In this document: positions 1 to 64,000 of the stretch, piece after piece
How positions within the stretch are numbered: position 1 is the stretch's first letter
How the letters are laid out: each line of letters opens with the position of its first letter
From: Haliotis cracherodii
Lineage: Eukaryota
Length of the DNA: 64,000 nt
Assembly (NCBI RefSeq): GCF_022045235.1
Contig: NW_027266274.1
Span: 4,154,001 to 4,218,000 of the forward strand
Direction of reading: 5' to 3'
Made by a program: the position numbers and the translations under genes
The notes under the pieces: model-generated
Seen by the model: the letters and a program-made list of their open reading frames with translations, nothing else
Told to the model about the DNA's origin: nothing
Databases searched by the model: none

Positions 1-375
1 ACACAGTATTGGTAAAATTGCAAGTGTTTCACCATTACAGCCTTTCACACATGTCTGCTACACAGTATTTATCACAGCAATATTCTATGTATTTATATTC
101 ATTATTAATGTCACTATTTCCACAGACGTATCACACTTTACTGAGTTCATTGTTTACTATTTACACTGTTGTTCACTGTCCGTGTATATGTTTATGGAAC
201 TTGTGACCAACCCATTTGACTTTTTAATCTTGACAATATGTTTCAAACAAAATATTTTGTAACACAGTAACATCTGATTGCTATGAAAAATACTTGCATA
301 GCATGAATTCAGTCATGTATATATGTACATAATATAAAAGCTGATTTGGTACAAAATATTCCTTGCATAGGATGA

Positions 376-480
376 CTTACTTACTTACTTACTTTGGAGA
401 TTTAACGTGCACTTTCTGACTGATGCGTATTTCGCACACGGGCCCGGCCAGGCCATTTAATGTGTTTCCGAAAGGGGCGA
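376..480 (-). mobile_element. Possible 3' end of a retroposon (V-domain-like SINE core with (AAGT)n tail)
   Basis: Minus strand reads CCTTTCGGAAACACATTAAA...GGGCCCGTGTG...GTGCACGTTAAATCTCC and then (AAGT)4. This resembles my recollection of V-SINE cores. No head or TSD identified. Confidence 0.3.
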
Positions 481-981
481 AAGTGGTCTGTGCAACCCAA
501 GAAGGGGCTTTAGGGGATGCTTATACAGAATTTGGGAATTTTGAGATTTGGAATAGCTGCCGATGGGGTTGGGGAGGAGAACTAAGGGAGCTGGGTACGG
601 TGGATGTTTGTTTGTTTATGTGATTTTGATTTGGTAGATTATTGTGTTTTTAGATGTGTTTTGTTAGTTCCGTTTTGATTAAGAATACGCCTAAGGTACG
701 CCTCATGTATATATGTACCAACATAACAGCTGACCCGCCCCTCTCATTAGGCCCATGTGGTGTGATGTACACACAGCATATCCGTGACATGTCACAGCAA
801 GTGTGTCACATCTTGCCATCACTCCGACACCTGCACATATCAGCACTATAATGAAACTACAGACTGCGGCAGTGATGGTCAGTTTACAAGGACATAGACA
901 CTATGCAGACATGGACTCGTATCTGACACAACACACACACAAATGGGATGTTATTAAGATATTTACCAGAAATGAATCTAT

Positions 982-1165
982 GAGGTAGTGGTGAGGTGAA
1001 ATGGGGTTTTACATCGCGTCCAAGATTATTGCACTAATATAGCAGCGTGCATGCACGTGTATGTGCTTGTACTAGTCCGGACTGATGCCGACTTATAGTG
1101 CTAGCTCACTGAGATACCATGCTGCAGTTTATCATGAATACCCCACTCAGACACAGGATATGATA
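982..1165 (-). mobile_element. 5'-truncated SINE fragment, relative of the element at 8543-8805
   Basis: Shares the tail GTGAGGTGAAATgGGGTTTtAC..CGtcCAAGATtATTGCA with 8570-8620. Confidence 0.6.
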
Positions 1166-2659
1166 GATAATAAAAACATGTATCATGATAATTCCTGAAA
1201 GAATGAGGGAAGTACATACCTCAACGTACTAAGAGTGTTGAGAGGTGGCCATGTACACCTGTATACCTGACTGAGGTGGTCAGTGAGATATCAACACCCC
1301 TCGTTAACCTGTCGTCTCCCACATGTAGGTCAGTGACAATACACACCGTGCAGCCCAGTGCCGGCACCTGTATTGTCGCTGTCACACAGCAGATGTGAGA
1401 ACAGACTCTCAGTCATAACACAAGTCATGACAATAGGGCAACATTGAATAAACATTCATTACTTCTTAATGTTTGGTATTTCCAATAAAATATAGTCTTA
1501 AGTATAGGTACAAGTTATTGATTTTTAACATGTTTAAAGCATCTTAAGATATAGGAAGACCTTTTCATGATAACTTAATTTAATTCTTTGGAATGTATTT
1601 TACACCTCAGAACTCTAATCCACAATGCCTTCATCATATATACTGGATTCCAAATGGTGACGGTTTATTCTGAGGGAAAGCAAGTTTGCTCGCACACGCC
1701 AGAATATGAGATGGATTTCTCCCCATGTCCGCACACCACAACATTACAGTGTATAAGTATGCTGTATACAGCATTATTTACAGCTCAGCTAGCAAACATG
1801 CAGCCATGGACCTTGCTACAATCACATCATGTTAACTTATGCAAGCATACTAACCTCCAGAGACACCATCCGATGTCCCTACATGGGCTAGACGTCCACC
1901 CTAACCAATTGACGAAGCACTATTTTGGAGACTGTTTGCTCCAAGGAATGAAGTAAAAATCAATATATAGGCGAGAAGGCTTGACATCTAATACAGCCTC
2001 AAGTTGACACAAATGTCACTGAATGCATCTGACATGTGTGTGCTCAATTTCACATCAACATGCTTGTGACCTACATAATATGGACCAAGGCTATCTATAT
2101 TAGTGATATCCATAAACACACTTACAAAGCCTTGTCGCAACATTAATTACAATTAATTATTATTAATTTGTTTCTTTACACAAGTCATTTTTATATTGAT
2201 ATTCTTTTAGGGAAAAGCTAGATACATGTATTACTGAAACATTAATATTTTTATAATTATTTCAGAAGACCTTTAGAGACTTATTTGGTGTATTTGAACA
2301 ATTATCTGATCCTAACAACAGGCTTCTGTTTCAGGACAAATCCTTACCAGACAAATGATACAGAGACATGGCTACATAATGTCTACATAGAGCCCATTAT
2401 ACTTACAAGTCAACATTTACACAATCATTCATGATTTGGGTTGTTTTCCAGACACATCCCTGTATGGCTGGAGTGTATGGCTGGATCCCTGTTTTGTCTC
2501 AGAGCCAAGAAATAGGGTAAGGAATTATCAAAACTGGATTCTAGTTACTGTACTTGCCATAGTTATTGATCTGCTTGTGTAAGCAGCTCTGCAGTATTTG
2601 GACAGAATTAAGCATGTTACATCTCCAATAAATACCTGGCTCTATTTGCCCCTTGAAAC

Positions 2660-3790
2660 ATCCTCTAGCTCTGCTAGACCCTTGGAATACCAACTGGCTT
2701 TTGAAGAACCAAGTACCACCTAGCTCTGCCAGCCCCTTGTAACACCACCTAGCTCTGCCAGCCCCTTGTAACACCACCTAGCTCTGCCAGCCCCTTGTAA
2801 CACCACCTAGCTCTGCCAGCCCCTTGTAACACCAGGTAGCTCTGCCAGCCCCTTGTAACACCACCTAGCTCTGCCAGCCCCTTGTAACACCAGGTAGCTC
2901 TGCCAGCCCCTTGTAACACCAGGTAGCTCTGCCAGCCCCTTGTAACACCACCTAGCTCTGCCAGCCCCTTGTAACACCAGGTAGCTCTGCCAGCCCCTTG
3001 TAACACCAGGTAGCTCTGCCAGCCCCTTGTAACACCAGGTAGCTCTGCCAGCCCCGTGTAACACCAGGTAGCTCTGCCAGCCCCTTGTAACACCAGGTAG
3101 CTCTGACAACCCCTTTTAATACCACCTAGCTCTGCCAGCCCTTTGTAACACCACCTAGCTCTGCCAGCCCCTTGTAACACCACCTAGCTCTGCCAGCCCT
3201 TTGTAACACCAGGTAGCTCTGCCAGCCCCTTTTAATACCACCTAGCTCTGCCAGCCCTTTGTAACACCAGGTAGCTGTGCCAGCCCCTTTTAATACCACC
3301 TAGCTCTGCCAGCCCTTTGTAACACCAGGTAGCTCTGCCAGCCCCTAGTAAAACCACCTAGCTCTGCCAATCCTTTGTAACACCACCTAGCTCTGCCAGC
3401 CCTTTGTAACACCACCTAGCTCTGCCAACCTCTTGTAATACCACATAGCTCTGCCAACCTCTGTAATACCACATAGCTCTGCCAGCCCCTTGTAACACTA
3501 CATAGCTCTGCCAGCCCTTTGTAACACACTGTTAGCTCTGCCAGCCCCTAGTAAAACCATCTAGCTCTGCCAATCCTTTGTAACACCACCTAGCTCTGCC
3601 AGCCCCTTGTAACACCACCTAGCTCTGCCAGCCCTTTGTAACACCACCTAGCTCTGCCAACCTCATGTAATACCACCTAGCTCTGCCAACCTCTGTAATA
3701 CCACCTAGCTCTGCCAGCCCCTTGTAACACTACATAGCTCTGCCTGCCCCTTGTAACACCAGGTAGCTCTGCCAGCCCTTTGTAACAGTT
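2660..3790. repeat. 29-bp minisatellite (ACCACCTAGCTCTGCCAGCCCCTTGTAAC)n, ~37 units
   Basis: Direct tandem periodicity with ACCT/AGGT variants and degenerate edges. Explains the ORFs at 2541-3183. Confidence 0.97.
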
Positions 3791-4938
3791 GACCACTCAG
3801 GTGAACAAAGTCCTGGCACATTTGCATCTTAAAATGTGTATGTAGCTATATTTACATTGTCTATCTGCATCCAAATTGTTGATACTTTGTGTACCACATC
3901 ATCACAGCCATCATAAGCATTTAACATCATCCATCTTTAATTTCTTTAGGGGTACGGTTGCAGAGTTGCATCCCTTTGACATGCCAGAAACCTATTATCG
4001 TGGCTTTGAATCCAAGTTTGTCCTGAGCTCACTGCTTTCACTATGAGTGGAAAAAAAATATTGATTTTTGCCTTACATGTTTACTTTGTTAACTGTTACA
4101 CCAAACACTAGTAGTGAAAAGTAGTGGTGAAAATGTAGGTATTTTCATCCATTGTGTCATGCTTGACACTGTTAACTGTGTGCCAGGTTTTTGGCCATAA
4201 TGTCTATATAAAAAGGATGGCTTATGCACCACAGATAAAATGCATGTATTGTGATACATATCCGATTGTGACCAAGGTATCGTGTTGGTGTATGTCCCAG
4301 CACTAATGGACTGTCTGTAACCAGATGCTGTACTCCACCACACAATACTCGTCACCTTGACATTTCAGCTAGTGTTATTACCCAACTCATTACAGACCCT
4401 TTGTTGTGAAGCAACCAATCATGACATTCACCAACAACAATTACAAGAGCTCTGAAGACATAACCATCAGTACATTCTTGCTTAAAACATCTATTTGTCT
4501 ACCCAAAGGCATTTTCTAAATCACTTCATGGCAAGTTTAGTTTACAAGTATTTTCTTGGCTATAAGTGTTGCCCTGCTGTAGTAGAAGAGTCAACTCCCC
4601 ATGTGTGTGATGAATCCATGGAGAACCTGGAGGATTCCAGATATTCCCCTGACCTATCAAGCCAGGATGGTGTGGTGTCTGGGAGATGCTTGGCTCATGA
4701 ATCTATCCACGCCATTCAGCCCACCTCGGCACCTACCCTGTACCTCCCTCATCATGTGATCTACTTGTTCCACATTTCCACAACACCAAGACAGAAACAG
4801 TCAGATTTTCATTTACTAGTTCTCAAAATTAGGGCAATCAAATAACAAGTTACAGAAAAAATAAGATCTGTAAAGTCTGTATATTATATAGAGGAAAAAA
4901 ACGTAACAATTTATTTATTACCTAATTGATTCATTCAC

Positions 4939-5031
4939 CTTGCTGCTGATCAGACAATATGGTTTTCATATGGCATGTCACAAGCATGAGGCATTCTGTC
5001 ACACTATTGAAGTAGGGATAGTCGACTTGAC
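4939..5031 (-). other. Candidate 93-nt internal exon (phase 1-1) of the minus-strand gene
   Basis: CTAAC branch-like site, ctccctgttcAG acceptor and AAG/GTGAAT donor. Open frame GQVDYPYFNSVTECLMLVTCHMKTILSDQQQ. No recognisable homology. Confidence 0.25.
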
Positions 5032-6377
5032 CTGAACAGGGAGTGCAAGCTTCATTGTGTTAGAAGACGCTGAATGTGTGTGTCGCTTTGGAAAAAGGAC
5101 TTGGCGGTATGTGAACGGGGTTGAAACAGGTTCAGCTGATCATGAGTTGGCCCCGCTACAGTGAACCGACTCATCTGATCTAGCACAAGCTAACAGATGG
5201 AATGGACAACAAGTCAACCCTGCCTCAATGACCACCACCATCCCCTACAGACACTACCTCCATACAACACTCCTTTCAACGCACTGTCCAACAAGGCACA
5301 TTAGATGCATTCCTTGACAAAAAAAAACACACAAACAATCATTTGATTTAGTCTGCTGGGAATTGACTCCAAATTTGAAGATGATGAATTTGTGGTTGCC
5401 ATGGTTTTATAAGCAAATTGGATTACTGCTGCAGCATGCAGGCAGACACCAGGTGGCCATCACTCGATGAACTCCTCACACGGAATGAAGTGAGGAGTTT
5501 ACATCAAGCTACTGACTCAGCAGGATCCGGTTGGATCAATAAGTCCAATAAAACAGCGTTAAGTCTTCCCAGCTTACTCAGTGTCAGGAGACAGACACGA
5601 CATTCCTCATGATATCTATGAAACTGACATGCAACAGGAAGATATGTATCAAATACATCATACAGTTTGTTGTGTGAAATATCACTATGGTACATAATCA
5701 AATTAATTCAACAGCACAATCATCTCCTGACATTCATAAATCATCTCGAAGTCAAATCATACGTAATCATTTCTGCTCCCATAATTCTAATTTTGTATGC
5801 AACATCCCAGTCATGATTGCAAACTGAGCAACACGAAACTTATTCCATGTTACTGCTTCCGATTTGTCTCAATCAAGTGAGCAACTTGAAAATACATTTT
5901 GTTAAAATATAAAATCTGTGGAGTAGCTTCAATGTAAATAGACAAAACCTGTTTCTGTAGACAGGAGACTATCCATCAGATCTACATATCTCTTTAAAAT
6001 GTGTTCTCCAGACTCCTTGAACCAATCAGAATCACTGACACAAATAACCAGTTACATCCATTGTCTGCGGTATAATAGCCATTCTCCATCATGTTGACAT
6101 CAATGTGTTTTGAACAAACACAATCTCCCTTGCACAGCATCCTCTACAACATGGCCCATGACTCACATCAACATGAAGACCAGCATCAATCACCACACAC
6201 GGCAGATCTATTACAGTTGTCAACCTCAACCATTAAACTTGTACTTTCATTTTGGTATGTATAAACAGACCAATGGTGTCCGTTTGATTCATAATGTCAT
6301 GTCACACAAACAGTTTAATCACTTTTCTGAATTTCCCAATAATTGACGATGTGTCCCTTTCTGTTAATATCGCCGTC

Positions 6378-6856
6378 CACTACCCATAAGGTTAGAAATA
6401 ACCAAGTTGATAAAAACCATATATGCACTGGAGCACATGTCACAAGAACCAGTATATTGCTTACGTCATCTGGACGTCATTCTTGACGTCATTTGAAGCT
6501 TATTGTGACTTAGGGCGGAATGACATCACACTAGAAATGATGATTGTCGATGGCACATTCGACAATGGTGTTTTTCTAAGATGGTCAGTGTGATCAATGC
6601 TTTTTTCTAAGGGGTGAGCAGTCAAAAGGATTAAAAACAATGGGTAATAAAGAAATTATTATAATTATTATAATATAATTATAATAAAAACACTTGCATG
6701 ATGTGTAACTCATGTAAGAATTCAAGTATTACCCTTGCTCTTGCTCGGGAAATACAAGATTTCTGACACTTGTTTTATAACATCAGTATGACCAGAGACC
6801 ATCTATTATATGGTGTCTGGTATGATACACATGCTTGTATAATAATCTCTATATAT
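6378..6856 (+). mobile_element. Non-autonomous DNA-type interspersed repeat with subterminal hairpin; second copy inverted at 31441-31795
   Basis: Colinear similarity to the reverse complement of 31441-31795 (TACCCATA.GGTTAGAAATAACC.AGTT ... ATAATAATCTC). Imperfect hairpin at ~6717-6764. Confidence 0.75.
6793..6819. mobile_element. 27-bp palindromic insertion (CAGAGACCAT...ATGGTGTCTG) with 7-bp TSD
   Basis: Flanked by GTATGAC/GTATGAT. The paralogous repeat at ~31469-31475 (minus strand) has a single GTGTGAC, i.e. an empty site. Confidence 0.7.
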
Positions 6857-8542
6857 TTGCTCTGGTGAATAATTACATGTATGCTCAAACACAAAGGTCA
6901 ATATACATGTCACAGCAACAGTTTCTAGATGTTATCTCAAATATCCTTTAATTAGGGCTAAATAAAACCTGTTTTACGTTCACATTTGTTATAGGAAAAC
7001 ACAACTGATATTCATACAAAATACCAAAATTGTAAAGTCCATAATAGTTTGACAATAGTTTCACCAGTTTCTAAAAATGAAGACATTTGTCGTGCTGCTT
7101 ACCTGACGATATTTTGATTTAACCAATATTCTTAAATGAGGCTAAATGTTAGTATTTTGACAGTAATAACAATCAGTGAAATAGTAACAGACAAGAAATG
7201 TAATATTACCAGATATTGGTCCTGCTGTCAATACTGGTCCAGGGTGGGTTGTAACGTACAGTGAGCTGAACAGAGGTAGGTATTCCTGAGTGAGATCGTC
7301 TGTGTCCGAGGTGTGTGTGTTGTCGAGGTGTGTGTGTGTGTGTGTTGTCGGTGGCAGTGGTGAGTGTTATAGATGAGAGATGAGGGAGTGAGAGGAGCTT
7401 CCATTCATCATGGTTCTACACCGCCGTGAGTCAGACGCAGGAGCAGCAGTGAGTGCTCAGCCTCCTGCCAGTCTCAGTCATACAGATAACAGGGAAATTG
7501 ATACATTGCGATATGAAATTGACATAATGATATACTTGATTGGCTGGTGTGTGCGAGTTGACGACTGTGTTTACACACATAAAGCACACACAGATGGTTG
7601 TGAAACTGTCAATCATGGTGAACCTGGAGTTGGGCGGACTGAAACTGACATTGTAGATGACATAACATCACTACTGCAGATCATTCCATGTACTTACTGG
7701 AGGCAATGACACCAGACGCATGGCAAGTACAATCAGCCACTGTCACCGAAAATAGTAATTGGGGAAAACATTTTCTCTAAACTAACCTGTATACTGCAAA
7801 ACCCTGTTGTTCTAGACACCTTGTGTAACAAGGACATGCCTTCCCAACATTACTATGAGGAACATCTACATAAATCCAAAGTGTCATTACTCAGGGCCCA
7901 TGTTTCATTAACCCAGAAATATGGTCATAGGGTGATTTCTGGGATGGTCTGTCAGGATTTTCAAGTCCCTCACTCTCCTTCAGTAGTGGCTTACAGAGAA
8001 CCTTAGTCCTGCACCATGACCGTGGAATATATCTATTTTATAAAAAATAATAATCTAGAAATGCATACAAAAGCAAGTCTAGCCAGCTCAAGCTAGCTCT
8101 ATTCCACAAATTCTATTCTGAAATCAGCATAGGGATTTTTTAAATATTTTTAGAGTCAAGAAGGATATTGTGTAATATAAGATTTCAGAGACTAAATGTT
8201 AGTCTAAGAGAACCTATTAGCACTGAAAGAAAATGTAGGAACATTGATTCCAATTGAAAAACTCTGTCTTGTGTCAGTGTATACACCAAGCACTCCATTA
8301 TTCTGAATCAGCTTCCAGGAATGTGAAACAGCCAACCTTATAATTATCCCGACAACCAATTCTACTCCTGTCTGGATTTAGACCTTCTTATCCAAACTGT
8401 CCATGCTTTCTGCCATCAAGAATCCCTATCAAGACTCCAGGAATGCTGATACATATAAACTTGTTCAAGTTGGGATGCTGAAGAAATGCACCTGGTACAT
8501 GGTGACCCTTGAGACGTATTTCTCCTCACCTGGCACCTAATG

Positions 8543-8805
8543 TGAGGTGAGGTGAGGTGAGGTGAGGTGAGGTGAGGTGAAATAGGGTTTTGACGTGGCG
8601 TTCAAGATGATTGCAATTATATAGAGCCATATACTGACTCTGAGCCGACCTGTCCTTGTTTAGTTTAGCCCCTTAATGTCATGCACCAGGCAGGATAAGA
8701 ACAAGTACCATCTTTTAACGTCTTTTGGTATGTCACAGCCGGGGATCAACCCCCGGTTCTTCTGCTCTCCAGGCAGCTGCTCTACCACTAGACCATGGAG
8801 GCGGT
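8543..8805 (-). mobile_element. tRNA-headed SINE with Meta-like central domain, (CTCAC)n tail and 13-bp TSD
   Basis: A box TGGTCTAGTGG, B-box-like GGTTGATCCC and core CATACCAAAAGACGTTAAAAGATGGTACTTG on the minus strand. TSD CTGGCACCTAATG at 8530-8542 and 8806-8818. Confidence 0.88.
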
Positions 8806-9199
8806 CTGGCACCTAATGACATTCTCATTATTGGCATTAAATTTCCAAGGTAAACATGAATATGGACCTTTTTATTAACATATGATTTTTGCATCATTTC
8901 TGTCCAAAAGCTTTATGAGAGTCTTAAAAAAATGATCTCAATTATAATCATCACCAGCAACAGAAGCTGTGCATAAATTAAACCAATTTCTTGTATTTAG
9001 ATTCTTTTGGGACATGAAAATGTACTTAAGCCTTGTGTACATTTAATCTGTGTGCAGTGTTACACATCTCCAACTGAGGCACAAGAAAGTTTGAGCCCCC
9101 AGATGAAAGTGTTGTTCTCTGTGCACTAGGAAATGATGGAGTCGAGGTTGAAGGAAGGACACTGAGCAATCGATATGAATGTGCTCTGATTGCAGCAGG

Positions 9200-9930
9200 G
9201 AGATGGGGCAGTGATGGGGTCGGCTGGTGGATGGCCAGAATTACGTCACCAGTGGGCAGCAGCAAGATGGGGCAGCGATGGGGTCGGCTGGTGGTAGAGT
9301 TGGTTGACGGCCAGAATTACGTCACCAGTGGGCAGCAGCAGGATGGGGCAGTGAAGGGGTCGGCTGGTGGACAGCCAGAATTACGTCACCAGTGGGCAGC
9401 AGCAAGATGGGGCAGCGATGGGGTCGGCTGGTGGTAGAGTTGGTTGACGGCCAGAATTACGTCACCAGTGGGCAGCAGCAGGATGGGGCAGTGAAGGGGT
9501 CGGCTTGTGGACGGCCAGAATTACGTCACCAGTGGGCAGCAAGATGGGGCAGCGATGGGGTCGGCTGGTGGACGGACAGAATTACGTCACCAGTGGGCAG
9601 CAGCAAGATGGGGCAGCGATGGGGTCGGCTGGTGGACGGACAGAATTACGTCACCAGTGAGCAGCAGCAAGATGGGGCAGCGATGGGGTCGGCTGGTGGT
9701 AGAGTTGGTGGACGGACAGAATTACGTCACCAGTGGGCAGCAGCAAGATGGGGCAGCGATGGGGTCGGCTGGTGGACGGCCAGAATTACGTCACCAGTGG
9801 GCAGCAGCAAGATGGGGCAGCGATGGGGTCGGCTGGTGGACGGCCAGAATTACGTCACCAGTGGGCAGCAGCAAGATGGGGCAGTACAGTTCCTGTGATG
9901 TAGTTGGGGCAGTGATGGGGTCGGCTGGCA
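9200..9930. repeat. G-rich 64/76-bp minisatellite, 10 core units
   Basis: AGAATTACGTCACCAGTGGGCAGCAGCAAGATGGGGCAGCGATGGGGTCGGCTGGTGG repeated, with an optional 12-bp insert. Confidence 0.96.
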
Positions 9931-10399
9931 GTCTTCTACATTCATAGACATGAGATAGGAAACCATTTTTGCCAAGATCTCAGATAGGAAAACGTACTGA
10001 GTGACATGTGAAATAGGACAGCTAAAAGGTTGAGATATGTAACAAAACAATTTATTGGGTGATTGAAAGAAAACTTTATTGATAAAATATACATGAAGTA
10101 AAGGATCAAGGTAGATAAAAGGTTGAAGAGTACAGAATCCTATGAATAAGGATGGTCTCCAACATTCCCACGTAGGGAATTAGTAAGACAAGGAATGTGG
10201 GATTGTTAAAAGAAAAAAATAAGATTTCAGTCTACTTACAAATCTGACAATGACTATGCTTGTTACTAATTTCACAAAATGTTTTTTTCTAAAATGTAAG
10301 ACAAGGGAATTAGTCAGAAATGTCCCCATATTTCCTTACATGACCAGTAACATGTATCAAATGTCAAATAATAAAATAAGAGCCAGCACTAGCTCCCGT

Positions 10400-11072
10400 G
10401 TATATAATCAGCTCCCAGCAACCATCAGCTCCTGTCTACAATCAGCTCCCAGCCACAATCAGCTCCTGTCTACAATCTACTCCCTGTCTACAATCAGCTC
10501 CCTGTCTACAATCTACTCCCTGTCTACAATCAGCTCCCTGTCTATAATCTACTCCCTGTCTACAATCAGCTCCCTGTCTACAATCAGCTCCTGTCTACAA
10601 TCAGCTCCCTGTCTACAAACTACTCCCTGTCTACAATCAGCTCCCTGTCTACAATCTACTCCCTGTCTACAATCAGCTCCCAGCCACAATCAGCTCCTGT
10701 CTACAATCAGCTCCTGTCTTCAATCAGCTCCTTTCCACAATCAGCTCCTGTCTACAATCAGCTCCTGTCACCAGTCAGCTCCTGTCACCAGTCAGCTCCT
10801 GTCTACAATCATCTCCTGTCTACAATCTACTCCCTGTCTACAATCAGCTCTCTGTCTACAATCATCTCCTTCCCACAGTTCCTGTCTACAGTCAGCTCCT
10901 ATCTACAATCTACTCCCTGCCACAATCAGCTCCTGTCCACAATCAGCTCCTGTCTACAATCAGCTCCTGTCTACAATCAGCTCCCAGCCACAATCAGCTC
11001 CTGTCTACAATCAGCTCCCGTCACCAGTCAGCTCCTGTCACCAGTCAGCTTCTGTCACCAGTCAGCTCCTGT
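10400..11072. repeat. 17-18-bp degenerate tandem repeat (CTACAATCAGCTCC(C)TGT)n
   Basis: Direct periodicity. Explains the 358-aa low-complexity ORF. Confidence 0.95.
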
Positions 11073-14000
11073 CCTACCCTATGGCCACCTGGATCATGTT
11101 GTGGCTGGCATCACTTAGTAACACATTAGAAACCTTTCCAGATGCTTGCAATAAATCCAGACCTTCTGAACTGATTAAATTAAGAGGCCAGTTCTCCACT
11201 GATAAAAGCACTTCAGCTGTGTTTGCATTCCATTTCTGGGTAATAACCAGCAATTATCATCCTTATCTCCTGTATCCTGCTGTCCTGCTGATCTGTAGAA
11301 TGTTTTCTGACATATTTGTATTCTAGCTGAAAGAATTTCTGTGAAACTACCCTAAAACAAGTCATAAATATTGTTGATCTATAGCAAAGACTCATTGGCT
11401 TTCCTTAGACATGTTAAAAAGTATTCCTACTAAAGTCTTGAAACAAACTCCTCAAATCACATCACATCAAAACACAGCAACTGAGAAGTTTCAACTTGAT
11501 ATCAAATCATTTCAAAATATGTGTTTCAACCACAAATATGTAACTTAGTGAGTATACCAATTGATTGGATTGAAGTTGCTCCCGTGAGTATTTTCATTAG
11601 AACAATTGCTGAACAAAACTGTCATAGAAAAAAAGAAACATGATTTCCATCTATCTGAATATGTTTGAAAAACATAATGAGAGCTGTTTTGTTTCCAATA
11701 TGTTTAATGCTGATGATTTAAGGAGATGCAGTCGCTGCCTGACTCAGCGAGGTGCAGCCATCTTGGCGGACGACCAGCATTCTTTGTACGTGATACAGGA
11801 TAAAACTCCTTATCACCTCATCGGTGCTTTGCTGCATGGAATCAGCCATTGCAACATCAGCACAAACGTAAACGATTATCTTAAAAATATAAACATTTCC
11901 CTTTTGGACGTAGAGATCTGATAGTCACAACAGAAAATATATCTTTGTTTATCAAAATATGTGTAAACTGGTATATATAATAAGTAAGATGAAAATAACA
12001 CGATGAAGACCTCTGACATATTCACATTTATGACATTTTGGGGGAATATAGGATAGATTTTTAATTAATAGTAATGCAGGATGAAGCATGATTTTGTGCA
12101 TGTGTCACATTTCACACAAGACACATATTTATAAATCCTAGTAAATCTTCCCCATGTACACCGCAGTTTAACAAGGATGCAGGTCTCAAAACACAGCCAG
12201 ATGTTGCTTTCATTAGCATCAGTTTGTCCTGTCACAGTTGAAGAAGTGTTCTCAGGCTGCAGGAGTGTCGGCTCCACTTTCCAGCCAGGAGATCCAAAGG
12301 CGGTAACACGATACTGGCACCATTTGGTTGTGGACTTGTATGAAAACATTCCGTAAAAACATACTGTAAGCCATTCAAGAGTTGAGACAGGTTCTAACAA
12401 AGTTGTCTTGTCAAAGCAATATAATTTACAAACATGTCAACAATATGTTCCTTCTTTTTTAGATTGCCATATGAAGTATTTTGATAGGATAGGAATTACA
12501 CAGACTGTCATTTGTTTGAAATACAACCAACATTCTCATCCTATTAGAAATAGCCACATGTAGTGTTTTGATTGGTTAGAAATTCAATGAATTGGTTTGA
12601 TCAGGATCGTTTTTTGTTTGAAACCCAACCCATCCCATTTAACACTGGTTACAAACCACTATTTTAACATGTCCTGAACCTTTGAACGAGGTCAGCCCAA
12701 CATTTGTGTTTCAAGTAGTGGTGCTGTTACATCCCACATGCTCGTGATAACAGTTTCATATGACCTGTAACAAAGACCGAGATGGTGAGGTGATGATACA
12801 CTTCTCACATGACATCTGCATTTTTGCATGTCTATGAAAGTCATCTCTAATCTTTTACTTCCCATTCAGATAACAATAACTGGATACACTTCCTGGTGTA
12901 ACGATTACCAAACAAAGGTTCCAACATTAAATGTTCCAGGTTAAATATATTCTTACGTAAGAGATATAACTATTTTGTAGTGTATGTAAGTTTGTCAGAA
13001 TTTCCAAAATAATATTATCATAAAGGGGGACAATTCAGCTATGGATTGACACATTCCAGTCATCTGTAACACGTTTCAGACAAAATTCATAAATCATGAA
13101 CCATTTACATGTTCTTCACTTGAAAAAACCCAACAGTTATAAATTTTTAAAAGTACTTCAAATACATCTTACAACACCAACACAAGACCATCAGCCACTT
13201 GAATATGGCCGCCATCACACCTGTCCACAATGACTCAGCGCTGCTGGAGCTAATGCAGCGTGACAGAAACAGTCTTTACTGTGACTGTCATTGATTTGTG
13301 TGTTTCTATTACACCAACTGTCTTTAATAACAACTCAGTCATATGGTTTACACTCTGTAATGTGCAGCCATACATGTCGTTTATCAGGTGTGATTGGCTT
13401 GACAATACTATCAGAGAGAGAAAAAACGTGTTAGATGCAAATACAAAATGCCTGACAATGTACTTGATTTCTTTCAGTTGTTTGTTTGAAATGCTAATGT
13501 GTTATGATAACATGTTTTGCTATCTTTACAATTTGAAAATGTCCTGAATTTCCTGTTATGTTTTTATCCATAGGCTAAAAAAATAATAGGTCTTGGTTCT
13601 CAGGCACTGCCTACATCATCATAAAGTTCGCCGCAAAAACCACTGTCCGCCCGCACTATATATAAAAAAACATAGCCTGAGAACCAAATCTTTTATTTTT
13701 CTAAGCCATGGCTGCTACATCTTATTACAGACATATTGCTGGTTAATACGTGATATAGACGTTGGTGTCACTGGGGTGTGTTGTGTGTTTTATTATATGA
13801 AATCAGCTCCAGCTATGCACCAGGAAGATATGCACAACAGTAACAGGGCTCACAGCCTGGCTGGGGGAATGTGGTCACAGGGGAGAAACACTGCTATTGT
13901 TTACATGGGTGAATGTTTTCATGCTACTTGTCAGCTGGAAGATCCTGCTGGAGTGTTAAACAATGCCATTAGCAGAGGAGAGTCATTAATTATGTCAAAA

Positions 14001-14075
14001 CACAGCTCTACACAACTATATCATGGTTCAAACACAGATCATTCATACTCATTGTGGTGGAAGGGTGGGTTGGGC

Positions 14076-16870
14076 CATGTGGTGTGTGGTGTACAGTATT
14101 CTTGTAAAGGGGACAGTACTGCCATCTGGTGTACAGTATTCCTGTACAGGGGACAGTACTGCCATGTGGTGTGTGGTGGACAGTATTCCAGTACAGGGGA
14201 CAGTACTGCCATGTGGTGTGTGGTGTACAGTATTCCTGTACAAGGGACAGTACTGCCATGTGGTGTACAGTATTCCTGTACAGGGGACAGTACTGCCATG
14301 TGGTGTACAGTATTCCTGTACAGGGGACAGTACTGCCATGTGGTGTACAGTATTCCTGTACAGGGGACAGTACTGTCATGTGGTGTACAGTATTCCTGTA
14401 CAGGGAACAGTACTGCCATGTGGTGTACAGTATTCCTGTACAGGGGACAGTACTGCCATGTGGTGTGTGGTGTACAGTATTCCTGTACAAGGGACAGTAC
14501 TGCCATCTGGTGTACAGTATTCCTGTACAGGGGACAGTACTGCCATGTGGTGTACAGTATTCCTGTACAGGGGACAGTACTGTCATGTGGTGTACAGTAT
14601 TCCTGTACAGGGGACAGTACTGCCATGTGGTGTACAGTATTCCTGTACAGGGGACAGTACTGCCATGTGGTGTACAGTATTCCTGTACAGGGGACAGTAC
14701 TGCCATGTGGTGTACAGTATTCCTGTACAGGGGACAGTACTGCCATGTGGTGTACAGTATTCCTGTACAGGGGACAGTACTGTCATGTGGTGTACAGTAT
14801 TCCTGTACAGGGAACAGTACTGCCATGTGGTGTACAGTATTCCTGTACAGGGGACAGTACTGCCATGTGGTGTGTGGTGTACAGTATTCCTGTACAAGGG
14901 ACAGTACTGCCATGTGGTGTACAGTATTCCTGTACAGGGAACAGTACTGCCATGTGGTGTACAGTATTCCTGTACAGGGGACAGTACTGTCATGTGGTGT
15001 ACAGTATTCCTGTACAGGGGACAGTACTGTCATGTGGTGTACAGTATTCCTGTACAGGGGACAGTACTGCCATGTGGTGTACAGTATTCCTGTACAGGGG
15101 ACAGTACTGCCATGTGGTGTACAGTATTCCTGTACAGGGGACAGTACTGCCATGTGGTGTACAGTATTCCTGTACAGGGGACAGTACTGCCATGTGGTGT
15201 ACAGTATTCCTGTACAGGGGACAGTACTGTCATGTGGTGTACAGTATTCCTGTACAGGGAACAGTACTGCCATGTGGTGTACAGTATTCCTGTACAGGGG
15301 ACAGTACTGCCATGTGGTGTGTGGTGTACAGTATTCCTGTACAGGGGACAGTACTGCCATGTGGTGTACAGTATTCCTGTACAGGGGACAGTACTGCCAT
15401 GTGGTGTACAGTATTCCTGTACAGGGGACAGTACTGTCATGTGGTGTACAGTATTCCTGTACAGGGGACAGTACTGCCATGTGGTGTACAGTATTCCTGT
15501 ACAGGGGACAGTACTGCCATGTGGTGTGTGGTGTACAGTATTCCTGTACAAGGGACAGTACTGCCATGTGGTGTACAGTATTCCTGTACAGGGAACAGTA
15601 CTGCCATGTGGTGTACAGTATTCCTGTACAGGGGACAGTACTGCCATGTGGTGTACAGTATTCCTGTACAGGGGACAGTACTGCCATCTGGTGTACAGTA
15701 TTCTTGTACAGGGGACAGTACTGCCATGTGGTGTACAGTATTCCTGTACAGGGGACAGTACTGCCATGTGGTGTGTGGTGTACAGTATTCATGTACAGGG
15801 GACAGTACTGCCATGTGGTGTACAGTATTCTTGTAAAGGGGACAGTACTGCCATCTGGTGTACAGTATTCCTGTACAGGGGACAGTACTGCCATGTGGTG
15901 TGTGGTGTACAGTATTCCTGTACAGGGGACAGTACTGCCATGTGGTGTACAGTATTCCTGTACAGGGGACAGTACTGCCATGTGGTGTACAGTATTCCTG
16001 TACAGGGGACAGTACTGCCATGTGGTGTACAGTATTCCTGTACAGGCGACAGTACTGCCATGTGGTGTGTGGTGTACAGTATTCCTGTACAGGGGACAGT
16101 ACTGCCATGTGGTGTACAGTATTCCTGTACAGGGGACAGTACTGCCATGTGGTGTACAGTATTCCTGTACAGGGGACAGTACTGCCATGTAGTGTACAGT
16201 ATTCCTGTACAGGCGACAGTACTGCCATGTGGTGTACAGTATTCTTCTACAGGGGACAGTACTGCCATGTGGTGTACAGTATTCCTGTACATGCGACAGT
16301 ACTGCCATGTGGTGTGTGGTGTACAGTATTCCTGTACAGGGGACAGTACTGCCATGTGGTGTACAGTATTCCAGTACAGGGGACAGTACTGCCATGTGGT
16401 GTACAGTATTCCAGTACAGGGGACAGTACTGCCATGTGGTGTACAGTATTCCTGTACAGTACTGCCATCTGGTGTACAGTATTCCTGTACAGTACTGCCA
16501 TCTGGTGTACAGTATTCCTGTACAGGGGACAGTACTGCCATGTGGTGTACAGTATTCCTGTACAGGGGACAGTACTGTCATGTGGTGTACAGTATTCCTG
16601 TACAGTACTGCCATCTGGTGTACAGTATTCCTGTACAGTACTGCCATCTGGTGTACAGTATTCCTGTACAGGGGACAGTACTGCCATGTGGTGTACAGTA
16701 TTCCTGTACAGGGGACAGTACTGCCATGTGGTGTACAGTATTCCTGTACAGTACTGCCATCTGGTGTACAGTATTCCTGTACAGGGGACAGTACTGCCAT
16801 GTGGTGTACAGTATTCCTGTACAGGGGACAGTACTGTCATGTGGTGTACAGTATTCTTGTACAGGGGAAC
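14076..16870. repeat. 40-bp minisatellite (GTGGTGTACAGTATTCCTGTACAGGGGACAGTACTGCCAT)n, ~2.8 kb
   Basis: Highly homogeneous units with +7-bp (GTGGTGT) variants and shortened variants near the right end. Source of all the 200-950 aa ORFs here. Confidence 0.99.
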
Positions 16871-17959
16871 ATCTGTTTATAAGTAGGCAAACCTAGTCAA
16901 TTGGGGGAACAATACTCAACCAATTAGGATATTTCTGTTTGTAACCAAGCTGATGAGAACATGATGTTATTTCCGTTCCCTTTGAAAGATAGCCTTCTAT
17001 GGCTGATGGATTAGAGCCATTGTGCATTTCTTTTTCATTATATCATTTTTCAGAGACCACTGTGAATCCAGTCTTATGGGATGTACTGATTGATAACTAC
17101 ATGTTTTACTGTTTGTGTTTTGATGCAGAACATGCATATCACTTGTGGTCGATCTGTGACCCAGAGGACAACCCAGGTTTCGGAGTGATGTCATAATGAC
17201 AAAACACTGCAGACACACTCAATGGAACACCAGACAAAACCAATGGCAAGGTCACATTCAAAATGAGACAGCATTCTCTGCGGAGTTAATTACTGGTGAC
17301 ATTGCTCTGAGGGCATACAGCGTGAGTGAGTGAGAGGGTTGGGGGATGTTTGTGAGGGCAGGGGGAGGCGGGGGGGAATGAGGATATAGGAAGACAGCAG
17401 CGGTTACTTTTACAATATCTTAAAAAAACAAAACTGTCACATGTACTCAGATTGAATCACTGTGTCACAGACATCTTGTTTCGAACACAAACTCACAAAA
17501 TATACACAATAAAAAAATAACTCTGTTACATAAACTGGACAACAGAAACAAATCTGGATCCACACACAATATCAGAGCCAAAACAAAATGATCATAATCC
17601 CATACTTTAACACAGACTCACAACAGCCATAGCTTTACCTTTGTTAGAGCAATGGCTTGGACATCATTCATAATAAGTCCTTGGGCTTGCAGGACACAAG
17701 GACAAGTTTATTATCTCAATATAAATTGAGTTCTCATTAAACAAATTGTGTTATATATCTTGTTTATCTTGCAAAATGTTGAAGTCACAATGACATCTGA
17801 ATGGTAACAAGACATATGCCAAGTAGGACAGGCGTAGCTGGCCAGGGCAGTCGTCACACCACCCGTGACCACCCGTAACGACCAGACACAACATCTATTA
17901 GATGTTATCAACTACCAGCAAGTTGTTCCATGATGTTCAAAGATACTTTCAAAACCAGT

Positions 17960-18090
17960 ACTGTCCGATATCCCAATTGCTTGGATTGATGCTCATAATA
18001 TCAGTCACTGGATTGTGTGGTCCAGACTCCATAACTAAGGGCCGTCTTATAGCTGGAATATTGCTGAGTGCGGCATCATACAACAAAGAA
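17960..18090 (+). mobile_element. SINE-like family B, 3' fragment
   Basis: CACTGGATTGT.TGGTCCAGACT...TAGCTGGAATATTGCTGAGTGCGGC...CAACAAA is shared with 25075-25300, 33721-33932 and 36046-36183. Confidence 0.7.
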
Positions 18091-21000
18091 ACACTCTGAA
18101 CAGAACACGACATGACCATATGGACATACATATAGCACCCTGTGAATGTGTACCCTAGGGCCTTACATGTAAAACACATGATAAACAAACACCTTCCCCA
18201 TGTGAAAATCGAAGAGGCAACGGGTAGAGCCGCAATGTGTTACGCTGACTGAAACTCCACCTCTCATTACTCCCCACAGAGAATACCCAGATATGTATTC
18301 TATGGTAGATTTAGGAAAAGATTTTATCACGACACATGAATCAGAAAATGAGTGTAATAAGTCTTGGGAAAACTGAACCTACAGCAGTCAACGTGAGCAG
18401 GCTTGAGTGTTATCAATGACACATAGCCCATCTACTGTCTGCTTCAGTGCCAGCCATGTTTACCATGTAACTCTCCCATCCAGCCGTTCTCCGATGCCAT
18501 CTTGTCTGTGAATCTAACAACAACTTCCTGGAAATTGTCACCTACTCAGCTAGTGGCTGCACACATGCATCCCTGAACATGTGAAGGGACTCCCTCACTG
18601 ATGCAGGACATCAGGCTGGCGGTACTGTAATCTCACAAACATGCTTCAGATCCTGCTGGCTACACAAATTAAGATTTCAAAAGATAATCTAATGATACCA
18701 TATGTTTGTAAAGATATCTTTAAGGATATCAAGTTATATGAACCATATTTACACAGCAGAAATTTCCTTATTGATCATGGTGGTGTTTGTGGACAGGGAA
18801 TTGATTTTCATAAACATTAATATCCTTACATTTTTATATTTTATTATCAGAGTTGTCAAATGTTGAAGGTAGTGTGACAGCTAGTAGTATTTCAGGCTAT
18901 TTTTCAGGGTGTCCTTAAATGTTATCACTATTCAAACGAGTAAACTTTTCAGGTTTTTTGTATCCCAGATTCTTGTGCAAGAAGTCTTGAAGTCCTTAAC
19001 TTCTCCAATTTCTAACATGATGGTTTTCAATTCCATTCTGCTGAGAAGCACAGTGCAATACCCATCCTTGGGCCAGGTCTGCCCAAAGAACATTACATGT
19101 TGATAAATATTCATGAAGTTCAATGCAGACAATTTGCAAGTTCCCCACTTTTATTACTTAACACAATTCTAAATTCACAAGAACACTGGTCATGTCTAAG
19201 GTGGATCTTCAACAAACGAACAACCAGAAAAATCAATCTGCACTGAGGCTCTCTCTACCTAATATATCATTCATTGCCACCAGTGTGTGATTGTGGTTTG
19301 CTTGGCTCCTGCACCACATATGATACAAAATGCTATTTCACCTGAGTAACTGGGTCTCATGTGTGTTGCATCCAGCAGGGAACCTAGGTCATGTAGTATG
19401 TAGTGTCAGTGTCTGCAGGCCCTTGCCTAATGCTCAACAGTTACAGATTGAACACTGTGTTACTAATTACACTGAGATATGCAGAGATTAACAGCAAAAA
19501 TTCATCTTAAATTCTAGAATAATCTGTTTTCTGACATTACTGTTTACCATTATCATCTATGATATATAGTCTCCACTTACATCTTATTCAAGACTAATTG
19601 TTTTGTAATCCTACAAAAATGACTTTATTCCACTTTTTACAGTTTTGGATAATATTTTTGTGATAATATGAAAAATGTTTTTTTACTGACCATACTTATG
19701 ATGTGCATCAAAATTAGTAATAATTATTAATATTACCATGGCTGTACTTAGGACTTTTAATACCGGAAGAAATCCTTGAATCCTAAGTTATTTTCCAAAG
19801 CTTGATCAAACTTAAATCACTCATTAAATATACACAGTGAACCTACTGTGACAATGTACAACAAGGAGAAAATAATGTACAAATTACATCCTAAAACAAT
19901 GTTAACATAAGAGTGATGATATTAAGATACACAAACTGTATGTCCCTACATACAAACTGTATGTCCCTACATACAAATATTATGTAAGAGATCATACAAG
20001 TCAGAACCAAAAGCAAACACAGAAGTGCCATTGTGCCCATCCAATATTACTTCCACTTCCTGCTCCAGCCTGCATGGTGGTACGCACATCACACACAGGG
20101 CTATTTTCACAAAGGTTGGTGAATCAGTACGGTTCCATGCGCTCGCTGATACGATGCTGCGACCAAAATGAACACATCTAAATCAACAACACCTTCCTGG
20201 CTTGTATCCAGAAACTAGTGTACAGTGTTGAGTACTTACCAGCGTTCAGCCTGGGTCCAACTCACAGCTACTCCACACTGAGGCACAGGGAAATGGAAGA
20301 GGCAAGACTCGTCTGGGTCAAATGCAAGGCTCCAAACGATTTGCTTGGGGGGATTTCATTTCAATAAGTGTGTGGAGTATCGGAGGGCTTACTTCACTTC
20401 ACCACTGATAAGACAAGGTACCCCACAAGCCACAATGAAATATGGGATTTGAGAAATCTAAACAATGTGTGGAATTCGCTTTATCCCAACAAAGAATATT
20501 CAGGTTGTAAATGAAAGACAATCATGTAAATTGCTCCTTTTAGGTAGGTGATTAAGTCTGTCTATCACTCATAGTTAGTTATTAATAACACAAAATGGAT
20601 TGCTCATGTTTGAGGAAAGACTAGCCTGTCCCCCCTACTATGCTAATAAGCAAGCTCCAAGCAGCTATTGAAAGCCAGGCCAATCCCATGACATAAAAGC
20701 AGTTATGTTTAGGTCTATCCCACCCCTTTGGACGGGAGGTGATGCAGCATGCCAAAAATGGTAAGGCATCTTGAAAATACAGCATCGGTGGCAGTGACTC
20801 ACAGGTTACCGTGGCAATGGGGGAACTTCCAGTCTGGATGGCCAAGACAAAGGGGATTTCCTATGGGAGTGGTTCAACAGATTCATTCATATCAGGACAG
20901 GGAGATGTTGCATTGTCTGAGATGCCTAATTTGCATACATCCCATCTGTCTGCCTGTTGGTAGCATGTAGGGAGGTTCTCTGCTGTAGTAGGGTCATTAT

Positions 21001-21425
21001 GTAGGGTGGGGCACAGCTGACGGGGTGGGGCACACATGACGGGGTGGGGAGCAGGAGGGGACAGGTCTAACATGTCCAAAGGATTCTCCTTTGCTGTTCG
21101 GGTTTTAACAACTGTGCTCCATACTTCAAGGATTCTTACTTAATTGTTTTGTAGGACTTCGTAATGGGTTGTAAAGGTGTAAAACGAGAAGGGCAGTTAT
21201 ATGCATGTTGTTTTTTTCTTTATAAAATTGACAAAAGGCATCTTCAGTGAGTTGCAATTAAAACTGAAATATGTACTTTTGTACACTCTACACTCAGATT
21301 TACATGGCCCTATACCATTCAGAATATGTTTATGTAAAGCCTTTATTGAAATCTGCTGGTCATTGAAACAGAAATATTACTCTGCCTTGAGACAAGACCA
21401 CATACCCTTCATCTGAACAATTAGA

Positions 21426-21587
21426 GTGAGTGAGTATGGTTTTACTCCGCTTTTAGCATTATTCCAGCAATATCACGGCGGGGGATACCACAAATGAGCT
21501 TCACACATTGTACCCATGTCGGGAATTGAACCTGGGTCTACGGCGTGACGAGCGAACGCTTTAACCACTAGGCTACCCGACCGCCCC
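21426..21587 (-). mobile_element. Full-length tRNA(Asp-like)-derived SINE (family A) with (CTCA)n tail and 13-bp TSD
   Basis: Minus strand GGGGCGGTCGGGTAGCCTAGTGG (A box)...GCTCGTCACGCC...GGTTCAATTCC (B box). TSD CTGAACAATTAGA at 21413-21425 and 21588-21600. Confidence 0.93.
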
Positions 21588-24500
21588 CTGAACAATTAGA
21601 CCAAAAGAAACTTTCAAAACATACGTGGTTCCTTACACTTTCATCTTTGTGATATTTTCTACATATTTTTTAGATTTTATAGTACTGCATGCATATTAAA
21701 AAACATTTAACAAAAACATTAAGTAATATTTATGTGATTACATGATACAATGATAGCTGCCAGTTCATGACCGTGTTCACAAAAAACTCTTTCCAATTAG
21801 TCTCTCATGACAGATCATGACAGGTCATGACATTCTCAAAATTGTCATTAAGAAAATGACATAGTTACTACTGTCTTTAAGTTGACAACAAAAAATGTGC
21901 ATCAGTGAGACATGTGCTTGTCGCAGACATGTTATCACAATACAGGTTCCTCTCAGACTAATGCTTAGTCTCTGAAAATTTTGATAGAAACGATCAACCA
22001 AATTTAAATTGAAAAGGAGCCCTAGCCAACCTGTGGAAAATCTAGACTTGCTTCACTTTGAATCTAGCCAGTGAGGCCTGCATAGACATGGAAACAATAT
22101 GGTTCTGGGACTGTGAGACAGGCTAGTTTCCTCTGCCAATTAAGTTTTTTAACTATTTGGGCTCTATTAGTCATCAATGCTTTGTTCAGTTCAAAGAATA
22201 TTTTCTAAAAATTTAACAGCAAAAAAGATTGCACAAATATAATTTGAAAATCAATAATGAATGGTTTATGATGAAAATTTAATAAACCAAGACTTTCCTT
22301 TCGAATTTGATTCATAATTTCCAAATTGCTTTTTATTTAAATAATTTGCCACATAATATCAAGTTATCAGAAAACCAATAACAACATCACTATTTGATGA
22401 AATCGTAACATTTTCAGAGTGTCCTTACATTGATATGAAGAATATAGTCTTACATTACCAGCAACCACCCTAACATGCTAAGTGCACATTTGTTTAACAG
22501 CTGTTTCAGTAACTTCCCTTCAGCTGTCATTGAGTGACAAAACATTAAATACATGTACCGTCTCACAAATGACATGATGTCAACATAACCCAACAACTTT
22601 TCAAACTGGACAAACCAGTAGCTGATTTTAAGGACATAACCTACTTTGTTTGAAATTCAAAGGTTTCTATCATAGATTTGATATCTGTATATATATTTCA
22701 AACAAAGATTACAGATACAATCATTTTGAAAGCTCTTGAAGTAAAGCCAACCTTCCAAAGCTGTTCCACAGACATAAGCGAACATGGGACACGTCTGAGT
22801 ATTTGATCATGGTGCCCAAATATCAGCTCTTTCCATATTATTTACTGTACACAAGTTTAGTTGCTGTATGGTGTTTCTGTTAAAAATATATTGCAATACA
22901 TGATTTACTTAATCTTGGAACTGCAATGCAGCTTATTTGGTGACAAAATGAATACCAAATTGCCTATAAGTCATGTTTGCGAAAATAGTGCTTTCAAATA
23001 AATATTTAATTTCTAGATGTGGTCATCAGCCAAATCATGGTCTAACAATAATCTGATGCCACCGGCGCACCAATCAGAACATAGGATTCTAAATACTAGC
23101 GTAGAATAATCTGTGACAATGGTGGTTGATGAGGCCTTGAACTGCAGCACAATCTCCTTACAGTGGTGGGTCAGAGAGACATGGGAACAGATCAAGATAG
23201 ACCTGCACCCATCGCTGGGCTGGTGGGTTGTTAATACCTGCGTGATCCCTCTACTTACACCACATCATATATCACAACAGACATGCTGTGTTCTTACTTC
23301 TTAAGCAGGCATAGATGTCAAAGTGTTTTATTGACTCAAACCTCATTTTGCAGAGCCGTGTGTGGAATGGTTTATGCTGTTCTTTTGTAAAAATATTTTC
23401 ATTGTCATAAAAAGTTGTGTTAAAAAGGAGGAATCAAGATTAATTTCTAAATAAATAAATACTATAAATGCTTATCAGGTAATATGTATTTTGCAAACGA
23501 AATCTCAAATTTTGTATGATTTCTGATCCTCATATTTTTAAAATAAAGTAAATTGCAAATAATTATGTAAAAGACGAATACATGTAATTGGAAAATAAAC
23601 TCCACAGAATGCACATTACCTTCCTTGATTTATCTCCTCATTGGGTGTGATATTAAATTATCGGTGGTCTATTAACTTACACTTTACACTAATAACTGGC
23701 ATCTGAACTGTGCAGGAGATAATTGTCTTCACTGCCAGTCTCCGCACCCAAGGCAGGAGGTCACTGTGACATACTGGGGTTGGACCGGCAGGACTTTTTT
23801 TATGTCTGGATCGCAGAATGTAACACTACATAATGACATGGATGAGATGATCTTGGCAACTTGCCAACACATGTAGGAAGTCGGTGTTTCAAACCTTGTG
23901 CATCTCCTCATTGTGCTGTCTTTGAAATTATGAACAGTCCTGAATTACTGACAGTTGTACAAAAAAAATAATTTGACAAAGATTATGCTAATAATTTCTT
24001 TGGCAATTGAAGCCTAGAGACAAGATATTCTGTTTGTGTCACACCGCCATGAAGAGCCAGAGATCAGGCCAACAGCAGGAGGTGCATGGCTTGTGTCTTT
24101 CTTAGACACAAAAAGAGAGACACAATCACGCATTTGTACGACTAACAACATACCCAGTACAATCATGTAGACACAGAATGAAGATGTTATTTGAGATAAG
24201 AACTAAACAGTCATATTTTTGTACTGACACTGGAATTATATGAGGGTTACTAAAGGAAACTGTTAACCCAGGCCCTGTTTATACAGTCTTTCCTAGACTT
24301 GCACAAGTCTCTATGGTAATAATTATTAGTATAAATCATCAGTTCTAGATTATGTAAGTAATAAGAACAAGCTGTCCTTATAAGAGGCTGGAGTACTGTC
24401 CACATATCTAGTCTTGCCTATTAGGAGGCTAGAATTACTACCCATCCATGGACTTTTCTTTCAGTACAGCCTTGGAGCAAGGCTAAGTCATTCTGTCCGC

Positions 24501-25074
24501 TTCATGGCTCGGTTAAGAATGTCCCCAGACATACAAAGGACACGGTCAATTCAGATGACCTCTCTGTGAATGATACCGTCCAGATTATCAAGGTTTCATT
24601 GTGTAGATGCACATTACATTTTTTCTTTAGCTCTACAGATAACAGAAATGAGTCATAGTTCAGTATAGACCAAATATTACCGGTAATGTGATTAATACAT
24701 TCAGGAAAAAACACCCTATGTGTCCTTATATATGAGGATTTAATGTTACTTTAGAGGAAATGAAAACCATTAGAAATGTTAAGCAAACATCCCAGCCATA
24801 TTGTCTGCCAGCAAAGTGTCTCCAGCACACAAAAACTGAATCATCCCATGAGTGGCAGACACAAGGGAGGTAACTCTGTATACCCCACAATCTGAATACA
24901 TGGGGGAATATTGTATTCAACTGATCAATACTGGTGTTCACAAACTGTGAGAGTTGCAGACAGTGTAAAAGGGATGCCAATATATATATAATCCTCCCTC
25001 TGTCCTAACTGCTGTCGCAGACAGTTACCCCATCCTATTATGCACAATAACATTCATGCTATGATGACATTTTG

Positions 25075-25300
25075 TTTTTGTCTCGTTTCTTGTTTAATAT
25101 TCCAGCTATATGATGGCTGTCTGAAAATAATCGAGTCTGAAACAGAATATCCAGTGATTGATATCATGAGCATTGATTTACACAATTGGGATATAATGAC
25201 AGGCATCAGCCATGTCAGTGAGCCTGACCACCTGATCCTGTTTGTCGGCCCTTATGACAAGCATGGCTGCTGAAGACCAAGTGCAACCTAGATCTTCACG
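25075..25300 (-). mobile_element. SINE-like family B, near full length and degenerate
   Basis: Reverse complement begins CGTGAAGATCTAGG...GGTCTTCAGCAGCCATGCTTGTCATAAGGGCCGAC, matching 36052-36110. Confidence 0.75.
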
Positions 25301-25441
25301 TGGACATTTGGATAATTGCATTTCTATCATCTGATCTTGAACCTACTTGACACATTTTCCTTTCCATCCTTTGCACCACTCTTGTTGGGATTGAGGCATT
25401 AATATTTATGCAAAATCAGACCCTGAAACAAATATATCCAA

Positions 25442-25610
25442 TACAGCCCATGCAAGTCTATAATAGTTGGCAAGTCTAGATTACTTCAGTTTCTGAAAAT
25501 GGAGGGTCTCTGGGCTCCTTTTTATTATTTTTTTATAAAGATATATACATTGAACTTTTTTCTGTAAAATATTTACATTTCAAAGAGTAGATGTTAGTCT
25601 AGCAAACTAC
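25442..25610 (+). mobile_element. ~160-bp interspersed repeat family C
   Basis: TACAGCCCATGCAAGTCTATAAT..TTGGCAAGTCTAGATTACT...GGGCTCC...ATGTTAGTCTA also occurs at 38103-38252 and inverted at 28245-28403. Confidence 0.8.
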
Positions 25611-28244
25611 CATTAATGTGAGTGTTACAGCACTACTATGGGACCTTGTTAAACCAGACACATCTCATTATGGAAGATTGATAATATGTTACAAACTGTG
25701 ACATCATAAGTTCTCCAGGATCCAGACGAGTGCAACCCCACAATCTCACCCTAATCTCACCTGCACTTACAACCAATTGAATATGACCTTCTCCCCTCTG
25801 AGAAAAACAAAAGATAGTTTTACAGGTAAAGATTACAAAACCTTGCAAAAAGGTACAATGTTTAACATGTTTTACATATATTACAAAACAATTAGTTCTG
25901 TAAACATAGTCTCTTCAGAACGCATACCACACGTCTCAAGTGACACTTCTGTTGCGACAATGGGTAGCTGTTTCCTTCTCTCTTCCCTTGAAACTTTCTT
26001 TCATGGCAAAGACACTTGTGTAACTTCCTAAAATGCTACACAGCTATTCCTTAAACCTGCCGTGTGAACACTGCATCTGTAATGGGTTGAGGTTTGGCCG
26101 AAGCTGAACTAAGGAAAGTAAATTGCCCTGGCTTATGACTGGCTTTGTCCGTGTGTGAGCAGAGAGACTCTAAAACATGTCCTCCCTCATTAACACGTCA
26201 GTCCATTTAAAGCAGGGAAATACACCAACAGAGCCAAAACCGAAGGTCCTCATTATACGAAACCTTTAAACAGCTTAAGAACCTGCAAATTCATACATTT
26301 TCTTTAGCACTTAACACTCTCTTCTTGTATCACACAGGTGTTCATAGGTTAAATATGTTAATGTTCCACTCAGGTCTATGTTGGGTGGATAATGATTCTG
26401 AGTATTCAATTAAAAAATCTAAAGACTATGCTAAGCTCCAAAAGTAACTGAGTGATAATGTTCATGTTTATCACATAATGCTTTTAGAAGCACTTCAACG
26501 CTCTAGCTCGTCTAAAGACGGACCAAAATCTTTCTAAAGAATCCTAATCTTACAAACTAAAACATGAACAAATTTAAAACTTAAATTTAAATTTATTTGT
26601 CTTATTATTGTTGTGGTTCAAGTGAAAGACTATCTTTATTCCTCATTGATATGTGTAGCAGTTTTTGGATTGCCTTTCTTTCAGGGCCCAAGACACATCA
26701 AAACAACATCAGACGACCCTGGCCAATCCTACCAAGATGTTTGTGGCGTACACTCACAGAACTAAATATCTTGAGGTCCGTTGTACAGTGTGAAGGTGTG
26801 GGTCCTCTCCATACCAATTGTCATTCATTTTATTGACTAATTAATTACAGGTAACTTTGGCCTTCCAGTTTAACTATGTGAAGCTGGCAGATCTCAAAAC
26901 TCCTGGACTGCACTATTCACACTTCATCTTTCTGACATAAGTATTATTTATTATTTTTCACAGGCTGCCCTTGTTAATGGATGCTGTCAATGTATTGTCA
27001 AATAACAGCCAGGTGACCTACATTGTCTACTGACTTGTCTTCTCCATCAACAACTCGTCAAAACCTCTTTCCAAATTGCTGGAGAAGCATTGGTAATTAT
27101 TTAGGTATCATATTCATAGATAACATGTGATTATAGACCACTTAGTGAAACCTCCTGTAAATCTGTAATTATTTCCGCCATTTGCTAACAATAGTGAAAT
27201 GTACACCTCATGTCACTAACACAGCCATTAGCACATACTTGGCTTATGTTGCTAACAGTTTCTCTCACAGCCAGAATTCCATATCAATAAATCAGTGTCA
27301 TGTGCATTTTGGATAGACCTGATAATGAAATAGCCCACTACGGCATTCATAACCACTAACTCTAGTCTACAACTTGCCATACAAGTCACTTTGCCGTCTG
27401 CGGGGGGAAATATGTATTCTCATTATGTTGCAACAGAAGATATTCTTGCCAAATACCAGGTTTATCTCATCTCAAGGAGGAGAAGTTGTGTCCCTTGGGC
27501 ATACCAGGATCCTAAAGCTGTGGGTTCGAATTCCAGAATCACCATCATAATGACCATCAGTTTGTCAGCACCATGCTCGTACACTTGTGTTTCACCAAAG
27601 TGGTAAATGCCAAGAGAAGTTGTATTGACACTCTATGTACAGTAAGTGAAATAATATTTAACTATTGCTGGCAAGCTAACCTTAAAAATAACTTGCCAGT
27701 TTCAAATTTCACCAGCCATGTACTATTTTTTAAGACACTTCCTTTCCGACCCGTGTATTTCTACTCTCCTATCTGATCCTGTTTCTCTTATCACTCATTT
27801 TGTCACTTAAGAAATGGAGGTATTGATCTCCAGAAATGGGAGAACTTTTCATGATATATTGATCAACTAAATTAGCCTGATCCAAATTTTACTAGCCACA
27901 GGCAAGCAGGCAGTTAATTCGCACATTGTGAACCTATTTCACAGACAGATTTGCATGACTGCTAAGTGCAGTATAAATGACAATGTCAGTAATCCGCAAA
28001 TGAAATTGTGGCATGTTGATGTTTTACTGCTGATACATTATCAGTTTCATCAATTCCAAGTTAGGAGGAGCCATGTTGTGCTTCTCCTGCAATGTCAGGC
28101 CGGAATGGTTCCCCCAACCCTGGGGTGCACCAAGCTACCAAGCTACCATCTGCTGTCATGATGTCATTCACATAATCAACACCAGTCACTTCTCTCCCAC
28201 GGAGGCCACAGAGGGGGCAGGGTTGTTGAGTCATGAACAAGGGA

Positions 28245-28403
28245 TATAGTTCTATAGACTAACATTTAGTCTCTGAAATGCACATATCGTACAGAAAAAA
28301 AAGAAGTTATCTTAATAACAATTTAATAAAAAGGAGCCCAGAGACTCTATTCTGATACTGCAGTAATCTAGACTTGCCAAACATTATGGACTTGCAGGGG
28401 CTG
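28245..28403 (-). mobile_element. Interspersed repeat family C (inverted copy)
   Basis: Reverse complement of 25442-25610 and 38103-38252. Confidence 0.8.
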
Positions 28404-30475
28404 AATTGGATATATTTGTATCAGGGTCTTCTTTATTACACCGACTGCACCGTTTCGGTGTAGATACTAACACCATTAGGTGCTTTGATAACGGTGTTTG
28501 TGTACACATTGTGTCATCTATTGTACCAAACACCACCAACTGCTCCTGCTTGTGTTTCTTATAAAGCATGTCACCATGGTTACAGCAATACGGGATCTAG
28601 TCCCAAGGGTCTGTAAAATGTGGACTGTAACCATGGTTACAAAAACACTGGACCTGCTGAATTGGATAAATTTAATCTTGAAATCAACCCCAGGCAGTTC
28701 TAACAAGTTTACAACAAAAATGGCAGATTCCCAACTTTTCTGCATGTGACTTATCTCAACTGATCCTCATCATTGTGTCTGTAAAGTGGAAACTCCAACC
28801 ATCTCTATACATTTAATGTTTCAGGCACACAGAGACAGCAGCCGCAGAACTGACCAAGGTTCATCACTACCCACAGGTGAGACCATGGACCATCGTTACT
28901 CACAGACCTCCTCAAGGCCCTGGGTTGGCGGCAAAGTCCCATTTTCACATCATCAAATTTGCAGAAGGGTATATGTAAGAACTTGTGAATCTCAAACATA
29001 TCTGACATTCTATCAACAACCTATACGAGCAATTCTGACATATGCAGGACTGATAATGTACGTGTTGGTATGAATTATGGTATGAACAAATCTTGGGTCA
29101 TGTTTCCTTATTAACCATAGATTGTGTCAGCTTTACGAAACAATAGAGGATATTTTATGACTCTCAAGTGTTGACCATAACAAAACTTCCTTATTTTCAA
29201 GTATGCAGATGATCATACCACTGTCAAGACGAACATTTACCATCTCAAATGTTCAAGATTTGGTTGGGTTAAATTGTCATTTCATATAACAAAAGGGAAT
29301 CCAGAAGCTCTTTTCATTTTAAGAAACTGAATAAATCTCAACATGCTAAAATATTGTAGACTTGTTTTATTTTTTTTCAGACATATTTGTTTCAGAGTCT
29401 GTAAGAGAGAACCACTACTGTCTTGAACCAGTTTAAACTGATGGGACATCCCATAGATGCCTAGTAACCTGCACTCTAACCCTGTATTAGAACAACAGGA
29501 CAGACAATTAGAAACAGTCCTTGATACTTCGTTAATGCCGTACTGTATTTAAGTGAGACAATTTCACAAGCTCTTATTAAAGGGGTAGAAGTCATACAGT
29601 ATATCGTATTACTAATAACTTAACTATTCCAGGATAAATGGGTAATTACACGGACAAAATCTTACATCCCAAATGCAATTCTTACACACATACCCATGCT
29701 GTGATATAATAGGTTGTATTATTAACACATGGATGAGCCACACACTGTGATGATGAAGAGACTCCGGACTAATTAGTTCACTGTGGTCACGTCAAGCTCA
29801 GTACCTGTCTCTACTCACTGAATCTTGCTATTTCAGTAAAACAGGTAAGTGTTTTTATCTCATTTGCAAGTGAATAAAGTTCTTATGGTAACAAATGTGT
29901 TTGTTTTGGTACTTTGTTGGCAAATGAGGAAATAATTTTGTTGACGAAACAAACACCAAAGAAAGACATACATTAGCTTGAAAATACTGTCAATTCCTGA
30001 TATAACAAACTCAAATACCACGAGGATCAAAATATCAATTATAAGAAAAATCAAGTCTTATCCCTAAAAAATAACAAATTTTGAATGTTTAGAACAGTTT
30101 TAAGGAACCCTGGGTTTTGTAATATCCTGATTTGACTGTTATGTTATATATGTAGGACTCAGTTGGTGGGAGTTGATCCTTGGTGGATTGTCTCAGTTGT
30201 GGCAGATTCAGAAGTCTATTATTAGATGATGACATCATCCCCACTGTGACATCATCAGGCCAAAGTTCACAAGGTTAAAATCATGAAATGTAAATTTGAC
30301 TTGCAGAGAAAACAACTGAGTAAAACACAATTATCAAACGTTGACAAATTGTAATTGATTATACGTGATAAATATCTATGAAAATCAAATACCCACAATC
30401 TCAATACAGACAGCATTCTGGTCATTCACTGCCATGGCATTAGTACTGACACAGTTACACACATAAGTACCTCAC

Positions 30476-30730
30476 CTGGAAGACTATCCAAGTATACCTC
30501 AGCAGCCATTAATGTCCACTGCATGTATTTGAATACTAACCACCAATCAGTGTCTCTGTCATGTTCATGGTCGGAGTCTGAATGAGGAGGAGATACACCA
30601 CAAACATTTCCACTTGTTGGGGTGTCCCTCATTCAAAAAAACTGTTTGCCACCACGGAGCTAAGAGCTGTGAGGAACAACCAAGCAAACTGACGATGTGC
30701 TTCTGGCACAGGGATGAGACCAGTGTCTAT
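30476..30730 (-). other. Candidate exon of the minus-strand gene, possibly with the start codon (ATG at 30632; 52 codons, phase-1 donor)
   Basis: Acceptor tttgcctgtttAG and donor CAG/GTGAG. ORF MRDTPTSGNVCGVSPPHSDSDHEHDRDTDWWLVFKYMQWTLMAAEVYLDSLP. Protein not recognised. Confidence 0.4.
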
Positions 30731-31440
30731 CTAAACAGGCAAATATTTACTTATACAGACGGACAGGAGTTGACAAAAAGCTGACAGTTGAACTTAAGAG
30801 TCTGAAAGACTTAACTGACAAATTTACAGACCTTCAACCCACATTATTGGGAGACGTTTATAACCTCATTACTTAGAGGAAACAGAATAATGTTTTGGAT
30901 AGATAAACTAGAACATTGATAAGCTTTGGTCAAGTTTCAGATTGAAATAAGTACCACAGAATTCATAATTTCTGTCATAGTATCCTCAAAGATTAGATTA
31001 TTAATTTAAACAATTATATTAAGAGGATCAATATTTAATATAGACAGCATTTTGTACATGGTGCATGGGCTCACTTCTCAGTGTAGAGCCAAATCGTTTC
31101 ACCAGTAATGTTTTGACAGATGTCATTACGCATGACAGATGGTGTGTGTTGCACAGATTGATCTATGTCAGATTTGTGTTGCATAGTCCATTGATGTAGG
31201 TGCTCCACTCAGGGCTGTAGCCAATGCTCTTGCAGATGATACATCCTGACTAATGACGTTTCAAAATTAAAAATATGTATCATGATGCAACAATATTGAA
31301 TTTTGTGTATTCCAAAATTATTTTTTAAGAGTTGTGAACAAGAGCTGTTGCTATTCTTAGAATACATTTGTTAGTGCTTTGTGATGCACAATGTTTAAAG
31401 ATATGTTGATGTAGTTGATGTAGTGTTGATGTTGATAAAT

Positions 31441-31795
31441 GGAGATTATTATGCAAAAAAGCATTTGTGTCACACTTATTATACGAAACGAGTGTCAGTG
31501 TAAAAAATTCTTTATTTCCCATTATTTCTTAATCCTTTGGTGCTCCCCCTTAGAAAAATGAATGACAGTCGCCATAAAAAAACACTAATCTCAAATGACA
31601 TCAACAATTTTTCAGCTATGACATTGTTTCAAGTGTGACGTCATTCACACCATCCGTCACAATAAGATTTGAATGATGTCAACAATGGCGTTTGGGTGAC
31701 GTAAACAATATTTCCCGATACACGTGAAGAGATATTTGCCCTAGTGCACATGAGATATTTATGAACTCGGTTATTTCTAACCCTATGGGTAATAA
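31441..31795 (-). mobile_element. Second copy of the 6378-6856 repeat, with the hairpin region deleted
   Basis: Colinear reverse-complement similarity to 6378-6856. Confidence 0.75.
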
Positions 31796-32984
31796 ATACT
31801 TCTAGGATATTCTTCAATATGCTTGTGGAGGAGGATGCAAAATCAATGTGTGATCAATATGAGGCCAAAATAAATGATCAGACTTTCATTCCATAAAGGA
31901 CATGCAAAACCACAAGAGCAGCTAGGATCACCACTGCAGCCCAAATGGAAGATATCACCTGTCAATATGCTCTAGTTATATCTGTTTCGGGTCCATTATG
32001 TTTTTAATGTAATATTGGAGGATTCTCAAAATTATATTTGACTTAAAAGTGCCATTAACTTTCAACTGGATTGATACTGTGTGCATGTAAAGTGATATGT
32101 CAAATATCTTGTATCAGTGTAGAATGACATCCTTGCAGGAGATGACACTGTGTCTCATTTACACGTTATCATAATTACAGCAATATGCAGGTACACAAGA
32201 AAGAAGGGTTTTCCAATAATACAAACATCACACATAGAAAATCTGATTAAGAAAATAATGTCTGCAATATTTTCAACGGCAATATAAAATTTAAATCAGT
32301 CTCAAATTGATTAAATAATTGCATTGGATACATGATGACTCATTCAGCTTGATAACAAAGTGTCAGTACAAACAGGCTGTGATGGAGCCATTCATTGAGC
32401 CATTATCCCCATCTACACACATGTATTTTATGAGAACACCATGTGTGAAAATATTGGTCATATTTGTAAAATATTAACCATATCAGTATCCTAATATTGA
32501 TCGGGCCTTACAATACCACTTCATAACACAAACTAACACCAGCATTGCCTCATCGGGAGCTGCTAGACTTGTAACTATTCATCTGAGAAGCAGGGCCCAG
32601 ACAGGATATTGTGCATTAAACCTAGGTGTGTGTTTTTTCGTTTCCTCTGCTTGCTGGAAATGAGTTTTGTCGGCTTGTGACCTATTCATGTTTTTGAGTG
32701 TCTGATTAATGATACATAGCATATGAGTGCAATATTGTCCTGACAAATGTAATGTATGGCTTGTCACAGTGAGTGTGAGGAGATCCTTGGTGATGACAGA
32801 TAATACAACATGTATCATCAGTCAACAATATACAGTTTCATTGTTACTTAAATGTCATATTGATTTTCAGTAAATCCATGTTATTACTATTGCTTGTTGG
32901 TAACATTGTAAACTAGTTACTTACAGGATCTTATCTTCATGATCATATTTACCCTCTAAATTGCCATCATAATCATCACTGTCT

Positions 32985-33713
32985 TTTAATCATCATCATC
33001 ATCATCCTTAACAGTCCTATTCCTCCTCCCCCTCATCATCATCAGTCCTTGTCCTCCTCCTCCTTATCAGTCCTCCTCCTCCTCATTGTCATCATCAGTC
33101 CTAGTCCTCCTCCTAATCAGTCCTAGTCCTCCTCCTCTTCCTTGTCAGTCCTCCTCCTCCTCATCGTCATCATCAGTCCTAGTCCTTCTCCCCCTCAGTC
33201 CTAGTCCTCTTCCTTATCAGTCCTAGTCCTCCTCATCATCATCAGTCCTAGTCCTCCTCCTCTTCCTTGTCAGTCCTAGTCCTCTTCATCATCAGTCCTA
33301 GTCCTACTCCTCATCAGTCCTAGTCCTCCTCCTCATCAGTCCTAGTCCTCCTCCTCATCAGTCCTAGTCCTCCTCCTCCTCAGTCCTAGTCCTCCTCCTT
33401 ATCAGTCCTAGTCCTCCTCATCATCATCAGTCCTAGTCCTCCTCCTCTTCCTTGTCAGTCCTAGTCCTCCTCATCATCAGTCCTAGTCCTACTCCTCATC
33501 AGTCCTAGTCCTCCTCCTCATCAGTCCTAGTCCTCCTCCTCCTCAGTCCTAGTCCTCCTCCTCCTCAGTCCTAGTCCTCCTCCTTATCAGTCCTAGTCCT
33601 CCTCCTCAGTCCTAGTCCTCCTCATCAGTCCTAGTCCTCCTCTTCCTCATCATCAGTCCTAGTCCTCCTCCTCATCATCATCATCAGTCTTAGTCCTCCT
33701 CATCATCATCAGT
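32985..33713. repeat. Compound pyrimidine-rich repeat [CAGTCCTAG(TCC)n(TCA)m]n
   Basis: Direct periodicity with variable trinucleotide runs. The acidic minus-strand frame is interrupted by TAG in each unit. Confidence 0.95.
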
Positions 33714-33720
33714 TGTATCT

Positions 33721-33932
33721 AACCCTGTGGGGATTCAAGAATTTGTCCCCAGCAACCAATGCTTGTCATAGGAAGCGACTTAATGGCCCGGTTGGTCAGG
33801 CTCAGTTACTCGGTTGATTGTGCCATGCCCACGATGCGATAATATCAATCACTGGATTGTTTGGTCCAGACTTAAATATTTACAGGCTGCTGTCATATCG
33901 AATACTTCTGAGTGTGGTGATAAGCAACAAAC
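33721..33932 (+). mobile_element. SINE-like family B, degenerate copy
   Basis: CAGCAACCAATGCTTGTCATAGGAAGCGACT...CACTGGATTGTTTGGTCCAGAC...CTGAGTGTGG...CAACAAAC. Confidence 0.7.
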
Positions 33933-35524
33933 AGAATTATTTATGATTATGTATGAGTTGGTCAGTAACATACTTTGTCACTGATATTGACACGCCTGTC
34001 CCGTGATGCTGAAAGACTGTGAACACAGTGACGCCGGCCTAGTGTCTCAGTGTAGCTGATGATCAATCCTGGAGATGTAGGCTACAAGGCTGAAGACCAT
34101 CACACACAGATCACTGTGTCTACCTGCCACGTGAAATCAATTACAGATTGACAGCTAACGACGTCTTTCATGCAACGAGCAGTCACACCCAGATTGCTCC
34201 ACTGCAGTGTCTGCCTGTCTCTCACAGAGCGGTGTGGTCAGGCGGAGACAGCCATGACCTGGTCTGACATCACAGATCTGTCAGGCTTATCCCAAACATG
34301 AATGTCACCATAATTAATGATTCAATTATGACTTAAACAAGCCCTTCCCAACATGAATTCTTTACATAGTTGGGTCAAGTACTCTTAACAAGATATGTAA
34401 TTAGAAATGTCTGTCAAGGAGTCTATTATATATCTAATGCCTTCCCCTGATTTCACAGTGGTAGAAGGCAGGAAGCAGAATCCTAGTGCCAGTGAAATAT
34501 GTGTGAAGCACAACCTATCACTGCATTGCAGTCTGTCATGGTAGCTTTCTCACGGTACACAGAGGTACTACAACATGTTATGCACAACCAACAATCTGAA
34601 AAGGACATAGTGAAGCAATAGGGATCACATATTCTTGTCTGTCCTAATGTGTAAGCATATGACAGGTTTTATGGTTAGTAATGTAAAAAATATTTGGGAA
34701 GGGCTGATGGCAGTTTTATCTTTATCTTGAGGATCAAATAATTCCAACAAACCCATCTTGTATATAATACCAGTGTTATAAAAAACGATTTCTTATAGAT
34801 CATCACATTATCTGAAGAATTCCAGAAATGTCCAATGCAGTTGGAAATTAGCTGTACACCATATTGGTACACGGATGCTTAGAAAAAACAGATCTTAGTT
34901 ATTTTTTGTCGTTTTTCAAGGAGTATTTTGACAACTGGCTGAAGCACTTGTATAATGTGCCCATTTAAATACCACAAGCATGCGCTGCGAGACCGATGTG
35001 ATAAAAAATAATGCTGTCTGATGTAGCGATATCAGATTTGGAGTGGAAAGTAGACCTGATTGGAATCACCTTGTACTGACTACAGCAAATTGCACACAGC
35101 ATGTGAAGGTACACATCAAAGCCGGTAGCTCTTTTCTGTGGATAAGGCTACAGACGCCCACTTGAAACAACAGTCTTTGTTCGGCGTTCACTGCAGTTTA
35201 CTCGTTTGACATCGGGCGATATTTCGTTTTGACATCTGCAGTTGACATGCAACAATTTCAACATCCTTAATCAGCACAGAGGAAATTTCTAAATGTAACA
35301 GTGTTCACACAAAAGTCAGCATGTGATTGCAGAGATGTAATCACGAAACTGAAAATTTGGTGATTTGAGGCTTGTGGATGTATATTGCGACGATCATAAT
35401 TATCCCCACTGGCGCAGACCGTCTTCTGAAATGGGCGTCTGGCATAATCATTCCTACATAAATGTCGAAACGACGTCATAAAATTGACATTGGACATGAT
35501 CTGGACCTAATACACAACAATCAG

Positions 35525-35670
35525 ACTTACCTGATGAAATCACGCCGCCAACAAGCGAGTTTATTTCCGGGTTCAATGAAGATCGCCGCTACTCTTGAAA
35601 ATACATGTGAGCATAGCTCCGCCCCCTATGGAAATTACGTCTTCCTCCCCATATATGGAAGTAAACCAAT
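35525..35670 (-). promoter_or_regulatory. Putative promoter and first non-coding exon of a minus-strand gene
   Basis: Perfect donor CAG/GTAAGT (exon ends at 35531), CCGGAAAT ETS-like site, GC box CTCCGCCCC (~35617-35626), perfect CArG box CCATATATGG (35649-35658) overlapping GGAAGT, and CCAAT at ~35666. CpG-rich context. Confidence 0.55.
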
Positions 35671-36045
35671 TCACATCGTTTATATGAACAAACCGACAAT
35701 GATATGACAATTCCAAACGGTCACACTATCATTTGATAATATTATTATTCTGCACGCTAATATTAACATGCACATCTTTTATAACAATGCTGTGATCTTT
35801 AAACCCGGCACTATCTTTCTTAGGGAGGTGAACGTAACAGCCATGTTTTCGGCAGACCTTATGGGCACAAGTTAGCATAATTCAAAAAGTATATTGATTG
35901 ACTGCTGGTCGTCTCTTACTGCAATGCGTAACGCATACATAAGCCTGTTCCAAATTATGTGGCAAGTTTTGTTAGTGCAGTAAGAAATGATCTGCACTTC
36001 CATATACTCAAAACACGGTATACCATATCTCATCACCATCTAAAA

Positions 36046-36183
36046 GTGACCCGTGAAGATCTGGGGTAGAAGAGGTCTTCAGCAACCCACGCTTGCCGTA
36101 AAAGGCGACTATGCTTGATTATTTACAGACCGCCGTCATATAGCTGGAAAACTGCTGAATGCGGTGTTAAAAAACAAACAAAG
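36046..36183 (+). mobile_element. SINE-like family B, internally deleted, flanked by ~50-bp direct repeats
   Basis: GACCCGTGAAGATCTGGGGTAGAAGAGGTCTTCAGCAACCCACGCTTGCCGTAAAAGGCGACTA is joined directly to the 3' tail. Repeats at 36001-36051 and 36187-36237. Confidence 0.75.
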
Positions 36184-36597
36184 AAACATATACTCAAAAC
36201 ACGATATATCATATCTCATCTCCATCTCAATGTAACCATGCCACTTCATATACTATCCAAATTCGGAGCGAACTTCATATTTTCGCAGAACCGGATTAGA
36301 CGAATTCGATGGAACATGAAAACAAGGCCACTACATTATATCTCTGATGGGTTGATTTCAGGAAAAAGCTTTTTATGCAACTTGTATGTTTTACCTCAAT
36401 CTCATTCATCTCTTGGGGAGGCAAATGTACACGAATACACCGTTTCGATTTGCAACAGACACGTGAGTACACCAACGGATAATGACGGCATAAAACTTTA
36501 TTCATTCTACATCTTTAAGTGACAGTTCATTCACTATTCGACGTCATGAAAGGGTCCGTTTGAATAATGCTTTACGCCGCAAAGGATACCCAAATAG

Positions 36598-36761
36598 TGA
36601 GTGAGTGAGTATGCTTTTACGCCGCTTTTAGCAATGTTCCAGCAATATCACGGCGGGGGACACCAGAAATTGGCTTCACACATTGTACCCATGTCGGAAA
36701 TCGAACCCGGGTCTTCGGCGTAACGAGCGAACGCTTGAACCACTAGGCTACCCGACCGCCC
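36598..36761 (-). mobile_element. Full-length family A tRNA-derived SINE with 13-bp TSD
   Basis: Highly similar to 21426-21587. TSD GATACCCAAATAG at 36585-36597 and 36762-36774. Confidence 0.93.
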
Positions 36762-37242
36762 GATACCCAAATAGGCTGCATATATAGTGAGTGAGGGAGT
36801 TAAAATTTAATGTCGCATCGCTCCATATATAGTATATATGTAGGAATGAAGAACTGTGTCAGGAAACAAGGAACACAAAGGCTAACCAAGATGGACACAG
36901 CAAATAGTTTTAGTGTTTTTATTTGTCATTTATCATTGGAAGTCATATTCTACTCAACAAATCGCGTCCCCTGCCCTAGAAAACACATTTATCATCCAAA
37001 ACTGGCTCCCACAGGAGATATCGCTTGGATTAGATCAAGCGATATCTACACTGCAGATATTGCTGCAATGAAATTACATCACAATGCTTTGCAGACCATT
37101 GTGACCTCACCGGCTACCATGACGTCACAATCAAATGACATCACTAATGGCTCTGCTACTGAAGCTGTTAGCAGTACTTTTAACACTGAAAACACTGCTA
37201 ATTACTGTCTACAAATTGAAAAAGTTGGAAGAATGATGCTGG

Positions 37243-37338
37243 ATCAAATATATCAACACTTGTTGATAAAAGTGGCAAAAATCCTCGGCAAGCCTCGGAA
37301 TTTTTCCACTTTTATCAACTCGTGTTGATATATTTGAT
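37243..37338. repeat. 96-bp near-perfect palindrome, probably the subterminal hairpin of a non-autonomous DNA element ending ~37370
   Basis: Arms ATCAAATATATCAACAC..GTTGATAAAAGTGG.AAAA and their reverse complement surround CTCGGCAAGCCTCG. Followed by GACACTCG...TCTCTATAT, like the end of 6378-6856. Confidence 0.8.
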
Positions 37339-38102
37339 ATCAAAAGACACTCGGGTGAGATTCTCTATATCCTCTCCCACGCCATCTTCGATTACCCAGT
37401 GTATTATACCGCCTTACTGTTATAACATACAGAATCGGTGATACGCCAGTAACGATGCCCTGGACACTCGAGGATGCTTACACACTTTATTGTGATATTA
37501 CTTGAACGAGCTCGGTATTATTTGAAATGACAGGTCTCTAACAACAGGAAGTCTGTGTTCAAACATGTGTTGTCCCACTCCCCTGCCCCGGGTGATGTTG
37601 CCCAGCGTTTGGTCAAGTGAGTGAGTGAGTGAGTTGGGTTTAACATGCAGTCAATTGTTTAATAAAGAAAATCTAGTTCTCATCCATGTGAACACATCTG
37701 ATAACGTCCACGCCAATTTCCCTTATGTTTTGTTAAATTCTTAAATTATGCAGGTCGAGGTGGTAAAGGCATGAAGCCGAATCGCATGAGAAAGCTGACA
37801 TCTGATTGGCTCAAGAATCAACACTTCCTTTTCTGCAGCTACGACGGTCAAAGTTCGCTCAGAATCAGCTGACCCGACCTTCTATGGAGGTGTCCTCATG
37901 TTTTGACACAGAGAGGTATCAGAGTGAGGAGATTGTCGACATTTACCACGTTTTTCGTAGCTGAAAGCCAATGGATAGCCATCAGTGAAGAGCTGGGATT
38001 CGAAACCTCGATCAGTGGAAGAAGGGCTTGAGGCGAGGGAGAGATTGTAAACGTTCAACAACTATTAGTCTGTCTTACAGACCCTGATACATTTATATCA
38101 AC

Positions 38103-38252
38103 TACAGCCCATGCAAGTCTATAATGTTTGGCAAGTCTAGATTACTGCAGTATCTGAAAATGAAGAGAATCACTGGGCTCCCTTTTTATTAGTTTGTTAT
38201 TTTCTGTATGATATGTTCATTTCAGAGACTATATGTTAGTCTAAACAACTAT
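38103..38252 (+). mobile_element. Interspersed repeat family C
   Basis: Direct similarity to 25442-25610. Confidence 0.8.
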
Positions 38253-50242: not shown

Positions 50243-52162
50243 ATGGCGCCTAAAGGAAAAGCTCCCGCCATTGGCATAGACCTGGGAACCACCTACTCTT
50301 GTGTTGGTGTGTTCCAGAATGGAAAGGTGGAGATTATCGCCAACGACCAGGGCAACAGAACCACCCCCAGCTACGTGGCCTTCACTGACACTGAGCGTCT
50401 ACTCGGGGATGCCGCTAAAAACCAGGTGTCGCTGAACCCACAGAACACTGTGTTTGACGCCAAGAGACTGATCGGCAGACAATTTGAGGACAGCACTGTC
50501 CAAAACGACATGAAACACTGGCCGTTCCGCGTTGTCAACAGTTCAGGCAGTAAGCCCAAACTACAGGTGGAGTACAAGGGAGAAAAGAAGACGTTTGCAC
50601 CCGAGGAAATCAGCTCCATGGTGCTGAGCAAGATGAAGGAGACAGCTGAGGCGTACCTTGGACAGCAGGTGACTGATGCAGTGATAACAGTGCCTGCATA
50701 CTTCAACGACTCTCAGAGACAGGCGACCAAGGATGCGGGGGCCATTGCAGGGCTGAAAGTATTGAGAATCATCAACGAGCCTACTGCAGCTGCCCTGGCC
50801 TATGGTCTGGACAAGAACTTGAAGGGGGAGAGGAATGTGCTCATATTTGATTTGGGAGGTGGCACATTTGACGTGTCTGTGCTGACCATAGACGAGGGCT
50901 CCGTGTTTGAGGTGAGGTCAACTGCGGGGGATACTCATCTGGGAGGGGAGGACTTTGACAACCGAATGGTGGACCATTTCCTCCAGGAGTTCAAGAGGAA
51001 GTTCAGGAAGGACATCAGCAATAACGCACGTGCCATGAGACGTCTGCGCACTGCATGTGAACGTGCCAAGAGAACTCTGTCCAGTAGCACAGAGGCTGGT
51101 ATAGAAATTGACTCCCTGCATGAGGGAGTGGACTTTTACTCCAAAATCAGCAGGGCACGATTTGAGGAGCTGTGTTCCGATCTGTTCCGCTCAACTTTGG
51201 AGCCAGTGGAGAAAGCTCTGAGAGATGCTAAACTGGACAAGTCTCGTATCCACGATGTGGTGTTGGTGGGAGGTTCCACACGAATCCCCAAGATTCAGAA
51301 GCTGCTGCAGAATTTCATGAATGGCAAAGATCTGAACAAGTCCATCAACCCCGATGAAGCTGTGGCTTACGGAGCTGCAGTGCAGGCTGCCGTGCTGAGT
51401 GGGGACACGAGCGACGCCATCAAGGATGTTCTGCTGGTGGACGTTGCTCCGCTGTCCTTGGGTATCGAGACTGCTGGAGGTGTGATGACCAAGTTGATTG
51501 ATTGGAACACAAGAATCCCCACCAAGGCAAACCAGACCTTCACAACCTACTCCGACAACCAGCCAGGTGTCAGCATCCAGGTGTTTGAAGGGGAGAGGGG
51601 TCTCACGAAAGACAACAACATTCTGGGCAAGTTTGAGCTCACAGGTATTCCCCCAGCCCCCAGAGGTGTGCCTCAGATTGAAGTGACATTTGACATTGAT
51701 GCTAATGGCATCCTGAATGTGTCTGCAGTTGACAAGAGCACTGGCAAGTCCAACAACGTCACCATCAGTAATGACAAAGGTCGTCTGAGCAAGGCCGACA
51801 TTGATAGAATGGTGTCTGAAGCTGAGAAGTACAAGGAAGAGGATGAGAAACACAAGGAGAGAATCGCTGCCAGGAACCACCTGGAGAACTACGTGTTCAG
51901 TGTGAGGGCCAGTGTGGACGAGATGGGCAGCAAGATGGAGGATGTGGACAAGCAGACAATAAGCAAAGCTTGTGAGGAGACGCTGCAGTGGCTGGACAAG
52001 AACTCCCTGGCGGAGAAGGAGGAGTTTGAGCAGCAGTACAAGCAGCTTGAGAGGCTCTGCTGCCCAGTCATGTCCAAACTCCACAGTCAGGGAGGTCCGC
52101 AGCAGGAGGGCGGGGCCAGCAGGGGGCCCAGTAGGGGGCCCAGTGTGGAGGAGATGGACTAG
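50243..52162 (+). CDS. hsp70: Inducible-type Hsp70, copy 2 (639 aa; chimeric; R421W)
   Basis: Intact ORF nearly identical to copies 1 and 3. Confidence 0.97.
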
Positions 52163-52832
52163 ACACATCCATTCAGGACTGACCTCAACAGTGTTAGAAT
52201 AAGACTTGTTAATGTGTGAAATGTTGTATGAATGAATGTTGGTGCATACATGTTGTCAGTTCTGTTTATATTGATTCAGCACACTCTACATGCTGATCAT
52301 GACACAGTATGATGTTTATATTTTTGAAACTGTTATGAAATAAATAATGAAAAGCATTTGATTGTGTTTTCTATGTTTTTACATGCAACCTATAACATGT
52401 TTGAGCTATCAGTTTTGGTTACTGTCATTTTGCTGTTAGCCAAAAGGAAAGAGATTTATCAACTTCTTGGAAGGGTTTCTGTTAATTGGTTGATATATTT
52501 GCAGCTGAGGATGAAATAAGCTCTTGTTCCTGTTTAACTGTCAAACATGTTCCCAGTCACTGAGTTGGTGGGTTCAAATCCTATATCCACCCCAGTTATG
52601 AGCCTTTGAGGAACACTGAATAGGGGCTACACACATTGTATCCATTGTACCCTTAGGCATGAAGAGCAACCACTTTAACTGTGAGACTACCCCTTCAACT
52701 TCCTGGAATCTGTGAAGTATGGTTCTACAGCACGTTTAGCATTATTTCATACATACTGCACATTCTCTTCACACATTGCACCAGTATGGGGAATCGAACA
52801 TGGGTGATCAGCTTGAGAAGCAAACTGTTTGA

Positions 52833-53866
52833 CCTCCAGGTTGTCCCACCCCTTATATGTATCCTCTAGGCTGTCCCACCCCCTGTACGTGTCCTCTAGG
52901 CTGTCCCACCCCTTTATACGTGTCCTCTTGGCTGTCCCACCACTTGTACATATCCTCTAGGCTGTCCCACCCCTTTATACGTGTCCTCTTGGCTGTCCCA
53001 TTCCCTGTACGTATCCTCTAGGTTGTCCCACCCCTTTATACGTGTCCTCTTGGCTGTCCCACCCCCTGTACGTATCCTCTAGGCTGTCCCACCCCTTTAT
53101 ACGTATCCTCTATGCTGTCCCACCCCATGTACGTATCCTCTAGGCTGTCCCACCCCATGTACGTATCCTCTAGGGTGTCTCACCCCTTATACGTATCCTC
53201 TAGGCTGTCCCACCGCTTGTACGTGTCCTCTTGGCTGTCCCATGCCTTGTACGTGTCCTCTGGGCTGTCCCACTTCTTGTACGTATCCTCTGGGCTCTCC
53301 CACCCCATGTACGTGTCCTCTAGGCTCTCCCACTACTTGTACGTGTCCTCTGGGCTGTCCAACCCTTTGTACGTATCCTCTAGGCTGTCCCACCCCTTGT
53401 ACGTATCCTCTATATTGTCCCACCCCATGTACGTATCCTCTAGGCTGTCCCACCCCATGTACGTATCCTCTAGGGTGTCTCACCCCTTATACGTGTCCTC
53501 TAGGATGTCCCATGCCTTGTACGTGTCCTCTGGGCTGTCCCACTTCTTGTACGTGTCCTCTGGGCTGTCCCACCCCCATGTACGTATCCTCTAGGCTGCC
53601 CCACCCCTTGAACGTGTCCTCTTGGCTGTCCCACCCCTTGTACGTGTCCTCTAGGCTGCCCCACCCCTTGTACGTGTCCTCTGGGCTGTCCCACCCCCAT
53701 GTACGTATCCTCTAGGCTGCCCCACCCCTTGAACGTGTCCTCTTGGCTGCCCCACCCCTTGAACGTGTCCTCTAGGCTGCCCCACCCCTTGTACGTGTCA
53801 TCTAGTCTATCCCACCCTTTGTACGTATCCTCTAGGCTGTCCCACACCTTGTACGTGTCCTCTTGG
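52833..53866. repeat. 30-bp minisatellite, unit 2 (near identical to unit 1)
   Basis: Same variant order as 46605-47638 at offset 6228. Confidence 0.97.
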
Positions 53867-56080
53867 TGTTTGAGCTAGAATCAAGGAGGACCAAGTTACT
53901 GCTGAAAATAGAGTGCTTGATTGTCGGACTGCTGCTGTGACCTGGCTGGTTTGATTCATATTTACAGGCTGGTGAAATCTTGTCATTTGCCAAGAAAATG
54001 TGGCTACGTTTTATACAAACTACATCAATCTAAGAAATACTAACTGTTAATTACTGTGAAGGGCAAACACCTAAAAATGATACCAGCCTTCCCTGACAGA
54101 GGTTGATGCACGAACAAGTTGCTGTAGAAACATGAATATCATGCACTTTGAACAGATTTAGCAGTCATCTTTTCTGAAACAAATAACCAAAGAAACATTT
54201 TCATTTGGACCTGAGCTAATTTGATAGCAAAACCTCGGTATAGCAACGAATGAAAACATAGTTTGGTCTTAATGCAGTCTGCGAGAAAATGCTGTAGTAA
54301 AGTGAAGACCGTCAAAGTCAAAGGTACAGTGCTCGTGTGGTCAAAGGGAGATAATCCATAAGGAAATGCGATGCCAAAGGTTTGTCACTTAAAGAATACA
54401 ATTAGGGAAAATAGCTAAGCGCCAGCAGTTCTTTTTTTCTATGTCAGAAATTTCCATGGATCTTTTTGAAACACCGACGTAAGACGTCGATCTCATTTTG
54501 ATGAATGTCTAAGAGTGAGTGAGTGAGTGAGTACAAGTTACAGTCATTGAATGTCCATGACGCGACCGATTCTGGGTCGCATCGTATATGATTCAAAGAT
54601 GAGTGCTGAGTGCGGTGTTGAACAACAAACAAACAAACTTGTTCAGTCCACTCTCCACCAACACAGCCGATGCATGGGGACTTATGAATGGTGTGTACAA
54701 TGTAATGACTTCACGTCATACTGTTGCTGTCATTTACACCTTATGTTCTGGTACGATGTTTTAGTTGCTTTCTGATAAACTCGTCTCATCCCCATCCGTA
54801 TTATATGTAGATATACACATTAAGCAGGACAATGTTCAGATCACTTGTTGGAACGAGAAACCAAGTTAGCGTTGCACGTGCGAAATTACGAGCCGGTCTT
54901 GCACGTGTGCACCATGATTTGAGATGCGTTCAATTCGCTTGCTGGCACTTTCGGAAACACCTTCACACCTTTATTTCTTCTTATTTCACATTTTCCAATG
55001 TTTCTGTTTATAAGTGAGATACATCAGGACAGGATACATCATCACTTCTCACAGTTTGTGCCACAGGATTTTCCTCATGGATTGTTTGTACGATTTATGA
55101 CTTTTGGCAAAACACAAAGGACGACACGATATGAAAAGTTGACTTCTTATTTATATCCTTATTTGACACCCATATATTTGTTTTGAGATGCCAGCAGTGA
55201 GTAGTTCAATCTGCTAGAAATTTCACTCAGAAGGGTATAGGNNNNNNNNNNNNNNNNNNNNNNNNNNNNNNNNNNNNNNNNNNNNNNNNNNNNNNNNNNN
55301 NNNNNNNNNNNNNNNNNNNNNNNNNNNNNNNNNNNNNNNNNNNNNNNNNNNNNNNNNNNNNNNNNNNNNNNNNNNNNNNNNNNNNNAGGGTCATCCCAAA
55401 ATATGATATATGACAGTCTCTTGTGGAGGGTCATAAACAAATCATACACAGATTAGGGGAGGGCCGTGGGAAGAAAATGGACATTTTATGTTAAATAGAC
55501 AGTGCTTGTGACTTTGGGAGGCTCGTGATAAACAATGTACAAGGATACGAGGAGATTCATCTAAAAATATGACAAGCATTAGCCACAGACCATAAAATAC
55601 ATTAATTTTTATAGTCTCTGCATAAGGGGAGGGTAATTATTTTAATTATGTTACACAGTTGTTATATTCACACCCTGGCTTACCCCACAAATCATATGTC
55701 ATTGAATCACATATGTATTCACCAAAAACACACCGAAAAAGAGAACGATAGAGCATTTTACACGAACACAAAGCACTAATCAAAACTGATGTAGTTTACC
55801 AAAACAATTCTGTATATATGTTTCCAAACAGTCAGTCTTTTTTAAAGAACATATAATAAGGCTGTAGAATACGTTCGCCACCTTGATGTCATCCCAAATA
55901 GGGAATATTTTGGTGGGGACAGACCAAATCGGTAAATAATATGGTCTTTGGTAGGGAGAATATAAACATTGCATAGATTGATGTATATTTAATATAGTTA
56001 GAGGGTGGAGAGCGGATTCTACACTCGCACCCGATTTCCTCAGTTCCTAAGTCGCACAAGATAAGTGAGACCGTGACATC

Positions 56081-56272
56081 ATTCAGGAAATAAACTACAT
56101 GTTGAGTTGCCAAAAGCAAATTCGAGAATCTGCGAAGAGTTACTTCCCTTACAGGGATTCCCCTGTAAGTTGTGACGTCACATTCTAGAGGTTTCCTGAA
56201 GAGACGAGACGGTTGTACACAAATCCACGCTGGTGTGGAAGTATGGAGAAGGTAAGGGGACTGGTATATATA
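56081..56272 (+). promoter_or_regulatory. hsp70 copy 3 promoter
   Basis: Same module; kappaB-like site at 56154-56163, TATA at 56265-56272. Confidence 0.87.
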
Positions 56273-56445
56273 CAGGCGGTCTGTCAGACCACAGCCATAC
56301 ACCAAGCTGGAAGCGTACACTACTGTATACTACCGATACACAGAGAAGTAGCGAGGGAGACCACACACTTTCTGACTGTCAGATAGGCTACACTGAAGTG
56401 ACTTAGTTCAAGAAGATATTATTGAAGTTGGTTGTTTTGAAGAGA

Positions 56446-58353
56446 ATGGCGCCTAAAGGAAAAGCTCCCGCCATTGGCATAGACCTGGGAACCACCTACT
56501 CTTGTGTTGGTGTGTTCCAGAATGGAAAGGTGGAGATTATCGCCAACGACCAGGGCAACAGAACCACCCCCAGCTACGTGGCCTTCACTGACACTGAGCG
56601 TCTACTCGGGGATGCCGCTAAAAACCAGGTGTCGCTGAACCCACAGAACACTGTGTTTGACGCCAAGAGACTGATCGGCAGACAATTTGAGGACAGCACT
56701 GTCCAAAACGACATGAAACACTGGCCGTTCCGCGTTGTCAACAGTTCAGGCAGTAAGCCCAAACTACAGGTGGAGTACAAGGGAGAAAAGAAGACGTTTG
56801 CACCCGAGGAAATCAGCTCCATGGTGCTGAGCAAGATGAAGGAGACAGCTGAGGCGTACCTTGGACAGCAGGTGACTGATGCAGTGATAACAGTGCCTGC
56901 ATACTTCAACGACTCTCAGAGACAGGCGACCAAGGATGCGGGGGCCATTGCAGGGCTGAAAGTATTGAGAATCATCAACGAGCCTACTGCAGCTGCCCTG
57001 GCCTATGGTCTGGACAAGAACTTGAAGGGGGAGAGGAATGTGCTCATATTTGATTTGGGAGGTGGCACATTTGACGTGTCTGTGCTGACCATAGACGAGG
57101 GCTCCGTGTTTGAGGTGAGGTCAACTGCGGGGGATACTCATCTGGGAGGGGAGGACTTTGACAACCGAATGGTGGACCATTTCCTCCAGGAGTTCAAGAG
57201 GAAGTTCAGGAAGGACATCAGCAATAACGCACGTGCCATGAGACGTCTGCGCACTGCATGTGAACGTGCCAAGAGAACTCTGTCCAGTAGCACAGAGGCT
57301 GGTATAGAAATTGACTCCCTGCATGAGGGAGTGGACTTTTACTCCAAAATCAGCAGGGCACGATTTGAGGAGCTGTGTTCCGATCTGTTCCGCTCAACTT
57401 TGGAGCCAGTGGAGAAAGCTCTGAGAGATGCTAAACTGGACAAGTCTCGTATCCACGATGTGGTGTTGGTGGGAGGTTCCACACGAATCCCCAAGATTCA
57501 GAAGCTGCTGCAGAATTTCATGAATGGCAAAGATCTGAACAAGTCCATCAACCCCGATGAAGCTGTGGCTTACGGAGCTGCAGTGCAGGCTGCCGTGCTG
57601 AGTGGGGACACGAGCGACGCCATCAAGGATGTTCTGCTGGTGGACGTTGCTCCGCTGTCCTTGGGTATCGAGACTGCTGGAGGTGTGATGACCAAGTTGA
57701 TTGACAGGAACACAAGAATCCCCACCAAGGCAAACCAGACCTTCACAACCTACTCCGACAACCAGCCAGGTGTCAGCATCCAGGTGTTTGAAGGGGAGAG
57801 GGCTCTCACAAAAGACAACAACATTCTGGGCAAGTTTGAGCTCACAGGTATTCCCCCAGCCCCCAGAGGTGTGCCTCAGATTGAAGTGACATTTGACATT
57901 GATGCTAATGGCATCCTAAATGTGTCTGCAGTTGACAAGAGCACTGGCAAGTCCAACAACGTCACCATCAGTAATGACAAAGGTCGTCTGAGCAAAGCCG
58001 ACATTGATAGAATGGTGTCTGAAGCTGAGAAGTACAAGGAAGAGGATGAGAAACACAAGGAGAGAATCGCTGCCAGGAACCACCTGGAGAACTACGTGTT
58101 CAGTGTGAGGGCCAGTGTGGACGAGATGGGCAGCAAGATGGAGGATGTGGACAAGCAGACAATAAGCAAAGCTTGTGAGGAGACGCTGCAGTGGCTGGAC
58201 AAGAACTCCCTGGCGGAGAAGGAGGAGTTTGAGCAGCAGTACAAGCAGCTGGAGAAACTCTGCTGCCCAGTCATGTCCAAACTCCACAGTCAGGGAGGTC
58301 CGCAGCAGCAGGGCGGGGCCGGCAGGGGGCCCAGTGTGGAGGAGATGGACTAG
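56446..58353 (+). CDS. hsp70: Inducible-type Hsp70, copy 3 (635 aa)
   Basis: Intact ORF. Lacks the 12-bp C-terminal duplication and has canonical GERA and IDRN. Confidence 0.98.
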
Positions 58354-59027
58354 ACACATTCATTCAGGACTGACCTCAACAGTGTTAGAATATGACTTGT
58401 TAATGTGTGAAATGTTGTATGAATGAATGTTGGTGCATACATGTTGTCAGTTCTGTTTATATTGATTCAGCACACTCTACATGCTGATCATGACACAGTA
58501 TGATGTTTATATTTTTGAAACTGTTATGAAATAAATAATGAAAAGCATTTGATTGTGTTTTCTATGTTTTTTACATGCAACCTATAACATGTTTGAGCTA
58601 TCAGTTTTGGTTACTGTCATTTTGCTGTTAGCCAAAAGGAAAGAGATTTATCAACTTCTTGGAAGGGTTTCTGTTAATTGGTTGATATATTTGCAGCTGA
58701 GGATGAAATAAGCTCTTGTTCCTGTTTAACTGTCAAACATGTTCCCAGTCCCTGAGTTGGTGGGTTCAAATCCTATATCCACCCCAGTTATGAGCCTTGG
58801 AGGAACACTGAATATGGGCTACACACATTGTATCCATTGTACCCTTAGGCATGACGAGCAACCACTTTAACTGTGAGACTACCCCTTCACCTTCCTGGAA
58901 TCTGTGAGGAAGTATGGTTCTACAGCACGTTTAGCATTATTTCATACATACTGCACATTCTCTTCACACATTGCACCAGTATGGGGAATCGAACATGGGT
59001 GATCAGCTTGAGAAGCAAACTGTTCGA

Positions 59028-60804
59028 CCTCCAGGTTGTCCCACCCCTTATATGTATCCTCTAGGCTGTCCCACCCCCTGTACGTGTCCTCTAGGCTGCC
59101 CCACACCTTGTACGTGTCCTCTTGGCTGTCCCACCCCTTGTACGTATCCTCTTGGCTGTCCCACCCCCTGTACGTGTCCTCTAGGCTGCCCCACACCTTG
59201 TATGTGTCCTCTTGGCTGTCCCACCCCTTGTACGTATCCTCTACGCTGTCCCTCCCCTTGTACGTGTCCTCTAGGCTGCCCACCCCTTGCAAGTGTCCCC
59301 TAGGCTGCCCCACCCCTTGTACGTATCCTCTTGGCTGTCCCACCCCCTGTACGTGTCCTCTAGATTGTCCCACCCCTTGTACGTGTCCTCTAGGCTGTCC
59401 CACCCTTTGTACGTGTCCTCTAGGCTGTCCCATCCCTTGTACGTATCCTCTAGGCTATCCCAGCCCTTGTACGTATCCTCTAGGCTGTCCCACCCCTTGT
59501 ACGTGTCCTCTTGGCTGTCCCATGCCTTGTACGTATCCTCTGGGCTGTCCGACCCCTTGTACGTATCCTCTGGGCTGTCCCACTCCTTGTACGTATCCTC
59601 TTGGCTGTCCCACCCCTTGTACCTATCCTCTAGGCTGTCCCACCCCTTGTATGTATAGTCTAGGCTGTCCAACCCTTTGTACGTATCCTCTAGGCTGTCC
59701 CACCCCATGTACGTATCATCTAGGCTGTCCCACCCCTTGTATGTATAGTCTAGGCTGTCCAACCCTTTGTACGTATCCTCTAAGCTGTCCCACCCCTTGT
59801 ACGTATCCTCTATGCTGTCCCACCCCATGTACGTATCCTCTAGGCTGTCCCACCCCATGTACGTATCCTCTAGGGTGTCTCACCCCTTATACGTATCCTC
59901 TAGGCTGTCCCACCGCTTGTACGTGTCCTCTTGGCTGTCCCATGCCTTGTACGTGTCCTCTGGGCTGTCCCACTTCTTGTACGTATCCTCTGGGCTCTCC
60001 CACCCCATGTACGTGTCCTCTAGGCTCTCCCACTATTTGTACGTGTCCTCTAGGCTGTCCCACCCCTTGTATGTATAGTCTAGGCTGTCCAACCCTTTGT
60101 ACGTATCCTCTAGGCTGTCCCACCCCTTGTACGTATCCTCTATGCTGTCCCACCCCATGTACGTATCCTCTAGGCTGTCCCACCCCATGTACGTATCCTC
60201 TAGGCTGTCTCACCCCTTATACGTATCCTCTAGGCTGTCCCATGCCTTGTACGTGTCCTCTGGGCTGTCCCACTTCTTGTACGTATCCTCTGGGCTCTCC
60301 CACCCCTTGTACGTGTCCTCTAGGCTCTCCCACCACTTGTACGTGTCCTCTAGGCTGTCCCACCCCTTGTACGTGTCCTCTAGGCTCTCCCACCACTTGT
60401 ACGTGTCCTCTAGGCTGTCCCACCCCATGTACGTATCCTCTAGGCTGCCCCACCCCTTGAACGTGTCCTCTTGGCTGTCCCACCCCTTGTACGTGTCCTC
60501 TAGTCTATCCCACCCTTTGTACGTATCCTCTAGGCTGTCCCACCCTTTGTAAGTGTCCTCTAGTCTATCCCACCCTTTGTACGTATCCTCTAGGCTGCCC
60601 CACCCCTTGAACGTGTCCTCTTGGCTGTCCCACCCCTTGTACGTGTCCTCTAGTCTATTCCACCCTTTGTACGTATCCTCTAGGCTGTCCCACCCCTTGT
60701 ATGGGTCCTCTAGGCTGTCCCACCCCTTGTATGGGTCCTCTAGGCTGTCCCACCCCTTGTACGTGTCCTCTAGGCTGTCCCACACATTGTACGTGTCCTC
60801 TTGG
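59028..60804. repeat. 30-bp minisatellite, unit 3, ~59 units
   Basis: Direct periodicity with internal multi-unit block duplications. Confidence 0.97.
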
Positions 60805-63046
60805 TGTTTGAGCTAGAATCAAGGAGGACCAAGTTACTGCTGAAAATAGAGTGCTTGATTGTCGGACTGCTGCTGTGACCTGGCTGGTTTGATTCATATT
60901 TACAGGCTGGTGAAATCTTGTCATTTGCCAAGAAAATGTGGCTACGTTTTATACAAACTACATCAATCTAAGAAATACTAACTGTTAATTACTGTGAAGG
61001 GCAAACACCTAAAAATGATACCAGCCTTCCCTGACAGAGGTTGATGCACGAACAAGTTGCTGTAGAAACATGAATATCATGCACTTTGAACAGATTTAGC
61101 AGTCATCTTTTCTGAAACAAATAACCAAAGAAACATTTTCATTTGGACCTGAGCTAATTTGATAGCAAAACCTCGGTATAGCAACGAATGAAAACATAGT
61201 TTGGTCTTAATGCAGTCTGCGAGAAAATGCTGTAGTAAAGTGAAGACCGTCAAAGTCAAAGGTACAGTGCTCGTGTGGTCAAAGGGAGATAATCCATAAG
61301 GAAATGCGATGCCAAAGGTTTGTCACTTAAAGAATACAATTAGGGAAAATAGCTAAGCGCCAGCAATTCTTTTTTTCTATGTCAGAAATTTCCATGGATC
61401 TTTTTGAAACACCGACGTAAGACGTCGATCTCATTTTGATGAATGTCTAAGAGTGAGTGAGTGAGTGAGTACAAGTTACAGTCATTGAATGTCCATGACG
61501 CGACCGATTCTGGGTCGCATCGTATATGATTCAAAGATGAGTGCTGAGTGCGGTGTTGAACAACAAACAAACAAACTTGTTCAGTCCACTCTCCACCAAC
61601 ACAGCCGATGCATGGGGACTTATGAATGGTGTGTACAATGTAATGACTTCACGTCATACTGTTGCTGTCATTTACACCTTATGTTCTGGTACGATGTTTT
61701 AGTTGCTTTCTGATAAACTCGTCTCATCCCCATCCGTATTATATGTAGATATACACATTAAGCAGGACAATGTTCAGATCACTTGTTGGAACGAGAAACC
61801 AAGTTAGTGTTGCACGTGCGAAATTACGAGCCGGTCTTGCACGTGTGCACCATGATTTGAGATGCGTTCAATTCACCTTCACACTTTTATTTCTTCTTAT
61901 TTCACATTTTCCAATGTTTCTGTTTATAAGTGAGATACATCAGGACAGGACACATCATCACTTCTCACAGTTTGTGCCACAGGATTTTGCTCATGTATTG
62001 TTTGCTGTTGATAAAAATACAAATTGAACAAATCCTACGATTTATAACTTTTGGCAAAACACAAAGGACGACACGATATGAAAAGTTGACTTCTTACTTA
62101 TATCCTTATTTNNNNNNNNNNNNNNNNNNNNNNNNNNNNNNNNNNNNNNNNNNNNNNNNNNNNNNNNNNNNNNNNNNNNNNNNNNNNNNNNNNNNNNNNN
62201 NNNNNNNNNNNNNNNNNNNNNNNNNNNNNNNNNNNNNNNNNNNNNNNNNNNNNNNNNNNNNNNNNNNNNNNNNNNNNNNNNNNNNNNNNNNNNNNNNNNN
62301 NNNNNNNNNNNNNNNNNNNNNNNNNNNNNNNNNNNNNNNNGGAGTCAGGGTAGGGTCATCCCAAAATATGACATGTGACAGTCTCTTGTGGAGGGTCATA
62401 AACAAATCATACACAGATTAGGGGAGGGCCGTGGGAAGAAAATGGACATTTTATGTTAAATAGACAGTGCTTGTGACTTTGGGAGGCTCGTGATAAACAA
62501 TGTACAAGGATACGAGGAGATTCATCTAAAAATATGACAAGCATTAGTCACAGACCATAAAATACATTAATTGTTATAGTCTCTGCATAAGGGGAGGGTA
62601 ATTATTTTAATTATGTTACACAGTTGTTATATTCACACCCTGGCTTACCCCACAAATTATATGTCATTGAATCACATCTGCATTCACCAAAAACACACCG
62701 AAAAAGAGAACGATAGAGCATTTTACACGAACACAAAGCACTAATCAAAACTGATGTAGTTTACCAAAACAATTCTGAATATATGTTTCGAAACAGTCAG
62801 TCATTTTTTAAAGAACATATATTTAGGCTGTAGAATACGTTCGCCACCTTGATGTCATCCCAAATAGGGAATATTTTGGTGGGAACAGACCAAATCGGTA
62901 TATAATATGGTCTTTGTTAGGGAGAATATAAACATTGCATAGATTGATGTATATTTAATATAGTTAGAGGGTGGAGAGTGGATTCTACACTCGCACCCGA
63001 TTTTCTCAGTTCCTAAGTCGCACAAGATAAGTGACACCGTGACATC

Positions 63047-63220
63047 ATTCAGGAAATACAAAAGCAAATTCGAGAATCTGCGAAGAGTTACTTCCCTTAC
63101 AGGGATTCCCCTGTAAGTTGTGACGTCACATTCTAGAGGTTTCCGGAAGAGGCGAGACGGTTGTACACAAATCCACGCTGGTGTGGAAGTATGGAGAAGG
63201 TAAGGGGACTGGTATATATA
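63047..63220 (+). promoter_or_regulatory. hsp70 copy 4 promoter (18-bp deletion between the distal HSE-like elements)
   Basis: kappaB-like site at 63102-63111, CRE, aTTCt aGAGg tTTCc gGAAg, TATA at 63213-63220. Confidence 0.87.
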
Positions 63221-63393
63221 CAGGCGGTCTGTCAGACCACAGCCATACACCAAGCTGGAAGCGTACACTACTGTATACTACCGATACACAGAGAAGTAGC
63301 GAGGGAGACCACACACTTTCTGACTGTCAGATAGGCTACACTGAAGTGACTTTGTTCAAGAAGATATTATTGAAGTTGGTTGTTTTGAAGAGA

Positions 63394-64000
63394 ATGGCGC
63401 CTAAAGGAAAAGCTCCCGCCATTGGCATAGACCTGGGAACCACCTACTCTTGTGTTGGTGTGTTCCAGAATGGAAAGGTGGAGATTATCGCCAACGACCA
63501 GGGCAACAGAACAACCCCCAGCTACGTGGCCTTCACTGACACTGAGCGTCAACTCGGGGATGCCGCTAAAAACCAGGTGTCGCTGAACCCACAGAACACT
63601 GTGTTTGACGCCAAGAGACTGATCGGCAGACAATTTGAGGACAGCTCTGTCCAAAACGACATGAAACACTGGCCGTTCCGCGTTGTCAACAGTTCAGGCA
63701 GTAAGCCCAAACTACAGGTGGAGTACAAGGGAGAAAAGAAGACGTTTGCACCCGAGGAAATTAGCTCCATGGTGCTGAGCAAGATGAAGGAGACAGCTGA
63801 GGCGTACCTTGGACAGCAGGTGACTGATGCAGTGATAACAGTGCCTGCATACTTCAACGACTCTCAGAGACAGGCGACCAAGGATGCGGGGGCCATTGCA
63901 GGGCTGAGAGTATTGAGAATCATCAACGAGCCTACTGCAGCTGCCCTGGCCTATGGTCTGGACAAGAACTTGAAGGGGGAGAGAAATGTGCTGATATTTG
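63394..64000 (+). CDS. hsp70: Inducible-type Hsp70, copy 4, 5' part (runs off the window)
   Basis: [19 protein letters not shown]..., open to the window end. Confidence 0.95.

Follow-up and report, generated by a model that had tools for sequence, protein, structure and literature searches.

The window analysed here, a 64,000-nucleotide stretch of the Haliotis cracherodii genome (contig NW_027266274.1, positions 4,154,001 to 4,218,000), contains near-palindromes of 27–37 bp that are each enclosed by a short direct repeat, and the question it raises is what process left them there. The initial annotation listed eight of these palindromes with their flanks and read them as scars of an abundant P-like transposon family. 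We find that they are very probably donor-site excision scars of P-superfamily transposons, lying between the two copies of a 7-bp target duplication. The original reading is supported on each of its three sides, as the palindromes greatly outnumber control matches, 7-bp duplications flank them across the genome, and their parent elements belong to the P superfamily.

Palindromes in the window

A sequence check confirms all eight palindromes and their flanks. Four of the sites are independent, as had been proposed, and the extra copies came with the hsp70 unit. The sites, together with one empty site, are as follows.

6786..6826, unstranded: family A scar; palindrome of 27 bp at 6793-6819, with the 7-bp duplication at 6786-6792 and 6820-6826.
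31469..31475, minus strand: empty site with one target 7-mer; the repeat around the 6793 scar is present here as a diverged copy.
43468..43509, unstranded: older family A-type scar; 28 bp at 43475-43502, duplication 6/7.
49374..49424, unstranded: older scar with A-like ends; 37 bp at 49381-49417, duplication 5/7, in a dispersed repeat.
49710..49754, unstranded: degenerate scar resembling family B, the family being assigned by eye; 31 bp at 49717-49747, duplication 6/7.
55577..55627, unstranded: copy of the 49381 scar, from tandem duplication of the hsp70 unit.
55913..55957, unstranded: copy of the 49717 scar, from tandem duplication of the hsp70 unit.
62542..62592, unstranded: third copy of the 49381 scar, in the hsp70 spacer copy.
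62879..62923, unstranded: third copy of the 49717 scar; flanks 4/7.

The 6793 palindrome consists of an 18-nt arm and a 10-nt arm with one base common to both and one substitution, and its form is among the three commonest scars of the sample described below. No exact parent family was found for the 49381 scar, and 49717 is the weakest of the four independent sites. A loose scan of the window gives 6 matches compared with 2.15 in simulated sequence, which is not significant; the score classes of sites 6793 and 49381 occur 0 times in 300 simulated windows, and that of site 49717 occurs 0.017 times per simulated window. Site 43475 falls outside the loose scan because two bases are lost from one arm, but it alone in the window matches the core pattern exactly (none in 100 shuffles).

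Genome-wide abundance, target duplication and empty sites

The 1.18-Gb genome contains 859 exact matches to the pattern CAGAGACCATA-N3-20-TATGGTCTCTG, compared with 0 for the reversed pattern that served as control, which bears out the expectation that such sites would be abundant genome-wide. The flank duplication is 7 bp long, as first deduced from the window, being exact in 10 of the 15 loci fetched and at least 6/7 in 13 of them. In site samples of families A, C and B (see below), selected without use of the flanks, it is exact at 30/44, 39/44 and 11/18 sites respectively, and lengths of 4–6 and 8–10 bp give only 0–1 exact instances in the same samples. The consensus of 86 exact sites is T-N-N-[G-T-N-W-N-A-C]-N-N-A, with T at -3 and A at +3.

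The empty site that had been recognised at 31469-31475 is genuine and lies on the minus strand, but the copy containing it is just ~70% identical. As stronger evidence, all 34 bases (27 + 7) of site 6793 are absent from 29/29 paralogous repeat copies fetched from 58 matches to the repeat, each of which has a single 7-mer. At site 49381, contigs of the dispersed repeat in 4/4 public runs pass from ~49379 to ~49424, skipping ~44 bases (37 + 7). Elsewhere in the genome, a family C scar is present in 7/30 copies of its host repeat and missing from 23/30. No empty copies of sites 43475 and 49717 were seen. The locus L194, a paralogue of L188, has the target 7-mer twice with 4 bases between; 7 copies have a 32-bp scar and 22 are without it. 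The 4-base form would be either a second repair product or a later deletion.

Parent elements

The bases that follow the 17-nt arm (654 matches, examined among 100 listed) form two populations, namely arms that close a palindrome and a 30-bp terminal repeat, CAGAGACCATATAATAGA-GGGACGGCCCTC, which is the end of family A. Eleven non-coding copies of 2.1–2.8 kb with paired 30-bp ends represent a non-autonomous form of this family; the 7-bp duplication is exact in 9/11, one of the others having 8 bp and one being degenerate. The search proposed in the initial annotation, for long elements that share these ends and encode a P-type transposase, succeeds: a Pfam search of the genome for P-type transposases gives 16 matches, one of them within the 8,167-bp element listed first below, and the parents are four related families (A–D) of 6–8 kb P-superfamily elements with ~30-bp terminal repeats, represented by the following copies.

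G000:C67:15675547-15683713, 8,167 bp: autonomous family A element with an exact 7-bp duplication and the same ends as the A scars.
L082-L085, 7,319 bp: family C element in four copies that are >99% identical, with an exact 7-bp duplication in 4/4.
Family D element, 7,140 bp: autonomous copy with an exact 7-bp duplication.
Family B: broken copies of 6.2 and 2.6 kb, and 12 exact ends.

Scar arms of the other families are similarly in excess of control, with 377 vs 0 matches for B, 199 vs 2 for C and 356 vs 50 for D, counts that leave out matches with C as the last pattern base. In family B the surviving ends are far rarer than the scars (12 exact ends vs 377 arm matches).

Several features of these elements and their scars were noted in passing. 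The two ends of family C differ at nt 8 and 10, and these variants are exchanged relative to the interior in 2/4 of the near-identical copies (L082-L085); mixed arms are also found in a few family C scars. The exchange would fit an excised element being re-joined or gap-repaired in reverse orientation. The autonomous A element contains a 35-bp scar of its own kind with a 7-bp duplication (L086:8307-8341; also in L061, L087, L094, L341 and L342). Short tandem arrays incorporate B scars in units of ~47 bp at G000:C5:37206450-37207654, and D scars in units of ~35 bp at G000:C7:36371541-36372137.

Arm lengths and junctions

Arm lengths were counted in the first matches listed, which come from a few contigs. 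The family A sample consists of listed rows 1–30 and 40 rows fetched by place, with intact ends and second-strand duplicates dropped and 7 later scar rows left out; that of family C consists of 30 + 40 rows among 100 listed, parsed in the same way. An arm was taken as closed where the flanks match at 5/7 or more.

Family A arms that include nt 17 continue to nt 18 in 46/55 cases, and from nt 18 to nt 19 in 2/46. The corresponding steps in family C are 34/63 from nt 16 to 17, 10/34 from 17 to 18 and 0/10 from 18 to 19, and the 17-to-18 step separates the two families with a Fisher p of 3.6e-7. The opposite arm, on which there was no selection, is 18 nt long in 8/52 A scars vs 0/57 C scars (p 0.002), and joins of 18+18 are present in A and of 17+17 in C. 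For family B, 0/12 closed arms reaching nt 17 go on into the parent's G in the first 30 matches listed; by eye, this G is present in 3/100 matches listed, none of which continues beyond it. In family D, also scored by eye, 0/32 closed 17-nt arms continue, and the cap is less sure because the parent's nt 18 base is present in 5/7 open 17-nt rows, intact ends excluded. The cap is thus 18 nt in A, 17 nt in B and C and likely 17 nt in D, and the ~16 bp of terminal repeat that each scar had been expected to retain is replaced by a family-specific length of 17 or 18 nt. An 18-nt tail ending in T was considered for family B and dropped, as the parent end has G at nt 18. A few arms exceed the cap (21+21, 19 and 20 in A; 25 in C), and for these gap repair or chance must be invoked.

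A scar draws on both ends of the element and does not arise by one arm being copied back on itself, since 35 of 42 informative C scars have one arm of each end type and only 1 has two of the same kind. One-sided copies also occur in families A, B and C; one side has an arm of 14–19 nt, and the opposite side extends over 47 bp to several kb.

The cap is followed directly, in A, B and C, by a 5-mer that matches nt 3–7 of the end apart from wobble-compatible differences; this inner 5-mer is GGGAC from nt 19 in A, GGGAC from nt 18 in B and TGGAT from nt 18 in C. In family D one of the two ends carries it at nt 18, the prediction for D from the inner 5-mer having been set down before D scars were searched.

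Proposed mechanism and its rivals

We predict that the palindromes form in a manner similar to that described for the Drosophila P element. Excision by the fly P transposase is reported to leave the donor with 3' tails of 17 nt, and donor repair to proceed through microhomology, blunt or short-insertion joins between the two target copies, or through partial gap repair and then joining (PMC2895639 Table 1; PMC10983969). By analogy, the abalone enzymes would cut one strand at the tip of the element and the other strand 17 nt inside it in families B, C and probably D, or 18 nt inside it in family A. The 3' tails left on the chromosome would then be trimmed, and joined either bluntly, via microhomology of 1–3 bases or with a short AT-rich fill-in. 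The palindrome would represent the outer 17–18 bases or less of both transposon ends, left behind after the element is cut out, and the one-sided copies may derive from aborted gap repair. Insertion into an empty site with duplication of 7 bp, arms identical to the parent ends, the sharp cap and the P-type transposase of the parents are direct observations. We infer excision itself, because the pairs of copies found all set an empty site against a scar, and none sets the full element against a scar at one locus. The scars are read as excision products because their junction classes are those of the fly, the commonest are microhomology joins, and 75 of the 116 sites are unique.

Two rival explanations dispense with excision, and both are very improbable. 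The less probable is that the palindromes are minimal MITEs of 25–40 bp mobilised by a P-type transposase, an option that the initial annotation had left beside that of scars. Each palindrome does pair two inverted ends with a clean 7-bp duplication, and some sequences occur in identical form at unrelated loci, at up to 6 of the 116 sites; however, there is no homogeneous family, as these sites (23–51 bp in length) comprise 87 distinct sequences. The four most frequent forms are those that microhomology of 1–2 bases between the tails should produce, the inner half of the terminal repeat, to which the fly HTH domain binds (PMC7776569), is absent from all but a few, and a scar that recurs with its own flanks sits inside another repeat. 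Of that pair of options the scars stand and the MITEs are disfavoured. Only slightly more credible is an internal deletion, independent of transposase, through slippage or hairpin deletion between the two 30-bp terminal repeats. One perfect palindrome of 42 bp (21+21) is compatible with loss at a short inverted repeat located within the end, and there are copies with internal deletions of many sizes, but such a process gives no cause for arms to stop at nt 17/18 of a 30-bp repeat, nor for the one-base difference between families, and the one-sided copies likewise stop at 14–19 nt. The cap already largely refutes it. A hAT-type origin is rejected because the parent transposase is P-type.

An unlikely, if less remote, alternative accepts excision and has all families cut at 17 nt, with A seeming to have 18 via an untemplated A or an A borrowed from the other arm. 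Consistent with this, nt 18 of family A is A, the inner arm ends are AT-rich and many junctions admit both readings. Yet the 46/55 is far above the rate of any single base after nt 17 in C; family A has 18-nt arms on both sides (18+18, 18+2+18), with opposite arms of 18 nt in 8/52 and of 17 nt in 1; and C has 17+17 joins with no 18+18 among the matches listed. Under excision with family-specific cuts, the scar lengths likely record the depth at which each family's enzyme cuts.

A more speculative step concerns the placement of the inner cut, which may be set just before the 5-mer repeating nt 3–7, with the extra base of family A in a looped-out stretch. The transferred strand of the fly structure forms a loop, with nt -14 to -18 disordered, then doubles back and pairs with the 5' part of the non-transferred strand, and how the P enzyme makes its 17-nt staggered cut is described as unresolved in the same review (PMC7776569). 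The position of the caps suggests that the inner cut could be set by sequence and not by distance from the tip; if the nick is placed by the inner motif, A would cut at 18 because its loop is one base longer. We infer this rule from families that are related, and in A, B and D pairing is possible in further registers.

The transposase

The 881-aa open frame of family A contains PF21787, PF21788 and PF21789, all above cut-off, and its product is 98% identical to an uncharacterised protein of Haliotis rufescens. PF21788 is the GTP-binding insertion domain, and GTP would be a putative cofactor. The predicted fold of the transposase matches the fly P transposase (Foldseek E 2e-20); residues 366-872 of the model align to 6p5a chain A 128-567 (VIA Z 34.9, 434 residues, rmsd 4.2), and 6p5a is the only match in a PDB sequence search. 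D483, D584, E836 and D623-x2-H626 are kept in at least 90% of 30 aligned proteins.

The THAP domain (PF05485) is absent from the gene model (903 aa) of the relative with 98% identity and from three other full-length homologues, from 21 upstream frames of families A and C, and from the precomputed domains of 60/60 homologues. The introns are deduced from the gene model and from a first coding exon that is kept in A, C and D and agrees with the relative's gene model. The N-terminal 350 residues contain four conserved cysteines in addition to a basic patch and a DHxY motif, and within the whole-protein model they give weak UBC/RWD-like fold matches (Z ~6). In exon 1 (L086:2782-2916) the basic patch precedes the DHxY-like motif in families A, C and D; we take this motif to resemble the HCF-1-binding motif of THAP proteins. 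More distant P-type transposases are present at L092 and L095, with a different N-terminus and a large neighbour on the opposite strand that ends in a PHD finger, and L095 has a possible pair of element ends.

A second gene and a predicted C-terminal domain

The transposase ends ~66 residues past the catalytic Glu, and 32/35 homologues end 62-71 residues past it, the other 3 being without the search motif. All four families have a second gene, convergent with that of the transposase, which encodes a helical protein with a C2H2-like finger. The model of this protein (pLDDT 89) matches 6p5a chain B over 118/118 residues with Z 11.2 and rmsd 2.4; this is the top row of 48,161, with the next at Z 7.1, and the Z of 11.2 is below the level that the tool treats as safe for helical folds. 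Comparison with the P C-terminal domain gives a Foldseek probability of 0.98 but an E of 0.49, and PF12596 has weak matches in 9/124 relatives of the second protein. These relatives form 2,681 clusters (E <=0.001), the best 150 being 143-493 aa long. We predict from the models that the second gene carries a counterpart of the P C-terminal domain, split from the transposase. An ESM Atlas search with the second protein gave no usable lead, its 7-row alignment had no match among PDB sequences, and a complex prediction for the transposase core and the second protein, run without alignments and with an uncertain partner fold, scored 0.00, a value that speaks neither for nor against a complex. A 2026 preprint (10.64898/2026.08.31.747927) states that the fly enzyme works without its C-terminal domain.

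Relationship to known P elements

The parents are placed in the P superfamily because of their core, ends and duplication, and do not belong to the P, 1360 or Galileo families as these are delimited in PMC3698922. The transposase resembles P transposase (6P5A/6PE2) and THAP9 in its HTH, RNase H domain with DDE residues and GTP-binding insertion domain; it is unlike them in being without THAP, and in that the C-terminal domain match is on a second convergent gene and not fused. The initial annotation had looked towards a THAP/P-type enzyme and a likeness to Galileo/1360; this is refined, in that the enzyme is P-type but the parents are neither Galileo nor 1360, being without THAP and having introns, short ends and two genes. 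Galileo and 1360/Hoppel do share the 7-bp duplication (PMC4168063, PMC3698922), and the palindromic GT..AC target is GTANTAC in Galileo (PMC4168063) and G-T-N-W-N-A-C here. Both are described as intronless in PMC3698922, whereas gene models and conserved first exons give the parents here introns. A THAP domain and long foldback ends further set Galileo apart (PMC3688188) from these THAP-less, two-gene elements with their ~30-bp ends.

The donor products of the Drosophila melanogaster P element are already known from experiments, and resemble the abalone scars in having the target duplication on both sides with up to ~17 nt of each end (PMC2895639 and PMC7776569), and in their microhomology, blunt and short-insertion joins and one-sided products of aborted gap repair (PMC2895639). 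Unlike them, the abalone scars are natural and genome-resident, occur by the thousand and derive from four families in one genome; the duplication is 7 bp here and 8 bp in the fly, and the cap is 18 nt in one family. The literature outside Repbase and most subscription journals, in its accessible parts, yielded no report of natural genome-wide P scars or of two-gene P elements. The present analysis ties scars to identified parents in four families, and adds the two-end test and the inner-motif rule. Ordinary repeat annotation would miss sequences as short as these scars, which nonetheless keep a record of former insertion sites. Natural scars allow the cut depth of untested families to be read directly off a genome and hint at a rule, open to testing, for the position of the inner nick, and they are linked to a parent with a split, THAP-less transposase of which near-identical intact copies exist. 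On balance we lean towards a broader picture, held with much less assurance than excision itself, of a THAP-less two-gene P lineage with its C-terminal domain as a separate protein, whose thousands of scars read out cleavage family by family; the nick would lie at a conserved 5-mer able to pair again with the transferred strand as this loops back, and a one-base insertion in the loop would turn a 17-nt stagger into one of 18.

Surroundings of the scars in the window

At least four intronless hsp70 genes lie in tandem in the window (44015-45934, 50243-52162, 56446-58353 and 63394 to its end), in array units of ~6.2-7 kb, with a minisatellite of 30-bp period after the first, second and third genes. 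Of the four independent scars, three (43475, 49381 and 49717) are 315–645 bp upstream of a TATA-like box of an hsp70 promoter, a post hoc observation on two promoters only; the 43475 scar is 364 bp upstream of the first such box and the 49717 scar 315 bp upstream of the second. Heat-shock promoters are favoured by fly P elements, according to PMC1592238. No tRNA genes were found in the window. Unrelated minisatellite arrays occupy 2634-3787, 9192-9885, 10391-11074, 14074-16871 and 32987-33713.

Follow-up and report, generated by a model that had tools for sequence, protein, structure and literature searches.

A hybrid hsp70 gene in a tandem array of the abalone Haliotis cracherodii and its probable origin by unequal crossover

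The window analysed here, a stretch of 64,000 nucleotides from Haliotis cracherodii (contig NW_027266274.1 of assembly GCF_022045235.1), carries a head-to-tail array of hsp70 open reading frames, all of them intronless, that start at 44015, 50243, 56446 and 63394; the window's end falls within the array. The features are listed below, with positions counted within the window unless an assembly location (G000) is given.

44015-45934, plus strand: hsp70 copy 1, 639 aa, donor type for the 3′ half of copy 2
50243-52162, plus strand: hsp70 copy 2, 639 aa, a chimera with a 5′ part of copy-3 type and a 3′ part of copy-1 type
56446-58353, plus strand: hsp70 copy 3, 635 aa, donor type for the promoter and 5′ half of copy 2
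63394-64000, plus strand: hsp70 copy 4, 5′ portion (whole gene at G000:C11:4217394-4219298, 635 aa)
G000:C11:4224574-4226477, outside the window: hsp70 copy 5, the array's last, frameshifted by a 1-bp deletion close to codon 417, its reading frame stopping at 417 aa
G000:C11:9384018-9385922, minus strand: hsp70 copy 6, a close relative 5 Mb from the array
52121-52132, plus strand: 12-bp in-frame duplication by the C terminus, in copies 1 and 2 alone
46605-47638, no strand assigned: 30-bp minisatellite behind copy 1, 1034 bp, 34 units
52833-53866, no strand assigned: 30-bp minisatellite behind copy 2, 1034 bp, 34 units, with the unit order found behind copy 1
59028-60804, no strand assigned: 30-bp minisatellite behind copy 3, 1777 bp, 59 units in another order

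Copy 2 is an intronless, full-length Hsp70 open reading frame whose 639-aa product ends in GPSVEEMD, the EEVD-like kind of C terminus expected of a cytosolic inducible-type Hsp70, and matches Hsc70 with an E-value of 3.3e-51 across 105 aa. The coding sequences of copies 1 and 3 are 99% alike, and the hybrid protein lies three to four residues off either parent, apart from the four-residue tail repeat. Copy 3 falls into one 90% cluster with the heat shock protein 70 kDa A2 of Haliotis fulgens (AXR98608.1), which shares its length and C terminus and, unlike copy 2, has arginine at residue 421 and lacks the 12-bp duplication; both members (two of two) of the cluster holding the 639-aa form are the two proteins of this window. 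Among the remaining relatives, copy 5, with its broken frame, is likely a pseudogene; it also carries numerous private changes, its resemblance to the other copies stops shortly past the stop codon, and no minisatellite follows it. Copy 6 is followed by the same 30-bp minisatellite in the form of a 6.6-kb array, and its upstream sequence is 77% identical to the private upstream of copy 1 and 73% to part of the array spacer, a double resemblance that suggests copy 6 may be near the source of the array. An intron-bearing Hsp70-family gene on another contig (G000:C5:12616441-12735905), 50-65% identical to copy 2, shows three near-identical sets of matches ~40-46 kb apart and two more, and appears to form another young tandem array. 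Elsewhere in the window, long open reading frames across unrelated minisatellites (2634-3787, 9192-9885, 10391-11073, 14085-16868 and 32987-33713, with periods of 29, 64-76, 17, 40 and 22) are by-products of the repeats.

Alignment of copies 1-3 over 49832-52832 yields 54 variable sites, each indel counted once, of which 50 are informative; the other four (50000, 50059, 51503 and 52698) are private to copy 2 or different in all three copies. Up to 51312 copy 2 agrees with copy 3 at every informative site (28 of 28), and from 51502 onwards it agrees with copy 1 at 20 of 22, the exceptions being 52062 and 52473. A single switch thus accounts for 48 of the 50 sites, a fit matched by none of 100,000 shuffles in a permutation test; within the coding sequence taken by itself it fits 20 of 21 sites, and 12 of 100,000 shuffles did as well. 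The two 3′ sites of copy-3 type require small conversions or parental polymorphism, and short conversions between the copies are evident elsewhere in the form of alleles patchily common to copies 1, 4, 5 and 6. With copies 4-6 as outgroups, the alleles exclusive to copies 2 and 3 (49835, 49866, 50362 and 51097) all lie to the left of the switch, and all eight exclusive to copies 1 and 2 (51600, 51607, 52048, 52053, 52054, 52106, 52118 and the 12-bp duplication) lie to its right, which rules out the mosaic as mere private drift in the front of copy 1 or the back of copy 3. A first-pass annotation of this DNA had described copy 2 as being of copy-3 type up to 51312 and of copy-1 type from 51502 with few exceptions, among them the TGC TGC at 52062, and the counts bear it out, adding 52473 as a second exception. 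It had also counted the promoter and long 5′UTR of copy 2 among the matches to copy 3; the sequence upstream of copy 2 is not entirely of copy-3 type, seven substitutions and a 1-bp insertion separating the two within 49184-50242.

The same annotation had placed the crossover within 51313-51501, and the minimal interval in which the switch must lie is exactly that:

51313-51501, plus strand: minimal crossover interval, codons 357-420

Aligned with Hsc70, these codons presumably cover the end of the nucleotide-binding domain, the linker and the start of the substrate-binding domain. Copies 1 and 3 are identical throughout the 189 bp that match the interval, and copies 2 and 3 show no differences across 50243-51501. 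The two bounding sites are not exclusive, the allele at 51312 occurring also in copy 4 and that at 51502 also in copy 5, and a conservative interval set by alleles exclusive to two copies extends over 51098-51599.

The switch in copy 2 is also the boundary between two copies of a 6.2-kb block:

45085-51312, plus strand: left block copy, comprising the 3′ half of copy 1, the spacer, and the promoter and 5′ half of copy 2
51313-57515, plus strand: right block copy, comprising the 3′ half of copy 2, the spacer, and the promoter and 5′ half of copy 3

Across 6246 aligned bases the left and right blocks show 13 substitutions (0.21%), plus one inserted base, as against a divergence of 0.6-5% in comparable parts of other copy pairs: 1.1% in the coding sequence and 4.75% in the promoter of copies 1 and 3, 1.9-2.4% in the upstream spacer, and 0.63% plus indels in the spacer after the minisatellite. 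Stretches of N (170, 145 and 229 bases) lie at the same point in each spacer and were excluded from every comparison; the unit lengths are 6228 and 6203, and the 25-bp gap between them sits in these stretches. The likeness between copies 1 and 2 begins, and that between copies 2 and 3 ends, in one and the same homologous window of 189 bp, so the block of likeness measures a single unit, the length expected from a crossover. After the minisatellite, spacers 1-2 and 2-3 are identical for 1375 bp, whereas spacer 3-4 shows eight substitutions and indels, and the 34-unit minisatellites behind copies 1 and 2 differ by two substitutions, with that behind copy 4 running to 2048 bp and 67 units. Both the minisatellite length and variant order of copy-1 type and the near identity of the first two spacers against a differing third had been noted from the letters of the DNA, and both are confirmed.

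Given that short conversions did occur among these copies, copy 2 might instead be old, with a long gene-conversion tract, offset by one unit, having homogenised the blocks while copy number stayed unchanged. Such a tract would have to measure 6.0-6.4 kb, agreeing only by chance, to about 3%, with the 6228-bp unit, and would have to overwrite the length of the minisatellite as well; moreover, the depth of a public sequencing run, described below, points to a genuine change in copy number. We regard this account as highly improbable, and as the least credible of those weighed here.

The mosaic, the block duplication and the low divergence between the blocks are observations, and we think it quite probable that they have one explanation, namely that unequal crossover gave rise to copy 2, which takes its promoter and its first half from copy 3 and its second half, together with the 3′ flank, from copy 1. 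Specifically, copies 1 and 3 would have misaligned and exchanged inside their common coding sequence, and the exchange would have duplicated the 6.2 kb between them with the hybrid copy 2 at the junction. Several features by which a hybrid gene of this kind is recognised are present, in addition to the single switch: copies 1 and 3 are intact at either side, the intervening DNA is duplicated, and the breakpoint lies within a tract of identity (189 bp) between the parents. That crossover was the mechanism is likely in the light of established recombination genetics. The arrangement corresponds to the anti-Lepore layout, in which a hybrid stands between its two intact parents, beginning like the downstream gene and ending like the upstream one. 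Hybrid genes formed by unequal crossover of tandem paralogues are described for beta-globin, CYP11B1/CYP11B2, glycophorin and KIR (PMC4041002, PMC8750845, PMC11073628, PMC2816608). Copy 2 resembles the anti-Lepore fusions of the beta-globin type in lying between intact parents and in joining a downstream 5′ part to an upstream 3′ part; unlike in those fusions, the two abalone parents share 99% of their coding sequence, and the hybrid is known by its sequence and not by any new expression domain or activity. Similarly, in Stratiomys singularior and the Drosophila virilis group, tandem inducible hsp70 genes are homogenised by conversion, gained or lost through unequal recombination, and subject to promoter swaps (PMC3071340). 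The abalone array shares with these dipteran clusters the tandem hsp70 copies, the conversion, the probable unequal recombination and the resulting promoter swap, and differs from them in belonging to a mollusc, in a gain whose breakpoint is mapped in coding sequence, and in a minisatellite that marks the event.

The alternative raised from the outset was an assembly artefact, in which a four-copy array would have had its two haplotypes strung together in tandem, by a jump from copy 3 of one to copy 1 of the other. The 13 differences between the blocks might be allelic, and false duplications derived from haplotypes are reported to be frequent in assemblies (PMC9516828). Against this, the sequence runs on unbroken across the join, which sits within 189 bp of identity with differing flanks, assembly G000 contains no second copy of the region elsewhere, and two independent alleles would seldom be expected to have the same order of 34 units in a fast-changing minisatellite. 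The artefact also makes a prediction about dosage, namely that sequence upstream of the genes of copy-2/3 type should be present at single depth.

Of 21 public runs, four (X1 and X19-X21) were aligned to 49195-51740. From X19-X21, of which about one part in 100 was sampled, came 13, 64 and 60 short reads, too shallow for dosage or phase, and about nine-tenths of these reads continue into unlike sequence, with adapter at one loose end. The contigs of X1 cover the upstream side, with none over the coding sequence. Among the pieces listed (8 of 29), the branches of X1 that carry copy-2/3 alleles reach depths of 58.3 (49671-49778), 58.3 (49749-49865) and 49.3 (49836-49896), and parallel branches of copy-4/5 type have depths of 15.6 and 25.1. 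A contig from the private upstream and promoter of copy 1, a sequence mostly single-copy that ends distally in a short dispersed repeat, has a depth of 16.1, and for a third contig, which has C at 49866, subtraction gives about 14. Contigs that touch the stretch but are unrelated show depths of 13.3-16.8, so that about 15-16 looks like the depth of a single locus; two others show 6.1 and 7.2. The sampled stretch occurs at four places only in the assembly. Short dispersed repeats occupy 49195-49450 in the spacer, where many X1 contigs match in part, and also 43200-43325, just 5′ of copy 1, with many matches of 78-89% on other contigs.

These depths suggest three to four promoter units of copy-2/3 type in X1 as compared with the two assembled, or 1.5-1.8 if a depth of 16 represents one haplotype, a ratio that comes from a few short contigs (48-117 bp) whose word depth is not identical with copy number, and from a run that may represent another animal than the one assembled. 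A 559-bp contig of X1 aligns with the upstream region of copy 2 without a gap and with two other letters, one of them at 49380, and thereby contains the insertion private to copy 2 along with no fewer than three of its four private substitutions there. The extra promoter-side units look real, and their number probably varies between animals. What X1 documents is amplification on the promoter side alone; it does not extend to copy-1 3′ halves on the added units, and the hybrid junction is known from the assembly alone, no read or contig of X1 (which lacks coding-sequence contigs) or of the shallow X19-X21 spanning it. This speaks in favour of the artefact, but the single depth that it predicts contrasts with depths of 49-58 against about 16 for a single locus, three to four times that value and at minimum 1.5-1.8 times, and we hold the artefact, which the first-pass annotation had kept as its alternative, to be very unlikely. 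The annotation had also proposed read depth as a check, with one unit fewer than assembled counting against a duplication; for the upstream part, the depth of X1 suggests as many units as assembled or more. Its central proposal, unequal crossover between genes 1 and 3, accordingly has the mosaic, the one-unit block and the depth in an outside run in its favour.

In white abalone the mutation rate is given as 8.6e-9 per site per generation (10.1101/2024.09.16.613283), at which 13 differences translate into about 1.2e5 generations as an upper bound. Four of the 13 block differences (49380, 50059, 52062 and 52473) are alleles found in other copies too. Crossover between homologues begins with allelic differences that are already present. 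For both reasons the age of the block is only a ceiling. The block duplication is the youngest event in the array, and the description of it as recent stands in that relative sense but not on a pedigree scale. The nine private changes between the blocks that can be polarised are confined to the copy-2 unit (49286-53495), leaving the outer parts free of them; they comprise eight substitutions and one insertion, at 49286, 49289, 49308, 49394, 49670, 50000, 51503, 52698 and 53495. Taken as about seven events, the clustering has a chance of about 0.02 and was noticed post hoc. It runs counter to the simple expectation from a single event. Such a concentration in the middle unit would suit a two-step route, in which an intrachromatid crossover of copies 1 and 3 released a 6.2-kb circle with the hybrid gene that was then reinserted at a spacer, or a history of repeated gain and loss that left one middle unit; the end sequence would be the same, and X1 hints at further rounds of amplification. 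Since this route takes more steps, none of them demanded by the sequence, we consider it very improbable and retain the single unequal crossover as our reading.

With regard to expression, a consensus scan that allowed one mismatch found two sites resembling heat-shock elements (HSEs) in the promoter of copy-2/3 type:

49913-49930, plus strand: HSE-like site
49980-49997, plus strand: HSE-like site

Both sites are matched in each of copies 2-4, but copy 1's proximal promoter, with one substitution in either site, gives no match. The promoter and leader of copy 1 (43636-44014) combine these weaker HSE matches with a 32-bp deletion that shortens the 5′ leader; its upstream sequence is private beyond about -380, and its protein carries G27A in the conserved FQNGK turn. 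Copy 1 may be less heat-inducible, and copy 2 is predicted to be heat-inducible from the near-identity of its promoter to that of copy 3.

Whether the extra gene supplies a working chaperone is put in doubt by a single codon:

51503-51505, plus strand: codon 421, CGG in copy 1 and TGG in copy 2, giving R421W, private to copy 2

Residue 421 aligns with R416 of Hsc70 and, by equal-length gap-free coordinates, with K414 of DnaK; arginine is kept in copies 1, 3, 4 and 6 and in proteins P0004-P0009, and tryptophan occurs in copy 2 only. The equivalence of DnaK K414 and Hsp70 R416 is given in a passage of PMC6017645, which also has K414I abolishing two-way allostery, and an extract of PMC4595643 has the same mutation raising basal ATPase 26-fold and K414 bonding to D326. 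The interdomain clamp residue is thus not intact in copy 2, with membership of the Hsp70 family unaffected. The position in the substrate-binding domain is that of K414I, but the change in copy 2 is from arginine to tryptophan in a eukaryotic Hsp70; by analogy, R421W likely weakens the coupling of ATP to substrate, and since it strikes a residue of allostery, the extra copy may add little chaperone or a faulty one. The substitution, whose base is known from the assembly, would have arisen in copy 2 later than the crossover, and a weakened copy 2 likely fits what is expected of a redundant young duplicate. The copy-number gain claimed at first is thus upheld as an extra unit, with X1 suggesting that more than one has been added in the species, but a functional gain is doubtful.

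Among the titles and abstract openings examined, no published account of this abalone hsp70 array was found. The mechanism is a textbook one and not new; R421W in copy 2 is a new observation. A bolder proposal, which we rate as unlikely, sees in the hybrid unit a cassette of a wild abalone that is actively expanding and polymorphic in copy number, placing a strong heat-shock promoter in front of copy-1 tails, with the Hsp70 of some units allosterically uncoupled by R421W; if this were true, heat tolerance would be set by how many units of which type an animal has, and a single junction marker could suffice to type them. In Drosophila, hsp70 copy number tracks expression and inducible thermotolerance (PMC2257928). 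In the abalone, R421W means that copy counts may overstate the working dosage of hsp70. The mapped junction and the diagnostic alleles provide a cheap marker of hsp70 copy number in a marine mollusc whose tolerance of heat matters for conservation and farming.
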